This document shows, piece after piece, positions 1 to 64,000 of a DNA stretch of 64,000 nt (positions are counted from its first letter, which is position 1; the number at the start of each line of letters is the position of its first letter). The notes beneath the pieces are model-generated. The model was given only the letters and a program-made list of their open reading frames with translations. It did no database searches and was not told the origin of the DNA. Position numbers and translations under genes: made by a program. The stretch lies in NCBI GenBank assembly GCA_044345405.1, contig JBIJBE010000014.1, positions 1 through 64,000 of the forward strand, read 5' to 3'. This DNA comes from Bdellovibrionota bacterium (lineage in GTDB: Bacteria; Bdellovibrionota_C; UBA2361; OMII01).

Positions 1-157
1 TTCGTTCGTGGCACGAACCTTCTCAGTGAGAAAGTGCGTAATCATGTGTCATATATCAAGGACGTCGCGCCACTCCCCGGAGCCTCCGCGATGGCTGGAT
101 TTCGAGTGCGGTTTTAACTCCGAGCGCCCCTTGTTATGAAAATCCTGTAGCTGACCT

Positions 158-1858
158 CTATCGAGGGTCGGGTCGGGTATACGGTTCAAACTCATCGTCA
201 TCGGTCCTTCCGTCTTCCTTGCGCGAGGGCTTTGTTCGGTTTCCGAGCTTCTCGGCCGCGTTTTGCAAAAAGGCGAGGTCAAGAGCGGTAGTGTCATCAT
301 CAAACTCGAAAACGTGAGTCTTACTCGTGGTACCTTTAGGACGCGGAGGCGAGGCGTTCGTATCGCCACCCTCATGAGCGCTCACAAGGCCGAGAAGTTC
401 TCTCATGATCGTCGCGAGCTTGCGACTCTGCTCCGACAGTCCAGACGCGTTGCGTAACGTATCTCCCGCCAGAAGCGAATTTCGTTGAGCCGCTTGGTCC
501 ATCTGATTCATCGCTGTGGAGGTCTGATGAACTCCGATGGTCTGTTCCCGCGTCGCCTCTGAGATCCGCTGGATCTGCTTGGTAATCTCCTTAGTATCCC
601 GCGAGATCTCGTTAAAGATAGCGAGCGCCTCTTTGCTGACGGTCAGTCCATCAGAGACCCGCTGATGCGTCATCTCAACGATCTCGTTTACGTGTTTTTT
701 GCTTGTTTCGAGGAGTGATTGAATCTCCTTAGCCGCCTTGCCGCTGATCTCCGCCAAATTACCGAATTCCTCGGCCACGACGGCGAAGCCCCGCCCGTGT
801 TGCCCCGCTCGGGCAGCCTCAATCGAGGCGTTGAACGAGAGAAGCTGCGTCTTGAACACGATATCGTTAATCACCGAGGTTTTGCCGGAAATCTCCGCGA
901 TGATATCCACCATCTCTCGTAGCTGAGTGTTAGCTTGATTGATAGCTTCGGTGGAGGACGCTAATCGCTCCATGATGCGGTTGCCGTCCTGTGTTCTCTC
1001 CGCCATGCGCCTAACATTTGTGAGAGACTCAATTGACGAGTCACTGGTTTGGGCGATCATACTCGACATCTCAGTCATGGACGCGACGCTCTCTTGCACC
1101 GCGGCCGCTTGTTGGGTCGCGCTTTGCGCGAGATCCTCGGCGTAGACGGACATCTTCTGCGATGAGATGTTTACCTCAGACGCGCTCGCGCCGAGCGCCG
1201 TGATGACCTCTCCTATCGGGCGAATGATTGAGCGAAGGGTTATAAGCACAAGCACAATGATACACGCCACACCCAAGAGCACAGCGGAGAGTACGCTGTT
1301 TTGTAGTGAGTGGGCGAACGCGATATTCTGACCACGCTCCTTCTGCCACAGGGCGTGTATCATGCTTTTCGTGTCCGAGGTTCCGGTTCGCATCGTCTCA
1401 TAGATTTCAAGAAAGGACTGGAGTTGAGAGGCGCGCGTCTCAGGGTTTTTGCTCGCGCTCACCGGGAGCGCCGTGGCGAGGTTTTTAAAACGCTCAACGT
1501 GCCTTCTACTGTCGGCTACGTTCCATGTCACCTCCACGGGCATAGGAATTGAGGCGAGTTGCGCATGTCGATTCTCGACATCCCGTGAGTCACGTTCGAG
1601 CTTCGCCTTGATTGCGTCGAGTGCCGCCGGGTCGTGAGCCTGTGCTTGTTCGGTGGACATCCAACTCAGGACATCAGCGCGGAGCGAGTTTTGGGCCGAT
1701 TCGAGCGCGTCGACCGCCTCAAGCACTACTCGATAGCCAGCGGCGTTATCGCGTTGCGGATGAAGACGTTCGATCCCCATGTACCCCACAGTTCCAACCG
1801 TAACGCATACCAGTACGTTCAACACGGTGAGCACGTAGAGTCGAGTTTTAATATTCAT
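158..1858 (-). CDS. Methyl-accepting chemotaxis protein
   Basis: Two TM segments flank a periplasmic domain; signalling hairpin LLSFNASIEAARAGQHGRGFAVVAEE; divergent from cheA. Confidence 0.95.
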   Translation of the reverse strand: MNIKTRLYVLTVLNVLVCVTVGTVGYMGIERLHPQRDNAAGYRVVLEAVDALESAQNSLRADVLSWMSTEQAQAHDPAALDAIKAKLERDSRDVENRHAQLASIPMPVEVTWNVADSRRHVERFKNLATALPVSASKNPETRASQLQSFLEIYETMRTGTSDTKSMIHALWQKERGQNIAFAHSLQNSVLSAVLLGVACIIVLVLITLRSIIRPIGEVITALGASASEVNISSQKMSVYAEDLAQSATQQAAAVQESVASMTEMSSMIAQTSDSSIESLTNVRRMAERTQDGNRIMERLASSTEAINQANTQLREMVDIIAEISGKTSVINDIVFKTQLLSFNASIEAARAGQHGRGFAVVAEEFGNLAEISGKAAKEIQSLLETSKKHVNEIVEMTHQRVSDGLTVSKEALAIFNEISRDTKEITKQIQRISEATREQTIGVHQTSTAMNQMDQAAQRNSLLAGDTLRNASGLSEQSRKLATIMRELLGLVSAHEGGDTNASPPRPKGTTSKTHVFEFDDDTTALDLAFLQNAAEKLGNRTKPSRKEDGRTDDDEFEPYTRPDPR

Positions 1859-2115
1859 CGTTGGATCCTCTGGCTGAATGCATCGCCATCCGCGCTCATA
1901 CAGTCACGTTCGGGGGGATTCCCTGGATAGGGTATCGGGCGTTTACCGGCGCGGCTTGAGAGTAACTCGTATGGGCATATCTTTCAGGTGGTTGGGACCG
2001 ATTTGCGGGGAGGGCGAAGTGGCCGGCCGGCCCGCCACGCCGCGTAGTCTCGTCATTTAGGACTAAAGATAGTGAAGGTTTGTTTCGATCCTCATAGTGG
2101 GATTGAACGACTCCG

Positions 2116-3978
2116 ATGGGCATAAACATAGAAATAGACCGAGAGCTTATTGAAAGTTTCGTCGATGACGCGACCGAGGCGCTGCATGCCTTCGAGGCCG
2201 CCACCATCGCTCTTCGTTCCGGGCAAAAGAATGAGACCCTCGAGGAGCTCTTTTGTGTCGCCCACAATTTAAAGGGCGCGTCGATGTGCATCGGGATCGA
2301 ACCGTTCGGGGAGTTCATGCACCGAGTAGAGGATGTCATCCAATGCATGATTAACGGTGGGGTTCCTCAAAGCGAGCGTGTCGTGCTCGTGCTGCTCGCG
2401 GCGCATCGATGCATGATGCACTGGGTCGGTGCCTTACTCATGGACGCCTCTTTTGTACCCGAAACCGAATCTCTGCTGAAGGACCTTGACTCCCTCGTTA
2501 GACAACGCGAAACGCCGACCTCAAAAACGCCTGTGCCAGAGGAACGTGAGGCTCTTGATGAGCACCGTGACGATGAGGATTACGAGGATGATGAGGAGGA
2601 TCTTCAGGCCCTATTCCAGATGCACCGAAAGATCTACGAGGAGGATCTGCGAGAGAGGGAGGAGCTTGAGCGCCAAGGTAGCAAGAGCGACACAGACTCC
2701 TCGGACGCTCTGGTGGACGCGGTGGATCCCACCGCGCGTTTCGCGTCGAAAAAGCGAGGTAGGGCCCAACGTTCACAGGAGACATTTCGCGTCTCGGCGC
2801 ACAAGCTCGATGAGTTGGTGCAGTTGATTAGTGAGCTCTCGATTCATCAAGCGATTATCCAGGAGGCGCGTCGGGGCGATGAGTTGCCCACAAAAGCCGC
2901 CGCGCATGCTCTTCAGTTGAGTTATAAGTTAGTGAAGGAGCTCCACGCGAAGGCGCTTGAGCTTCGTATGCAACCTCTCTCGGTGCTCATGCAGAAGCTC
3001 GAGCGTAATGCCCTTGACCTCGCCGTAATGCAGGGGAAACGGGTTAAGGTAATCGTTGAGGGCGGGGATGTTCAGTTCGATAAAACAGTTCTCGACAAGA
3101 TGTCCGATCCCCTCGTGCACGTGATTCGAAACGCCGTGGACCATGGCATTGAGCCGTCATCTCAACGAGAGGCGGCGGGCAAACCGCCGGAGGCGACCCT
3201 CAAAATCTCAGCGACGCAGGATGTGGGGTCTGTATCCATCGTTGTTTCGGATGATGGTCGAGGGATGGATGACGAGGCGATCTTCGCCTCCGCTGTTCGA
3301 AAGGGTATCATACATCCGACCGCCAAACTTACCTCAGAGCAGATTAAAAAGTTGATATTCATTCAGGGAGTTTCCACCGCGCCTAAGCTTACCGAGATCT
3401 CTGGGCGCGGAGTAGGCATGGATATCGTGATGCGCACCGTTCAGTCGCTGAGGGGGCAGATCCACATCGCGAGCACCGTAGGTACGGGGACCCGGCTTCG
3501 TATCTCCCTTCCGACGAGCTTGAGCATTATTGACGCTCTGGTGGTGCGTGTTCAAGACGCTCGATACGCTGTGGCGATGAACGAGCTCACCGAGATTATC
3601 GATCTGAGTCGGCATCCGATAGAGCGCACGGGAGCCGGGGGATATATCCTCTCACTTCGGGGGGAGGTGATTCCAGTTGAGGCGCTGGTTGATTACATGC
3701 CCACTCCACATATTCACCACGTTCAAGGAAAGTTTTTGGTTGCGGGCCGGAATAATCGGTGTCCGGCGTTACTCGTTCGCGACGCCGGTCAATCGGTTGC
3801 GTTCGCGATTGATAGGATCGTGTCGCAACAACAGGTTGTCGTCCGTCCCTTAAGTGACCAGTTAGACGGTCTCCAGGGCCTTCGTGGATGCACGATCCTC
3901 GGCGATGGTGAACCGGGGGTTATTCTAAGTTTGCCAGACCTGGCGCGAAGCTATTTTTCATCGGTCGGAGGAGAGTAA
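2116..3978 (+). CDS. cheA: Chemotaxis histidine kinase CheA
   Basis: Hpt motif AHNLKGAS, HATPase boxes (HVIRNAVDHGIE, DDGRGM, SGRGVGMD), C-terminal CheW-like domain; acidic linker where P2 would be. Confidence 0.95.
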   Translation: MGINIEIDRELIESFVDDATEALHAFEAATIALRSGQKNETLEELFCVAHNLKGASMCIGIEPFGEFMHRVEDVIQCMINGGVPQSERVVLVLLAAHRCMMHWVGALLMDASFVPETESLLKDLDSLVRQRETPTSKTPVPEEREALDEHRDDEDYEDDEEDLQALFQMHRKIYEEDLREREELERQGSKSDTDSSDALVDAVDPTARFASKKRGRAQRSQETFRVSAHKLDELVQLISELSIHQAIIQEARRGDELPTKAAAHALQLSYKLVKELHAKALELRMQPLSVLMQKLERNALDLAVMQGKRVKVIVEGGDVQFDKTVLDKMSDPLVHVIRNAVDHGIEPSSQREAAGKPPEATLKISATQDVGSVSIVVSDDGRGMDDEAIFASAVRKGIIHPTAKLTSEQIKKLIFIQGVSTAPKLTEISGRGVGMDIVMRTVQSLRGQIHIASTVGTGTRLRISLPTSLSIIDALVVRVQDARYAVAMNELTEIIDLSRHPIERTGAGGYILSLRGEVIPVEALVDYMPTPHIHHVQGKFLVAGRNNRCPALLVRDAGQSVAFAIDRIVSQQQVVVRPLSDQLDGLQGLRGCTILGDGEPGVILSLPDLARSYFSSVGGE

Positions 3979-3981
3979 GCG

Positions 3982-4458
3982 ATGAGCGAGAGTACTCAGC
4001 TACAAGAGGATGATACTCGGTTTCTCCTTTTTAGGGTTGGAGGGCAGTTGTATGGAACCCCGCTGCTTGGAATCCGAGAGGTGGTAGAGCCGCAGGAACC
4101 CAAACCTATCCCCAACACGGTCTCGTTTTTCAGCGGGGTTATCAATCTTCGCGGCCAAGTAATCGGCATTATCGATCTCCGGAAGCGCTTCGGTTGCGAA
4201 GCGACCCGCCACCCAAGGATGGCGCTCATGATCTTCACGACCGAGTCAGGACCTCTAGGCGCTCTGGTAGATGAGATCGATTCGGTCGCTAAAATCCCGC
4301 CGACGAATATTGAGTCGAAAGCGGTGATTCGCACGCATGTTCCATCCGACTATTTCATCGGGATCGGTAACCATGAGGAGCGACTGATCTCGTTGATAGA
4401 TCTGAACAAGATATTGGGCACCGAGGAGTTGAAGGCGGCTCACGCCATCCGAGATTAA
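3982..4458 (+). CDS. cheW: Chemotaxis coupling protein CheW
   Basis: GVINLRGQVIGIIDLRKRF motif; directly follows cheA. Confidence 0.95.
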   Translation: MSESTQLQEDDTRFLLFRVGGQLYGTPLLGIREVVEPQEPKPIPNTVSFFSGVINLRGQVIGIIDLRKRFGCEATRHPRMALMIFTTESGPLGALVDEIDSVAKIPPTNIESKAVIRTHVPSDYFIGIGNHEERLISLIDLNKILGTEELKAAHAIRD

Positions 4459-4464
4459 GCCGCT

Positions 4465-6396
4465 ATGACGACACGTTCCTCGAACTATAAGCTCAACGAC
4501 GAGGAACGCGACTTCGTGTTCGCGCTGATCGAGCGGGTTACCGGTACGTGCCAGGAGGGGACGTATCGTCGGGAGGTGTTAGCCTCGAATGTCGAACGTC
4601 GCATTCGCTATGTTGGAGCACCCTCTCTGCGGGCATATCTTACCTACGCGACGACCGATGCGAGCGAGGGTGAGCTTCTTCTCTCCGCTTTAACCATTCA
4701 CACCACGAGTTGGTTTCGAGAGGCTCCCCATTTTCATAAATTCGAGGCGATGATCCGACAACGGCTCGTCGAACACAAAATCAATTCGATTCGAGTTTTA
4801 TGCGCGGCGTGCTCCACGGGAGAGGAGGCCTACTCAATAGCGTTTACCCTTGAGCATATCCGAAGGAGCGCTCCGGGCTTCGAGTATCACGTTCATGGTG
4901 TTGATATTGATCCGCTCTCCGTTGAACACGCTTCCCGGGGGATGTACGGAGAGGTTGCGTTGCCCATCATTCCAGGGCCATATCGTGAGTTTTGTTTGGT
5001 GGGCACCGGACAGCGACGCGGTTTTTTCACACCGAATAGGGATGTTCGAAGTCGGTGTTCCTTCGGAGTGGCCGATCTCAGGACATTTGGGAGGGAAAAT
5101 CGGGATTCGTTCGACTATATCTTTTGCCGAAACGTTCTCATTTACTTCAAGTCCGATGATGTTAGTGCTTTGGTGAAGGGGCTTCTAACCTCTCTTCGGG
5201 TCGATGGGGCTCTTTTTCTCGGACACAGCGAAGCTATCGACGCCACGAGGTACGGAATACGCTTCCTTGGCGATTCGACATATCTTAAGAGAGCTTCATT
5301 CCTCGACGCCACTTCCGTGGTCGGGGACGGATGTCGGGTTCTCGTGGTAGATGATTCCCTCGCCGCTCGGAAAGCGCTTGAACGAGCTCTGGAGAGGGGC
5401 GGCATTCAGGCGTTTTCTGTCGCCTCCGCTGATGAGGCGACAGAATTTTTGGAGCGAAACTCCGTTGATGTCATCACCCTCGACGTCACCATGCCCGGTC
5501 TGGATGGACCGACGTGGCTCAATTCTCGACGGATTGCGGGGCTTGATATTCCGGTTGTGATCGTGAGCGAGAGTGGGCCCGCTCAAGCGACCGCCATTCT
5601 TGGGGCACTCGAAAATGGGGCCCAGGATTATATTGAAAAATCAACGATCAACGGCCCTGAGTTCGCCGAAAAACTGATCGCCATCTCCCAATCGTATAAG
5701 CCGGGCCACAGCACGCCATCAGCCGCAGCCTTTTCGAAGCCAACGGTAAGCCGAGAGCGTCCAGACCTTATTTTGGTAGGCGCTAGCACAGGTGGAACGG
5801 AGGCGGTTATGCGCCTGCTTGAAACTATGCCCCCCAATAGCCCGCCTATAGTGGTTGTTCAGCATATTTCATCTTATTTCGCCCGAGCTTTCGCGCAGCG
5901 GGTCGCGCACAACGCGAACCTCCGACTCGGAGTTTGCGCGGAGGGCACCCTGCTTGAAGCGGGAACCATCTACGTTGCCGATGATGAACGACACATCGGG
6001 GTCGGGGGAAAGGGGGGGCGGTTGAGTATCATCCGGTCCGATGGTCCCCCAATCAATCGCCACCGACCGAGCGTCGATTTCCTCTTTAAATCTGCCGCCG
6101 TACTCTCCAACGTGCGGGTTTCGGCTGTTCTTCTTACCGGCATGGGCGCCGATGGCGCTGAAGGTATGAAAGAGCTCCATGACCGGGGTGCGATTACCTT
6201 TTGCCAAGATGAGCAATCGTGTGTGGTGTTCGGGATGCCGCGTGAAGCGATATCGCTGGGGGCCGCGGATATTGTCGCGCGTCCTGAGGAGATCCGGCAG
6301 CACTTGGAGTGGCAGATATCGCAATCGACCGGAAAGTCACGACGGCGGTCTTCACCGACCGGACGACAGAGCCGCGATGGAGAGCGAGTGTTGTAA
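4465..6396 (+). CDS. Fused CheR methyltransferase - receiver - CheB methylesterase
   Basis: CheR motifs (TSWFRE, CSTGEEAYS, FCRNVLIYF), REC domain (VLVVDDS, LDVTMP), CheB triad motifs (GASTGG, VVQHI, GADGA). Confidence 0.9.
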   Translation: MTTRSSNYKLNDEERDFVFALIERVTGTCQEGTYRREVLASNVERRIRYVGAPSLRAYLTYATTDASEGELLLSALTIHTTSWFREAPHFHKFEAMIRQRLVEHKINSIRVLCAACSTGEEAYSIAFTLEHIRRSAPGFEYHVHGVDIDPLSVEHASRGMYGEVALPIIPGPYREFCLVGTGQRRGFFTPNRDVRSRCSFGVADLRTFGRENRDSFDYIFCRNVLIYFKSDDVSALVKGLLTSLRVDGALFLGHSEAIDATRYGIRFLGDSTYLKRASFLDATSVVGDGCRVLVVDDSLAARKALERALERGGIQAFSVASADEATEFLERNSVDVITLDVTMPGLDGPTWLNSRRIAGLDIPVVIVSESGPAQATAILGALENGAQDYIEKSTINGPEFAEKLIAISQSYKPGHSTPSAAAFSKPTVSRERPDLILVGASTGGTEAVMRLLETMPPNSPPIVVVQHISSYFARAFAQRVAHNANLRLGVCAEGTLLEAGTIYVADDERHIGVGGKGGRLSIIRSDGPPINRHRPSVDFLFKSAAVLSNVRVSAVLLTGMGADGAEGMKELHDRGAITFCQDEQSCVVFGMPREAISLGAADIVARPEEIRQHLEWQISQSTGKSRRRSSPTGRQSRDGERVL

Positions 6397-6443
6397 TGTT
6401 GGGCTTCTCGGCGCGGCTTTACACCACGGAGCCGCACACGGCG

Positions 6444-7619
6444 CTATTCGCCAAATCGTAGTAGCTTTTCCGCGACGACTGGTGGTGTTCCCCCCACGTG
6501 GACGAACAGTTCCGCCGCGTCATCTTCGAGATTTCTCTGAAGCTCGTTGATGAGTTCAATCTTATTGTCGTGTGGTACGTTGGAGGAGTTAATGGCGGCA
6601 ACTAAGCGTCGCTTGTTTTCAAGGAGGTGGTCGAACTTTGATAGAGAACCGTTGAAGCTCTCTTTGACCGCTGAGGCGAAATTCGAGATCGCCTGGACAG
6701 ATGGGCCGACGATGCGGTTCTTTGAATGTTGAACATCATACGGGATGCGCTGGAGGTCGTGGCGACGAATGGCCCGCTCAATATCAGCGGAGGTTCCGCT
6801 GGTAGGCGAGAACAGGTCCCATGTTGGCCTAAAATCTAAATCCTCACCTCCCGCAATCGATCGTGGCATCCCGTGCGTCCCCGATACGACGCCGATTACT
6901 CGCCCCTCAAGGTTTACAAGTGGTGACCCGCTATGTCCAGGCTCGACAGAGCCGGTGAGAAGGAGCGCGGCGTTGCCGCTGAGTTGTTGAGGGGTATCGA
7001 GTAGACGAAGACCGTCCAATACAAGACATTTCCCCCCGGAGAAACCGGCGGAGCACACGGGAGTGAACTGAGGGAATGATGTTGACGTTTCCAGTTCGAG
7101 GGCTCTCGCCTTGAAGCGCTCAGCGAGGAGGGGATCCTTGGGAGTGTCAACGATAAGGAAGGCAACATCGTCCGAGGACTTGAAATGTCGATCCGAGGCG
7201 AGAACTCGAGATTGTAACGTGGCTGAATGGGAGATGCCCTTAATATGCCCGCTGAAAAACTCAAGGGAGATAGTTGCCGTTGGGGGAGTGTCCATGAAGT
7301 TATGGGCCACGGTCAGCACCACCATCCTATTCGGACCTACGATGTCAGCGAGTGCCTCCGGCGTTTGAATCAAGACCCCTGACCCGACCTTTGGCGACGC
7401 CTTCTCTCCGGGGACCGAGCCGAGTTCGGAGGGGACGAGAATCTTGCACATTGCGTGAAGGGTCTTATGAACTACTTCAGGACTGACGGCTATCCTCTCT
7501 GGACTAGCTCTTTCTACTCCCAAGGCAGTGCCGGTTCCAGATGAAGCTGGGAAGAAGGTAGCGGTGGAAAAAGCGCTCAGGGCTCCAAGGAATGTGCGAC
7601 GCGTGTGGAGGTCTGTCAT
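6444..7619 (-). CDS. Trypsin-like serine protease with twin-arginine signal
   Basis: N-terminal TRRTFLG; catalytic motifs LTVAHN, DDVAFL, PGHSGSPL. Confidence 0.8.
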   Translation of the reverse strand: MTDLHTRRTFLGALSAFSTATFFPASSGTGTALGVERASPERIAVSPEVVHKTLHAMCKILVPSELGSVPGEKASPKVGSGVLIQTPEALADIVGPNRMVVLTVAHNFMDTPPTATISLEFFSGHIKGISHSATLQSRVLASDRHFKSSDDVAFLIVDTPKDPLLAERFKARALELETSTSFPQFTPVCSAGFSGGKCLVLDGLRLLDTPQQLSGNAALLLTGSVEPGHSGSPLVNLEGRVIGVVSGTHGMPRSIAGGEDLDFRPTWDLFSPTSGTSADIERAIRRHDLQRIPYDVQHSKNRIVGPSVQAISNFASAVKESFNGSLSKFDHLLENKRRLVAAINSSNVPHDNKIELINELQRNLEDDAAELFVHVGGTPPVVAEKLLRFGE

Positions 7620-8106
7620 AAGGAGTTTGGCGTTCCCGGAAGAATAAGCCCCATGAGAAACAACGGTACACGGCTCCCTGCCTTTAAGCTAGGGTTAGGT
7701 CAAATCAGAGCCACCTCATAATTATACTAAAAGTAGAAAACGAGCGGTGTAGGCGAGCGACTCAAAAAAATAAAACGTTTCGCTTGTTCGCGCGATCGGG
7801 GGCACTTTCGAGAAGCGACGGGCGAATCGAACGTCTTGGGGCAAAGCGATAGTAACACGTTCGAACAGATCAATTCTCTAGGTATCACAGGGTATCGCAC
7901 GGTAGCTCCCGTTTGGAAGGCGCGCGTGAATCGACCCGCATGCGGAGTTGGGGCTCAGTGAGCGGTGTCTTCCGCGCTACCACCTATCTTTTTATTTCAT
8001 CCTTTCGCCGCACTTCGGTATAACGCCATCCGTTGGTGTAGTGTCTCTCCTACGGCTCCTCGCGACGCGATGGAAAACGTGGAGTGCTGTTGTTATCGGA
8101 GTTGCT

Positions 8107-10158
8107 ATGATGGACTTTCCTGTACCTTCCTCACATCCTAACAATCCTCAGGCCAGAGAGGGGATCGAACGAATTGTATCGCCCGTGCCGATTGAGAATA
8201 AAGGTCGAGGGGATTCAGAGGGAAGATCAGGCGGTGACAGCGAATCGAGGAGGCAGCGCAAGGGAACTGGGCTAATCGTTCGAGAGTCCGCTCTCGCCAA
8301 ATATTGTGGTGATCTAACAGCGGCGGCGAGGGCGCATAAACTCGATCCGGTGCTCAACCGCGATGAGGAGATCGAGCGAGTGGTGACGATCCTCTCCAAG
8401 CGCGGAAAATGTAACGCGATGCTTATTGGAGAGGCGGGAGTTGGAAAGACGGCTCTCGTTGAGGGGCTTGCCCAACGTATCGTTGAGGAGACAGTTCCAG
8501 AGTGCCTTCTTGGCAAAAGAATATTGGCGCTCGATGTGAGCGCGCTCGTGGCGGGGGCCGAATATCGGGGTCAATTTGAGGAACGCGTTCAGGCTATTCT
8601 CAAAGAGATCTCGGCGTTCAACGATGTCATCCTCTTTATCGATGAGTTCCACACCATCGTATCGCTCGGTGGCGCCGGCGGAGAGCTGAACGCGGGAAAT
8701 ATCCTCAAGCCACCTTTGGCAAGAGGGGAGTTCCAATGTATTGGAGCGACGACTCTGAACGAGTACCGACGTGGCGTCGAGAAGGATAGCGCGTTGGCTC
8801 GACGATTCGAAGCGGTGTTAGTGAATGCGCCCACTCCTGACCAAGCGATCTCGATGCTTGAAGGGGTGCGCTCGCGATACGAGGAGCACCATCACGTGCG
8901 GTACACGGAAGGAGCTCTTCGCGCCGCTGTCGTTCTCTCTGACCGTTATATATCGCGAGGACAACTTCCAGATAAGGCGCTCGATGTGATTGACGAAGCA
9001 GGTTCCGCTAAGAATGTGAATTCGTTCTCTTCAGGCTGCTCGGCCCTCTTTCCTGAGTACAGATTCCAACGACGACCGGTCGTGACAGAGAGGGATGTCG
9101 CGGGAGTTGTAGCTAAAATAAGTGGTATTCCGGTGAACGATATCACCGCGGAGGAGAGCGCTAAGCTGTGTACCCTTGAGTCCTCACTGAAGGAAGTGAT
9201 CATCGGACAAGACGCGGCGTGCGAGAAGATCGCGAAGGCTGTCATCAGAGGACGAGCGGGATTGCAGGGGGACAGACCCAGCTCGTTTCTTTTCGTGGGA
9301 CCTACCGGCGTTGGAAAGACGCAGATCGTGAAGGAGTTGGCGAAGCGTATTTTTGGAGACGAGAAGGCCCTCATACCGATAGACATGTCGGAGTACATGG
9401 AGGCGCACAGTGTCTCCCGATTGATCGGCGCTCCTCCGGGGTACATCGGCTACGAGGATGGGGGACAGTTGACGGAGCGTATTCGACGACATCCCAACTC
9501 TATCATCCTCTTGGATGAGTTCGAGAAGGCGCATCCTAACGTAAGCAAACTCTTGCTCCAGGCCCTTGAGGAGGGACGATTGACCGACGGACAGGGTCGC
9601 CAGGTTAGCCTCAAGAATTCGATCGTGGTTATGACCTCCAATATTGGCGCTCAGACCGACACCGCGAGTAGCGGCGGATTCGGTTTCGCCGCGGTAGTGG
9701 CTGACCATACTACGACCGGTAATGGGGCAAAAAAGGTGACTCAACAGCACTACCTTGAGGCGGTGAAAGATACCTTGCCCCCTGAGTTCGTGAATCGGAT
9801 CGGGTGTATCGTCGCGTTTGATCCGTTGAGCCGCGCCGACCAGAGGAAAATTCTCGACCTTCAGTTGCAGGAGCTTGTGGTTCTCCTTCGGGACACCAAA
9901 GGGGTCACGCTCAAGGTCTCCGAGGAGTCTCGCGCGGTCCTTCTCGCAAAGGGATTTAGCGAGAGTTACGGAGCTCGGCCGTTACGTCGGGCTATTCAGG
10001 ACCTTTTGACGGATAAGATCGCGGACGCCCTCTTGGGACTCGACAAAACTGAAGGGTTAGTATTTACCGCGACTCCGACCGGGTACTCACTTTCGCTCGA
10101 CACCTCGAAGCTCGATACCTCGAAGCTCGATACCTCAGAGCGGGCATACGTTGAGTGA
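8107..10158 (+). CDS. ClpA/ClpC-family double-AAA+ ATPase lacking the N-terminal Clp domain
   Basis: Walker A GEAGVGKT and GPTGVGKT, Walker B ILFIDE and ILLDEFEK, pore loop GAPPGYIGY, FGF loop. ATG 8107 (GGAG upstream) preferred over TTG 7948. Confidence 0.9.
   Translation: MMDFPVPSSHPNNPQAREGIERIVSPVPIENKGRGDSEGRSGGDSESRRQRKGTGLIVRESALAKYCGDLTAAARAHKLDPVLNRDEEIERVVTILSKRGKCNAMLIGEAGVGKTALVEGLAQRIVEETVPECLLGKRILALDVSALVAGAEYRGQFEERVQAILKEISAFNDVILFIDEFHTIVSLGGAGGELNAGNILKPPLARGEFQCIGATTLNEYRRGVEKDSALARRFEAVLVNAPTPDQAISMLEGVRSRYEEHHHVRYTEGALRAAVVLSDRYISRGQLPDKALDVIDEAGSAKNVNSFSSGCSALFPEYRFQRRPVVTERDVAGVVAKISGIPVNDITAEESAKLCTLESSLKEVIIGQDAACEKIAKAVIRGRAGLQGDRPSSFLFVGPTGVGKTQIVKELAKRIFGDEKALIPIDMSEYMEAHSVSRLIGAPPGYIGYEDGGQLTERIRRHPNSIILLDEFEKAHPNVSKLLLQALEEGRLTDGQGRQVSLKNSIVVMTSNIGAQTDTASSGGFGFAAVVADHTTTGNGAKKVTQQHYLEAVKDTLPPEFVNRIGCIVAFDPLSRADQRKILDLQLQELVVLLRDTKGVTLKVSEESRAVLLAKGFSESYGARPLRRAIQDLLTDKIADALLGLDKTEGLVFTATPTGYSLSLDTSKLDTSKLDTSERAYVE
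10096..10136 (+). repeat. 15-bp tandem repeat (about 2.7 copies) encoding LDTSK at the Clp C-terminus
   Basis: ctcgacacctcgaag ctcgatacctcgaag ctcgatacctc. Confidence 0.9.
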
Positions 10159-10200
10159 GAGCTGGGTAGGGGAGAGGTGAGATGGTGGGAATAAAGAACC

Positions 10201-10242
10201 AAAAAACGCCGCGAGAGAGACAGGGGCTCTCTCTCGCGGCGT
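10201..10242 (-). terminator. Intrinsic terminator, possibly bidirectional
   Basis: Perfect 15-bp stem ACGCCGCGAGAGAGA/TCTCTCTCGCGGCGT with U-tract on the minus strand, between convergent genes. Confidence 0.8.
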
Positions 10243-10252
10243 CCAAGAAACC

Positions 10253-10567
10253 TTACTTCGAGTTGCGCTTGTTCGCCCTGGCACGCTCGAATCCAGCCTG
10301 AAGGGCCTTCTTGAGCCGTGGGGGCACTGATAAGGAGTCGGGGTCTTCAAGGTTGACGGGCAGCCCCGCCTTTAACCGACCCGAAACCCACCTCGTGAGA
10401 AGTCGCTCAAAGCTGCCGGTCCTCGTCGACACGTAACGCGAGAACGCGTCCACGAGGTCTGTCGATCCGGTTTTTTGACGGGAGAACTCGCTCTCGCCCG
10501 AGTAGTCGGGCCTCCGGGGGTCTGTCACATCGACTTCGATGTAGATCTCAGATACTTCTCGTACCAT
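10253..10567 (-). CDS. Hypothetical protein
   Basis: 104-aa ORF with ATG start and GGAG upstream, followed by a terminator. Confidence 0.6.
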   Translation of the reverse strand: MVREVSEIYIEVDVTDPRRPDYSGESEFSRQKTGSTDLVDAFSRYVSTRTGSFERLLTRWVSGRLKAGLPVNLEDPDSLSVPPRLKKALQAGFERARANKRNSK

Positions 10568-10871
10568 GGTAGAGAACTCCGTTTCTTTAAGAGAGAACCA
10601 ACTGGGGTGGAAAACCTTTTCCCACCATCCATCCCTTCCTGTTTTGTTGTGTAAGCGTCTAGTGGCTTACAGGCACGCGGAAGAGGTCGATGGTGTTAGG
10701 TGATCGAGCGCTTCGTGGCTAAGCTCACGAGAGCTGAGGATGAAAAGCACAGCAAGATCACTGTTGTGGTTACCCGTAACCTGGAAGTTGAAAGAGCGTA
10801 GAAGCGCTCGACACTCTAAACCAAAACTAGGTGGATTAAAATGAAAAATGTAGGGGATGGGTAGTTCGCCG

Positions 10872-11615
10872 CTACGCTGATGCCTGGTCACGTTTGAAAA
10901 AGCGCATGAGACTACCTAGGATTCCCCGAGAGGGCTCGCGGGCGATCGGAGAGGCCGCGGTAAGAACGGTGTCGTGTCGCGTGGCTGGATCTCGCTCCGA
11001 CAGCATGATCTCCCGCCGAAGCTTGAAGTAGGTCAGGGTGATCTCCTCACAGGCGGTTCGTAGCTCGAGATGTTGAGCGGGGGTCTCGCCCCTATGGTAC
11101 AGGACGTGAGCGCCAAAGACGAGTGCTGCCTCCATAGGGTCAGCTGGCTGTAGGCGAATGCCGGGTTCGACCCTTACCTTGGAGAGGGCGCGGTAGGCTT
11201 CCCACGCGTCGCGAGCCGCGGTCGCTTCGACAAAGAGCTCTATGGGATAGGTGCGCCGATGAGAGAGTGGGGGCCGATTAACCGTCGCCCAAGAATCGAG
11301 CGCGAGAAGGGTGGCGTCTGAGAACAGGTGTCTCCCAGTTGTCCGCTCGCTTAGGGAGTTAAGTGCACGGAGGGCCTCCTGGTCGGTCATTCCGCTCGGC
11401 ACCGTGATGGATGAACGGGTCTCCGTTTCGACTAATGATTTGACGATCTCCGCTCCCGCTCGAGCGAACTTCAGTTCAGCGACTATCTCCCTCGCTGGCG
11501 AGAGAGAGGTGCTGTTGTTGACAGACAATGGATCGTCCGGAATGGAGATAGGTGCGTCGTCGCCGACGATGCGGAGGACCGGACGGGAGTTGTCAGGTTG
11601 CCTGGATAGACCCAT
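10872..11615 (-). CDS. Hypothetical protein
   Basis: 247-aa ORF; Pro-rich N-terminus and amphipathic-looking C-terminus; no family recognised. Confidence 0.65.
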   Translation of the reverse strand: MGLSRQPDNSRPVLRIVGDDAPISIPDDPLSVNNSTSLSPAREIVAELKFARAGAEIVKSLVETETRSSITVPSGMTDQEALRALNSLSERTTGRHLFSDATLLALDSWATVNRPPLSHRRTYPIELFVEATAARDAWEAYRALSKVRVEPGIRLQPADPMEAALVFGAHVLYHRGETPAQHLELRTACEEITLTYFKLRREIMLSERDPATRHDTVLTAASPIAREPSRGILGSLMRFFKRDQASA

Positions 11616-11814
11616 AGGGTGGCATGGTACAACAATTCGCGATGCTATGACGTGGCATCGGCCATTTTTCCACTAAAAGTGTAAAATAGAGGGGTTGCGG
11701 CGTCTCACATGTAGTAAGTTCTTCCCCGTCTTTTCGACCCTCTTCCTCCCTCTCTGCCCCTTGATCCTCATCATCGTCCTCAGATGCAGAGGGCCGCCCC
11801 GGGACGGCTCGTCG

Positions 11815-12795
11815 CTAGAGCCCCAGAACGCGCTCCGCATGGGACATGATTCCGCGGACCTCATCCGGACCGGTAAAGAGAAGGACGCGGATCGGGTTCG
11901 TCCCATCCATGAATTCAAGGATTCGACTCACCGTTCCGACGACCTCTTTTGTTCCTTGAAGAACAACAGGACTCCCGGACATCCCTCCGATCTCAGCAAT
12001 ATCCCGCAGAAAGGCCCGAGGAATCTTCAGGCCGAAGAGAAGGTGTTGTCGGGGGGGCGACTCCACGAAGGGAACCGAGGGAGTGATGACATACGGTAGT
12101 CGGAAGGGAGTGCCCACGAATTTGAAGAGATCGGATCCGAAGCCGACCACCTCGACGGACCGCGAACAGAGGTTTGCGTTCCTCACTGAGGTGTCCGCGA
12201 GTCGACCCCGGGGCGGTTGGGTGCGATCGCCTCTATTGCCCCTAATCTCCTTCGCGCTCATCACTCCCACGTCATAGTGCCAATCATACACCGCTTTCTC
12301 CTCGATCTGCCACGCCGCACCACGAAAGACGTGCTCGTTTGAAAGGTACATCTCACGTTGCGTGACCCCTGTTCCTACGGTGAGAAGCACACCGGAACCG
12401 TGCGATGGATGGATGTCGGGGTCGGAGTAGGTCGGGTTTCTAATGGTTGGCATCTCGACCCTGGTTCTCGTGCGCCACCGATCCATCCACCCTGATCGGT
12501 CGAGAAACGAAAGGGTTTTAAGGTGCAGTGTTCCATCGCTCTCCACGAAGATCTTTGAGGTGCAGGTCGGGGGCACACCTTCGCTATATCGAGTCGCCTT
12601 GCACGAGGGTGCATCGCGTAGGTACTCGATATCCTCGCCGCATCGCAGCTCTGGCGCGCTATAGGAAGAGCGTTGTGTGGGAGTTTCCTGTGCTGCGGTT
12701 CGGAATGTGCTCCCCGAGAATGAAGCCGCGCTTAAGCTCAATAGCCCCGACAGGTACTCGCGTCTGGTAATTGATGAAGTGAGTGTGTGTGTCAT
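11815..12795 (-). CDS. Divergent trypsin-like serine protease with Tat-like signal
   Basis: TRREYLSG signal; motifs SNEHVF, YDVGV, GMSGSPV; GGAGG RBS. Confidence 0.7.
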   Translation of the reverse strand: MTHTLTSSITRREYLSGLLSLSAASFSGSTFRTAAQETPTQRSSYSAPELRCGEDIEYLRDAPSCKATRYSEGVPPTCTSKIFVESDGTLHLKTLSFLDRSGWMDRWRTRTRVEMPTIRNPTYSDPDIHPSHGSGVLLTVGTGVTQREMYLSNEHVFRGAAWQIEEKAVYDWHYDVGVMSAKEIRGNRGDRTQPPRGRLADTSVRNANLCSRSVEVVGFGSDLFKFVGTPFRLPYVITPSVPFVESPPRQHLLFGLKIPRAFLRDIAEIGGMSGSPVVLQGTKEVVGTVSRILEFMDGTNPIRVLLFTGPDEVRGIMSHAERVLGL

Positions 12796-13063
12796 GTTCC
12801 CTCCGTGGATTCTCGCGTGGTAAAGGCGGACGGCGTCCTACGAGTGCCACTAAATGACGCCCATTGCATCAAAAAAGCGCAGGAGCGGATCTCACTGGTA
12901 TGGATCGGTCTCTTTGAGTTGGATTGTTTGGCGTGACGCAGGACTCACGCGACGCACCTAATTCCACTGAAAGTAGAAAAAAGAGCCGTTGGTAACGACT
13001 GAGTAAGATAGGGTTCTCCGGTATTGTAGAATGCCGGTGCATTCTTGACGGAGGAGCCACAGA

Positions 13064-14689
13064 TTGGCGATGTTTGATGCGCTTTTTGGTAACGGGGGTA
13101 ACGAAGTGGTTGAGAAAAGGGTAACGAACTCGGACGGTGAACGGAGCCAAGGGGCACGGGAAACTTCGCGATGGGAAGCTGCGCTCTCGATCCCTTCGCG
13201 CGGAGCGGCGTTCCGAAACATTGAGCATCTTATCGGACCCGAGAAAAATGGGGGCGCATTCCAGGAATCAGCGCTCAACTCGTCGAAAGGTGTCGCGAGC
13301 ACGTTGACCACCCTTTTTCGTCAGATCTCTCCCTACAGAATCCTCACTCCGGCTGAAGAACGACAGGTAACACGAGCGATTCAATCGAGTCGGCAGGAGT
13401 TGCTGGAGGGCTTGTTCTCGTTCCTGCCGGTCGCTCGGGAGGCGGTCGCTCTTCTTCGGGAGGCGACATCGGAGGGGGTTAGCTTTCATCATTCCCGAAT
13501 CTTGCATGTCAGCACAATCGACTCAGCGGCGGAGAAGCATGCCATTGTGGCCATAGCCAAGCGCAATCTTAAGACTATTGACGTGCTGATGAGTCGCTGC
13601 GACGAGCGATGGTTGACGAATGACGGGATGAGAGCGTCGGAGGCTCGGCGCACGGATATCGTCGCAAGCCTTATGAGCGACCGACAAAAGATCGCGACGC
13701 TCTTATCTGAGATAGCGATTCGTCCGGCGTTCCTCGCGGATTTTCTCTCTCAATTTGGAGGGCACGTCGCGACAGCGCGCGCCTTGTATGAGAGCGCTGA
13801 TGAGGGCCTAGATCCCAAGAAGCGAGGCGAGAGCGCGGCCGCGCTCAAGGACCACCTCGAAGCGTCACAGGAGAGCTACGAGACCTTGCTTGAGAGATGG
13901 GATAGAGCATCCCGTGCGCACAGCGACTTCCAGGTCGCGAAAGAGATACTCACCACTCGAAATGTTCGGCTCGCTATTTCCGAAGCTAAAAGATTCGCGA
14001 ACAGGGGGATAGCGCTGGAGGATCTGATTCAAGAGGCGATCAGCGGCCTCATTACCGCCGTTGATAAGTTCGACCCGGGGCGAGGGTGTCGGTTTAGCAC
14101 CTACGCGACGCCGTGGATCCGACAGGCGATGCTTCGATCTATCGATCACACCGCGCGTACGGTACGGATGCCCGGGCCAGTGCTTGGCGCTATTCGAAAA
14201 ATTGAGGACTTTCGCCAAGATTTTCGAGGGCGGCACGGACGCAATCCAAGCCCTGACGAGATAGCGGAGGGCCTGAAAGGAAAGAGCCCACATGTGCCCG
14301 TTACAGCGGCCTTTGTATGGAACACCCAGGTGGTATCACAGCCGATAATGTCCCTAGAAAGTCGGGATGTAGATAATGTGACCGGGGTGAACATGAGGGG
14401 ATCTATTATGGATACTCGCGAGTCCACGACGCGTGAAGTGGAGGATAGGAGCGAGGATGAGCGACGAAAGAGCGAGGTCGATCGGGTGCTGTCTAAAAAT
14501 CTCGATGAGAGACAGTGCCGAATTATTCGTTGGAGGTATGGGCTCGACGGAGATGAGCCGAGAACCCTTGAGGCGATTGGAGATCTCCTCTGTATTACGA
14601 AGGAACGAGTTCGGCAGATTGAGTTGAAGGCCATGGAGATTCTTGAGGCGTCGGAGTTGGAGGCAGTGCATAAGCGGGGGAGAGAGTAG
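13064..14689 (+). CDS. Divergent RpoD-like sigma-70 factor
   Basis: Region 2 (DLIQE...AVDKFD...FSTYATPWIRQA) and region 4 (TLEAIG...TKERVRQIE); long non-conserved region; no acidic region 1.1. Confidence 0.9.
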   Translation: MAMFDALFGNGGNEVVEKRVTNSDGERSQGARETSRWEAALSIPSRGAAFRNIEHLIGPEKNGGAFQESALNSSKGVASTLTTLFRQISPYRILTPAEERQVTRAIQSSRQELLEGLFSFLPVAREAVALLREATSEGVSFHHSRILHVSTIDSAAEKHAIVAIAKRNLKTIDVLMSRCDERWLTNDGMRASEARRTDIVASLMSDRQKIATLLSEIAIRPAFLADFLSQFGGHVATARALYESADEGLDPKKRGESAAALKDHLEASQESYETLLERWDRASRAHSDFQVAKEILTTRNVRLAISEAKRFANRGIALEDLIQEAISGLITAVDKFDPGRGCRFSTYATPWIRQAMLRSIDHTARTVRMPGPVLGAIRKIEDFRQDFRGRHGRNPSPDEIAEGLKGKSPHVPVTAAFVWNTQVVSQPIMSLESRDVDNVTGVNMRGSIMDTRESTTREVEDRSEDERRKSEVDRVLSKNLDERQCRIIRWRYGLDGDEPRTLEAIGDLLCITKERVRQIELKAMEILEASELEAVHKRGRE

Positions 14690-14746
14690 CGGCGCGGCCC
14701 ATCGTGCGAACCAGAGATCCGGGAGCGGCTGTGTTCAAAATCAATA

Positions 14747-15691
14747 TTAAATTGATTGGAATTGAGCGTTATCTCTGAGCATAGCGTTTAGGATAATGAT
14801 TGTTTTCCGCATAGCCGCGACCAAGGCTACCTTGGCAGCCTTTCCCCGGAGTCTAAGGCTTTGATAGTAGGACTTAATGTTTGGGTTGCATCGAATAGCG
14901 GTAAGAGCGCACATGTAGAGCGCGGACCGCACGGCACATCTCCCTCCCCAGATCCTTCGTTTGCCTCTACAAGAGGTGCCACTGTCATCGGCAAACGGAG
15001 CAACTCCAACAAGAGCCGCTATGTGTGATTTGGAGAGAGTTCCTAACTCTGGGAGGAACGCGATGAGAGCTGCGGCAGAGAGCTCTCCGACCCCTTTAAA
15101 GCCCCTGAGAAGAGAGAGTTTTGAGCCGAACTGAGAAGACTGCGACAGTTGCTTAATCTCAGCCTCAAGAGCCTGTCGTTCCTGGGTAAGCCATTTGATG
15201 TGACGTTTAAGGGAACGGATAAGCATCTTATCCTGAATGTCTCCGAGACGATTTTGCTCCTGGGTAATCATGCGTACGATGTCATTTCTTCGCGCCACAA
15301 GAGAGCGAAGCGCTTCAAGCTCCTTGCTGGGAGCTGGAGTGGGAGCAACCTCTACGGTCAGAGCGTAACGAGCAATGATACGGGCATCGATAGAGTCGGT
15401 CTTCGCAAGCTGTCCGACCCCTTTGGCGAAGTCTCTGATTCGTTTGGGATTAACTATGGCTATCGGTATCGAGAGCTCTGTTGCCACCCGAAAGAGGACC
15501 GCATGGTACTTCCCGGTCGACTCTACAACGAGGAACAGCTTGGGAAGCTCCTCCTGTAGTTTTAGCAACTTGGCTTTGATTGCTTGAGCCGTATTGCTGA
15601 TTCGAAACAAACGGCTATCCCTTCCAACGCAGCAATCAAGCTGAGCCTTTGAGACATCGATTCCTATCACATCACTTTCCGTGGTATTCAT
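14747..15691 (-). CDS. IS110 recombinase/transposase
   Basis: RuvC-like DEDD residues (GIDVSK, VESTG, KTDSIDA); Tnp domain serine in APFADDSG; AAGGAG RBS. Confidence 0.95.
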   Translation of the reverse strand: MNTTESDVIGIDVSKAQLDCCVGRDSRLFRISNTAQAIKAKLLKLQEELPKLFLVVESTGKYHAVLFRVATELSIPIAIVNPKRIRDFAKGVGQLAKTDSIDARIIARYALTVEVAPTPAPSKELEALRSLVARRNDIVRMITQEQNRLGDIQDKMLIRSLKRHIKWLTQERQALEAEIKQLSQSSQFGSKLSLLRGFKGVGELSAAALIAFLPELGTLSKSHIAALVGVAPFADDSGTSCRGKRRIWGGRCAVRSALYMCALTAIRCNPNIKSYYQSLRLRGKAAKVALVAAMRKTIIILNAMLRDNAQFQSI

Positions 15692-15719
15692 AGAACTCCT
15701 TGTAGGTGGTCCGGTCTGA

Positions 15720-15915
15720 GGGAGCTCGTCCTTGTACCAATACGAACTGTGGATATTACCTTATCCCGTTCAGGCGGCTGTTCGAGCTTTATCAGAAAGA
15801 ACCGAGGAGGCGTTCCTTGCTCCCATGCGCGTTTAAGCTAGGGCGGTCTCGAACTGCCTCCTCGGTGGACCCCTCTTTCTGCCTCTTCTCTCAAAGCTAC
15901 AAAATTAGGGTCACT
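15720..15915 (-). ncRNA. Bridge RNA of the IS110 element (ends approximate)
   Basis: Target loop closed by the 15856-15866/15801-15811 stem carries guides GACCGCCCU and GGGAG. Donor loop closed by the 15783-15788/15723-15728 stem carries guides ACAGCCGC and UACAAG. All match the actual flanks and junction. Confidence 0.88.
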
Positions 15916-15928
15916 ACCAACATACAAG

Positions 15929-15948
15929 GGCGGTCGTTCCCGACCGCC
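15929..15948. repeat. REP-like palindrome interrupted by the IS110
   Basis: GGCGGTCG-TTCC-CGACCGCC hairpin. Joined with GGGAG at 14721-14725 it resembles the copies at 40340 and 40406. Confidence 0.8.
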
Positions 15949-16071
15949 GTGTTAGGGCCCGTAGAGAAGGTCTTTCTCGATACGCGACATTTCCGGCGAC
16001 CGGCATGTTCCGAGTAGCGTCGAGGGAGGCCGATCACCCTCCCTGGTCGCGCACACGAGATTTTTACCAAC

Positions 16072-16100
16072 AAAAAAACCCCAGAGATCGCTCCCTGAGG
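16072..16100 (-). terminator. Intrinsic terminator of metK
   Basis: CCTCAGGGA-gcga-TCTCTGGGG followed by T7 on the minus strand. Confidence 0.75.
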
Positions 16101-16127
16101 CTTCCTTGCGCGCATGCGTTGAAGCGC

Positions 16128-17303
16128 TTACTTGATCGCCGCCTTGAGAGCGTCGACCTTATCTGTTCGCTCCCAGGAGAAGCTACCATCAGCGCCGGCC
16201 TCACGACCGAAGTGGCCGTAGGTGGAGGTCGCGCGATAGATAGGCTTCAAGAGGTCAAGGGAACGGATAATTCCGCGAGGTGTGAGATCGAAGACCTCTT
16301 GTACCGCGCTGGATATCTTCGATTCGGGAACCGTTCCTGTGCCGAATGTGTTCACGTACACCGAGACTGGCTTCGCGACTCCGATCGCGTAGGCTACCTG
16401 AACTTCGCACTTTCGCGCGAGGCCAGCCGCTACAACGTTCTTGGCGATGTAACGAGCGGCGTATGCCGCCGAGCGGTCCACCTTTGAGGGATCCTTTCCT
16501 GAGAAAGCTCCTCCTCCGTGACGAGCGTATCCACCGTAGGTGTCGACGATGATCTTTCGACCAGTGAGACCGCAATCACCAACTGGTCCACCGATAACGA
16601 ATCGACCAGTAGGATTGATGAGGTAGCGTGTTTTTGGCGTGAGGTAGGTGTCAGGGATTACCTTCTTTACGATCTTCTCAACGACGTACTCCTCTACATC
16701 TTTCAAGGAAACGCTCTCCGCGTGTTGCGTTGAGATAACGACGGTATCAACCGCGTGAGGACGTCCATCTCGATATTCCACCGTCACTTGGCTCTTCGCG
16801 TCGGGCTTCAGGAAACTCGATTTGTCTGAGTGCCGGGCCTTGGCGAGCGCCTTCACTAATTGGTGCGAGAGAGAGATCGGGAGGGGCATCAGCTCTGGGG
16901 TTTCATCGCACGCGAATCCGAACATGAGACCTTGATCGCCGGCGCCTTGTTCCTTGTAGAGTCCCTCGTGATCGTTGACACCCATACTGATGTCCGGGGA
17001 TTGCTGACTAATGAAGGTCATCACTGAGCAGCTCTGCGCGTCGAAGCCGAGCGCTGGGTCGTTGTAGCCGATATCGTGAATCACTGAGCGGGCGAGCTTC
17101 TCGTAGTTTACGTTTTGGGATGATGTAATTTCGCCGGCGAGGATCACCACGTCGTTTTTGACGAGGGTCTCGCACGCGACGCGCGCCGCCGGATCGTTCT
17201 TGAGGAAGGCGTCCAACATCGCGTCGCTTAATTGGTCCGCGACCTTGTCTGGATGTCCTTCGGAGACTGACTCGGAGGTGAAGAGGTATTGTTCTGTGGC
17301 CAC
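16128..17303 (-). CDS. metK: S-adenosylmethionine synthetase
   Basis: [28 protein letters not shown] motifs. Confidence 0.98.
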
Positions 17304-17425
17304 GTTGCGGGGTCCTTCGTTGAAAATAATCGATTGCCGAGCAGGATAGAACGGTGGTGGGGAGCGGGCAAGGGAGAAGTGATGAGGGCTGTGTTAGGGC
17401 AGACTGGGGGATAGGCAACCGCTCC

Positions 17426-18319
17426 TCAGATGTCGCGGTGCTTAACGCTTACCAAGTAGTGTTCCGTATCGGCCCGTTTGGCGAGCGCCTCCGCTATCGC
17501 GACCGAGCGATGTTTGCCGCCGGTGCACCCTATCCCGACGTTAAGGTATGCCTTCCCCTCTCCCTGGTACCGGGGCAGGAGGAACGCCAGGAGATTCGAA
17601 TATCGATCGACGAACTCGGAAGCCTCGGGGGTTCCAAATACATACTCCCGAACCGCCGGGTCTCGGCCGTCCTGTTGTCGAAGCTCCTCAACGAAATGGG
17701 GGTTTCGAAGAAAGCGAACATCCACCACGAGGTCGCAATCGAGGGGAATTCCGTGTTTGAACCCAAAGGAGAGGAAGTTAATCCGCATGCTCGATCGTCC
17801 GACCGATCCCAGGGAATCCAAGAACTGCCGGAGCTCGCGACGCAGGGCGTGGATGTTGAACGTGGAGGTGTCTATGAGGAAATCTGCCGCTTCCTTAATG
17901 GGTTGGAGACGCGTTCGTTCACGGGCGATAGTGTCCCTGAGGGTGGTGTCCTTAGCCGCGTCAAAGCCTGGGTGCGGGCGTCGCGTTTCGCTGTAGCGGC
18001 GGACTATCGACTGATCGTCCGCGTCTAGAAAGATGACCTTTAGATTTTCAGGGCGGTTTCCCTTGCTCTCAATAATGGAGAGGAGTTGTACGCGGCTCTC
18101 CCGTGAGTCGACGTCGATGAGTAGAGCCGTGTTTCTATATCGGGCGACAGTCGCCTTTGAGAGATCGAAAAACTGACCGAGAAGAGGAACTGGAAGGTTG
18201 TCGACTACATAGTACCCACTGTCCGCGAGCAGGGCCATGGCGGAGGATTTTCCAGCGCCAGAGAGCCCTGTCACGATGATCAGTGAGTTAATGTGGTCAA
18301 ATCGAAGCGGGGGGTTCAA
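17426..18319 (-). CDS. rapZ: RNase adaptor / P-loop protein RapZ
   Basis: GLSGAGKS, VDNLP, SFGFKHG, GCTGGKHRSV motifs. Confidence 0.95.
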   Translation of the reverse strand: MNPPLRFDHINSLIIVTGLSGAGKSSAMALLADSGYYVVDNLPVPLLGQFFDLSKATVARYRNTALLIDVDSRESRVQLLSIIESKGNRPENLKVIFLDADDQSIVRRYSETRRPHPGFDAAKDTTLRDTIARERTRLQPIKEAADFLIDTSTFNIHALRRELRQFLDSLGSVGRSSMRINFLSFGFKHGIPLDCDLVVDVRFLRNPHFVEELRQQDGRDPAVREYVFGTPEASEFVDRYSNLLAFLLPRYQGEGKAYLNVGIGCTGGKHRSVAIAEALAKRADTEHYLVSVKHRDI

Positions 18320-18630
18320 TGGTGTTTCGTTACCTTCTCTTTATGTTTGCGAAGTTGCTGCGAGAGCGCGTCGGTCAACTTGTCTATCGACGCGTAGAGA
18401 CTATCACTCTCCTCTTTCACAATGAAGTCATGACCTGAAAGGTGCATGGAGATTTCAGCGATCTGTCGGGTCTTCTCAACCTTGAGAACAACGTGGGCAT
18501 CCGTGTCGGCGTGAGCGAACTTTTGCACGCAGTGTTTTACCTTCTCAGTGGCGTACTGCTTGATCGCGTCGGTCGAGTCGATATTAAGAAAGGCGATGCT
18601 TACGTTGATTACTTTTGCTGAGTCAACCAT
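18316..18630 (-). CDS. hpf: Ribosome hibernation promoting factor (short form)
   Basis: TDAIKQYATEK and SLYASID motifs; downstream of rpoN. Confidence 0.9.
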   Translation of the reverse strand: MVDSAKVINVSIAFLNIDSTDAIKQYATEKVKHCVQKFAHADTDAHVVLKVEKTRQIAEISMHLSGHDFIVKEESDSLYASIDKLTDALSQQLRKHKEKVTKHH

Positions 18631-19032
18631 ACGGTCTCCGTTTATACACTACACGTTAGTAAAAACTTTCGCACCCTCACGCGCATCGGTGGTGAGGGAA
18701 AGACGTGCTAGGCAACCGACGCATTCGAAAATCGAAGCTCGGGCCGCGACGTGCATCCACATAAGCAGGTTATCCACCCTAGATTGTGAAAGTAAAGAGC
18801 AAAGTGGGACGGTGGTAGCGCGTTTTGTTTGTTCGCTCCGTCGAGATGGTGATGGTGTCCCCATGGTGTCGCCTTCACAGGAGTATTCGGAAGGTTTCGA
18901 GGTGAACATGAACGTTTGAGCCTAATAGGATGGATTAGTGAGTGGTAATGTATTTTGCTGAGTAGAACGGGCTACTTTCCTATGCCCAATGGGGCTCCTC
19001 TCTCCTCAGAGAGTTTCGTAGAGACCCCATTT

Positions 19033-20493
19033 TTAGATGATCTTCTTTCGTTGAGACGAGGAGGCGATACCGAGGCTTTCGCGGTACTTCGCGACGGTGC
19101 GTCGGGCGATATCGATCTTTTCCGCCTTAAGGGTCTCGACGATCTGTTGGTCGCTGATCGGGTTCGCTGGAGCCTCCGCCGCGACGATCGCCTTAATTCT
19201 CTCCTTAACGGAGGATGAGGAGATGTCACCGGTGGAGGTTTTAATGCCAGAGGTGAAGAAGAATTTCAGCTCAAAGATACCTTGAGGTGTGTGCACGTAC
19301 TTGTCAGTGGTCACACGGCTTACGGTGGACTCGTGCATGTCGATGTCATCGGCGACATCTTTGAGCACGAGAGGTTTGAGTCGCTCGATCCCTTGTTCGA
19401 GGAAGGGACGTTGAAACTTCATGATACTCTCGGTGACTCGGTAAATCGTTTGTTGTCGCTGCTGGATGCTCTTGATCAGCCACGAGGCCGCGCGAAGACG
19501 CTCGGTGAGGTAGGTTTTGTTCGCGGAGTCCGGTTCTCTGAGTAGTTCGGAGTAGTATGGACTGATACGAAGACGGGGAATTCCCTCCTCGTTGAGGGTG
19601 ATTACCCAGTCGTTTCCTACTTTTTGAACGTACACATCAGGAACGACGTAGCGGGTTGTCTCGTCTGAGTATGCGCGTCCCGGTTTAGGATCGAGCGTTC
19701 GAATTGATCTGATGGCGCGAGCGACATCGTCTATTAGTACTCGCTCCGCCTTTGCGATCTGGTCGTATTTACGTTTTTCGAGCTTATCGGTGTGATTTCT
19801 AATGATACGGGATTCGAGGCTTTCTCCGAGACCTCGGAACTCAAGCTGGGTGAGGAGACACTCCTGTAAGGAGCGGGTACACGAGCCCACGGGCTCAAAG
19901 AAGCGGAGGGCGTCCGCAACCATCGCGACATCCTCAACGTCACTTGAGGTAGCCGCCGCTATCTCCTCATACGAACACTCGAGGTAGCCATCACGATCGA
20001 GGTTTCCGGCTATGTGTTGGGCTATCAGTCGATCTTGTGCGGAGAAATCGTGGAGTCGGACCTGATTGAGGAGGTGTTGCTCAAGACTCGCTCCCGCGGC
20101 TGACGCGACCTCTTGGAGAGGTCGCTCGTCGTACTCCGATTGTCCCTTAGCTGACGCCGACCCTCGATAGTCGGTGAAGGCGTCAGAGAAATCGTCCCAG
20201 TCTGCCTTCGGCTCGACAGCGGTGCTGTTCCCGAGGGATTCGTCAGAGGTTCCGCTTGTATTGGGATTCGAGAGGATCGTTGGTTCGTGAGGGTGCTGTT
20301 CAGGAGAAGGAAGACCGTGGGCTTGAACCTCCTCACGCATCTCTTCGAGCGCTGGGTTCTCTAATAACTCCCGTTCAATAGCTTCCTTGTACTCAAGTCG
20401 CCCCAATTGGAGCAGCTTGATCGCCTGCTGAAGCTGGGGGGTCATCAGCAGTGATTGACCCATTTTTTGAACGAGCTTTGTTTCTAAACCCAT
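19033..20493 (-). CDS. rpoN: RNA polymerase sigma-54
   Basis: LLMTPQLQQAIKLLQL N-terminus, HESTVSR, RpoN box ARRTVAKYRE. Confidence 0.98.
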   Translation of the reverse strand: MGLETKLVQKMGQSLLMTPQLQQAIKLLQLGRLEYKEAIERELLENPALEEMREEVQAHGLPSPEQHPHEPTILSNPNTSGTSDESLGNSTAVEPKADWDDFSDAFTDYRGSASAKGQSEYDERPLQEVASAAGASLEQHLLNQVRLHDFSAQDRLIAQHIAGNLDRDGYLECSYEEIAAATSSDVEDVAMVADALRFFEPVGSCTRSLQECLLTQLEFRGLGESLESRIIRNHTDKLEKRKYDQIAKAERVLIDDVARAIRSIRTLDPKPGRAYSDETTRYVVPDVYVQKVGNDWVITLNEEGIPRLRISPYYSELLREPDSANKTYLTERLRAASWLIKSIQQRQQTIYRVTESIMKFQRPFLEQGIERLKPLVLKDVADDIDMHESTVSRVTTDKYVHTPQGIFELKFFFTSGIKTSTGDISSSSVKERIKAIVAAEAPANPISDQQIVETLKAEKIDIARRTVAKYRESLGIASSSQRKKII

Positions 20494-20778
20494 ACCGTTC
20501 TGTTTACCTCATTGGGACGGCATTCTAGAGCAGTCCCTCTGTTACTAGATGACCAAAGTGGGGGTGATCGAACGCAGAAAAGTTGCCACTCTATGCAAAA
20601 ATCGATCACATCGCCCTGGGACATGAGGAGTAGGCGCTAAAAAGGTAGGTCTTTCGGCATGTTGGCGGACAGAGGCGTTGTTTGACGATCGGCCGATCGT
20701 ACGAAGCGGTGACCTGGGCAAAGCCGACGAGGGCATCCTCCTGTCGTATTGTGCTACAGCGAGAGTGAAGGGGGACGC

Positions 20779-21507
20779 CTAGAGCCGGAAGTCACCACCG
20801 AGGTAGTATCGCTTCGCTTTCTCAGAGTTCGCGATAGCCATCGGAGTGCCCTCTTCAAGAACCCGACCATCGACCAGGATGTAGGCGCGGGTGCAGATCC
20901 CGAGGGTCTCGCGCACGTTGTGGTCGGTGATGAGAACTCCGATCCCCTTCATTTGAAGGGAGGAGATGAGCTCCTGGATATCCTTGATAGCAAGGGGATC
21001 GATACCGGCGAATGGTTCGTCGAGCAGGATGAATTGCGGATTCCGCGAGAGGCATCTCGCGATCTCGACACGACGTCGCTCGCCACCGGAGAGCGCGCTC
21101 GCCATGCTATCCCGAAGTCCCCACAATCCAAGCTCCTCGAGGAGCTCTTTAAGGCGGGCCTCTCGAGCTTGTGACGAGGGGAAGCTCATCGTCTCGAGGA
21201 TGGCGAGAACGTTCTCTCGAACGGTCAGTTTTCGAAAAACTGAGGCCTCCTGTGGAAGGTATCCGATACCAAGGTGCGCACGGGCATACATCGGTTGCTT
21301 CGTAACATCGGAACCGTTCAGGGTCACGCTCCCGGTGTCGGGAGCGACTACCCCTACGCACATGTAGAAGGTGGTTGTTTTGCCTGCGCCGTTCGGTCCG
21401 AGGAGCCCAACGATCTCACCCGCGTTAACGGATATTGAGACGCCGTGAACGACCTTACGGCCGCCGTACTGTTTGGTTACGTCATTCGTTCGAAGGGTAT
21501 TGGTCAT
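20779..21507 (-). CDS. lptB: LPS export ABC ATPase
   Basis: [38 protein letters not shown]; upstream of rpoN. Confidence 0.95.
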
Positions 21508-21521
21508 GAGTGCGCGAGTCG

Positions 21522-22820
21522 CTAGCGGTGATTCCGTTGTGGGCGATGACGACCGCCGTGGTGGTGGTGGTGTCCATCGTGCCCATGATCTCCAGCCTCA
21601 TGAAGGAGTGGCTTCAAGAGGGTTATTCGCTGTGCATCTTCCTTCGAGAGGCACGTTACCTCAAGTAGGGATATGAGATCGGGAAGGAGGGATGATCGCT
21701 TGAAGGCGTTCACCTTGAGCGCTTTCGGTGGTACCGAACGTACGCGCGACCAAAGTCCGAGAAGAAGTTGAATGCGCTCGCGCTCCTTTTTAGGAACAAC
21801 GAGACGGGTGAAGCACGACGCGAGACGCTCTGAGAGGTCAGATGCCTCGGGAAGTCGCTCTGCCAGGTCTGAGAGCCAGACAGAGTCTCCCGCGATAAAC
21901 ATCGCGACGATTGTCAGAATCACGGTGGTTGAGGGAGCCTCGTCCTCGGCTACCATTTCATCGATCCGCTCCAGACATTGGCTGAAATCGCTCTCGGCGC
22001 TGAGGAGCCTGCCGTTGTTTTCAAGAAGCTCTGGAAGGATGAACTCAAGGATTCCGGTTTCACCCAGAAGGTGGAGGATAGTAAGGAGGTGTCCGGAGGT
22101 GAAATCCTTCTTGAGTTCGTCGAAAACTCTGACCTGAGAGCTCTGGGTGATGAGACTGGCGTTGGCGAGAATGGCGTCCCAGCATCCGTTATTAATACGG
22201 AAGCCGTTTCGAGCGGAGTGGCGCACGACGCGTAGCATTCGCACCGGGTCCTCTCGAAAACGCGTCGCCGGATCGCCAATGACTCGAACGATCCCATCCT
22301 TCAGATCCTGCATGCCGCCGACGTAGTCGAGGATCTCCATAGTGGAGACATCTAGGAAGAGTCCGTTAATCGTAAGATCTCGTCGGAACGCGTCGGTGGC
22401 CTCGGTGCCGTAAATGTTATCGCTCGCCACCGGAGCGGAGGTTGGATCGCCCTCAGTCGCTTCGGGAGGTTCGACCGTATCTCGGAACGTTGAAACCTCG
22501 ATATTCTTACCGTGCGCGAAGTAGAGATGCGCGAGCTTGAATCGACGCCCAATAATACGACAATTCCGAAAGAGGGATTTTATCTCGCGAGGCGTAGCGT
22601 CCGTTGAGATATCGAAATCCTTCGGTGTCTTGCCAAGCACGAGGTCTCGAACTCCTCCGCCGACAACGTAGGCTTTGAAGCCCGCGCGCTGTAGTCGGTA
22701 GACTATTTTCCTCGCGTCGTCATCGATCTGGTTTTTCCGAATCGGGTGGTCGCTTGGACCGTAGATCGTCGCGGCGATCTCCTCGACGTTTTCTGCTATG
22801 GTGTGGTCGGACTGGGACAT
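21522..22820 (-). CDS. pcnB: Poly(A) polymerase I
   Basis: VGGGVRD..PKDFD, PAP-specific [26 protein letters not shown]. Confidence 0.9.
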
Positions 22821-23500
22821 CTCTTAGGAACTTTTATCGTGGGTACTTCTACAACTAACCCGTACATCGTTCGTCAGGGGAGTGCGCACTCGTGCGCGTC
22901 TCTCTCTGTCGCAACTACGTGGTGCGTACTCCTTCGTCTTGATAAGTACGCACAGAGCACCCCCGGTCGATCCTTTCTCTGTGAATTCGCTCAACCTGCG
23001 TCGTGGACGAATGGATGAGACAGTAAAATCAGCACGTTGAGCATCGGGCACTCTGCCCCATAGTGTAGGGTGCCCCGCCGGATTTCTCAAGGGAATAGCC
23101 GGCTGAAGGGGTCGCCAAACCAAGTTTGCCCGAATTTTCGAGGTTTTTTGAGCGGAGAGATCCGGCTGGATGAGTCAAACGTCCCGATCCGGCTCGTTGC
23201 TAATGCTAGTTATTACAGGGGGTTGTGACGAGCTTTGCGCTGGTGGACGCAGCTCGTAAAGGTGCTCAAGTTTCCGCCATACCCTTCCGACTGTCTCTCT
23301 ACAGGCGGTGATAGTGAATCCGCCGCCCAGGCTCTTTTGGGCAGTAGGCAGTGAGATGTTTCTCAAGAAGTGCCGATTCATCAGGCATGCGGTTCTAAGT
23401 CTGATGTGAGGGAAGTTTACAAGCGGTGTTGTGGCGACGGTAGTACCCAAACAGACGAGGTTGGTACGACACTCACTTATTACTCACGGAGGAGTAATAT

Positions 23501-23749
23501 ATGGATAGAGGCATTTTCCCACACGAAATGACGGACCCTGATTTTCAGTGGCTGATCAAAAATTATTGCGAAACGAGAGGGCCGGTCGCCATTGTCGACT
23601 CCGGTTGTCTACCCCTCGTAATGGTTCTTCTGGACGAGAATGCTAAAGCGCTCGTCAATCAGGAGATATTCTCCCATAACATTATGGGTGTGCTGGCCGG
23701 CGGCTCTGATGAGGCTGCTCCGGTTGAGGACACGAAGAAAGAGGGATGA
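23501..23749 (+). CDS. Small hypothetical protein
   Basis: 82 aa with a strong GGAGGAG RBS. Confidence 0.65.
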   Translation: MDRGIFPHEMTDPDFQWLIKNYCETRGPVAIVDSGCLPLVMVLLDENAKALVNQEIFSHNIMGVLAGGSDEAAPVEDTKKEG

Positions 23750-23780
23750 TCCCCTAGGACAGCGGGTGTCTCGCCCGTTT

Positions 23781-24098
23781 CTATGGAATCATATCGAGCT
23801 CTCGGTACGACTCCGCGAGTATCTCACACGGCGCGTCGCTCGAGAGAGCGCTCCACAGCGACTTGCCGCACGAAGCGTAGTACTCGCCTGGATCGAGGGG
23901 AGGTACGAATGGGGCTGGTGTCTGTCGCGCGACCTGCGCGGCAAGGCGCCGGTCTACCTTGCCGTCCTTCGAGTCTTTGACCCAACCGAAAAGCCATAGG
24001 GCGCCCGATATTGAGCAGCAGATTACCAAGACCGTTACGAAGAGAAGGATCTCCGCCTCACCTTCCTGACCCCGTTTTGAGCGATAGAGCTTCGTCAT
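23781..24098 (-). CDS. Small single-pass membrane protein
   Basis: Basic N-terminus (SKRGQEG) followed by a hydrophobic helix; start uncertain (24098 or 24149). Confidence 0.5.
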   Translation of the reverse strand: MTKLYRSKRGQEGEAEILLFVTVLVICCSISGALWLFGWVKDSKDGKVDRRLAAQVARQTPAPFVPPLDPGEYYASCGKSLWSALSSDAPCEILAESYRELDMIP

Positions 24099-24286
24099 TG
24101 TGACCTTGCGAGAAGAGGGGCCCGATTCGTTAGGTATTCGTCCCCTCACTAGTCATCTATCGTTATGGTCCGAATTAGTTCGGATGTGCTCTACGCCAAT
24201 CCCATTAACTTGCTGATATTATTGAGCTTGGCCGTGTGGCTTAGCGCTGTTCACCGGGATGGAGTCAGGAAGACCCTTACTTCTGA

Positions 24287-26359
24287 CTATACTTGCTGGT
24301 CACCGGTCACCCCAACCCAGCTAACCCGTTCCCGAAAAGCTGGATGGGCGACAACCGCTTCGAGCCCCGTTCGGTGGTCGATTGACCATGCGACCCTGGG
24401 CTCCTCAACCACGATGAGGGACGGTCGAGTCGCGGTACCCAAAAGCATGGCGTGCGCGATCGCGAGAAGTCTGCGCTGCTGAGTCGTCAGTAGTGTGACC
24501 GGCATTCCGAGTGGAAGCTCCGTGAGTCCCAGTAACGAAGCGAGCTCGACCACCTCCTTCATCTTGGGAAGGGCTCGTAAGGTCTCCCGCGATGCGGAGA
24601 TGGTGGCGTTTAAGATCTCCCACAACGTTCTCCCTTTGAAGGTGATCTCACGAGCCGGTGAACGGAACCGAGAGCCCCAACAGGTATGACACGGCTCGCT
24701 TATGGCGGAGATTGCGTTCTCGTTGATGAGGATTCCGGTTCCTTTACAGGCGCTACACACCATGGATGACTGACGGAGTTGTCCGAGTAGGAGGTCCCGA
24801 GCGGTAAGGCCGAGCATCTTCGCTTGATGGGAAGCGGCGAACATCTTCGCGAGCGGTTCGATAACGCCGAGAGCGTGCGCTATCAATCGCGAGTGACTCG
24901 ATTTCGCGGGGAAGAGTGGTATGAAGTGCGGCGTGAACGCCGAGACGGGTTCTGATGCTATAAGATCGTGGGGTGAGCCGGAGAGGTGGTCGTAGAGAGC
25001 CGCCGCCATTCGGCGATCGTTCAGCGACGATGGGATCGTAAGTTCACTCCACACACCGCGCCCCGCCTTAATCCGAAGTGGTGGTTCGGTGTGGATGGTA
25101 ATGGTCGTCACCGGCCGAGCGCTCTCTACTTGAGAGCTCGGTGGCGGAGCTGAATGCGGCTCGGCTTCTGTTATCCACACGAGAGGTGACGTTGTAGAGG
25201 TCCGTTCAACGAGATCTTTGACGCCTGAGAGGAGGTCGTGTGAGAAGAGTGCTGACGGCGCGGTGAAAAGGCGAAGCTCGGTTTTGCTCTCTGCGCTCCG
25301 TGAATGGGCAATCAATACGAGCGACGCGAGCGTCCGAGGGGCGAGCTCTGTCGTGCTCGCGTTGAGGGGGATCTCCGTCAAGGATAGTGCGGGGAGGTAT
25401 TCTTTTTGGATATCACTGAAGAGAGTGTCCGCCATCGTACCGGTGAGCGCTCGCTGTAACGGCGACGCGAGAAGTTCGGCGAGTGGGATGCCGTCGATGA
25501 TTCGATATCCCTCATGCGTCGGGCGCGCTGTCCCTGGGCGTTCGATAAGCTCCCGCGCTACCGATGATCTACATGGAGAGAGGGTTAGGTCGCACCGCGC
25601 GCACCTGCCGTTCCACCCGAACTCCTCGATCGAATTCCCGTGTGTGATGGTGAGCCACGATTCTTTAAGTTGTCGAGTGCTTGAGAGAATTGGTTCCAGC
25701 TTCTGAAGGGGGGCGCGTTCGCAGGTGAGGGAGTCGATTCGAACCGAACTGCGTCCTTGGATTGGCGATGACGCGGTGAAGCCATTCTCGCCGGCCCACG
25801 ACGATATCTCCTCAATCGAACCTGTCAGCTCGATTCGAAGGTCGTTCCCTCGTTGGGTTGAGAGAAGATGGTCGCAGAGTTCCACCGCGGTATGAAAGAG
25901 TGAGAGTGGCTGGGCGCAGTTTGGGCAGCTCGCCCAACGACTCCTCATCGCGGCGGCGACGAGTGGCTCCGTAAGTTCAAGAAGCGAGGCGACGCTTTGT
26001 TGGCGACCGTGGAGCTCTTCAAGTGCGTGGTAACGAACACGAGGACATATGGCGCTCATATCGGAGTTGGGGAGGGGGGGAGGTATCCCGCCCGCCCGAA
26101 TCTCCTCGATAAAGCGCTCACGTTGCTCCGCGCGAGCCGCCACACCGTGTATCCAGACCAGCTCTGTATCTCCGTGTGCATCGGGCGCGATGATACGCAC
26201 TCCTCGCTCAGGGATGCCGGTGTCTACCGTGATGACCGCCTGTGAGCGATCGATCGGAGAGCCGGTCGCAAGGGAGTAAAATCGTTGTGGGGAGAACGCG
26301 CGTAAGGGCATGGGTTCTTGGATGGTACGATCCGATATGGGTTGGGGCAAGATTGGCAT
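24287..26359 (-). CDS. Degenerate UvrA-like protein
   Basis: CxxC pairs and UvrA-like C-terminal segments (CHTCWGSRFRSPAREITFKGRTLWEIL, LPLGMPVTLL, LIVVEEP); no Walker A or LSGG. Confidence 0.7.
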   Translation of the reverse strand: MPILPQPISDRTIQEPMPLRAFSPQRFYSLATGSPIDRSQAVITVDTGIPERGVRIIAPDAHGDTELVWIHGVAARAEQRERFIEEIRAGGIPPPLPNSDMSAICPRVRYHALEELHGRQQSVASLLELTEPLVAAAMRSRWASCPNCAQPLSLFHTAVELCDHLLSTQRGNDLRIELTGSIEEISSWAGENGFTASSPIQGRSSVRIDSLTCERAPLQKLEPILSSTRQLKESWLTITHGNSIEEFGWNGRCARCDLTLSPCRSSVARELIERPGTARPTHEGYRIIDGIPLAELLASPLQRALTGTMADTLFSDIQKEYLPALSLTEIPLNASTTELAPRTLASLVLIAHSRSAESKTELRLFTAPSALFSHDLLSGVKDLVERTSTTSPLVWITEAEPHSAPPPSSQVESARPVTTITIHTEPPLRIKAGRGVWSELTIPSSLNDRRMAAALYDHLSGSPHDLIASEPVSAFTPHFIPLFPAKSSHSRLIAHALGVIEPLAKMFAASHQAKMLGLTARDLLLGQLRQSSMVCSACKGTGILINENAISAISEPCHTCWGSRFRSPAREITFKGRTLWEILNATISASRETLRALPKMKEVVELASLLGLTELPLGMPVTLLTTQQRRLLAIAHAMLLGTATRPSLIVVEEPRVAWSIDHRTGLEAVVAHPAFRERVSWVGVTGDQQV

Positions 26360-26360
26360 G

Positions 26361-26570
26361 TGTCGTTGACGATTACGTCGACGTGGACCGTCTCACGTGG
26401 ACGGTCGACGTTTGTCGGGTTACGTCAGACGTAGACGTGGGCCGTCATCGGGTTAGACATGAGGTCTCGACTATGGCAGGCGGATGGCGAAGCATGGGGG
26501 GTATTACCGTTGCCCGTCAAATAAAGAGGCGAACGCTGTCCTTGACGATTACGTCGACGGGGATCGTCAA
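26361..26570. repeat. GACGT-rich intergenic repeat region
   Basis: 18-bp direct repeat TTGACGATTACGTCGACG at 26366 and 26542, plus local hairpins. Confidence 0.7.
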
Positions 26571-26572
26571 AT

Positions 26573-27958
26573 CTACGCAGCCTTCGAAAGCCGGGCCTTA
26601 ATAACCTCGATACGATCGATAACCGTAGTCTTGTAGTTCTCTAGGAGCTCCGGTGTGGTCGCCTCGAAACGCATCACGAGCACAGGTTGTGTGTTCGACG
26701 CGCGCACGAGACCCCATCCATGCTCGAAGGTGACGCGAACGCCATCGATCGTGTCGACCTGGAACTCCTTGAAGGCGGATTGAGCCTCTTGGGCGATCTT
26801 GAACTTAATCTCCTCTGGGCAGTCTACTCGCATCTCAGGGGTCGATACCATCGGTGTGAGATCAGAGAGGAGGGACGAGAGTGCTCCCTTCTGGTGGCTC
26901 ATAATCTCAACCAATCTATTTGAGGCATAGAGCGCGTCATCGAATCCGAAGAATCGGTGCTTAAAGAAGATGTGACCGCTCATCTCTCCGGCGAGGTCGC
27001 CGTGTGTTTCAAGCAGCTTGCCCTTGATGAGGGAGTGGCCTGTCTTCCACATGATCGCATTCGCGCCCTTAGCCTTTAGGTCGGAGAACAGGGTGTTAGA
27101 GCACTTCACATCGCCGATGATCGTGGCCCCTGGCTTCTCTTGAAGGATTGCTCGTCCGTAGATGAGGAGGAGCATATCTCCGAATACCACATCACCCTTT
27201 TCGTCGACGACGCCGATACGATCCGCGTCACCATCCCAGCCGATTCCGAAGTCAGCTTTGTGCTCCTTCACGGCTTGAATGAGGTCCTTAATGTTTTTGA
27301 GTTCTGTTGGATCTGGGTGGTGGTTTGGGAATCGGCCATCTGGATCGCAGAACAGCTCAATCACCTCAACACCGAGTCCACGAAGAACCTCTGGGCCGAT
27401 CATTCCACCAACACCGTTTCCAGCGTCAACAACAACTTTCAACTTGCGAGGCCCCATGTGCGCCTTCGAGTTCTCGATAAGGTAGCTGATGTACGAAGGT
27501 CGGATGTCGACCGTTGAGATCGTGCCACGCTTCGCGGCGGGTTGCTTGTTGAGTACCTTTTCGCAGCGGGTCTTGAGGTCTTGAATCTGGGCGCCCGAGA
27601 GTGTCTTCTTTCCAAGGAGTATCTTGAATCCGTTCATGCTCGGTGGATTGTGGCTTCCCGTCACCTGAATGCCGCCGCCGAGGTCCTGTGAGAATACGGA
27701 GAAGTAGAGCTGCGGGGTCGGTCCCATGCCGGACATCACCACGTCGAGTCCCTCATCGGCCATGCCTTCGGCGAGCGCTTGAGCGTATCCCGGCGAGCTG
27801 AGTCGGCAATCGTACCCGATACCGATTCGGTTCATGTTGTTCTCGATAGCCAGCGTTGCATACGCGCGGCCAAGGACGCGAGCGAACTCGGGGGTCAGCT
27901 CAGTATCAACGGTTCCTCGGATGTCGTATTCGCGAAAGATGACAGGATTTATCTTCAT
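26573..27958 (-). CDS. Phosphomannomutase/phosphoglucomutase (AlgC type)
   Basis: FREYDIRG, TGSHNP, DGDADR, GEMSGH, RASNTQP motifs. Confidence 0.97.
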   Translation of the reverse strand: MKINPVIFREYDIRGTVDTELTPEFARVLGRAYATLAIENNMNRIGIGYDCRLSSPGYAQALAEGMADEGLDVVMSGMGPTPQLYFSVFSQDLGGGIQVTGSHNPPSMNGFKILLGKKTLSGAQIQDLKTRCEKVLNKQPAAKRGTISTVDIRPSYISYLIENSKAHMGPRKLKVVVDAGNGVGGMIGPEVLRGLGVEVIELFCDPDGRFPNHHPDPTELKNIKDLIQAVKEHKADFGIGWDGDADRIGVVDEKGDVVFGDMLLLIYGRAILQEKPGATIIGDVKCSNTLFSDLKAKGANAIMWKTGHSLIKGKLLETHGDLAGEMSGHIFFKHRFFGFDDALYASNRLVEIMSHQKGALSSLLSDLTPMVSTPEMRVDCPEEIKFKIAQEAQSAFKEFQVDTIDGVRVTFEHGWGLVRASNTQPVLVMRFEATTPELLENYKTTVIDRIEVIKARLSKAA

Positions 27959-27991
27959 AGTGGGCCCCTTATACTACCCCCGGGCCAATAT

Positions 27992-28999
27992 TTAAAGCCT
28001 CTTGTCGACAGCGTGTTTCTTAAAGAGGTCGTTCTTGAAGAAGGCGTCGAGGCGCTCCTTGGTCTTCTGTTTTTGTAGAATCTGACGAACCTCATCCTTC
28101 AGTTTGTCTTCATCTACCTCAGCGGGGCTTTCGCCCTCGTTTCCAACGCGTTCCTCAACGAAAAAGAGCTGGATATCGCCTGGAGTCTCGAGGGGAGGGG
28201 TGTGCTCGCCAGCGCGAAGTGGGCTGACCGCCTCGGCGATCGCGGGGCTCAGGTCTTGGAGTGGGATGACCCCGATCAGGCTTCCCTCTCCGGATGTCGC
28301 TGTGTCAGAGAGCCGTTTCGCCACCTCGGGAAAGCTCGCTCCCCCTTCGAGTGCGGTATTGACCTGCATCAGGCGCGCCTTAACGTCTTCCATAGTCCGT
28401 CCCTCTTTGGAGATGACGAGGTGGTGAAGCTTGATATTCTGTCCGCCGTTTTTCAGCTCTGGGTGGTTCGCGATGTATTCCTCGATCTCGGAGTCGCTCA
28501 CACTCGTTCCACCTCGAGCCATAGATGATCCGAGCTTCGCTTTGAGGATGTCTATCTTAATCTGTTGTTTGTAGGCGGAGACGCTCCGTCCCTCTTTTGC
28601 CAACGCTGCTTGGAATTCCCCTTCGGAGAGACCGTTACGTTGCATCACCTCTTGCATGTACTCCTGTACCTCGGCGTCGGTGACGTTGACTCGCTTTGCT
28701 TTCGACTCCTCCTCAAGGAGCTTTTCTAGGATGATCTGATCGAGAACTCGACTCGCCTCGGGCTCCTTCCCGGCCTCCGCGAGCGTTAAGCGGCGGGGCG
28801 CGAGCCGGGCGTTAAGGTCGCTGAGGGTAATCGGTTTGTCGTCAACTGACCCGACGATGGCGTCGATGACGAGTTCCTGTGGGGCGGCCTCGACCTTTTT
28901 TTCGGTCTTTTTAGATGGAGCGGCTACGCAGTCCGGGGTGGTAGCGAGGAGTAGTCCTAAGATGAGGGCGCGAGCGGCCAGGTTTTTCATACCGCGCAA
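27992..28999 (-). CDS. SurA-like periplasmic chaperone/PPIase
   Basis: Signal peptide, SurA N-domain-like segment, parvulin-like SFPEVAKRLSD; follows mfd. Confidence 0.8.
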   Translation of the reverse strand: MRGMKNLAARALILGLLLATTPDCVAAPSKKTEKKVEAAPQELVIDAIVGSVDDKPITLSDLNARLAPRRLTLAEAGKEPEASRVLDQIILEKLLEEESKAKRVNVTDAEVQEYMQEVMQRNGLSEGEFQAALAKEGRSVSAYKQQIKIDILKAKLGSSMARGGTSVSDSEIEEYIANHPELKNGGQNIKLHHLVISKEGRTMEDVKARLMQVNTALEGGASFPEVAKRLSDTATSGEGSLIGVIPLQDLSPAIAEAVSPLRAGEHTPPLETPGDIQLFFVEERVGNEGESPAEVDEDKLKDEVRQILQKQKTKERLDAFFKNDLFKKHAVDKRL

Positions 29000-29028
29000 T
29001 CTTATGCGGTCACCTGGAGACCCGCAAG

Positions 29029-32000
29029 TCAGGGTTGGGCGAAGGCGATTAAGGTGAGGGCTTGTTGGGTGCGACGGTAGAGATCTGGGAGGGTTATCTC
29101 GGCGTCTTTCTCAAATACTATCGTAAAGGTGTTACTCCGTCCGAAGCGGTAGAGATGAGGGTTCTTTTGCACTAATCCGAGCGCCTTCAGTCCATCAACC
29201 CGTGTGTTCGGTCCGGGGCGGTAGCCATCGCGGAGGAGCGCCAAGGGGCTAAAGGTAAGGGACGCCTTAACGGGTGTGACCTCCGCCTTGACCACTCCAA
29301 AGGAGCGCAAGAGTCCTCGGTACCTCATCAGGATCATGAGGTTGTCCACCTCGATGGAGCACGGTCCGAACCGATCCTCCATCTCCCGTTGTAGGTCGAA
29401 CGCCTCATCCTCAGAGCGAATGTTGGAGAGCCGTTGGTAGAGCACGAGTCGTTCGCCGATGTCAGGAACGTAGGTGTCCGGGATGAAGGCGTCGACGCCA
29501 ACGATCCGTACGTCCGGATCGACGATATCCTCAAGGAGTGGCTCATCACCTTTGAGATCGCTCACTGCTTCTTGCAGGATACGACAGTACATATCGAACC
29601 CAACCGAGAGTACGTTTCCGGATTGCTCTTTGCCGAGGAGGTTCCCAGCTCCCCGAATCTCAAGATCTCGGATCGCTAAATTGAAGCCCACGCCGAGCGA
29701 GTCGAGCGATTGAAGAACCTTCAAACGCTCGTGAGCCTCTCCGGTGAGCGACCGCATGTGTGGCACGAGGAAGTAGGCGTACGCTTGTCGTTTGCTGCGT
29801 CCTACGCGACCGCGGAGCTGATAGAGCTGCGCGAGCCCGAAATGATCCGCTTTATCGATAATGATCGTGTTCGCGTTCGGAACGTCCAAGCCTGATTCGA
29901 TGATCGTGGTGGACACCAGAACATCGAGCTCACGGTCAACGAATCGCTTCATGATCCGTTCAAGGGTCGTCTCGCTCATCTGTCCGTGCGCGAAGTCGAA
30001 GCGAGCCTCTGGAACGAGCTCCGCTAGTTTCGCGGTCGCGAGGGCGATATTCTGCACGCGATTGTGGAGGAAGAATACCTGTCCTCCTCGACGAAGCTCT
30101 CGAAGAATGGCGTCTCGAATGAGGGCGTCGTCACGCTCCGCGATGTAGGTGTGAACCACTTTTCTATCGACGGGGGCAGTGTGAATGAGGCTGATATCCC
30201 GAATTCCGAGAAGGGACATATGGAGCGTTCGCGGGATTGGGGTGGCGGTAAGGGTAAGGACGTCCACATTGCTTCGGTACGAGCGGAGTCGCTCCTTTTG
30301 CTTAACCCCAAATCGGTGTTCCTCATCGATGATGAGGAGGCCGAGATCTTTGAACTGCACATCGGGTTGCAGGAGCTTGTGAGTGCCGATGATGATATCC
30401 ACTTCGCCGTGCGCCAGCGCGTCGAGGGTCTTTTGGTTCTCCTCTGGGGGGTAGAATCGGCTTACGGCGGCGACCTTAACGGGGTATCCCTTAAATCGTT
30501 CAGCGAAGTTCTTTTTGTGTTGCTCGACAAGGATCGTTGTCGGTACGAGCACCGCGACCTGTCTCGCGTGTTGGGTCGCTTTGAAGGCGGCGCGGATCGC
30601 GACCTCGGTCTTACCGAACCCCACATCGCCGCACACCATGCGGTCCATCGGCTTATCGCTCGAGAGATCGGTGAGCGCTTCTTGGATAGCTTTTCGTTGA
30701 TCGGGGGTTTCATCATACGGGAAGGTGTCGGCGAACCGTTCATCCTCGGCCCCCTCTGGCTCGTAGCGCCATCCCTTCACCACAGTACGGGTGGCGTAGA
30801 GGCGGATGAGGTCACCCGCGAGGGTAACGATAGAATCACGAATCTTCTGCTTCGTGTTCACCCATCGGGTAGATCCGAGCTTATCGATTCGTGGTGATTG
30901 TCCCTCGGCGGCGACGAACTTTTGAATCTTTCCGATCTGGTGCGCGGGGAGGTAAAGCCGACTGTCGGCGTACTCGATCTGAAGGAAGTCGCCGAGCACC
31001 CCTTCAACGGTGAGGTGTTTCAGCCCTTGATATAGCCCCACGCCGTAATCGAAGTGAACGATGTGATCGCCCTCCTTCAAGAGTGAGAGGGAGCTTAAGA
31101 GCCGCTTCGCGCTGATACGGGGAGCCGATCCCGATCGATACGATCGCTCTCCGAAGATCTCATTCTCTGAGATGAAGATGATCTTCTCATCGAGGAGTCG
31201 AAATCCCGCGTGAAGGTGACCAACGAGGATGGCGACCGGTGGTCGCCGGGTCGTAACCCACCCCATCGCGGTGGTCTCGACGATCGGGGCGTCGGTGTTG
31301 ATGTCGAGTAAGATAGTGTGCAGCCGCTGCGCGCGGGATCGTGAGCCCACACTAAACGCGATCGAAAATTTCTTGCGGCGCCACGTGTCGAGGAACTCTT
31401 TGAGCGGTTGGAAGGCGTTTCCACTTCCGACCGCCGTTTTCATCTGGGTCGCGAGGTCAAGAAGGCTCTCGGTCTTGAGGTTTTCGTGTGAGTCGTGTGT
31501 GGCGGAGTCGTCGATGCCGCCGACATCGCACGTTGTGACCTCGGCGACCTCGCGCCATGTCGTATCGAAATCAAAGAAGACCTCATCGACCTTCGGGATA
31601 AGATGCTGTTCATCGATCAGTCGAACCGAGCGATCGTGCGCGTTCTCAAGGAACTCCTCAAGCGATCGTTGAATCTTATGCGAGTCTAGAGCGAATACCT
31701 TGGTGTCCTTGGGCAGGAGTCGGGTGAGGCTGGTGACGCTTGGGGCGAAGATGTACTGCAGAAGCTCGAGACTTGGATACTCGGCGCGTTGGTCGAGCGC
31801 TTGGAGCACCTTTTCAACCTCGCGGAGTGGGGTGCCGATCGCCATCGCTCGCTCTTTAAGGGTCGTGGTGATTCGCTCTTTGGCATTAGCGTACCAGGAA
31901 GGTAGTGGGAACTCCTTAACGGGAAGGATTGAGACCGAAGAGAGGTCTCCCAGAGATCGTTGTGATTCTGGATCGAAGGTAACGAGTCGAACGACCTTGT

Positions 32001-32559
32001 TAAACTCGAACTCGATACGAACTGGGTGAGGGGTGTTGCCCGGGAAGAGGTCGATAACCGCGCCTTTGATGGCGAGATCTCCTACCTGTGTGACGCTCTT
32101 CGTTGTGTTGAAGCCGCCATCCACGAGGGTTGCGACGAAGGGATCTCGATTGATGAGGCTCCCAACGTGGATGTCGACCTTCAGTTGATCAAGATAATCG
32201 GGTGGGATGATCTTTTGAACGAGCGCCTCGGCTGATGTGACCACAGTAAAGGAGGGTGCATGGGTTATTTCGTAAAGGGTTTGGATCCGTTGGGCTGAGA
32301 TCTCAATGCCGGGAGAGACGGGCTCAAGGGGAAGCGTCTCCCACGAGGGAAAAACTGAGACGCCAGCGGTTCCCTGAAAGAAGCGCAGGTCCTCCAGGAC
32401 ATCTTCGACCTCCTTCCGATCCGCGCAGATGATGAGCGCTTTAGGGTGATTCCGCACTTCTCGCGCAAGGAACCACCCTGCGGCGGAGCCGTGTAGTCCT
32501 AGAATCTTCCGAGCATGTGTGAGTGAGGTGGGGGTCATACCGTAGGCCGAGCTCGTCAT
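29029..32559 (-). CDS. mfd: Transcription-repair coupling factor
   Basis: [43 protein letters not shown] and TRCF tail. Confidence 0.97.
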
Positions 32560-33294
32560 CCCGCGCCAAGGAGGTGTTCCTGAGGAGGAGGTCGAAAGGT
32601 CATAATACGACTGACCATGGTAGGCGTAAAGGGAGCTCGCTTGGATCGTGGCTTATAGTACCCGGTAGTGAAAAGGTATCCCCGATAAGATGTTGTGTCG
32701 GATGACTCTGATGCCGGCGTTCGCGCCTTGAGACGTTCGTTTACTATCACGTTCCCCAAGGTTGTCATGCTCGTCGAGCGACAGCTTCGAATTGGGCGTG
32801 CTCTGGAGCGAATCTCAATTGATGCTACATCGCACTGTCAGTAAGAGAGCTATTGATGAAAATAAGCCGAAAACAGATGAAGATCTTCTGATGTCGAGCG
32901 TCCTTTCATACCTTTTCTTTCCTCGGAGGCGTCTCACACGCGTCAGTATTCAGGTCTTCTCGCGCAAACACTCGGCGCCGTGCTGAGTCTTCACTACGCG
33001 CGACTTGGGAGTCGCTATTTTGTTGTTTTCTGGGATAAGCGGCTTTGTGGGTGCTATTGCGTTAAGGGGGCGTTGTACCCAGGCGCTACCTGTTCTTTCT
33101 AGTTTGATAACGAACCGGTTTGAGGGGTAGGTTACTGAAGGGTGGTCGTCAAGGATGGTCGGCGTGAGTAAGGTAAGGCGTTGTGATAGCCTCTAGGGGC
33201 TATCCCTCAGTTCGGGCTACGGTCGCCCGTTTAGGTTCGCGAAGCTCCCCGAATCCCAGGCTGGACCTCGCGACAGTGTAGCTATAGGTGATGT

Positions 33295-33924
33295 ATGACC
33301 TTGTCCCGTGACCACGGAATGCCACGACTCGAGGGTGTCTCATTCCCGACAAGTGGGTGCAGAGAGACGCATCAGTTTGAGCGTCGCATCGAGGCGATGG
33401 AGGCGCGCATGCGAGAAGCTGGGCTTCCTAATGACCACTTTCCGTTCATCTCAGCTTGGTGCATGGCGCGCCCTGAATGGAATACGCTCAAAGAGAATTA
33501 TAATCTGTATGACGCGGTGTGCGTTCTTAAGGGCCTTCGTCCGGTGGCTCTCCTCCCAACCGTAGATCTTGACCGCAAGGATCGGTTTAATGCCTATCTT
33601 CTGCGCTCACTAGAGGCAGGTGGTATCGTAGTGCGCAAGAGCCCTTACGCGGCGGACCTAATTGTTGGCGCTCAAGATCGAGTTGAAGCGGTTGAGGGGG
33701 TATTTCGGAAGTACTCCGAAGAAGGACGATTCTCCGACCTGTATCACCGAGAGCTCGGACGGGCTCTCGGATACTCAGACAAAGCGATCGAGCGTTTCCT
33801 GACTGCGCTTTCGAGGGGACAGTCTCCCAGTGTGGTGAGTATTATTGAATCGGCTCTTCCCGCGGATGATGACTCCTATCTTCGTGTGAGCCTTCCGAAT
33901 GGCCAGGTCGTGGCGGTCTGTTAG
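33295..33924 (+). CDS. Hypothetical protein
   Basis: 209-aa ORF with AGGTGA RBS; ELGRALGY motif; family not identified. Confidence 0.6.
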   Translation: MTLSRDHGMPRLEGVSFPTSGCRETHQFERRIEAMEARMREAGLPNDHFPFISAWCMARPEWNTLKENYNLYDAVCVLKGLRPVALLPTVDLDRKDRFNAYLLRSLEAGGIVVRKSPYAADLIVGAQDRVEAVEGVFRKYSEEGRFSDLYHRELGRALGYSDKAIERFLTALSRGQSPSVVSIIESALPADDDSYLRVSLPNGQVVAVC

Positions 33925-34007
33925 AGCGGCAGGGCTTTTCCTCTCCCCCGTAGCAACAATGTGGCGCTTCCTTCGATTGTGCTCCATGCATTCGAGAGGA
34001 GACAGGT

Positions 34008-34997
34008 ATGACTATCGAGGAGTTGATTCAACGAGCTGTTCCGCCAGAGGCCTCAGACCTTCACCTGGTGGAGGGATATGTCCCTAGAGCGCGACTGCAT
34101 GGGGCGCTCAGAGAGCTCCAAGGGCCGTCCATTTCGGAGGAACGCTTCACAGCGCTTCTCTATACACTTCTCGCCGATGATCTCCGTGAGGCGTTCACTC
34201 GAGGACTCGATGTCGATACCGCTCGTTCATTGGCGGGGGAGCGGTGGAGAATCCACGGGTATACCCAACGAGCGGGACGAGCTCTCTCGCTCCGTCGAAT
34301 TCCCAATCTCATCCCTGATCTTGCCGGTCTAGGTCTCCCAGAGGGCGTTCATCGATGGGGGGCACTTCGAAGTGGGCTGGTGCTCATCACCGGTCCTACC
34401 GGCTCGGGCAAATCAACAACGGCAGCCGCTCTTCTTGATCTCATAAATGGGCGTGACGCCAGGCACGTCGTGACGATAGAGAATCCTATCGAGTTTCTTC
34501 ACAACAATCGATCGTGTCTTGTCTCTCAGCGTGAGGTAGGTGCTCATGTCGGCTCGTTTACCGATGCTCTTCGTTCAGCGCTTCGAGAGGATCCGGACAT
34601 TATCTTTGTTGGGGAGATGAGAGATCTGGAGACGATACGACTGGCGTTGCAGGCCGCTGAGACCGGGCATCTTGTGATCTCGACCTTACACACCTCAAGC
34701 GCCGCGAAAACAGTGGCAAGGGTCGTTGATGTTTTTCCGGCGGAACAGCAACCGCAGATTCGAGCGATCCTCGCGGATACCCTTGAGGGGATCGTCGCCC
34801 AGGAGCTCGTTGTCAATCGGCAGGGTGAGCGTTCCCTCGTCGCGGAGGTTTTGCTCGCCACCCCAGCGGTGCGTTCCCTCATTCGTGACGGTAAAACGCA
34901 TCACCTCGAGCATGTGATACAAACCTCGGCTTCGGTTGGTATGCGTTCTCGGGAGGCCAGTCTTCGCGGTCTCCGGGAGCGGGGGCTCCTCGAATAA
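34008..34997 (+). CDS. pilT: PilT/PilU-family retraction ATPase
   Basis: ASDLHL, GPTGSGKST, ALREDPD, GEMRD, AETGHLVISTLH. Confidence 0.9.
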   Translation: MTIEELIQRAVPPEASDLHLVEGYVPRARLHGALRELQGPSISEERFTALLYTLLADDLREAFTRGLDVDTARSLAGERWRIHGYTQRAGRALSLRRIPNLIPDLAGLGLPEGVHRWGALRSGLVLITGPTGSGKSTTAAALLDLINGRDARHVVTIENPIEFLHNNRSCLVSQREVGAHVGSFTDALRSALREDPDIIFVGEMRDLETIRLALQAAETGHLVISTLHTSSAAKTVARVVDVFPAEQQPQIRAILADTLEGIVAQELVVNRQGERSLVAEVLLATPAVRSLIRDGKTHHLEHVIQTSASVGMRSREASLRGLRERGLLE

Positions 34998-35069
34998 ATG
35001 GCCTGTCAGTTCGGACTAAAACGTTCTCTCCTATTGCGGTGTGGGGGGCGCTTAGGTTACCACCCGAGC

Positions 35070-36176
35070 ATGAGCATAGAGCGACGCCCACTATTCCCCT
35101 TTACTGTTCTGATACTACTCCTTGTCCGTTGCGTGCCGTTTGCGCATGGTGAAATACCGACCGCTCCGACTATCACAGTCGGTGTTATTCTCCCGCTCAC
35201 GGGGTCGGCCGCGAACTTTGGTGGCATCGCCCAGAGGGGGATTGAGCTCGCGCTTGAGGGCCTCTCTCCTGAGGACCGCGCGAGGACTCACGTTATCTAC
35301 GAGGATGATGGGCTGGTGAACTCACGCTCGGTAACCGCGGCCCGAAAGCTCCTCTCCGTCGACAAGGTGGATGCGTTGATTACCTGGTCCTCGGGGACAG
35401 CTCTAACCGTGGCAAGCATCCTTGAGGCGTCTCGTGTACCTCAAATCGCGATAGCGTCGGATCCTGCCGTCGTGCGGGGAAAAAAATTCTCTTTCACCTA
35501 CTGGCCTCTGCCAGAAGATGAGGCGCGAACGGTGTCTGAATACCTAGTAAGGTTCGGCAAGAAGCGCGTAGCCATCATCACTCTCACGCACAACGGCGCG
35601 CTTGCCATCAGGGACGCGTTCACGAGGTTGTTCGTGGAAGAGGGCGGGGGAACGGTCGCGGCGAATGAGGAGGTATCGGGTGATGTTGTTGATTTTCGAG
35701 CGGTGATGAGTCGAATTAAAGCTAAAGGGCCAATCGACGCGTTTGTTCCGATTCTTTTCCCAGGGCAACTCGCCGTTAGTATCAAGCAGGCGCGTGAGTC
35801 TGGAATCACAGCTTCGCTCGTTGGGTTCGAAACGTTCGAAGATCGGGATGAGTTCCACGCAAGTGGTGGCTTGATGGTTGGAGCGGTCTATGGGACCGGG
35901 GCGGATCCTGACGCTACGTTTGTCGAAAGATATCGGAACAAATATCCCGCCACATCATATTACACCGCGAATCAAACGTACGATGCTCTTAACCTTTTGG
36001 TTGCGGCTACTCGACATGCCAAGGATGGTCCGACGATCGCTGAGTTCCTTCGAACAAGAAAGGACTATCCCACCGCCTCCGGCTTGGCTAGCTCGACTGG
36101 GGATAACCGCTTTCGTTTACCCACAGCGCTCAAGCGGTTGGATGCGGCTGGTACACCGGAAGTTGTTCGTGAATGA
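35070..36176 (+). CDS. Branched-chain amino acid-type ABC substrate-binding protein (orphan)
   Basis: Signal peptide; ITVGVILPLTG, YEDD, YDALNLL; start at 35070 or 34998. Confidence 0.85.
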   Translation: MSIERRPLFPFTVLILLLVRCVPFAHGEIPTAPTITVGVILPLTGSAANFGGIAQRGIELALEGLSPEDRARTHVIYEDDGLVNSRSVTAARKLLSVDKVDALITWSSGTALTVASILEASRVPQIAIASDPAVVRGKKFSFTYWPLPEDEARTVSEYLVRFGKKRVAIITLTHNGALAIRDAFTRLFVEEGGGTVAANEEVSGDVVDFRAVMSRIKAKGPIDAFVPILFPGQLAVSIKQARESGITASLVGFETFEDRDEFHASGGLMVGAVYGTGADPDATFVERYRNKYPATSYYTANQTYDALNLLVAATRHAKDGPTIAEFLRTRKDYPTASGLASSTGDNRFRLPTALKRLDAAGTPEVVRE

Positions 36177-36241
36177 TTGCACGACTCTGGATGACAGATT
36201 CTGACACCTGGACGTAAGATTGTGTTGCCCCTAATTCCTCG

Positions 36242-37717
36242 GTGTCTATACTACCGCAGCCTATCCCAGACTTGGTTCAAAACATGGAGTTTGCTCCGCA
36301 GCCTGTTCGAGTTCCATCCAAGGTCCATTCGGAGGGAGTCCCTTCCCTGCTGGAGGGGACCTTGCCCCGACCTCCTTCACCTGAGGCCCTTGAGCGTCAT
36401 GGTGTTATCGCTCCCGATGGCTCGCTGTGCGTTGGGCTCTTCAAGTTGCCTGTGGAGATGATGAGCTCCCGGTTGCGTGATACGGCGAGACTTACGGATC
36501 GAATTCCAAAAGCGTTCCCAACCGTTCATCAACTGCAGCGAGTTCTCATCGATAGCAACATCCGCATTCCTCCCGCAGCTTTAGATTTCCCGGCCGCGTT
36601 CGCGACCTTCAAGAGGGCTATGGATGGAGACCTTCGAGGAGTTCATTTCACCGATACCGCGCGAACCCTAGATCGTCTCGCTGTCGGTCAGTCGGTCTCG
36701 CCTACTGAGATCTCAGCGCTGAGAAGCACGCTCCTGGAGGCGGCGCACATCGCGACGGTGTGCGTCGGTATCGACGCAACCCATTTTGAGGCGCTCAATT
36801 ACCGCTCTCGACTTCAACGCGGGAAGGATTGGTTGGTTGACAAGGTTGGCGCGACGAAGGTTGGGGATCCGCGAATTCACGCTCGACTGACCTCAATGCT
36901 GTTTGAGGACCTCAGTCCGATGGAGATCCGGGTTGATACGGATGTATGGGCGCAGAGGCTTTCGTTATCGTCCGATGGCTCCACGCTCGTTCGTACCCTC
37001 TGCGCCGCGGAGCATAACGTAGCGGACGTGCTCTCCAGCGGCTCTTTTGAGCGAGTCGTTCGTTCGAGTGCGGGAGATTTGAAAGGGAATTTTGTTCTAT
37101 CGTCCAGTGATGCGAGCGCCCCCGTCTTTGCCGTGGAGCACACAATTAGAGACGTGTTCGCCGCCCTTCAGTTGGGCCAGTCCGCCTCCCGACTGCTCAC
37201 CGAACTCGATGGTCGCAAGGTAGACTTGGTGCGGTTGTGTCGATTCGTCGATCGGGAAACCGCCTTGGGAGTTCGAAGCAATGTAAACCGCTTGTCTCCG
37301 CAGGCGCACGCGCGTCTGGGAGATGTCGATGCGTGGGCTGAGCGATTTGATAGCCCGGGTGTGCATGTGTTTTCCGATGAGGAGCGCCACGAGCTTGCCA
37401 TTCTCCTCCTCGACGCCGAGTTGTGTCTGAATGCCGTTGGACATCTGCAAAATGTCGTAGTGGCAGAGGAGCGCCGCTCATTCTGGCGCGGCTTATGGCC
37501 GGCGTCCGTGCGGGACAGAGAGGTTTCGTGTGCTCTTGAGCTTGTGAATACGCTGCCCGCTCCACTCTCGAACGACTGCCAAGGGGCCGCTACGGTAGTA
37601 ACGAACGCGGCGATGCTCCTTGGATTCTCTGGCGAAGATAGGGGAAAGGGGGCCGGTTGGCGGGTTCCGGAAAACCCCTTAGCGTCGCTCACATGGGCGT
37701 TGAATCGCGCCGTATGA
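36242..37717 (+). CDS. Hypothetical protein
   Basis: 491-aa ORF with Pro-rich N-terminus; start uncertain; no family recognised. Confidence 0.7.
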   Translation: MSILPQPIPDLVQNMEFAPQPVRVPSKVHSEGVPSLLEGTLPRPPSPEALERHGVIAPDGSLCVGLFKLPVEMMSSRLRDTARLTDRIPKAFPTVHQLQRVLIDSNIRIPPAALDFPAAFATFKRAMDGDLRGVHFTDTARTLDRLAVGQSVSPTEISALRSTLLEAAHIATVCVGIDATHFEALNYRSRLQRGKDWLVDKVGATKVGDPRIHARLTSMLFEDLSPMEIRVDTDVWAQRLSLSSDGSTLVRTLCAAEHNVADVLSSGSFERVVRSSAGDLKGNFVLSSSDASAPVFAVEHTIRDVFAALQLGQSASRLLTELDGRKVDLVRLCRFVDRETALGVRSNVNRLSPQAHARLGDVDAWAERFDSPGVHVFSDEERHELAILLLDAELCLNAVGHLQNVVVAEERRSFWRGLWPASVRDREVSCALELVNTLPAPLSNDCQGAATVVTNAAMLLGFSGEDRGKGAGWRVPENPLASLTWALNRAV

Positions 37718-37839
37718 ACGGTGCAAGGTATCGGACAGGTCTCCGTAGTACGAATAAATAGCAGTTCTTTCCGAGAGTCTTCCACTTCTTAGGTCGTGGT
37801 GAGATCGGGTATACTAGTTGTAGTGGGAATCGCGGAGGA

Positions 37840-38343
37840 GTGGCTATGGACGAAACTACCAAGAAGATTATCGACACCATCTCGGTTGTGTATCCGAAGC
37901 CCACGCAGATCCCAACGGGACAGTCGTGCTCGGTTTTCTACGATTGCTTTCAACTCTCTCCAAGCGATCTCGCCCGACTCGCGGCTGAGGCTGTGGGGGA
38001 CGTAGACCACGATACCTTCGATATCGTGGTCGGGCTCGCGTATAGTGGAATCCTGTTCGCATCCGCTGTCGCGGGTGGCAAAAAGGTAGGGATTCTCCAA
38101 AAAGACGGGCAGCTCTTTGGGCCCTCATTGAAGGGACTTCGGGTTATCGTCGCTGACGACGTTGTACACTCAGGTGGTCGGATGCGAGAGGCTGCTTCGA
38201 AGGTGGCCGCCGCCGGCGGAGAGGTTATCGGCTTTGCGTGCATCGTCGATCGCTCGGCTGGGAAGTTCACCAACGGTATCCCTTCAGAAAAGAACGGCGA
38301 AATGGGGCCATTGTGGAGTGCATTCCAGACCGATATGGAATAA
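37840..38343 (+). CDS. Type I phosphoribosyltransferase (short, PyrE-like)
   Basis: PRPP-binding motif VIVADDVVHSGG; CIVDR. Confidence 0.8.
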   Translation: MAMDETTKKIIDTISVVYPKPTQIPTGQSCSVFYDCFQLSPSDLARLAAEAVGDVDHDTFDIVVGLAYSGILFASAVAGGKKVGILQKDGQLFGPSLKGLRVIVADDVVHSGGRMREAASKVAAAGGEVIGFACIVDRSAGKFTNGIPSEKNGEMGPLWSAFQTDME

Positions 38344-38385
38344 ACTTTTCATACTCTCACATACAAAACCCGTTCCGGAGTTATC

Positions 38386-38940
38386 ATGACCGTTAAGAAT
38401 CCCTGGCAGCGCCGAGGCAGCAAGCTCGTATACTCAAATCCGTGGATCACGGTTCGTGAGGATGATGTCATTACGCCTGGCGGTAAACCGGGTATTTACG
38501 GCGTCGTCGAGACCCGAATCGCCACCGGGGTTGTCGCCCTTACCGAGAAGAACGAGATCTATCTCGTTGGGCAATATCGCTACCCCGTTGATCAGTATTC
38601 TTGGGAGATCCCCGAGGGGGGATCTGAGATTGATGAGGACCCGATGGTGACCGCGAAGCGGGAGCTTCGTGAGGAGACGGGGCTTGAGGCCGAGTCGTGG
38701 GAGCAGCTCGGTGGTGAGATTCACCTCAGTAATTGCTTTTCATCGGAGCGAGGGTTTCTCTATCTCGCCCGAGGATTGCGAGAGGGGGTCGCTGAACCGG
38801 ATCACACAGAGGAGCTTCAGGTAAAGAAGATCCCTTTCGCCGAGTGCCTCGCGATGGTTGATCGCGGGGAGATAAAGGACAGCCTTACCGTTATCGCCGT
38901 CTTACGTATCGCACGTGTTTTGGGTACGAGGAGCGCGTGA
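38386..38940 (+). CDS. NUDIX hydrolase (ADP-ribose pyrophosphatase-like)
   Basis: Nudix box GG..EIDEDPMVTAKRELREETG; QYRYP. Confidence 0.92.
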   Translation: MTVKNPWQRRGSKLVYSNPWITVREDDVITPGGKPGIYGVVETRIATGVVALTEKNEIYLVGQYRYPVDQYSWEIPEGGSEIDEDPMVTAKRELREETGLEAESWEQLGGEIHLSNCFSSERGFLYLARGLREGVAEPDHTEELQVKKIPFAECLAMVDRGEIKDSLTVIAVLRIARVLGTRSA

Positions 38941-40313
38941 ACTTTCTCTCGACCCGTTCATCGAAGAGTCTCGTTCGGGAAGGGCTTCTCGACGCGGCCA
39001 AGATGGGCGCGACCGAGACCTATCTCGGCGCGTTCGGCGTCTTTCTCGGAGGCGCTCCCCTTCAGATAGGGGCACTCGCGACCTTGCCACCTCTTATAGG
39101 GGCGATCACACAGTCGATCGGGATGCGGCTCAGCGAGCGCGCGACGAGTCGTCGAGGTATCGTGGCGAGCCTCATGAGGCTTCAGTCCCTCTTGTTACTC
39201 CCAATAGCTTCTATCCCATTTCTTTTTGATTCGGGATCGAAGGCGGTTACCGCCCTGATCGGTGTCGTTGTGCTGTATCATATCACGATCGGTCTGATCG
39301 CCCCGGTATGGAATAGTTTGGTGGGAGACCTCCTACCGCCACTATCGCGTGGTGAGTTCTTCGGATTTCGCAATAAGTGGATGGCGATCGTAACCTTTAG
39401 CGCTGTGGTGCTCGCGGGTCAAACGATCCATTGGTTTAACGAGTTCGGCCTTGAGGCCTGGGGATTCGTCCTCGTCTTCCTTTTCTCCGCGGTTGCTCGG
39501 TGGTTCTCCGCTTCGGCCTTTAGGGGAGTGGACGACGTATCGCTGCACGTGCCCGATGAATCAAAGTTCACCTTCTGGCAATTTATCGCCCGGGCGCGGT
39601 ACTCCAACTTTGTGAAGTTCGTATTTTTCGTTTCGTGTATGAACTTTGCGGCCTCGATCTCGGGTCCATACTTCGCGATGTACATGCTGAAGGACCTCTC
39701 GCTCTCCTACGCGGATTACACCGTGGTGGTCGCCGCCGCCGTGCTCGCGCAGTTCGTCGTGATGCGCTCGTGGGGCGCGATGAGTGACCAGTTCGGTAAT
39801 CGAACGATCTTGAAGGTGTGTGGCACGTTGGTGGCGTTTAACCCCGTATTGTGGTTGATCTCGTCGAATTTCTGGTACGTGCTCTTCATTCAATTTTATA
39901 GTGGGATCTTTTGGGCGGGGTTTACCTTGGCGGCGGCGAACTTTGTGTTCGACGCCGTAACGCCTCCAAAGAGAGCGAGGTGTGTCGCCTACCAGGCGAT
40001 TATCAACGGCTTCCTCGTTTTTAGCGGATCGTGTGTTGGTGGTTGGGTGGTGCATCTGGTCCCGGACGTATGGGTAGAACACCTTGGTTTATGGGTGCCG
40101 CACTCGAAGTTCCTCGCGCTGTTCGTACTCTCTGGCGTCCTGAGAATGGGGGTGATGCTGTTCCTCTTCCCCGCCTTTAAAGAGGTGCGACAGGTCGAAA
40201 GTATTCGAGGTCATCAGCTCCTGATCCGGGTGACTTCGCTCCGCCCGTTGTGGGGTGGAACCTTCTCGTTTATCTCGCAGCGGTATTCGGAGCGGCGGGG
40301 GAGGAGGGAGTAG
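38937..40313 (+). CDS. MFS transporter
   Basis: About 12 hydrophobic segments; WGAMSDQFGNR motif. Confidence 0.9.
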   Translation: MNFLSTRSSKSLVREGLLDAAKMGATETYLGAFGVFLGGAPLQIGALATLPPLIGAITQSIGMRLSERATSRRGIVASLMRLQSLLLLPIASIPFLFDSGSKAVTALIGVVVLYHITIGLIAPVWNSLVGDLLPPLSRGEFFGFRNKWMAIVTFSAVVLAGQTIHWFNEFGLEAWGFVLVFLFSAVARWFSASAFRGVDDVSLHVPDESKFTFWQFIARARYSNFVKFVFFVSCMNFAASISGPYFAMYMLKDLSLSYADYTVVVAAAVLAQFVVMRSWGAMSDQFGNRTILKVCGTLVAFNPVLWLISSNFWYVLFIQFYSGIFWAGFTLAAANFVFDAVTPPKRARCVAYQAIINGFLVFSGSCVGGWVVHLVPDVWVEHLGLWVPHSKFLALFVLSGVLRMGVMLFLFPAFKEVRQVESIRGHQLLIRVTSLRPLWGGTFSFISQRYSERRGRRE

Positions 40314-40339
40314 GATACAGCTATTTCTACCCGGGACTT

Positions 40340-40431
40340 GGGAGGGCGACCGTCCTCGGTCGCCGTGTTTCGTCCGGCGAAATCGATGCGCGATGCGCGA
40401 TTTTTCGGCGACCGGGGACGGTCGCCCTCCC
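40340..40431. repeat. Inverted pair of REP-like palindromes (BIME-like)
   Basis: GGGAGGGCGACCGTCCTCGGTCGCCG (40340-40365) and an inverted near-identical copy (40406-40431) between convergent genes. Confidence 0.88.
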
Positions 40432-40457
40432 GCCATTCCGGGCCGTAAGCGTCAGGA

Positions 40458-41294
40458 CTACGACTTCAACGACCCCACCCCCTGCGTCCCCGCATACTGC
40501 CCCCGTTCGTTCATCGTCACACGAACGGCGGCCGTATCGGCATCATGCTGGAAGCAGAGCAACGCGTTTTCGGTTCGCGCTCTTTCAAGGAAGCTGTGCT
40601 TCTCCAGGAGCAGGGTCTCCGCGCACACGTCGTATCCCATGTGGTAGGCGAGGGGAACGTGGTGAGCTGTTGGTATAAGATCTGTCGCGAAGAAGAGTTT
40701 ATCGCTGCCGTCGGTGATCTCGATCCACTGCTGTCCCTTGGTGTGACCATCGACACGATGCACAACAAGGCCTGGCACGATCTCAGAGGTTCCCTCATAG
40801 AGCGATAGTTTCGCTTTCGCGAGCGGCTTAACATTCTCCGGAAGGTAGCTCGCCCGGTCTTTGAGTGTCGGATTGTTCGCGTGTTCCCAATTCGCTTTTT
40901 GCAGATGGATCGTCGCGTCGGGGAATGATAGCTCCACGCCGCCGTCTGGTGTGGGCGAGGTAATGCCTCCCGCGTGGTCGAAATGGAGGTGAGTGAGAAT
41001 AACATCGGTCACCGATTTCGGATCGAAGCCCCATGATTCCTTTGGGGTATTCTTGATGCCGTAGATCTGTCGTTGCTTGTCAGACCACTTCTCACCCATC
41101 CCAACATCGACGAGAAAGCGTCTCGTTCCGATGTCGATGAGAAGGGAGCGGCACGCGAGGCTGATGCAATTTTCGGTGTCTCCTGGGATGCTGCGAGACC
41201 ATAGATTCTTAGGGACGGACCCGAACATACAGCCACCATCCAATCGAAAGTGACCGAAGATAACCTCTGAGATGGTGAACGCGCCGATCTTCAT
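40458..41294 (-). CDS. MBL-fold metallo-hydrolase (YtnP-like)
   Basis: FRLDGGCMFG, THLHFDHAGG, GHT motifs. Confidence 0.9.
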   Translation of the reverse strand: MKIGAFTISEVIFGHFRLDGGCMFGSVPKNLWSRSIPGDTENCISLACRSLLIDIGTRRFLVDVGMGEKWSDKQRQIYGIKNTPKESWGFDPKSVTDVILTHLHFDHAGGITSPTPDGGVELSFPDATIHLQKANWEHANNPTLKDRASYLPENVKPLAKAKLSLYEGTSEIVPGLVVHRVDGHTKGQQWIEITDGSDKLFFATDLIPTAHHVPLAYHMGYDVCAETLLLEKHSFLERARTENALLCFQHDADTAAVRVTMNERGQYAGTQGVGSLKS

Positions 41295-41325
41295 GATGAA
41301 TCCCCTTAGGTAAGGATATACCCTT

Positions 41326-42108
41326 CTAGGCTTTGCGCCACGAAGGTTCTCGCTTCTGTGTGAATGCTGTCAGCCCCTCGGTCGCCTCCGATCCGAGGCT
41401 CAAGAGAGCGCTTCGATCGGCGAGCTCATGAAGGAAGGGAAGGTATTCCCGTTCGGTCACATCGAGAAGGGCCTGTTTCGAAGCCTGGAGGGCATGTGGT
41501 CCCTGCTTGATGAGTCTCTTGCACAGGGCGTCGGCCTCACTATCGAGCGATGCCTTCGCGTGGACGGCGGTCACGAGTCCGATCTCAAGCGCTCTCGCGG
41601 CGGAGATCCGCTCGCCCGTCATGATCATCTGGGTCAGCGCCTTCTTCTGTACGACGCGACTGAGCGGCGCCATCACCACCATCGCGGCTAGTCCAATTCC
41701 CACTTCGGGGAGGCCGAACACGGCGTCGTCCGAAGCCAGGGTAATGTCACACGCCGCGGCGAGCCCGCATCCACCGGCGAGCGCGAACCCATGCACACGA
41801 GCGACAACGGGCACCGGACAGAGGTTTATCTTTTCGATGAGGGAGGCGATGGAAGCGAAGAACGCTCTCCGAGCGGATGGCGCGGGATTGTTGACGAGCT
41901 CCGCGATGTCCGCTCCGGCGCAGAACGCCTCCGTCCCGGCGCCACTCAATACCACACATCGAGCGAGTGGGTTTGTTGCCACCCCATCAAATGCCTCAGT
42001 GAGGAGCTTGATGGCTAGGGAGCTCAGGCTATTTCGAGCCTCAGGTCGATTAATAGTAATTGAGACGATTCCCGCGGCTTCGGTGACGAGAACTGGAGCG
42101 GAGGTCAT
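41326..42108 (-). CDS. Enoyl-CoA hydratase/isomerase family protein
   Basis: NRPEARNSL, FCAGAD, ALAGG, FGLPEV. Confidence 0.92.
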   Translation of the reverse strand: MTSAPVLVTEAAGIVSITINRPEARNSLSSLAIKLLTEAFDGVATNPLARCVVLSGAGTEAFCAGADIAELVNNPAPSARRAFFASIASLIEKINLCPVPVVARVHGFALAGGCGLAAACDITLASDDAVFGLPEVGIGLAAMVVMAPLSRVVQKKALTQMIMTGERISAARALEIGLVTAVHAKASLDSEADALCKRLIKQGPHALQASKQALLDVTEREYLPFLHELADRSALLSLGSEATEGLTAFTQKREPSWRKA

Positions 42109-42112
42109 GTGA

Positions 42113-42886
42113 CTACCTCATAAGAGAGAAGAGCTTGAGCGTGTTCGATGTAGTTATCGCCGCAACCTCTTCAAGCGACAACCCTTTTATTTCCGCAAGA
42201 CGTTTCGCTGTTTGAGCCACAAAAGCTGGCTCACATCGCTTGCCTCGATGGGGCTCTGGAGCCAGGAACGGAGCGTCTGTCTCGATTAAGATCTGCTCAA
42301 GTGGAATAGCCTTGCAGATATCTCGCACCTCTTGGGCCTTCTTAAAGGTGAGAAGTCCGGGGAAGGAGACGTAGAACCCCATCTCCCATAAGCGGGCCGC
42401 GAACTCGGCATTCTCCGCGAAGCAATGAAAAACCCCGCCAACTTCCCCCGCGTTCCGCTCTTTAAGCAGAGCGAAGCTCTGTTCCCCTGCCTGACGCGAA
42501 TGGATGATGAGCGGCTTTTTGACCTTCTTCGCCAGTTCAATCTGCTGTTCGAAGCGCTCGTATTGTTTATCGACTGGCGCCCAATCACGATAAAAATCGA
42601 GTCCCGTCTCTCCGATCGCGACGACCTTAGGGTGTCGGGCGCGTTCTTCGAAAATACCGAGGTCTATCTCATGGGCCGCGTCATGGGGATGCACGCCGGC
42701 GCTCGCCCAGACAAAGGAATGCTCTTCGGCGAGCGCGATTGCGCGTCCAGATCCCTCAAGCCCCTTGCCGGTGCCGATGGTGAGCATTCGAGTAACCCCC
42801 GCGGCTCGTGCGCGCTCAATGACAGCGGCTCGATCCTCATCAAACTCTTTCGAGTCGAGGTGTGTGTGGGAGTCAGTGATATCCAT
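42113..42886 (-). CDS. tatD: TatD-family nuclease
   Basis: DSHTHL, GVHPH, IGETGLD, ETDAPFL. Confidence 0.95.
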   Translation of the reverse strand: MDITDSHTHLDSKEFDEDRAAVIERARAAGVTRMLTIGTGKGLEGSGRAIALAEEHSFVWASAGVHPHDAAHEIDLGIFEERARHPKVVAIGETGLDFYRDWAPVDKQYERFEQQIELAKKVKKPLIIHSRQAGEQSFALLKERNAGEVGGVFHCFAENAEFAARLWEMGFYVSFPGLLTFKKAQEVRDICKAIPLEQILIETDAPFLAPEPHRGKRCEPAFVAQTAKRLAEIKGLSLEEVAAITTSNTLKLFSLMR

Positions 42887-42891
42887 CGTGC

Positions 42892-43329
42892 TTAGCGAAC
42901 GCGCGCGCCAGAAACGATCGGCTTATCTGGGGTGAGAAGCGCGAGTGTCCCATCTCCGTCGGTCGACGCGGCGAGGAGCATGCCGTTGCTTTCTACGCCC
43001 ATCAGCTTGGCCGGTTTCAAATTAGCGACGATAACGATCTGTTTGCCGACAAGTTGCTCAGGCGTATAGTAAGGCGCGATGCCAGAAACGATCTGTCGCT
43101 TTCCGAGCTCACCAACATCAACCTGGATCTGATAGAGCTTCTTCGATTTAGGAACCAACTCAACGCTCACGATCGTCGCTGTACGAAGTTTCACTCGCGC
43201 GAAGAGGTCGATATCAATGAGGTCCTCAGTAGCTGGCGCCGCCACCGGGGCGCTCTGAGCTGGTGCCGCGTCAGTTGGTTGAGCCGCTGTTGTTGGTGTA
43301 GTTGGGAGTTTTTCTGATGAGTTTTCCAT
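42892..43329 (-). CDS. Stand-alone MetRS C-terminal tRNA-binding domain (beta subunit/Trbp111-like)
   Basis: RQIVSGI, ANLKPAKLMGVESNGMLLAA; own AGGAGA RBS. Confidence 0.88.
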   Translation of the reverse strand: MENSSEKLPTTPTTAAQPTDAAPAQSAPVAAPATEDLIDIDLFARVKLRTATIVSVELVPKSKKLYQIQVDVGELGKRQIVSGIAPYYTPEQLVGKQIVIVANLKPAKLMGVESNGMLLAASTDGDGTLALLTPDKPIVSGARVR

Positions 43330-43395
43330 ACGTTCTCCTAAGGCCCGACAGTGTCAGCCAAGCAGGTCTAAAAGTCCAGAGCGGGGTTTTAAACC

Positions 43396-43530
43396 CGTAA
43401 ACGTGCACGTGCACGTAAACGTGAACGTACCCGGTATTGCTAGTGGTACCTTTGCGGGGTTAGGTGCCTGCTATGCATCGTCCTCTTTCGGGCATGTTTA
43501 CGTTTACGAGCATGTGCACGTTCACGTACG
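43396..43530. repeat. Hexamer-built inverted repeat element
   Basis: Arms 43396-43433 and 43489-43530 made of GTAAAC/GTGCAC/GTGAAC units in opposite orientation. Confidence 0.85.
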
Positions 43531-43568
43531 AACCTCCACATGCACAACTTGGTAAGGGAGTATTTTGC

Positions 43569-44555
43569 TTACCGGCCATCAATAAGCAGATCGCCCAATG
43601 TCGGATGTTGGCGAGGGGTTATCTGATAGGTATGTGAGAGCGCTCTGTCGCAGCTCTGCAGGGTCTTGAAGAGGGTGAGCGTTGGGTTTACGTGTCTGTC
43701 GAGAATAAGGTATTCGGCATCGAGCGCGTTCTGAAGCGCGGTGCCCCATACCGCGGCCGCGCTCGAATCCGCGCTGGTCGCCAAGAGGCGTTGACGTATC
43801 GTGGTGCGAAGAAAGGTGAGTCGTTCCTTGATCTGATTTTTGTCAGCTCCCCACTCTTGAGCGGCTCGAGCGACTACCGCGTGGTCTCCAAGCCACGCTC
43901 TTTCCACAACAGCTCGAACATCCTCCCACATCTCTGATTGAGCCTGGAGTGAGTCGAGGGACGCGGCGGACCCGTCCGCGAGGAGGGTGAGTGCCTCAGA
44001 GATCTCATGGATGCCCCTAAGGTTAATGATCTCTTTAATCTCTTCCGTCGACAATCGATCGAAGAAGAACCGTTGGCACCGTGAGAGGATTGTCGCGGGG
44101 AGTCTGGATGGATTCGCGAGCACGAGGATGAAGTACGTATCTGGGCGAGGCTCCTCAAGGGATTTAAGGATAGTATTCGCTCCAACGATCGAGATCTCAT
44201 CCGCGTCATTCAGAATCGCGACTTTTTTGCCCCCCATGAAGGGCTTGAGGCTCATCTTCTCGAGCGCTTGTCGGATATCATCGACGGTCGCGCCCCGCTC
44301 ACCGCTAAACGTGAGGGTGATAAGATCGGGGTGAGTGTTGGACTCAAAGAGGGTGCAGGTTCGACAGGTGCCGCATCCACCTTGTGGAGCGCTCTCTTTT
44401 TGTTCGCACAGGAGCTGGCGCGCCACCTCGCGGGCGATCCGATTCTTGCCGATTCCGTGAAGTCCAGAAAATACCAACGCCGACGGGAGTCGATCGGAGC
44501 GAACGAGTTCAGCGAGCTCCTTTCTTTGCGTTGTGTGGCCGATGATGGATGTCAC
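43569..44555 (-). CDS. holB: DNA polymerase III delta-prime subunit
   Basis: Zn module CGTCRTC, HPDL, ILKSLEEP, TILSRCQ; follows tmk. Confidence 0.9.
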   Translation of the reverse strand: MTSIIGHTTQRKELAELVRSDRLPSALVFSGLHGIGKNRIAREVARQLLCEQKESAPQGGCGTCRTCTLFESNTHPDLITLTFSGERGATVDDIRQALEKMSLKPFMGGKKVAILNDADEISIVGANTILKSLEEPRPDTYFILVLANPSRLPATILSRCQRFFFDRLSTEEIKEIINLRGIHEISEALTLLADGSAASLDSLQAQSEMWEDVRAVVERAWLGDHAVVARAAQEWGADKNQIKERLTFLRTTIRQRLLATSADSSAAAVWGTALQNALDAEYLILDRHVNPTLTLFKTLQSCDRALSHTYQITPRQHPTLGDLLIDGR

Positions 44556-44605
44556 GTTGGTACTGTAGGATTAATTGTTCTCGGGAGGAAGAGTAAAGGG
44601 GGTGT

Positions 44606-45253
44606 TTAGAGACCGCACGCTCGAGCTGCCTCCTCGCAAAGCTCTTCGGGCGTTTTTCGGGCGTCGAGGACGAGGAATGGGACCGTGGACTCTTTGGCGC
44701 ACTCCAGAAATCCCTCTCGAATCCTCGTGTGAAAGGCAAGCTCCTCATCCTCGAATGAATCCTTGGCGCTGGAATTGCGGGAAGCTATCCGTTTAACGGC
44801 CTCCTCGGGGGCAAGGTCGAGCAGGATGACGAGGTTGGGAACCGTTCCCTGAATAGCGAGGTCGTTCGCTTGGTCCAGAAGGTTTCGATCGATTCCCCGA
44901 CCGTGTCCTTGGAACGTGATAGTGGAGTAGATAAATCGATCGGTGAGAACCCAAGCGCCTCGCGCGAGGCTGGGCCGGATGACTTTGTCGATGTGCTCGG
45001 CGCGGTCCGCGGCAAAGAGAAGGAGCTCTGCCCGCGAGGACTTCTTCTCTCCCTTCCAGTCTAGAAGAAGCTTTCGAATCTCCACCCCAAGTGGGGTTCC
45101 GCCCGGTTCCCGCGTGTCGCATACGGAATATCCCTTCGAGGCGAGCTTCGCTGAAACAAGCTTGTGAAGGGTCGATTTGCCACACCCATTTATCCCTTCG
45201 AAGGCGATGAATGCTGGAGATGTGGTGAGGGTGAAGTTTGAAGAGACGAGCAT
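44606..45253 (-). CDS. tmk: Thymidylate kinase
   Basis: FEGINGCGKST, TREPGG, TDRF motifs. Confidence 0.96.
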   Translation of the reverse strand: MLVSSNFTLTTSPAFIAFEGINGCGKSTLHKLVSAKLASKGYSVCDTREPGGTPLGVEIRKLLLDWKGEKKSSRAELLLFAADRAEHIDKVIRPSLARGAWVLTDRFIYSTITFQGHGRGIDRNLLDQANDLAIQGTVPNLVILLDLAPEEAVKRIASRNSSAKDSFEDEELAFHTRIREGFLECAKESTVPFLVLDARKTPEELCEEAARACGL

Positions 45254-45629
45254 ACGTGGAGAGAGTGGTACTTGAAGTGAGTAGGCATGTACAGAGAACT
45301 TTTAAATGATGCTCTGCCCGGGATAAAAATAGTGAATTCCTTGAGTGCGGAGGCGTCGACTGAGGGATTGAACGAAATGAGGGCGCTTCTCTGCGATTGT
45401 GCGGGCACCTTGAAGCGACCGGGCCGAATCTGTGCTTTTAGGTGGGACATGAACGACTTTAGTCTTGAATGAGCGGTCTTTTCGTTGGTCAATGAGGGGG
45501 GCGGAGGCGCTTGCTCCTTTAAGTGCTTGTAATTGCTTTGTAATTTTTCTTATTGCAGCAACGTACCGTTCTTGGAATAGTGCTCCACGTGGACGTTAGT
45601 CCGTTTGAACGTAAAATGTGGAGATTCGT

Positions 45630-46226
45630 ATGAAAAAGATGATTCTCGCCGCCCTTCTTGCAGTAGGCGGCGCTACAACAGCTTCAGCTGATCCGTTGAT
45701 GAAGTACACTTATGCTGACGTGTCGTACCAGTGGGCACACGTTGATGCTGAGGGCCTCAACGATTCCAATGGAGTTGATACCAAGCTTTCTTACAGCCCG
45801 CTTGAGAACCTTGCGGCTGAGTTCGGATACAACTACGCTAACTCAGGCTTCACTGGCCAAAGCGTAAACATCGACCAAAGCTTCTTCCGTTATGGTCTTG
45901 CTGGTTACTACTCATACTGCAACGGCATCGACCTTGTAGCACGAGTAGGTGCTTCGCACGTTAACATCGATTCTCAAGGAGATGCTGATGATGACGGCGT
46001 ATACACAGGACTCGCTGTTCGTCACCAGCTCACAGATACCGTTGAGGTTGATGCTGAGGCTCTCTACGACAACGTAAACAGCATCTACAACGTATCAGGC
46101 GGTCAGTGGACATACACTGGAACTGTTCTTAACACGTTGACTGAGGACCTCGCTCTCAAGCTTACAGCTGGGATCGATGCTGACACAGACATCTTCCTTA
46201 CCGGCGGTATTCGCTTGGCAATGTAA
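45630..46226 (+). CDS. Small outer-membrane beta-barrel protein
   Basis: Signal peptide MKKMILAALL..ASA; alternating aromatic strands; followed by a terminator. Confidence 0.8.
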   Translation: MKKMILAALLAVGGATTASADPLMKYTYADVSYQWAHVDAEGLNDSNGVDTKLSYSPLENLAAEFGYNYANSGFTGQSVNIDQSFFRYGLAGYYSYCNGIDLVARVGASHVNIDSQGDADDDGVYTGLAVRHQLTDTVEVDAEALYDNVNSIYNVSGGQWTYTGTVLNTLTEDLALKLTAGIDADTDIFLTGGIRLAM

Positions 46227-46247
46227 GTTGTAGCGTCAGGCTCAACG

Positions 46248-46279
46248 AAAAGGCGCTCCGCAAGGGGCGCCTTTTTTTT
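46248..46279 (+). terminator. Intrinsic terminator
   Basis: AAAAGGCGCTCC-GCAA-GGGGCGCC followed by T8. Confidence 0.9.
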
Positions 46280-46514
46280 GCGCACAGGTTCGAAAAATGG
46301 GGTATTTGGGGGGAAAAAGTGTTTCCCTGTCGCGAGTAAGGTGCTAATAAATCAATGTTTTTCACTGACTAAGGCGTCCTATGCCGTTTCGAGCGCGCAC
46401 AGCTGTTCCAGCGTGTCTCGTGTCATCCCCGGCTCTCAGGCCCCCTTTGTGCGCAGCAGAAAGTCACGTTATCAACGTGTTGTGGACCTTTCTCTCGGTA
46501 GTTGAGGAGTTCTA

Positions 46515-48842
46515 ATGGCTACAATTAAAACAAGTCTTCAAAATGAATCACGAGATCGATACCTCACCTACGCTCTGAGTGTTGTATCGGGTCGCGCTCT
46601 TCCCGACGTCCGTGATGGTTTGAAGCCGGTTCAGCGCCGTATCCTCTACGCGATGTTGCAGAACCTGAACCTCAAGCCATCCTCTAGTCACCGTAAGTCA
46701 GCCGCTGTCGTGGGAGAGGTGCTCGCTCGTTTCCATCCGCACGGAGATGTCGCGTGCTATGAAGCGATGGTCCGAATGGCGCAGGACTTCTCGCTGCGGT
46801 ATCCACTCGTCGATGGTCAAGGAAACTTCGGATCGCTCGATGGTGATAACGCGGCCGCGTATCGATATACCGAAGCGAAGCTTCGAGAGCTCGCGCTTGA
46901 GGTAATCGGGGAGATCAACGAGGAGACCGTCGCGTTCCGTGACAACTTCGACGCAACCGTTGTTGAACCGGTCGTTCTTCCAAGTCGTGTCCCGAATCTT
47001 CTTATTAACGGAGCGACCGGAATCGCGGTGGGAATGGCGACTAGTATTCCGCCCCACAATCTTAAAGACACGATCAAGGCGATCGTTGAGCTCGCGAAGG
47101 ACCCAGAGCTCACCACATCAAAACTTACCACCATCATAAAGGCTCCTGATTTTCCGACCGGGTGTAACATTCTCAACTCTCAGAAGGAGCTCGTTGAGAT
47201 GTATGAAACGGGGCGTGGCTCCGTTCGTATGCGCGGAGAGTGGGCGGTCGAAGAACAGGCTCGCGGTAAACAGGTGATCGTGGTGTCCTCGATTCCGTAC
47301 GCCGTTAACAAAGCGACCGTTGTTGAGCGAATCGCTGGTCTTATCGTTGATCGCAAAGTGCCGCAGCTTGTGGATGTTCGTGATGAGTCGACCGATGAAG
47401 TTCGGATCGTTCTTGAGCTCGCGAGTGGCGCTGATCCGGAGGTCGCGATGGCGTACCTCTTCAAGAATACCCCTCTGGAGTCGAACTTCGCGGTAAATCT
47501 TACCGCGTTGGTTCCTGCGGAAGGCGGATCGACGAGACCCGAGCTCCTCTCCCTTAAGGGGTGCTTGAGGCACTTCCTCGATTTCCGAATGGATGTGACT
47601 CAAAAACGACTTGAGTTCGAGCGCAGACAGCTTCTCGATCGTATCCACATCTTAGAGGGATTGGTAACGATCTACGACGCGCTCGATGAGGCGATTAAGA
47701 TCGTTCGCAAGAGCGATGGTCGTAGCGACGCCGCTGAGAAGTTGCGCGCGCGATTTAAGCTCTCTGAGGCGCAGTCCTTCGCGGTTGTTGATATGCGAAT
47801 CTATCAACTCTCCCGCACGAACATCGACGAGATTAAGAAAGAGCTCGCTGAGAAAGAAAAACGAGTTAAAGAGATTGAGAAACTCCTCAAGAGTAAAGCA
47901 GCGCTTCAAGGGCTCGTATGCTCTGAGCTTGAGGCGCTCGCCGAGAAATATGGCGATCGACGCAAGTCGAAGCTCATCAAGGATAACGTAGATATTGAGT
48001 TCGATGAGACCGCCTACGTTGTTCAAGAGGACGTGCATGCCATCATCACCGCTGATGGATGGGTGAAGCGCATTCGTCGTACCAACGATCTCAGCTCGAC
48101 TCGGCTGCGAGAGGGCGATGCGCTGTTGTCAGGGCATGCACTCACGACGCTCGATTCAGTGGCTCTTATTACAAGTCTGGGTACGCTCTTTGTGCTGAAG
48201 GTCTCGGACTTCCCAGCTTCGACCGGATATGGAACGCCGATTCAAAAGTTGCTGAAGTTTAAAGACGGAGAGCGAATTGTCAGCTCGTTCGGTATCCCAG
48301 CGAGTGCCGCGGCTCCAACGGTCTCGGCGAGTGGACAGGCTGAGTTGCCACTCGGTGGTGCCGCGACCGGCGCGTCGTCTCAAGACCGTCGACTTAAGGA
48401 TGGAGATACTTTGGTGCTTGTTGGCACAAAGGGTACTGGCTACGCGCTTACCCTCACTGAGCTTGGCGAGACAAAGCGAACGGGACGGCGAATTATGAAG
48501 CTTCGTGACGGAGAGTTCTTGTCGGCCGTCGCTCCGCTCAGCCCGATGATGGTGTTTATTACCCAAGATGGGTCAGGACTCGCGATCGCGCAGTCTGAGA
48601 TCCCGGTGCGTGACAGCGCCGCCGTTGGTGTTGCCCTCATGGGAGTGCGAGATGATGATAACCTCGTCGCGTGCTGTGGAGTCGCGTCGCCGAAGATGAA
48701 GGGAACGCTCCTCTTGAGCCTGAAGTCGGGCAAGACTAAGGATGTCCCCCTCTCTGAGGTTACGAAGGGGCATCGCGCCTTGAAGGGAACTAAGGTGTAC
48801 TCGCGTGACGAGATCGTCGGCGCGACCGTTGTTGATGGTTAA
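46515..48842 (+). CDS. parC: Type IIA topoisomerase A subunit, probably topoisomerase IV
   Basis: [21 protein letters not shown], catalytic YRYTE; no GyrA-box visible in the CTD. Confidence 0.85.
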
Positions 48843-48870
48843 GAGGGTTTGAGAAGGGGAGATCGTTACG

Positions 48871-50796
48871 ATGGCAAAGGGAAGTTACAGCGCAGCCGAT
48901 ATCGAGGTCCTTGAGGGGCTTGAGCCGGTCCGAAAGCGTCCGGGTATGTACATCGGAGGCACAGACGGACATCAGGGCCTCCATCACCTCGTGAAAGAGA
49001 TCCTGGATAACGCGGTGGATGAGGCGATGAACGGTCATGCCGATACCATCACCGTGACGCTTCACAAAGATGGTGAGAGCGTGACGATCGAGGATAACGG
49101 CCGTGGCATTCCGGTTGATATCCATCCGAAGTTTAAGAAGCCAGCGTTAGAGATCATCCTTACGACCCTTCACGCGGGTGGTAAGTTCAGCGACCACAAC
49201 TACGTAACCGCGGGAGGTCTTCATGGAGTGGGAGCTTCCGTTGTGAACGCGCTCTCGGAGAAGCTTGAGGCGATCGTGTGTCGCGATGGTTTTGAGTGGA
49301 AGCAGACCTTCTCGCGAGGAAAGACCGACGGGCCGATTAAGAAGCTTGGAGCTTCCCGCAAGAAGGGAACCAAGATCTTCTTCCGTCCTGACCCGGAGAT
49401 CTTCAAAACTATCGAGTTCTCCGCCTCTCGCGTTGAGAAGATTATCGAAGAGAAATCCTTCCTCTATAAGGGACTCAAGATCGTCTTCAAGAATCAAAAG
49501 GATGACACCGAGAAGACCTTCTTCTATCCAGATGGAATCAAATCGTTCCTGAAATCGACCCTTGAGAGTGAGAATCAGCCTCCGATTGGTGGTGAGTGCT
49601 TCGATCTCGATCGCGCGAACGGTATTAAGATCGAGGTGGCGTTCTGCTGGACGGAGGCCACCCAGGAGCGCATTCTTTCCTACGTCAACGGTATACACAC
49701 GAAAGGCGGCGGAACTCACGAGGATGGATTCAAGAGCGGTCTGGCGAAAGCGCTCCGTAACTACATCTCGGTACACAACCTCGCGAAGGGCGTAAAGCTC
49801 ACCGGTGAGGATATCCGAGAGGGGTTGGTCGCGATCTTGTCGGTCAGCGTGCCGGGAGCGGTGAGCCAACTTCAGTTCCAAGGTCAAACGAAGGATCGAT
49901 TGAATAATCCTGAGATCGAGAGCCCGGTCGACGCGCTCACGAGAACCTTTGAAAATATCCTTAACTCGAAGCCGAGTGTCGCCAACGCTCTCGTTGAGCG
50001 AATTACGCTCGCCGCGAAAGCTCGTGCCGCTGCGCGCTCCGCTTCGGCGAGTGTGAGCCGAAAGGTAGGTATAAGTCACCGCCTGAACCTTCCAGGTAAG
50101 TTGGCGGATTGCTCGTCTACGAAGCCAGATAACTCAGAGCTCTTTATTGTAGAGGGAGACTCCGCGGGTGGAAGCGCCAAGCAGGGGCGTGACAGGGCGA
50201 CCCAGGCCGTGTTGCCGCTTCGAGGAAAGATCCTCAACTCGGTGGCTACGAGCAATCAGAAGATCGCTGAGAATAAAGAGCTTGTGGACCTCGTGTCGGC
50301 CCTTGGCTGTGGTCAGGGTAAAGATATCCGTCTCGATAAGCTTCGTTACTCAAAGGTCATCATCCTTACCGATGCCGACGCCGATGGAATGCACATCTCG
50401 GCGCTCCTCATGGCCTTCTTCTTCCGATTCTTGAGGCCGCTCGTTCAGGCGGGCCACCTCTATATCGGTATCTCACCCCTCTATCGCTTGAAGTTTGGAA
50501 GCGGCTCTAAGGAGGAAGATGTCTGGGTGTACTCAGATGAGGAGAAGGAGAGGGTACTCAAGGAGCGTGGAAACCGTTCCAAGCTGCACATCACCCGATT
50601 CAAAGGTTTGGGAGAGATGAACCCAGATACCCTCTGGGAGACCACCCTCAACCCTCGCTCTCGAAAGTTGCTCCAGATCACCATCGACGAGGTGGCCGAG
50701 GTAGAAAGCATGCTCGAAAGTTTGATGGGTAAAGATTCTTCCGATCGCTACCGGATGATCCAAGAGAACGCCCATCGTATCGAAGTTGATGTGTAG
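48871..50796 (+). CDS. parE: Type IIA topoisomerase B subunit, probably topoisomerase IV
   Basis: RKRPGMYIG, EGDSAGG, PLRGK, DADADG, RFKGLGEM. Confidence 0.85.
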   Translation: MAKGSYSAADIEVLEGLEPVRKRPGMYIGGTDGHQGLHHLVKEILDNAVDEAMNGHADTITVTLHKDGESVTIEDNGRGIPVDIHPKFKKPALEIILTTLHAGGKFSDHNYVTAGGLHGVGASVVNALSEKLEAIVCRDGFEWKQTFSRGKTDGPIKKLGASRKKGTKIFFRPDPEIFKTIEFSASRVEKIIEEKSFLYKGLKIVFKNQKDDTEKTFFYPDGIKSFLKSTLESENQPPIGGECFDLDRANGIKIEVAFCWTEATQERILSYVNGIHTKGGGTHEDGFKSGLAKALRNYISVHNLAKGVKLTGEDIREGLVAILSVSVPGAVSQLQFQGQTKDRLNNPEIESPVDALTRTFENILNSKPSVANALVERITLAAKARAAARSASASVSRKVGISHRLNLPGKLADCSSTKPDNSELFIVEGDSAGGSAKQGRDRATQAVLPLRGKILNSVATSNQKIAENKELVDLVSALGCGQGKDIRLDKLRYSKVIILTDADADGMHISALLMAFFFRFLRPLVQAGHLYIGISPLYRLKFGSGSKEEDVWVYSDEEKERVLKERGNRSKLHITRFKGLGEMNPDTLWETTLNPRSRKLLQITIDEVAEVESMLESLMGKDSSDRYRMIQENAHRIEVDV

Positions 50797-51089
50797 GGGA
50801 TTTTAATGTTAGTAAATTCAGTGTGTTGCAAGTTTCTAGAGGGGTTTTTCCTTCAATGAGATCGGAGAACTTCTGAGGGGAGGCCTCGAGAACGACGTTC
50901 CGTTCATAAGGTCCTAACTTCTCTCCGTATTTACACGGTCCCTCTCTCTATACTATGAATCATGTGGTTTTAACGGATACTATGAAAGAAGAGCTGTACG
51001 CTAACGTTGCCTGCGCGTGTGATGTCTACAGTTCATCCGAGAAAGCTAAAGTTGTGTCAGGATGTGTGTTCTCGGTTAGTTAGGCCCAG

Positions 51090-51935
51090 ATGGCTAAAGG
51101 CATTTTCAAGTTCATTAAAGACTCCCTCCCTAAGCTCGGCAGCTCAGAGCCCTTGTGGGTCACAAACGAGCAGGAGCCCACGTTTAAGACCGTTGAGCTA
51201 GGCGATAAGGGCCCAGACCTCGTTCTGCTGCACGGATTATTCGGAGCCCTTTCAAATTGGGATACCGTTCAGCCCCTTATGGCTGAGTACTCTAAAACTA
51301 TCGCGTTGAGCCTTCCGCTTCTTACCGCGCATCGCTCGGAAGTTAAGGTTAAAGCGCTCGCCATGTACGCCGAGTACTTCGTGCGCAGTAGAGGATTCGC
51401 TCCCGTGAGCCTATGCGGAAACTCGCTCGGTGGTCATGTTGCTCTTCGAACGTATTTCGCCGCGCCAGAGCTCGTAGATTGCCTTATTCTTACAGCTACC
51501 AGTGGACTCTACGAGCACTCAGTTGACGCGCTCCCTGTTCGCCCCGGACGCGAGTTCGTTGAGGAGCACATGCGAAAGGTGTTCGTGAACCATGAGTTCG
51601 TGACCGAAGAAGCTGTAATGGAGATCGTAAGAATCCTTGAGGACAGGGGGCGAGTGCTCAACCTGATCCATGCCGCTCGAAGCGCGAAGAAGGATAATCT
51701 CAAAGATCTTTTAGGTGAAATTAAGGTTCCGACCCTCCTCCTCTGGGGAGAGGACGATCAGGTTACCACGATGGAGGTCGCTGAGATGTTCCATCAGCTC
51801 ATACCGAACTCGCAACTGGTTACGATCAAGAAGTGCGGACACGCTCCGATGATCGAGCATCCAGAGTGGTTCTCTGAGCAGGTTAAGACGTTCCTCAAGA
51901 AGCACTCGCGTCACGCCGCGTCGATGCCGGCGTAA
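51090..51935 (+). CDS. Alpha/beta hydrolase
   Basis: LHGLFG, GNSLGG, CGHAPM motifs. Confidence 0.9.
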   Translation: MAKGIFKFIKDSLPKLGSSEPLWVTNEQEPTFKTVELGDKGPDLVLLHGLFGALSNWDTVQPLMAEYSKTIALSLPLLTAHRSEVKVKALAMYAEYFVRSRGFAPVSLCGNSLGGHVALRTYFAAPELVDCLILTATSGLYEHSVDALPVRPGREFVEEHMRKVFVNHEFVTEEAVMEIVRILEDRGRVLNLIHAARSAKKDNLKDLLGEIKVPTLLLWGEDDQVTTMEVAEMFHQLIPNSQLVTIKKCGHAPMIEHPEWFSEQVKTFLKKHSRHAASMPA

Positions 51936-52006
51936 ACTACAGCACTGCTCCTGAGACATGTTGTTTCGTTGAATCACCACCACCATTTCTACAGGGAGGT
52001 AGATGT

Positions 52007-52558
52007 ATGGAGAGAGAGACAATCAGTACCGCTTTTCCCCTCGGCTCACGGTTGCCGTCGTTCGAACTTCTCAATGTCGATGGAAAGCGCATTGGCTCTG
52101 AGTATCTTTCGGGATGCAAAGCTGGCCTAGTGGCGTTCCTCTGTAACCACTGCCCATACGTGAAGGGGAGCGAGGACATGCTCATCTCCATCGTGCAGAG
52201 ATTTGAGGCGGATGGTCTTAAGACACTCGTCATTAACAGTAATGACGCAGTGAAGTATCCAGACGACAGCTATGAAAAGATGAAGGAGAAGGCGGTGGCC
52301 CACTCATTGCCGTATCCATACCTTCATGATGAGTCGCAGGAGGTCGCTCGCTTGTTCGATGCCGCCTGTACACCGGAGTTCTATCTCTTCGACCGTGAGG
52401 GCAAGCTCGCGTATCACGGCACTATTAATGATAGCCCACGCGATCCGTCTCGTGTCACAAAAGATTTTCTCTCGAAGGCTATTGAGGCGGTGCTTGAGGG
52501 ACGAACACCTGAGCCCCAATTCGTGCATCCCCTAGGATGCTCGATAAAGTGGAAGTAG
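52007..52558 (+). CDS. Thioredoxin-fold (AhpC/TSA-like) protein
   Basis: CNHCPYV, ACTPEF, GCSIKW motifs. Confidence 0.9.
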   Translation: MERETISTAFPLGSRLPSFELLNVDGKRIGSEYLSGCKAGLVAFLCNHCPYVKGSEDMLISIVQRFEADGLKTLVINSNDAVKYPDDSYEKMKEKAVAHSLPYPYLHDESQEVARLFDAACTPEFYLFDREGKLAYHGTINDSPRDPSRVTKDFLSKAIEAVLEGRTPEPQFVHPLGCSIKWK

Positions 52559-52597
52559 TGGAGCGCGTTCGCGCATACAAAGATTTTAGAAAGGAGA

Positions 52598-54598
52598 ATG
52601 TTAGTAATGTCACTTGATCTCGCAAACCTTCAAAAGCTCGCGAATACCGTCCGGACGCTCTCGATCGACGCGATCCAAAAAGCGAATAGCGGACATCCAG
52701 GACTCCCGCTCGGGGCCGCTGATTTCACCTCAGTACTGTGGGCGAACTATCTTCGTTTTAATCCGAAGGATCCAACATGGATCAATCGCGATCGTTTCGT
52801 ACTCTCAGCGGGTCACGGGTGCATGGTGCTTTACTCGATGTTGCACCTCTTCGGGTACGACCTTCCGATGAGTCAGCTTCAGAGCTTCCGTCAGTGGGAG
52901 AGTATTACTCCGGGGCATCCTGAATTCGGTATAACCCCTGGCGTTGAGTGCACTACAGGGCCGCTTGGTCAGGGCGCCGCGAACAGCGTCGGACTCGCGC
53001 TCTCGGGCAAGATGCTCGCGGCTCGGTATGGACAGGACGTCTTCAATTACCGCGTATTCTCGTTGGTGAGCGATGGCGACCTCATGGAGGGCGTTGCCGC
53101 TGAGGCCGCTTCGATGGCGGGCCACCTTCAACTTGATAACCTCGTCTACCTCTGGGATGACAACAAGATCTCCCTCGCGGGTGAAACTGAGGTGTGCTTC
53201 ACCGAGGATGTGGCGAAGCGATTCGAGTCATACGGCTGGTTCGTTCAGACGATCGATGGTCACGATATGAAGGCTGTCGCCGCGGCGCTCGATAAAGCTA
53301 CTTCGCAGAAGGGTAAGCCGAGCCTTATCTGCTGCAGAACAGTTCTCGGATTCGGAAGCCCGAACAAGAAGAATACGCACGATGTTCACGGCGCGCCTCT
53401 TGGCGCTGACGAGGTCAAGGCAACCAAGCGTGAGCTTGGATGGCCAGAGGACGCACAGTTCCTTGTACCTGACGATGTGAAGGCGTTCTGCGCCGCGAGC
53501 ATCGAGAAGAAGGTTCAAGGCCAAGCGGCGTGGAATACGACTTACTCGGCATGGCGCTCAGCGAACGGAGAGCTCGCGAAGAAGTTGGACGCGCAGCTTA
53601 CCCGAGCGATCGATCCGAAGCTTAAGGATGAGCTTCTCGCCGCGTTCAAGGAGCCGAAGAAGGACGCCACCCGTAACCTTTCGGGTAAAGCTATTCAGCT
53701 CATCTCGAAGTACGTACCTTCCTTCATCGGAGGTTCCGCTGACCTCGACCCATCAACGAAGACCGCGGTCTCTGGTGGTGGAGATGTCGAGCACAGAAAT
53801 TACGGTGGCTTGAATATCCGATGGGGTGTTCGAGAGGCCGCGATGGGTTCCGCCTCAAACGGATTGGCGTATACCCAGTCGTGGATTCCATATACCGCGA
53901 CCTTCCTCGTGTTCTCGGATTATATGCGTCCGGCGATGCGTGTTGGCGCGATCTCTCACCTGCAAGCGCTCTACATCTTCACCCACGATAGCTTCTGGGT
54001 AGGAGAGGATGGGCCAACGCACGAGCCGATCGAGCACACGATGAGCCTTCGTATTATCCCGAATATGCACGTGTTCCGACCCGCTGATGGTGTTGAGGTG
54101 GCGATGAGCTACTACGCCGCCCTTACTCGTAAGAACGGACCAGCTTCGCTTCTCTTTAGCCGGCAGAACTTGGTGCCGCTGACTCGACCATCGTCGTTCA
54201 GTCCGGATGATGTGTTGAAGGGAGCGTACGCTCTCAACGAGGTAGCACAACCAAAGCTTCTCATCGTGGCCACAGGTTCTGAGGTTGGCGCCGCGGTTGA
54301 GGCAGCTCAAGCGCTTGAGGCCGAGGGCACACCTACCCGTGTGATTTCTATGCCGTGCGTTGAGCTGTTCAAGGCGCAATCCGATGCGTTCAAGTCGGCG
54401 CTTCTTCCGAAGGGTGTTCCTACCGTTGTTGTCGAGGCGGGGACGACGATCGGGTGGAGTAACCTTCTTGGACGAGACCTGCTCGCGATCGGAATCGATC
54501 ACTATGGAGCATCAGCGCCAGGTGAAGTTCTCTGCGAGAAGTTCGGCTTCACGGGTAAGGCTGTGAAGGAGAAGATCTCGGCGTGGATTAAGAAGTAA
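52598..54598 (+). CDS. tkt: Transketolase
   Basis: SGHPG, RDRFVLSAGH, TGPLGQG, DGDLMEG, GEDGPTHEP. Confidence 0.98.
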   Translation: MLVMSLDLANLQKLANTVRTLSIDAIQKANSGHPGLPLGAADFTSVLWANYLRFNPKDPTWINRDRFVLSAGHGCMVLYSMLHLFGYDLPMSQLQSFRQWESITPGHPEFGITPGVECTTGPLGQGAANSVGLALSGKMLAARYGQDVFNYRVFSLVSDGDLMEGVAAEAASMAGHLQLDNLVYLWDDNKISLAGETEVCFTEDVAKRFESYGWFVQTIDGHDMKAVAAALDKATSQKGKPSLICCRTVLGFGSPNKKNTHDVHGAPLGADEVKATKRELGWPEDAQFLVPDDVKAFCAASIEKKVQGQAAWNTTYSAWRSANGELAKKLDAQLTRAIDPKLKDELLAAFKEPKKDATRNLSGKAIQLISKYVPSFIGGSADLDPSTKTAVSGGGDVEHRNYGGLNIRWGVREAAMGSASNGLAYTQSWIPYTATFLVFSDYMRPAMRVGAISHLQALYIFTHDSFWVGEDGPTHEPIEHTMSLRIIPNMHVFRPADGVEVAMSYYAALTRKNGPASLLFSRQNLVPLTRPSSFSPDDVLKGAYALNEVAQPKLLIVATGSEVGAAVEAAQALEAEGTPTRVISMPCVELFKAQSDAFKSALLPKGVPTVVVEAGTTIGWSNLLGRDLLAIGIDHYGASAPGEVLCEKFGFTGKAVKEKISAWIKK

Positions 54599-54618
54599 TT
54601 CGACACCGCGAAATGATC

Positions 54619-54654
54619 AAAAGCCTCAAGGAGCGTGAGCTCCCTGAGGCTTTT
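54619..54654. terminator. Bidirectional intrinsic terminator
   Basis: AAAAGCCTCAAGGAGC-GTGA-GCTCCCTGAGGCTTTT between convergent genes. Confidence 0.85.
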
Positions 54655-54689
54655 CTATTTCTTACATTCGTTCGTACACCGGCGGTGCT

Positions 54690-55601
54690 CTACGCGGCCG
54701 AGCGTGTTGGTGATTGAGCGTCTGAGCTATGCACCAGATGGTCGGGATGATCGATCGTAGTGCCATCGCATCCGCTTCGAACGACCTGCTCGACTCTCCA
54801 GCGATATTGGTTGATATCCTTAGTAAGCCACGCGACACCCCACGCCCGCACGATTGGAGCGACCTCCTTCCACTTTGAGACGAGCTCTGGTGTCACAAGG
54901 TCAGCGCGAGGACACAACTGCTCAACCTCAAGGCGAGCGGCGATGCGGAGCACCCGCTCGTCCGCGTATCGGACGAGGTAGGCCCGTGGGATTTCAGGGG
55001 CTAATTCTTTCACCGCTTGAAGCATGGTTGGGCGCCCGGAGGTGAACACTACATTATCCTCCATGTTGTGCTCTTTGATCGCTTTCACAAGCGCCGCGGG
55101 CAGTTCGGCTTGACCGGATTTCAGCTCGACGTGGTATCGGAACGTCCTACCGTATTCTCGAAAGAGGTCCCCGAGGGTCATCATGCGGGCATCTGAGAAT
55201 TTTGGATCCTTATGACTTCCCATATCGAGGTGTTCAAGACATCCATGATAGGGGAGGTCGCGAATTCGGCCGGGATGGCCGTATGCCTTTAACGTCTCGT
55301 CATGGCACAGAACGATCTCGCCATCTTTAGAGAGTTGCGTATCGATCTCTACGTGGCGGGCGCCGAGGTTCTTCGCGAGGTCGAATGCTAAACGTGAGTG
55401 GTCAGGCGCGTATCCCGAGGCGCCTCGGTGAGCGATGATAAGAAAGTTATCTGGCACCGCAACTGGAAAGGGAGTCAGTAACGACGAGCGAAGGCTGGTT
55501 TGCTCAAGCCTTCTAAATTCGGGAGTTGTTGGTATGTGGAGCTCCTTGACGCGGTTGTCAGAGGAAGGGCTTGGGGTCAGGTGCGGGGGGAGCGACAACA
55601 T
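54690..55601 (-). CDS. Glycerophosphodiester phosphodiesterase family protein
   Basis: IIAHRGAS, VEIDTQLSKDG, HD, ELK motifs; Pro-rich N-terminal extension. Confidence 0.9.
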   Translation of the reverse strand: MLSLPPHLTPSPSSDNRVKELHIPTTPEFRRLEQTSLRSSLLTPFPVAVPDNFLIIAHRGASGYAPDHSRLAFDLAKNLGARHVEIDTQLSKDGEIVLCHDETLKAYGHPGRIRDLPYHGCLEHLDMGSHKDPKFSDARMMTLGDLFREYGRTFRYHVELKSGQAELPAALVKAIKEHNMEDNVVFTSGRPTMLQAVKELAPEIPRAYLVRYADERVLRIAARLEVEQLCPRADLVTPELVSKWKEVAPIVRAWGVAWLTKDINQYRWRVEQVVRSGCDGTTIDHPDHLVHSSDAQSPTRSAA

Positions 55602-55805
55602 GACTGGTCCTATAAATATGTACTATCGAAGGGTTATGCACCCTCTCGAACGGTAGGTTTCCTAGCGGTGTAAGCTATCAAATCGCATGGGTTTATTGGC
55701 CTTTCACGAGATGCTCGGAGGCGTTGGTATGGGGCAAATATCACCTTGCAAAGAGACGCTCCCGAGCTAGATACTACGAGGGTTACCTTTTGCTTCGGGG
55801 GCTCC

Positions 55806-57398
55806 ATGAAAAAGATAGTCTTAGGAACGGTCGTTTCTCTTCTCGCTACATCGTCCGTCTACGCCGCGGAGAAGCCCATCAAGGGAACCTTGGGATCCAT
55901 TCCATCCACCGGCACCAAGTTGCTCGCGATAGCGGACGATGGAAGGTCCTCCTCTGTGGTCATCTCAAAAAAGGCTTTCTCGATCGTTCCACCGGGCAAG
56001 ACCGCTCGATTGTATCTCCTCAAAGATGGAAAGATTACGGGACAGCTCGTTGTCTCGAAATGTAGAGGCTCCGCTAAGAAGCCAACGGCGTGTTCCAAGA
56101 CGCAGGTGTATACCGCTATTAAAGCGGGTAAGGATTTAGGAGCGCTCTCAAGAGCTGGTCTCGTGTACGTAAGCAAAGCGGTCTCACTCGGATCCGTCAA
56201 TTCCAGTGATAAGGTTACCGCGAAGAATTTTGTACCGATCGGTTTGGGTACGACCGGACTTCCGGTCGTAGGAAGCTCGCGAGCCGCCTCCGCGATGTTC
56301 TCGCTTGCCGCGACCTCTGTCGATATCGACAGGGACGGTTTAGTTGAGGCGCTCGACGCTGACGATAACAACAACGGCGTGATAGATAACTACGATTCCT
56401 CTAAGGTCGCGCAGCCCGCTAACTCGTTTCGGGTGTTTTCCAATCTGAAGCTCGACATGGATGAGAGCATTAACCTTCACGCGACCGGCCTCTCTACATC
56501 GGTTGTCGATCTGGCGCTCAGGTACGCTCAAACCCTTGCGATAGAGGTCGCTGGAGGTGTCGGAGAAACAACGGAACTCGATTGCGGAGGTCTTACCTAT
56601 TGCTCTACTGGAGGAACCGGATCTTCGCCACCACCGATTGGGACACCATTTCCTTATATTCCTGGTGGTGTCTTCGATTCTGACGGGGATGGTTTCGGAT
56701 CGATTGAAAAGGGACCTACAGGGGACTTTCAATTAAAGACTGGGGCGACTTCGTCATCTATCGCTGGTGGGGATACGCTCATCGAGCGAGTGACCTCCGC
56801 ACGTGGCGCCGAGCGTCAGATCCCGGGAGTTCTCAATTTCGTGTTCACGAGTACTCCCGCGTTGAAGACGATAGGAGGGAATTCGATTCCTACGCAGACT
56901 ATCGATTACGCGCTCACAAGCAACCGAATCGGAAGCTTCAACAACTGTGTCACGGTTCCCGCGACTGGTCCCGTGGTTGTTACGCTGTCAGGATGGCGGC
57001 CGCAGCGGCCCGGGGTCGCAGCGGCGGGTGAGGGGGCGTATGTTGATATCGGAAACTCCCTTATCACGATCGATATTCCGAACGCTCCCAGCGCTCTTGG
57101 AACGGGTAGCCCGAGTCGTGGACCTGGCAATTGCGTCGCGAGCGCGTATCAAGAGAGTGACCCGAATTTGAGCATCGGCAGCGAAGGTCTTCAGGACAAC
57201 AAGGGGGACGTTGACGCGAGCGCTTCGAATACCTTCGAGTTCGCTATCAACGTGACCGACTGCTTAGCGGCCGCTCAGGGTGGGGCGATCTCGTGGGCGC
57301 CAGGGGAACAGCTGCAACTTGATCTGCAATTTCGCAGCCGGGATGGTGATAACGCCGCCCAGAAGTTTTGTCTGAAACGGGCCGTTCCTGAAGGATAG
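55806..57398 (+). CDS. Secreted hypothetical protein with Ca-binding-like repeats
   Basis: Signal peptide MKKIVLG..VYA; DIDRDG..DADDNNNGVID and DSDGDG motifs. Confidence 0.75.
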   Translation: MKKIVLGTVVSLLATSSVYAAEKPIKGTLGSIPSTGTKLLAIADDGRSSSVVISKKAFSIVPPGKTARLYLLKDGKITGQLVVSKCRGSAKKPTACSKTQVYTAIKAGKDLGALSRAGLVYVSKAVSLGSVNSSDKVTAKNFVPIGLGTTGLPVVGSSRAASAMFSLAATSVDIDRDGLVEALDADDNNNGVIDNYDSSKVAQPANSFRVFSNLKLDMDESINLHATGLSTSVVDLALRYAQTLAIEVAGGVGETTELDCGGLTYCSTGGTGSSPPPIGTPFPYIPGGVFDSDGDGFGSIEKGPTGDFQLKTGATSSSIAGGDTLIERVTSARGAERQIPGVLNFVFTSTPALKTIGGNSIPTQTIDYALTSNRIGSFNNCVTVPATGPVVVTLSGWRPQRPGVAAAGEGAYVDIGNSLITIDIPNAPSALGTGSPSRGPGNCVASAYQESDPNLSIGSEGLQDNKGDVDASASNTFEFAINVTDCLAAAQGGAISWAPGEQLQLDLQFRSRDGDNAAQKFCLKRAVPEG

Positions 57399-57660
57399 TC
57401 TCGTAGGGGGACTGAGCTCCTAGCGCCATAACAGCGGTTCGAACGGGCGTCTCTCACGTGCCGCGGGGGAAATCCTGTCCTGTTCCCCGGGCCTAACGCC
57501 ATGAAAACACGATTCTTTTTGCTCGCTATCACCTGGGCTGCCTGATGGTCGGTCCTTTTTGCGGTATGCTGTAACAAGGGAGCGGCCTCCGGGTAGCCGT
57601 AAGCATCTTATTTCCTTGGGGTCTTTTTATGTGCCCCTCTGCGTACTGGAAGATGGAAAG

Positions 57661-59889
57661 ATGACAGCCTACCGCTTCCGATGTGTTGAAGTGCTGATGA
57701 CGGCCATCCTATGGAGCCTCGGCTCCATCTCGGCCGTGTACGCCGCGAGCCAGACGGTTGGCACCACCACCAACCCGGGCGATGTGCAGATTGTGGTCGA
57801 TGATCTCGGAGCGGTTCGGTTCGTCAGTAATGATAACAATCAAATTCAAGACCAATGGATCTGTCAGAACGCTGAGTGCTCCGACCTCAGTAACGGCATT
57901 ACTATCGCGTTCGATGATGGAGCCTCAAAACAGTTTCGTACTCGATTCTTTGCGGCGGGCACCCTCGTTACTCCCGTCAGCAACACGAAGGATGGAAACA
58001 AGGTAATTACCGTCTACCGATTGGGGAGCTCCCCTAATGATCCGTTGGTAACTCAAGAGGTCATCCTCGATCCGCCAAACCGACTCTATGACATCGCTTG
58101 GACGATATCGATTCCGAGTGGGGGAGTTTCGATAACATCGCTCCAGTTCGTGCACGGAGGAGACACCAACCTTTTAGGTAACGATTACGGGTACGGAACA
58201 TGGGATGCCAGTTCACATACCGTGAGTGTTCGGCCAGATCCGAGTGAGGGTTCTGGAGCGATGAGTCTTATCGGAGTAACCCCTCCTGACGCGTTTGAGG
58301 CCAGAAATTACACGCAAGTCAAACAACGCGGGGAGACATTCTCACTAGCGAATGTGGTTGAACCAGCTACCGTCGATATCGGCATGGCCCTTCAGTGGAA
58401 TCTTAACACTTTATCGGCTGGAGGTTCCGTTACGATTCGGAACGTCGTCCTGCTCAACACTACCACCGATCCCGCGACTCCCACTCCGAGCGCGGGAACA
58501 CCCGCCGCGACCGCTACTCCGACGAGAACGTCGACCCCTGAGAATACCCCAACCGCCACAGCAACCGGAACGGCGACAAATACGCCAACGTCCACGATTT
58601 CGGCTACGCCAACCGAAACGGCAACCTCCACCGTAACTCCGACAGTAACGGTGACCCCAACCGTCACCTCCACAGCGACACCCGGGTTCAATTCGACCCC
58701 GGATCCAGGTATCGGCGGCGTTGCGCCTCCCGTATTTGATGGTTTAGCCGGCGGCGCGACAAGCGCTTCGCGCCCGATCCTAAAGGGCTCCTCGACGATT
58801 GGAGGCTCGGTCTCAATTATGATCGATAGCGTAAGCGTAGGCAGCGCTCCCGTTGCCAAGGACGGAACCTTCTCATTTCAGGTGCCATCACCGCTCGCCG
58901 TCGGAGCTCATGAGGTGAAAGGAAAAACGGTCCTCTCTGATGGTAGCGAGAGCGCCTACTCACTCCCTGTCATCATCACGGTTCGGCGAGAGGCTGTTCT
59001 TGATTTTGATGGTGATGGCATTACGGATTTGACGGGGCACACTGTGAGAGGCGCTCGAACCATCTTCCAGAGTCTCTTGAGCACCTCAAGCAAAATCAGC
59101 TCCGCTTCGATCGATGGGTGGTTTCCGGCACCCGCGGATTACGATGGTGACGGTCGGTGGGATGTCGGCGCCATAGGGGTCGCGAACGAGGCGTTGATAT
59201 GGAGCATCAAACCTAGTGGAACTGGCGTACTTACAGCCCGATCATTCGGAAGTTCGGGAGATATAGCTCTGGTGGGATGCCGCTTTGGCGATTCAGGTGA
59301 ATACTCACTTGCGGTAGTGAAGGGGCGCTACGTGCGGTATCGCACACTCACCGGCCGATCTCGAGGTGCGTTCGCCGTCGACGCCTCCGATATGGGACAG
59401 GTCCTTGGATGCGGTGATGTTGATGGGGATGGAGTTGATGAGTTAATAGTCTCGACTCGTGAGAGCCGAGGGATTAATCGTGTGACCGCGGTGAATCGCT
59501 CGGGTAAGCGCCGCTACGTGAAGAACATCTCGCGGTTCGTGAACGCGTTCATCGCTCGTGAGGTAGAGTCTGGGGCTCCAGTACTCGGTGCTCTGCGTGG
59601 AACAGGAAGGGATAGTAAGTCCTCTGAGCTTCGGGCGCTTCGTGGAACTTTTGATTTCCCGATTGTGCAGCTTCCAAGCTCGCTCGATGTGGCCTCTGGC
59701 ACCTTTGTGCGCGGGGATGGTGCCTCTTTAACAAGTGGCATTACCTGGCAGAGAAGGGGGACCCGAGATGTCCTTCGCCTGTTGTCGCTCGAGAAAACGC
59801 CGACTAAGGTGCTTAAACTCGCCAAGGGATATCGAGTCACCAAACCGCAAGATAGTCGACGAGTCGCCGGCTCTCGTGGGAAGCGATAG
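57661..59889 (+). CDS. Secreted modular protein with Pro/Thr linker, Ig-like domain and FG-GAP-like repeats
   Basis: Signal-like N-terminus (start uncertain); TPT-rich linker; DFDGDG, DYDGDG, DVDGDG motifs. Confidence 0.8.
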   Translation: MTAYRFRCVEVLMTAILWSLGSISAVYAASQTVGTTTNPGDVQIVVDDLGAVRFVSNDNNQIQDQWICQNAECSDLSNGITIAFDDGASKQFRTRFFAAGTLVTPVSNTKDGNKVITVYRLGSSPNDPLVTQEVILDPPNRLYDIAWTISIPSGGVSITSLQFVHGGDTNLLGNDYGYGTWDASSHTVSVRPDPSEGSGAMSLIGVTPPDAFEARNYTQVKQRGETFSLANVVEPATVDIGMALQWNLNTLSAGGSVTIRNVVLLNTTTDPATPTPSAGTPAATATPTRTSTPENTPTATATGTATNTPTSTISATPTETATSTVTPTVTVTPTVTSTATPGFNSTPDPGIGGVAPPVFDGLAGGATSASRPILKGSSTIGGSVSIMIDSVSVGSAPVAKDGTFSFQVPSPLAVGAHEVKGKTVLSDGSESAYSLPVIITVRREAVLDFDGDGITDLTGHTVRGARTIFQSLLSTSSKISSASIDGWFPAPADYDGDGRWDVGAIGVANEALIWSIKPSGTGVLTARSFGSSGDIALVGCRFGDSGEYSLAVVKGRYVRYRTLTGRSRGAFAVDASDMGQVLGCGDVDGDGVDELIVSTRESRGINRVTAVNRSGKRRYVKNISRFVNAFIAREVESGAPVLGALRGTGRDSKSSELRALRGTFDFPIVQLPSSLDVASGTFVRGDGASLTSGITWQRRGTRDVLRLLSLEKTPTKVLKLAKGYRVTKPQDSRRVAGSRGKR

Positions 59890-59916
59890 TCTTTGCGGGC
59901 TCCACTCGACTTTAGA

Positions 59917-60165
59917 GTGTCGAACGATCTCCCCACCTACCATGTACAGAACATCTTCCGCGACATTCCGGAAATTGTCTCCGAGTATCTTGAGATTTAG
60001 AGATACTGAGGATGAGGCGCCCAACACCGTCCGCACCTTTGCCTCGGCACCTTGAAAATCGATGTGAGCTTTGCGAGTCGCCGTCAGCGCCTCCATCTTT
60101 CGTGCCCGACTCGCGATGTTAGACGCCAGGTCGCCGAACCGTTCGAGAACGTTGTTGATCTTGAG
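59917..60165 (-). pseudogene. phoU: phoU remnant
   Basis: LKINNVLERFGDLASNIA and NVAEDVLYMVGGEIVRH resemble the two PhoU repeats; N-terminus and an internal segment are missing, and there is no proper stop. Confidence 0.7.
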
Positions 60166-60194
60166 GCCCGGCCGCGGGGCTTGAGGGTCCAATC

Positions 60195-60288
60195 GACGAT
60201 GATGACGTGGACGATGGACGTGGGACCACGACGGTAACCCTCTACATGTATCGGTTGACTTTGTACCGTCCTCGTCGACGTCACCGAC
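60195..60288. repeat. GACGT-rich imperfect inverted repeat
   Basis: GACGTGGGACCACGACGGTA (60217-60236) versus TACCGTCCTCGTCGACGTC (60264-60282). Confidence 0.55.
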
Positions 60289-60323
60289 AAACCTGCTGGC
60301 GCGAGCGCACGGGTAGGAGTCAT

Positions 60324-60361
60324 AAAAAACGCGAGCCGGGAAGCTAGTTCCCAGCTCGCGT
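60324..60361 (-). terminator. Intrinsic terminator of ihfA
   Basis: ACGCGAGCTGGGAA/TTCCCGGCTCGCGT stem followed by a T-tract on the minus strand. Confidence 0.85.
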
Positions 60362-60386
60362 CTCATGAAGAACCACAAAGGTAGTT

Positions 60387-60719
60387 TTAGTACTCTTTGT
60401 CGATCTCGTCGTCAGATACCTTCTCGCCGTTGATAGCGCGGCGGAGAAGTTGGCTCGGCTTGAACTTCACAACGCGACGAGCGCGAAGGATGATCGTTTC
60501 ACGAGTTTGAGGATTGCGTCCCCGACGAGCTGGCTTTGACTTAACTTCGTAGCATCCGAAGCCTGACAGCATCACCTTCGCCTCTTTATCGAGAGCCTCT
60601 TTGATAAGCTCTACGTAATCTTCCACGATGTCCGCGGCCTTCTGCTTATCGATATCGATAGCAGCGTAAATCGCGTCAGCGAGGTCAGCTTTAGTTAAAC
60701 AGTAACGTGTATTGCCCAT
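60387..60719 (-). CDS. ihfA: Integration host factor alpha / HU-family protein
   Basis: LTKADL, LSGFG, RRGRNPQT, ARRVVKFKPS; start at 60719 or 60758. Confidence 0.85.
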   Translation of the reverse strand: MGNTRYCLTKADLADAIYAAIDIDKQKAADIVEDYVELIKEALDKEAKVMLSGFGCYEVKSKPARRGRNPQTRETIILRARRVVKFKPSQLLRRAINGEKVSDDEIDKEY

Positions 60720-61121
60720 ATAGGAGCTCTCCCCTTGAAGGTATCGATCGGAATTCAATTAACGTACTAATCAAGCAATGACAAGTGGTTACACGCAAGT
60801 AGCCGGAACCGTGTCAATCGCCTGTACAGCTCTCTCGCTCGAGGATGGCTCTAACTACCTGAATATCTTAGCTTTGTGATTTGTGCCCGAAATTGGCAAA
60901 AACCAAACAACGCTATGAAATCGGCGGGTTGGGACCCCTCGACGAACGGGTTTTAAGCCGTTCGCCAGATCGCTTCCATATACCTAAGACGCTCCAAAGA
61001 GGGGGAAAAGATTCAATAACTTAGAAAATTTGCTCCTCTTTCGCCCCCACGGGTGCACGGCAGAGCTTAACGCCGAATTCCTTGTCTTACTGGTAGTTAG
61101 GTCTCCTGTACGAACATTCAG

Positions 61122-61300
61122 ACGTGAACGTGCTCGTGCTCGTAAACGTGAACGTCCCCACGATCCGAGAGGTAACCTGGAGCGCATGTAGTCACGTTGG
61201 TTGTCGCGACCTTACCGCAGTGTTACGCACCGCGCTCTCATCCGGCACGAGCCGGAGCTGTCGGGTACCTTCACGTTCACGTTTACGAGCACGTTCACGT
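61122..61300. repeat. Hexamer-built inverted repeat element
   Basis: Arm 61122-61155 (ACGTGAACGTGCTCGTGCTCGTAAACGTGAACGT) is nearly the reverse complement of arm 61262-61300. Confidence 0.88.
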
Positions 61301-61328
61301 GGGCAGATCATATGGGTCGAAAGCGCGC

Positions 61329-64000
61329 TTACTCGATCTCCGGAAGGGGACTGAAGAGATTTTCGAGATCCGCCTTGGCGAGCTTAAGTGTCGAGAGTCC
61401 GTTCTCATTGACGAGCGCGTCAACGAGCTTCGACTTCTTCTCTTTAAGCGCCATGATCTTCTGTTCAACAGAATCTTCAGTGACCAATCGGTACACGGAA
61501 ACCGTTTTGTTCTGACCGATACGGTGCGCTCGATCGACAGCTTGGCTCTCCACCGCTGGGTTCCACCATGGGTCGTAGATGATCACGGTGTCGGCCGCCA
61601 TCAAGTTGAGACCGGCGCCTCCAGCCTTCAAGCTGATAAGGAAGAGGCGAACGGACTCGTCCTGAGAGAACTGATCGATAAGTTCCTGACGGTTACGTGT
61701 AGCTCCATCGAGGTAGAGGTACTTGGTCTGCTGTTCATCCAACCACGTGCGGATGATGTTCAGCATTCCCCGGAATTGACTAAACAGGAGTATCTTTCGT
61801 CCTGACTCAAGGGCCTCGATCGTAAGATCTTTGAGAAGGTTGAACTTACCCGAATCGTATCCAGCGAGGTCCTCAAACGCCTCGATGGAGTTCGGATGAT
61901 TACATACCTGTCGCAACCGGAGGAGGGCGGCCAAGATAGAAACGCTCGCTCCCGCGACCCCCTTCTTTTTAATGGCGTCGAAGACCTTCGGCCGAACCTC
62001 GTTGAGGATCTGCGCGTACATCTGTCGCTGACTTGGGGTCATGTCCACGTGGAGCACTGACTCAATCTTTGGTGGAAGCTCCTTCTCAACGTCCGCTTTA
62101 AGGCGTCGAAGGATGAAGGGGCGGGTTTTCCCGTTCAGAAGCTGAGCGACCTGTACCGAGGTCCCACCCTCGAGGATCGGACGTTCGATATTGGCTCTGA
62201 AGAACTCGTAGGATCCAAGGTACCCCGGCATGAGGAAATCCATGATCGACCAAAGTTCCATCGGTCGATTCTCGGTGGGAGTTCCGGTCAAGGCCAAGCG
62301 ATGGCGGGCTCTAATAGCTTTCGCCGCTTTGGTGGTCGCCGCTTGTGGATTCTTAATATTTTGAGCCTCATCGAGTACGATGTGTGAGAACTCGTATCGC
62401 TCGAGGTCATACCGATCGACCCGCAAGAGGGCGTAGGAGGTGAGCACGATATCCGTATCGGGGATCTGCTCGAAGAGCGCTTTCCGTCCCGGACCGTGCA
62501 ACATAATGCTGCTCATCTCCGGGGTGAACTTCTTAATCTCGTAGCTCCAGTTGGTGATAACGGAGGTTGGCGCGACGATCAAGATCGGCTTCTTCGCCCC
62601 CTTCTTCTTGCCCCGCTTGTCCTTCAAGCTTTGGAAGAAGGCGAGGGTCTGAACCGTTTTTCCGAGACCCATCTCATCCGCGAGGATTCCACCGAGCTCA
62701 AACTCATAGAGGAAGTTAAGCCAGCTCACGCCCTCCTCTTGGTAGTGGCGAAGTTTTCCGATGAATCCCTTCGATGGTTTGACAGGTTTAATCTCTGAGA
62801 AGGTTGAGAGCTTCTCATTGAGCGCCGCGAGTTTGCGATCGAGGGAGATCGAGAAACCGGTGTCGGTAATTCGTCCGAGGCTTATCGCTTGAGCGAGAGA
62901 GAGCTTCGTCTTGATCGTGTTGCTCACCCGCGCGTTTGGATCGACCATGCCAAGGATGGTGCGAAGGTGCGCCATGCTGCCGCCAGGAATGCGCGCGTAC
63001 GCCCCGCTATCGAGACGGGTCCATCGATCGGCGTCTCCACGTGCGTTTTTAAATACCGCGGAGAGGGGGAGGTTGGCGTTGTTCTGCACGACGGAGACGT
63101 GACAGTCGAACCAATCAATGCTTCCTCCGGCAAGACCTGAGGAGGTCGCGTTCTCCAGGGCGTCGAGATCCTTCTTAGCGGACGCGCCAGAGAGGGAAAC
63201 CGCGATCTTAAGTTCCGCGAATCGAATTCCTTTCTTGACCGCCTCAAGTCCGACTACCTTCCATCTTTCTCCAAGTTGGTTGCTCGTTTCGTGCGCGAAG
63301 TCGAGCGCTGAGTCCCCTTGAATCGAGTATCGGCGGGGTTCCGGTGTCGTGGAGAACCCGAGGGTCGTGAGTAACGTGATGGCTTCGCGCTCCAGCTGCT
63401 TGTTTCTGAGGTAGACGACGTTTGAGTTGTTCGCGGGAACGGGATACTCGAAATCGAGGGCGGCCGATATCTCGATACTTCTGTGCGATGTGAAGTGATC
63501 GGAGGCCACGTCCCGACGCTCCAGGTGAAGGATCGGGGTAGGGTCCTTAACTTCAACAGAGGGTTGAAGCTCACTGTTCGCGACCTTTAGAGATGGGGTG
63601 GAGGTGCCCTCAAGTTCCATGAGGACCTCAAGGATTGGACCGACCTGAGGGCGGCTCAGATTGAGGGTCTGGTTTGGGCCGAAGATAGACGCGATGCGAG
63701 CGCCTTGGGGTGATAGTCGATAGATCCGGTTGCCGACAAAGGTCCAGAAAGGTCCGGTTCCGAAGATGTCGCGAGTCTTCTCGATCTCTAGAGAGCCCTC
63801 GCTCGCTGGGGTTATCCAGTGCATCGATATCTCTAGGTTCGATGATCTCCACGAGAGGGTAAGCGCCGCCGAGAGTGGCTCGTGGCTAAGGGTGATCGGT
63901 TGAAGGTTGTTGATCTCTAAAACTGTCTCAAACTCCTCAATGAGTCCGAGCACGAGTTCGATCCCCTTGCTTGAGTTGATGTACCATAGGCGACTCGCTT
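61329..64000 (-). CDS. SNF2-family helicase (5' end beyond the window)
   Basis: ILADEMGLGKT, LDEAQNIKN, LTGTPTEN, DRAHRIGQ; the frame stays open to the window edge. Confidence 0.95.
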   Translation of the reverse strand, partial: ASRLWYINSSKGIELVLGLIEEFETVLEINNLQPITLSHEPLSAALTLSWRSSNLEISMHWITPASEGSLEIEKTRDIFGTGPFWTFVGNRIYRLSPQGARIASIFGPNQTLNLSRPQVGPILEVLMELEGTSTPSLKVANSELQPSVEVKDPTPILHLERRDVASDHFTSHRSIEISAALDFEYPVPANNSNVVYLRNKQLEREAITLLTTLGFSTTPEPRRYSIQGDSALDFAHETSNQLGERWKVVGLEAVKKGIRFAELKIAVSLSGASAKKDLDALENATSSGLAGGSIDWFDCHVSVVQNNANLPLSAVFKNARGDADRWTRLDSGAYARIPGGSMAHLRTILGMVDPNARVSNTIKTKLSLAQAISLGRITDTGFSISLDRKLAALNEKLSTFSEIKPVKPSKGFIGKLRHYQEEGVSWLNFLYEFELGGILADEMGLGKTVQTLAFFQSLKDKRGKKKGAKKPILIVAPTSVITNWSYEIKKFTPEMSSIMLHGPGRKALFEQIPDTDIVLTSYALLRVDRYDLERYEFSHIVLDEAQNIKNPQAATTKAAKAIRARHRLALTGTPTENRPMELWSIMDFLMPGYLGSYEFFRANIERPILEGGTSVQVAQLLNGKTRPFILRRLKADVEKELPPKIESVLHVDMTPSQRQMYAQILNEVRPKVFDAIKKKGVAGASVSILAALLRLRQVCNHPNSIEAFEDLAGYDSGKFNLLKDLTIEALESGRKILLFSQFRGMLNIIRTWLDEQQTKYLYLDGATRNRQELIDQFSQDESVRLFLISLKAGGAGLNLMAADTVIIYDPWWNPAVESQAVDRAHRIGQNKTVSVYRLVTEDSVEQKIMALKEKKSKLVDALVNENGLSTLKLAKADLENLFSPLPEIE

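Follow-up and report, generated by a model that had tools for sequence, protein, structure and literature searches.

The insertion sequence at positions 14724 to 15926 (minus strand) of the window, by which we mean the whole 64,000-nt stretch of DNA analysed, is with high probability an intact IS110-group element of the IS621 type that moves by bridge-RNA-guided recombination. It appears to be intact, and at the level of sequence it displays the protein, end, insertion-site and guide features by which the IS110 group of bridge-RNA insertion sequences is recognized. The natural target of the element is the 3' arm of a REP-like hairpin repeat, for which the genome contains 76 perfectly matching sites. 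The system to which we compare it is IS621, the IS110-group element of Escherichia coli with a bridge RNA (Durrant et al. 2024, PMC11208160; Hiraizumi et al. 2024, PMC11208158).

The boundaries of the element were set by comparing the interrupted repeat with its uninterrupted copies, and are exact to within the CT dinucleotide that is present at both junctions; the total length of 1203 bp includes the right-end copy of this CT core. Read on the minus strand, the left flank is ...GGCGGTCGGGAACGACCGCC-CT, with the left target GACCGCC at 15935-15929 and the left copy of the core at 15928-15927. The element starts at 15926 with TGTATGTT (TGTATG at 15926-15921) and ends in ...GAACACAGCCG-CT, where the left donor ACAGCCG (14732-14726) is followed by the core at 14725-14724. 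The interrupted repeat then resumes with the right target CCCGG (14719-14723, right flank CCCGGATC...). The flanks GACCGCC-CT and CCCGG and the ends TGTATG and ACAGCCG-CT, as given in a first-pass annotation of this DNA, agree with the minus strand base for base. The span of 14719-15948 proposed there stood in part: the element lies inside it, while about 20 nt of it are flank, and the element proper, with one CT, is 14724-15926.

The two ends are very unequal, which is seen directly in the sequence, as is the CT core that had been noted on both sides. The left end (LE, 15692-15926, minus strand), which is the predicted source of the bridge RNA according to its sequence, the ORF map and the fold, comprises 235 non-coding nucleotides, compared to 23 nt past the stop codon for the right end (14724-14746). 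Long terminal inverted repeats are missing, and the sole sub-terminal inverted repeat is 3 bp long (AAC...GTT) and brackets the 14-bp donor. The element is situated between the convergent genes metK (16128-17303, minus strand) and a sigma-70-family gene (13064-14689, plus strand), and it is present as one copy in the 3.59-Mb draft assembly (G000). Its sister elements are 1199-1215 bp long, the figure of 1215 bp containing a run of 10 N in L010.

Adjacent to the left core lies the REP-like target hairpin GGCGGTCG-GGAA-CGACCGCC (15929-15948, minus strand), which has 8 pairs, 7 of them G-C, and whose 3' arm (15935-15929) is the left target GACCGCC. The genome consensus of the hairpin, GGCGGTC-AGGAAT-GACCGCC, has 7 bp and an N6 loop, and its 3' arm is again identical to the left target. 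Because the motif is palindromic, the 252 hairpin matches found in the genome with both strands counted correspond to about 126 copies. When the two flanks are joined they give GACCGCC-CT-CCCGG, the empty target that had been proposed earlier; the corresponding 14-mer GACCGCCCTCCCGG indeed occurs uninterrupted and exact 17 times in the same 3.59-Mb genome, and several dozen times if one mismatch or none is allowed. The 12-mer GACCGCCCTCCC (GACCGCC-CT-CCC), which is the span of both target guides, is found 76 times on 33 contigs, against 0.43 occurrences expected for a uniform 12-mer in a genome of this size. In all or nearly all cases these genomic copies of the target lie within one repeat family, ...AACGCGGCGGTCAGGAATGACCGCCCTCCCGGATCACGGG..., and inside the 64,000-nt window there are no intact 12-mer target sites. 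The two commonest 7-mers before CTCCC in the genome are GGTCGCC (107 times), which is the target of the sister element L007, and GACCGCC (76 times).

The same repeat family locates the left junction. When other repeat copies are matched to the left flank by BLAST, the alignments break off at query position 1074, equivalent to 15927 of the window, which is the predicted boundary, and contigs of another repeat copy, when placed on the window, likewise stop at 15927. Among relatives, no syntenic empty site was readable; the metK flank was kept in 30 of 30, and the sigma-factor flank was matched weakly and on other contigs.

Within the element there is just one long ORF (15691-14747, minus strand), which encodes the recombinase of 314 aa and is preceded by an AAGGAG ribosome-binding site (15696-15701), 4 nt ahead of the ATG. 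The protein contains PF01548 (DEDD_Tnp_IS110; 1.6e-26, 93.4 bits with a cut-off of 29 bits) and PF02371 (C-terminal Tnp domain; 6.9e-18, 65.3 bits with a cut-off of 21.3 bits), and it matches the NCBIfam equivalog NF033542, 'IS110 family RNA-guided transposase', at 203.6 bits (cut-off 140 bits). Judged by its sequence, the assignment of the recombinase to the IS110 family is unambiguous. The closest solved structures in a phmmer search are those of the IS621 transposase (8wt6, E 6e-32, full length) and of the ISCro4 transposase (9t56, E 1.6e-31). Residues D12, E57, D99 and D102 together with S237-G238 are aligned on D11, E60, D102, D105 and S241-G242 of IS621, in the residue numbering of PMC11208158, from which the PDB chain is offset by two. 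The Pfam and NCBIfam matches and this alignment support the initial description of a 314-aa IS110-group recombinase that keeps the DEDD residues and the serine. When 90 related ORFs were aligned with fast settings, the catalytic columns held D in 81, E in 78, D in 80, D in 81, S in 79 and G in 77 sequences; the longest ORF per locus was used, so that wrong frames are possible in a few loci. The nearest plasmid-borne relatives of the recombinase are at most about 43% identical.

The left end folds into a minimum free energy (MFE) structure of -82.8 kcal/mol (z -3.38), with 1 of 200 shuffles as good, and in this structure both of the stem-closed loops that had been described for the non-coding left end are closed. 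Three stem-loops are predicted, all on the minus strand. The 5' stem-loop (15868-15912, GACCCU ... AGGGGUC) is taken from the MFE fold alone, while the other two are drawn from the fold and from covariation: a target-binding stem-loop (15802-15865) with a 10-bp outer stem and GUUC/GAAC around an internal loop, and a donor-binding stem-loop (15723-15788) with an AGCUCG/CGAGCU outer stem, a GAAC/GUUC inner stem, an apical hairpin and an internal loop.

The 5' sides of the two loops read as the top strand of the left target and the left donor, and the 3' sides are complementary to the core plus the right target and the right donor, respectively. In loop 1, the predicted left target guide GACCGCCCU on the 5' side (15840-15848) is identical to the left target plus core (9/9), and the predicted right target guide GGGAG on the 3' side (15820-15824) is complementary to CT+CCC (5/5). 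In loop 2, the predicted left donor guide ACAGCCGC on the 5' side (15774-15781) is identical to the left donor plus the C of the core (8/8) and is kept in the 8 close orthologues, and the predicted right donor guide UACAAG on the 3' side (15731-15736) is complementary to CT+TGTA (6/6). All four segments, with these same matches, lie exactly where the first-pass annotation had placed them. The base that directly follows each right guide on its 3' side is compatible with the bridge RNA model: C15819, next to the right target guide, could pair with donor G7, and G15730, next to the right donor guide, could pair with target C7. These are handshake positions as defined in PMC11208158, and both bases are invariant among the relatives.

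A scan of 14600-16100 against Rfam 15 with E values up to 10 matched the left end to no family and returned three sub-threshold matches only. The best of these, sX15, scored 21.9 bits against a gathering score of 55 bits on the strand opposite to the bridge RNA, and is attributed to chance. We also rejected sX15 as an IS110 left-end RNA; on plasmid pXCV183 it is located just upstream of an IS3-family transposase.

The predicted RNA structure is preserved in related sequences. In the 8 close sequences, the 28 proposed pairs are paired in 96.0% of cases, compared to 33.0-45.5% when the partners are slid, and compensatory changes are seen at 2 pairs only, both from one lineage. A covariance model built from these 8 sequences (R1) was searched against 97 sources at E values up to 1 and found 55 places, of which 51 are on the ORF strand immediately upstream of a recombinase gene and 4 are weak and on the wrong strand. 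In the alignment fitted to R1 (49 distinct rows, among which the 4 wrong-strand rows and some partial rows are retained), 92.6% of cells pair, compared to 32.7-51.2% with slid partners, 24 of the 28 pairs carry double changes, and none of 500 shuffles reaches the observed values; because the alignment was fitted to the structure of the model, these figures lean towards that structure. Helix 1, in the target stem-loop, is paired in 96.9% of cases over the 49 distinct rows and has double changes at 13 of its 14 pairs, and helices 3-5, in the donor stem-loop, are paired in 78.6-95.3%. The loops of the R1 matches follow a common pattern, in which the 5' side of loop 1 is variable, its 3' side reads ...AGC, and the two sides of loop 2 read AACAG... 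and ...CAAGG. This agrees with the description in PMC11208160 of a poorly conserved first loop and a well conserved second loop. The genome has two other PF01548 genes, in whose flanks R1 gave no match; the best hit there (E 0.042) was partial and unconvincing.

The relation between guides and insertion sites could be followed in other copies, which were collected by protein-guided searches (16 genome and 80 metagenome loci) and from further genomes of the same genus; L113 and L114 were dropped as duplicates of L008 and L010. In these copies the ends and targets are related to the guides, as the initial reading had needed them to be: the ends that supply the donor are kept, and changes in the target guides go along with changes in the flanks. 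In elements whose recombinases share 68-94% amino acid identity, the donor ends are the same in 8 of 8 (TGTATGTT... and ...ACAGCCGCT). The left junction matches the element's own left target guide at 9/9 positions in 9 of 11 distinct sites, and these nine represent four different guides: GACCGCC (the window and L033), GGTCGCC (L007), ACGGGCC (L008, L009, L010 and L035, the flank of L009 being only 9 nt long) and TCCCGCC (L119 and L120). The flank of L034, CCCCGCC, matches its own guide at 8/9 positions. That of L115, CCGCGCC, fits its own guide at just 7/9 and the guide of L034 at 9/9. That two of the 11 sites are not a full match to their own guide is a point against.

On the right side, the guide GGGAG pairs with CTCCC in the window, in L007 (7/7 including an extension) and in L034, and the guide CGGAG pairs with CTCCG in L008, L009, L010 and L035; the right target guide of L033 involves one G·T. 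The relation between guide and flank persists in distant relatives of about 40% amino acid identity. Among the 36 wider-clade loci with enough flank, 14 share an identical stretch of 8 nt or more between the 5' side of loop 1 and the upstream flank, compared to 38 of 1244 cross-pairings, and in most of the 14 an element start resembling TTGTAT or TTGCAT adjoins the flank match.

By homology with IS621, the proposed mechanism would begin with the element leaving as a circle, in which the right and left ends are joined at one CT. This junction would place TTGATT (14739-14744, minus strand), a candidate -35 box in the circular form only, 17 nt from TATGTT (15924-15919) and so create a weak sigma-70 promoter. 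The motif TTGATT-N17-TATGTT agrees with the consensus at 8 of 12 positions, compared to a threshold of 9/12 in the scanning tool, and 8 of 8 orthologues have it, a conservation that carries no independent weight because the -10 box overlaps the conserved right donor. In the integrated state the promoter scan detected no promoter-like site. From the sequence we infer a candidate weak promoter split across the circle junction. A bridge RNA of about 190 nt, encoded in the left end, would be transcribed from it, and in this RNA ACAGCCGC and UACAAG of the second internal loop would act on the circle junction ACAGCCG-CT-TGTAT as the target guides act on the target. The 314-aa DEDD/Ser recombinase would then swap strands at the CT, resulting in an inserted element with CT on each side.

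Could the element be of this kind and nevertheless be a currently immobile copy, which arrived once or became fixed and is silenced by weak expression, a defective protein or host control? Its single copy in G000 despite 76 perfect targets fits such an inactive copy, and equally fits recent arrival or tight control. The lake-water metagenomes add to the case for immobility. The stretch is contained in 20 runs, 15 of which are possibly the source of the DNA, and contigs bridge or cover the occupied site in 4 of the 4 lake runs compared, among them X1, a possible source. In one run, one contig covers the element and its left flank at equal depth, contig depths not being taken as copy numbers. 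On the other hand, run X19 contains a contig, of depth 3.9 and with 30 letters on its shorter side, that may represent an empty allele. In this contig a single letter separates 14725 from 15930, so that 1203 bp net are missing, as they would be from an empty site, and there is one substitution at position 7 of the left target. Other REP copies of the genome align across this junction, over 53 nt (87%) and 37 nt (92%), and because the contig may derive from a paralogous repeat, it provides a weak hint. A joint in run X16 (15664 to 15769, side of 21) was too short and was set aside. An immobile copy is further opposed by the uninterrupted ORF with its intact catalytic columns, by the four guides, all of which still match, and by the sister elements, which are multi-copy in genomes of the same genus (at least three left junctions in G002, several contig ends with right ends in G011). 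We consider it unlikely that this copy is immobile.

Two other explanations concern the nature of the left end. The guide matches might be incidental if the left end had captured fragments of the REP repeat and of the element's own ends and were merely a 5' UTR or promoter region. The genome is rich in GACCGCCCT (144 copies), so a REP fragment within the element is conceivable, but the four segments lie at homologous positions of two internal loops supported by covariation, the target guides shift with the flanks in sister elements that sit in other repeats, and guide and flank remain related even in the distant relatives described above. Incidental matches are for these reasons very improbable. 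Still smaller is the probability we give to an IS1111-group element with a seekRNA encoded in its right end. The IS1111 group shares its superfamily and its Pfam domains with the element, but according to PMC11208160 it is characterized by long right ends and sub-terminal repeats of 7-17 bp. The present element has neither of these, since the long end is the left one (235 nt, with 23 nt on the right) and the only sub-terminal repeat, AAC...GTT, is limited to 3 bp.

If the element is, as we favour, a bridge-RNA insertion sequence, it and its sisters may tentatively be viewed as a natural reprogramming series, although we rate this as possible rather than probable. The donor is nearly constant (ACAGCCG-CT-TGTAT in 8 of 8), and the target guides on the left would have diverged to other arms or variants of the host REP hairpins. 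Since they have the donor in common, variants that reside together could direct one another's insertion in trans, and this would explain copies in sites that fit the guide of a sister better than their own, as L115 does with the guide of L034. If true, one lake-water lineage would contain a group of compact recombinases, of 314 aa, whose bridge RNAs can be interchanged.

The element does not change the understanding of the mechanism, which was described in 2024. Thousands of ncRNA orthologues were predicted in PMC11208160, the curated NCBI family is already named 'IS110 family RNA-guided transposase', and the element is a clean but ordinary further example. What it adds is a bridge-RNA insertion sequence with clear boundaries, found in a lineage little sampled for such elements. 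Its sequence makes it reasonable to regard the protein as a candidate programmable recombinase, and the natural target family, the naturally retargeted sisters and the compact 314-aa size make it a reasonable candidate for ortholog screens of such recombinases.

The comparison with IS621 reveals an extensive likeness. Both elements have the two Pfam domains, the aligned DEDD and Ser-Gly residues, a long left and a short right end, a CT core and a REP element as natural target. The handshake-compatible bases next to the right guides and the candidate promoter split across the circle junction would be further points of likeness to the published IS621 system. A short sub-terminal inverted repeat surrounds the donor in both, AAC/GTT here and ATA/TAT in IS621; PMC11208160 notes such repeats of 2-3 bp. 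The left end has the same order of elements as the IS110 ncRNAs of PMC11208160, to which we liken it by their published description, and with its two guide-bearing loops and CT core this upholds the IS621-like bridge RNA architecture suggested in the first-pass annotation. In contrast, the protein is distant from that of IS621 (phmmer E 6e-32; 314 aa versus 326 aa), the host is another one, with sister elements found in MAG records labelled Bdellovibrionota, and the specificity differs. The target here is GACCGCC-CT-CCC with the left donor ACAGCCG, whereas the wild-type target of IS621 is given as ATCAGGCCTAC in PMC11208160; the IS621 donor string quoted in the first-pass annotation does not appear in the main text of PMC11208160 or PMC11208158.

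Other bridge recombinases of the family offer two more points of comparison. ISCro4 and IS622 (PDB 9t56; bioRxiv 10.1101/2025.05.14.653916) include the second-best solved relative, which is distant (E 1.6e-31). ISPpu10 of Pseudomonas putida, as described in bioRxiv 10.64898/2026.03.19.712850, also targets a REP element, and there, as here, the left target and a 5' extension form a GC-rich stem-loop in which the left target is the 3' arm. The stem of the ISPpu10 target is about 5 bp long with a 4-nt loop, compared to 7 bp and 6 nt in GGCGGTC-N6-GACCGCC. The hairpin arrangement recurs at the sites of L008, L035, L034, L115, L119 and L120, is shorter (4-5 bp) at those of L010 and L007, and is missing at that of L033. 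The element provides a tidy natural example of REP-hairpin targeting.

The REP-like repeat interrupted by the element contains a hairpin, GGCGGTC-N6-GACCGCC, whose 3' arm is the left target, and the 3.59-Mb draft genome of the window (G000) has about 126 copies of this hairpin. The repeat units frequently follow one another head to tail, spaced about 112-115 bp apart, and in doublets a second hairpin, GGCGACC-ATTCCT-GGTCGCC, opposes the first to give a larger palindrome; example sites lie at C57:32061-32650, C61:92130-92320 and C23:54429-54700. In the same genome, the two most frequent 7-mers ahead of CTCCC are GGTCGCC (n=107) and GACCGCC (n=76). The second-ranked of these is the left target of the window's element, and the top-ranked one corresponds to both the left target and the guide of L007 (L007:1255-1500), a sister element with 81% amino acid identity to that of the window. 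L007 itself is absent from G000.

Besides the window's element, G000 carries two more IS110-family (PF01548) genes, L117 (C49:29012-29434, ORF of 304 aa) and L118 (C25:7684-8109, ORF of 347 aa), and neither shows any relation to model R1, the covariance model of the element's left-end RNA (best E 0.042). In the lake-water metagenome run X16, a contig with a loose end at window position 15790 changes over to the left-end sequence of an L008-type sister element, and hence both IS variants are present together in that community.

Two sister copies match their own left target guides imperfectly at the occupied site, namely L034 (330-575) at 8/9 positions and L115 (200-430) at 7/9. The two are close relatives of each other, and the guide of L034 matches the flank of L115 at 9/9 positions. 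A co-resident variant may have guided these insertions in trans, but they could also have been off-target events, or the guides may have drifted once the elements were in place.

The local gene order differs between the window and same-genus relatives, because the sigma-70-like gene there is not adjacent to metK. In the window, the sigma-70-like ORF (541 aa, 13064-14689, plus strand) ends about 30 nt from the right junction of the element. The REP copy that was struck lies between the end of this convergent gene and the putative metK terminator. Located directly after metK on the minus strand (16065-16100), the latter consists of a GC-rich hairpin that leads into a run of T (CCTCAGGGAGCGATCTCTGGGGTTTTTTTG) and resembles an intrinsic terminator.

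Follow-up and report, generated by a model that had tools for sequence, protein, structure and literature searches.

An IS621-like insertion sequence probably directed by its bridge RNA into one stem type of a resident REP/BIME-like repeat family in a freshwater Bdellovibrionota genome

REP sequences have been known for a long time to be targets of IS110-family insertion sequences (Tobes and Pareja 2006, PMC1525189), and a REP is also the natural target of IS621 (Choi et al. 2003, as cited). The discovery of the bridge RNA rested on large-scale guide-target covariation, and IS621 tolerates double mismatches poorly (PMC11208160). In Pseudomonas putida, ISPpu9 inserts into REP and has seven copies in KT2440 (PMC12288879), and a conserved 5′ stem-loop supplies, with its 3′ arm, the left target of ISPpu10, of whose targets 97.1% are noncoding and 40.8% occur in convergent pairs <200 bp apart (10.64898/2026.03.19.712850). 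Given that IS621, ISPpu9, and ISPpu10 had already established REP targeting, the targeting strategy itself was known, and the understanding of how such elements work is unchanged by the present case. What it offers is a probable case of bridge-RNA targeting in nature from beyond the Proteobacteria that have been studied to date, with four guide states and their matching targets in a single genus.

Here, we analyzed a stretch of 64,000 nucleotides (the window) from a Bdellovibrionota metagenome-assembled genome (GCA_044345405.1, contig JBIJBE010000014.1, positions 1 to 64,000), in which an IS110-family element splits a repeat unit lying between convergent sigma-70 and metK ORFs. We consider it highly probable that this is an IS621-like element guided by RNA into one stem type of a resident REP/BIME-like family. 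The features of the locus are as follows.

13064 to 14689, + strand: sigma-70 family ORF, with its stop directly before the repeat unit
14690 to 14725, + strand: left remnant of the split repeat unit, linker-like sequence plus GGGAG head (14721 to 14725), as compared with the family linker and head
14724 to 14725: RE-side copy of the core dinucleotide, AG on the + strand and CT in IS orientation
14726 to 15928, − strand: IS110-family insertion sequence, 1203 bp including one copy of the CT core (15927 to 15928; AG on the + strand)
14726 to 14746, − strand: right end (RE), 21 nt, ending ...AACACAGCCG, carrying ACAGCCG (left donor half-site) and TTGATT (14739 to 14744; −35-like)
14747 to 15691, − strand: ORF of the 314-aa transposase/recombinase, which combines DEDD RuvC-like and Tnp domains
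15692 to 15928, − strand: left end (LE), 237 nt, noncoding, predicted bridge RNA, starting CT-TGTATGTT (right donor half-site), with a −10-like TATGTT (15919 to 15924)
15929 to 16044, + strand: rest of the split repeat unit, hairpin GGCGGTCG-TTCC-CGACCGCC, GTGTT tail, spacer, and second hairpin, which has an expanded loop and ends in CTCCC
16128 to 17303, − strand: S-adenosylmethionine synthetase (metK) ORF, convergent with the sigma-70 family gene

The boundaries were set at 14726 to 15928 because eight related copies share the same ends, LE CTTGTATGTT... and RE ...AACACAGCCG, followed by the CT core. These termini are not mutual inverted repeats. The CT core is present at both junctions in all eight copies, seven of which measure 1199 to 1203 bp (the eighth, L004, has 1215 bp with a run of N). 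Excising the element together with one core copy rejoins GGGAG (14721 to 14725) to the hairpin and its GTGTT tail (15929 to 15953), so that the arrangement GGGAG-GGCGGTCG-TTCC-CGACCGCC-GTGTT, which the sequence-only reading had predicted for the empty site, was recovered exactly as written. Within the 85-contig assembly, the body of the element is single copy (its only blastn match is to itself), and its GC content is 0.507, against 0.554 for the window. Two further IS110-family ORFs of the same genome (C49:28535-29449, 304 aa, and C25:7645-8688, 347 aa) belong to other lineages and lie neither in nor near the repeats.

The 314-aa protein matched PF01548 (DEDD_Tnp_IS110; E value of 1.6e-26, 93.4 bits) and PF02371 (Transposase_20; E value of 6.9e-18, 65.3 bits), both above the cutoff, and aligned over its full length (residues 7 to 311) with the IS621 transposase 8wt6 (E value of 6.1e-32, 114 bits). 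The reading frame is intact. Its alignment to IS621 preserves the motifs IGID, E-[AS]-TG, KTD..DAR, and SG-[ST]-S, presumably the catalytic positions. The element thus resembles IS621 in having the same two protein domains, a CT core at both junctions, and a 5′ (predicted) bridge RNA with target and donor loops. It differs in its host, an uncultured freshwater genus of metagenome-assembled genomes, in the moderate protein similarity (114 bits), and in being known here from sequence; its target, a GGGAG/CTCCC-framed repeat, is unrelated in sequence to the enterobacterial REPs. An Rfam scan of positions 14500 to 16300 returned only two subthreshold chance matches (21.9 and 17.2 bits, against gathering values of 55 and 60).

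As a separate observation, the + strand terminus of the element, CGGCTGTGTT (14726 to 14735), resembles the REP tail CGCCGTGTT (15945 to 15953), so that the left junction still reads as a shortened repeat head plus tail after insertion. This likeness may be a coincidence or a relic of donor-site evolution.

The noncoding LE is predicted to fold into two domains, an internal loop closed by a long stem and, after it, another stem-loop (RNAalifold and RNAfold agree; z score of −2.8). Five of the 45 pairs in the consensus fold are compensatory, with no pair count for the donor-loop helices, which an indel misaligns in alignment A2. We assigned the following parts.

15802 to 15865, − strand: target-binding loop with its closing stem, CCGAGGAGGC.GTTC (15851 to 15865) paired with GAAC.GCCTCCTCGG (15802 to 15815)
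15840 to 15848, − strand: left target guide (LTG), GACCGCCCT, 9/9 identical to the 7 flanking nt plus CT on the LE side and placed at the 5′ side of the target-binding loop
15820 to 15827, − strand: right target guide (RTG), CATGGGAG, placed at the 3′ side of the target-binding loop; its GGGAG (15824 to 15820) is complementary to the core CT plus CCC of the right flank
15724 to 15787, − strand: donor-binding loop with outer stem GCTCG/CGAGC, an assignment less certain than that of the target loop
15773 to 15781, − strand: left donor guide (LDG), ACAGCCGCC, matching the RE end plus core at 8/9, the core T being the mismatch
15731 to 15736, − strand: right donor guide (RDG), TACAAG, complementary to CTTGTA at the LE start

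The stem of the target loop comprises 14 pairs in RNAalifold, two of them compensatory and changed between the two clades of the alignment, and the single-sequence fold is concordant. Left guide and left target share their sense, and the right guide runs antisense to its target, the same pattern as the strand rule described for IS621 (PMC11208160). Having the sequence of the top strand across the left target and core, the LTG would base pair with the bottom one. The pairing of the RTG extends over 5 bp in the window copy and 7 bp in L001, and the RDG match is 4 to 6 nt long (just 4 to 5 nt in the L002 group). Handshake pairing would join the base after AG of the RTG (C) to donor position 7 (G) and the base after AAG of the RDG (G) to target position 7 (C), a pattern also described for the IS621 handshake guides (PMC11208158). 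Joining RE to LE would give TTGATT-N17-TATGTT, a putative sigma-70-like junction promoter existing on the circular form alone; both TTGAT[TC] and TATGTT are conserved in 8/8 copies.

Put together, the element would transpose through a circular intermediate and be inserted by an RNA-guided DEDD recombinase, its 5′ noncoding end giving rise to a two-loop bridge RNA. The LTG would read a REP-like hairpin through its 3′ arm and the adjoining CT core, and GGGAG of the right guide would read CT plus CCC, that is, the constant CTCCC frame of the repeat, with the donor-binding loop reading the joined ends of the element itself (ACAGCCG-CT-TGTA). The predicted target is the GACCGCC stem type of a mostly extragenic, BIME-like superfamily, with ca. 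110 landing sites. The orientation of insertion relative to the unit would be fixed, because just one of the two hairpin types in each unit matches the guide.

The repeat family can be followed from a second, uninterrupted copy in the window.

40340 to 40434, + strand: intact empty unit of the GGTCGCC stem type, two inverted hairpins in a GGGAG...CTCCC frame (E value of 2.6e-15)

This unit reads GGGAG-GGCGACCG-TCCT-CGGTCGCC-GTGTT at 40340 to 40369, with its inverted partner at 40406 to 40431; these strings and the one at 15929 were all found where the sequence-only reading had placed them. It had also set both loci between convergent genes, which agrees with the ORF pairs 13064-14689/16128-17303 and 38937-40313(+)/40458-41294(−), the latter pair adjoining the intact unit. 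After one nhmmer iteration, 15927 to 16003 (E value of 9.7e-11) and 40340 to 40434 (E value of 2.6e-15) were recovered as one family, as had been claimed for the two units. The first half of the canonical unit is GGGAG-GGCGGTCA-TTCC-TGACCGCC-GYGTT followed by a spacer of ca. 45 nt, and the second half is GGCGAGCA-GGAA-TGCTCGCC-CTCCC followed by a linker of ca. 20 nt. Units thus span ca. 95 to 115 bp, with two 8-bp hairpins in opposite orientation inside the GGGAG...CTCCC frame and outer inverted repeats GGGAGGGCG...CGCCCTCCC, and they often form head-to-tail tandem arrays with a period of 115 bp. As single-stranded DNA, hairpins with an 8-bp stem and a 4-nt loop folded at −11.2 and −11.3 kcal/mol (z scores of −4.7 and −4.1), and the whole 40340-40434 unit folded at −44.2 kcal/mol (z score of −7.8).

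Further copies were found throughout the genome. The flank at 15927 to 15999 matched 17 further places on seven contigs by blastn, several of them exactly 115 bp apart, and an nhmmer profile built from two units gave 212 matches on both strands of the 85-contig genome. After one iteration and removal of overlaps, the census comprised 224 nonredundant units on 50 of the 85 contigs, covering 20,668 of 3,588,130 bases (0.6%). This is an undercount, since 16 of the 170 contig ends stop <300 bp from a unit; the superfamily fragments the assemblies of these lake bacteria. Only 36 of the 224 units fell completely within an ORF (150 aa or longer), compared to 1566 of 2000 random intervals, an approximate figure that relies on mechanically called ORFs. 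The search therefore supported the expectation of a multicopy, mostly extragenic family. The motif GGGAGGGCG occurs 292 times in the genome (55 expected), and the 12-mer that includes CCC, GACCGCCCTCCC, was counted 76 times where base composition predicts 0.94. A hairpin of 8 bp with a 4-nt loop followed by CTCC was present at 327 sites genome-wide. Counting the 7-mers before CTCC gave GGTCGCC 146, GACCGCC 110, GCGCGCC 45, and GCTCGCC 42 times, the stem types differing through compensatory changes; 90 of the GACCGCC sites lie within an 8-bp/4-nt hairpin.

Several units carry additional sequence. In some of them, ca. 30 inserted nt interrupt the loop of the hairpin of GACCGCC type, GGCGGTCATTCC-[CCCCTACGCTAAAGCTACGGGGGACAAGCC]-TGACCGCC (C57:31800-32100 and ca. 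20 other places, outside the window), and a related motif, GCTACGNGGGACANGC, occurs 20 times; these look like a second small element nesting in hairpin loops. The second hairpin of the split unit (15997 to 16044) has an expanded loop (…TTCCGAGTAGCGTCGAGGGAGG…), with the same variant at C76:61277-61329 and a similar one at C67:66012-66143, a rare subvariant of the unit.

The form of the family is that of the Proteobacteria REP/BIME: short GC-rich imperfect palindromes in hundreds of copies, mostly extragenic, in alternating clusters and tandem arrays. Elsewhere, the head motif of REP is the tetranucleotide GTAG; here, in contrast, the head is GGGAG, the two hairpins form a fixed module of ca. 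95 to 115 bp, nested loop insertions are frequent, and there is no Y1 gene within 12 kb. A RAYT/TnpA(REP) gene flanked by these repeats, as envisaged by the sequence-only reading, was not found. The genome encodes seven paralogous PF01797-like (Y1_Tnp, HUH) ORFs of 324 to 331 aa (L017 to L023, at C18:70847-71821, C43:42658-43668, C52:36929-37915, C26:119351-120325, C67:31267-32241, C69:9360-10334, and C22:2698-3672), and for none of the seven is there a repeat unit within 12 kb (the nearest is at least 12 kb away or not on the contig). Each is preceded by short tandem repeats of its own with small hairpins, for instance GTAGCCGGGCTAC or GTAGGGGGGCTAC, and 13 of the 17 occurrences of CTGTAG[CG][CG]GGGCTAC are on contigs bearing Y1_Tnp genes (C26, C67, C22, and C69). 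These ORFs may constitute an independent Y1 family, mobile or domesticated, that has repeats of its own. With no RAYT nearby, we call the repeat family REP/BIME-like in form, the defining link to a RAYT being absent from it. A two-hairpin superfamily of this kind, without an adjacent RAYT, is apparently undescribed; our literature search on REP-type repeats in Bdellovibrionota returned no relevant description, although it was too generic to claim that none is in print.

The motif is enriched in only some congeners. Against a reversed control, we counted 292/65 in the genome of the window (G000, 85 contigs), 229/47 in G015, 126/30 in G006, 93/47 in G019, and 77/39 in G018; of other families of the order, 12 genomes were searched, without clear enrichment. 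These counts bear on whether the repeats could be MITEs of the element, or be spread by it, instead of an independent host family that serves as its target. The likeness between the RE terminus and the REP tail and the outer inverted repeats of the units would fit such an origin. However, the body of the element has no blastn similarity to the units, there are 224 units and one element, units bounded by the LE and RE termini with CT cores were absent from the census, and the repeats are abundant in congeners where the element was not found (G006 and G018). We regard this origin as very improbable and treat the repeats as a resident family.

Guides and flanks were compared among the window copy and seven relatives, L001 to L004 from species genomes and L041 to L043 from metagenome contigs, with 68 to 94% amino acid identity; these are the 7 loci with at least 68% identity out of 96, the other 89 having 28 to 62%. 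The left guide matched its own left target at 9/9 positions in the window copy and L041 (both GACCGCC), in L001 (GGTCGCC), and in each of L002, L003, L004, and L043 (ACGGGCC), and at 8/9 in L042 (guide CCGCGCC, flank CCCCGCC). Compared with the flanks of the other guide states, guides matched at 5 to 7 of 9 positions (eight copies, four states). The seven left-guide positions are the most variable block of an otherwise conserved RNA, and the right guide covaries as well, GGG with flank CCC and CGG with flank CCG. With four guide states and eight copies in one genus, few independent events lie behind this covariation.

A chance landing in a repeat, with a coincidental 9-mer identity, might be entertained given that this genome by itself offers a single insertion. 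Nevertheless, the repeats make up 0.6% of the bases, the probability of finding a given 9-mer anywhere in the 237-nt LE, on either strand, is ca. 0.002, and the same aligned column matches the flank in 8/8 copies with four sequences. The covariation effectively refutes coincidence, to which we attach a negligible probability.

A different context was observed for L041, whose recombinase is 94% identical and whose guide is the same. It lies in another tandem repeat with a period of ca. 100 bp, reading GGGGCGGGCT.TGACCGCCCGTAAGGACCGCC, then the CT core, then CCTTG... (L041:1-700 and 1643-1900), so that the same 11-mer is used in an unrelated repeat context.

In all copies, a hairpin or palindrome contributes its 3′ arm as the left target. 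This would also be expected if a protein (or a DNA structure) that recognizes the REP hairpin mainly picked the target, leaving the guide-like 9-mer as a secondary feature or a by-product, and a target-encoded 5′ stem-loop has been described as an added specificity determinant of ISPpu10 (10.64898/2026.03.19.712850). However, the seven guide positions shift with the flank in four states while the remaining RNA is conserved, and L041 keeps guide and 11-mer in a different repeat with a long-loop hairpin. Together, the guide-flank covariation and the L041 context indicate that structure is probably an added layer and not the sole determinant; we hold target choice mainly by hairpin recognition to be improbable and prefer RNA guidance.

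The comparison extends to the targets available in each genome. There are 110 copies of the 11-nt target GACCGCCCTCC and 76 of the 12-mer with CCC in the genome of the window, all of them empty. For the four relatives whose genomes could be searched, all in the genus of the window, counts were as follows.

G001: own 11-mer GGTCGCCCTCC 22 (reversed control 1); GACCGCCCTCC 2; ACGGGCCCTCC 1
G002: own 11-mer ACGGGCCCTCC 45 (reversed control 1); GACCGCCCTCC 65; GGTCGCCCTCC 87
G003: own 11-mer ACGGGCCCTCC 33 (reversed control 5); GACCGCCCTCC 51; GGTCGCCCTCC 51
G004: own 11-mer ACGGGCCCTCC 204 (reversed control 0); GACCGCCCTCC 16; GGTCGCCCTCC 21

The predicted 11-mer was thus enriched in 4/4 genomes. 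The guide always matches a resident family but not always its most abundant type; in G002 and G003, the type of the own target is less abundant than the other two stem types (45 versus 65 and 87, and 33 versus 51 and 51). The central proposal of the sequence-only reading, a guide programmed against a resident multicopy REP/BIME-like family in parallel to IS621, was borne out by the 9/9 flank match, the covariation, and this enrichment. With a single copy of the element in this genome, the evidence for enrichment is drawn from the comparison across genomes, each relative being enriched for its own 11-mer. The units at 40340 and 40406 (GGTCGCCCT) do match the left guide at 7/9 positions, as had been counted, and it is mechanistically reasonable that they would be poor targets; yet this mismatch does not explain why they are empty, given that the 110 perfectly matching sites are empty too. 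As with ISPpu9 and ISPpu10, insertion is into a REP-type repeat; as with ISPpu10, a hairpin provides the left target with its 3′ arm, and sites are paired, 96 of the 110 having an opposite-strand REP-type site <200 bp away. Unlike the seven copies of ISPpu9, there is one assembled copy here, and the repeat sequence and the lineage differ.

Of the 36 genomes of the family, five were found to carry the lineage of the element, that of the window among them; all five belong to one genus and have one assembled copy each. We found no sign of recent activity in the genome of the window, with one copy against 110 empty perfect sites. A preinsertion allele was not found among 35 genomes of the genus searched with the end of metK (nine loci inspected); the closest metK-end locus was 84% identical, and the sequence beyond metK is not conserved. 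In one congener (L128, G019:C366), two ACGGGCC-type units lie ca. 400 nt past the end of metK; the metK 3′ flank thus bears repeats in more than a single species, with sequences that are not orthologous. In three DNA runs (lake-water metagenome contigs, compared over 14300 to 16400), neither a contig joining 14725 to 15929 nor an RE-LE circle junction was seen, a result that does not imply absence of the empty allele or the junction, because assembled contigs lose rare variants. One joint of 15664 to 15769 (side 21, in X16 only) and several loose ends were discarded as coming from related copies of the element or other repeat loci.

In a metatranscriptome run (X20), a single contig of 185 nt covered 15699 to 15881 with no differences, and nothing else of the 2101 bases from 14300 to 16400. 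Its span corresponds to LE positions 48 to 230, that is, to the predicted bridge RNA; the recombinase ORF, the end of the sigma gene, and the end of metK were uncovered in this run. We take this contig as a hint, given that it is one contig from one library, in which strand, ends, and level are not readable and DNA carry-over is possible.

The low copy number leads one to ask if the element is an inactive relic, its guide-target match recording a past event and the element now being immobile in this lineage. That would agree with the single copy set against 110 perfect sites, with the one assembled copy per genome in the four carrier congeners, and with the failure to see an empty allele or a circle junction in the three DNA runs. 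On the other hand, the ORF is intact with the motifs conserved in IS621, the ends are intact and conserved, the bridge-RNA region was recovered from an RNA library, and draft assemblies of this kind collapse multicopy insertion sequences. IS110 elements are typically low copy in any case. We therefore judge immobility unlikely and favor an RNA-guided element that may still be active.

A broader scenario can be sketched, though we consider it doubtful. Within one freshwater genus, the seven left-guide positions would have been reprogrammed at least three times, moving an IS621-like element among coresident stem variants (GACCGCC, GGTCGCC, CCGCGCC, and ACGGGCC) of a RAYT-free superfamily, with the constant CT-CC frame read by the unchanging core and right guide. 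Such a design, a constant frame with a variable stem, would make natural guide switching in 2-nt steps viable, and the recombinase might also expand, delete, or invert the 115-bp arrays through unit-unit recombination.

In practical terms, the element and its RNA can now be labeled confidently in annotation, and bridge-recombinase engineering gains a compact orthologue (314 aa, with a predicted RNA of ca. 185 nt) with a GC-rich natural target. Elsewhere in the window, positions 10095 to 10136 contain 2.8 copies of a 15-bp tandem repeat, GCTCGATACCTCGAA, unrelated to the element and its repeats.
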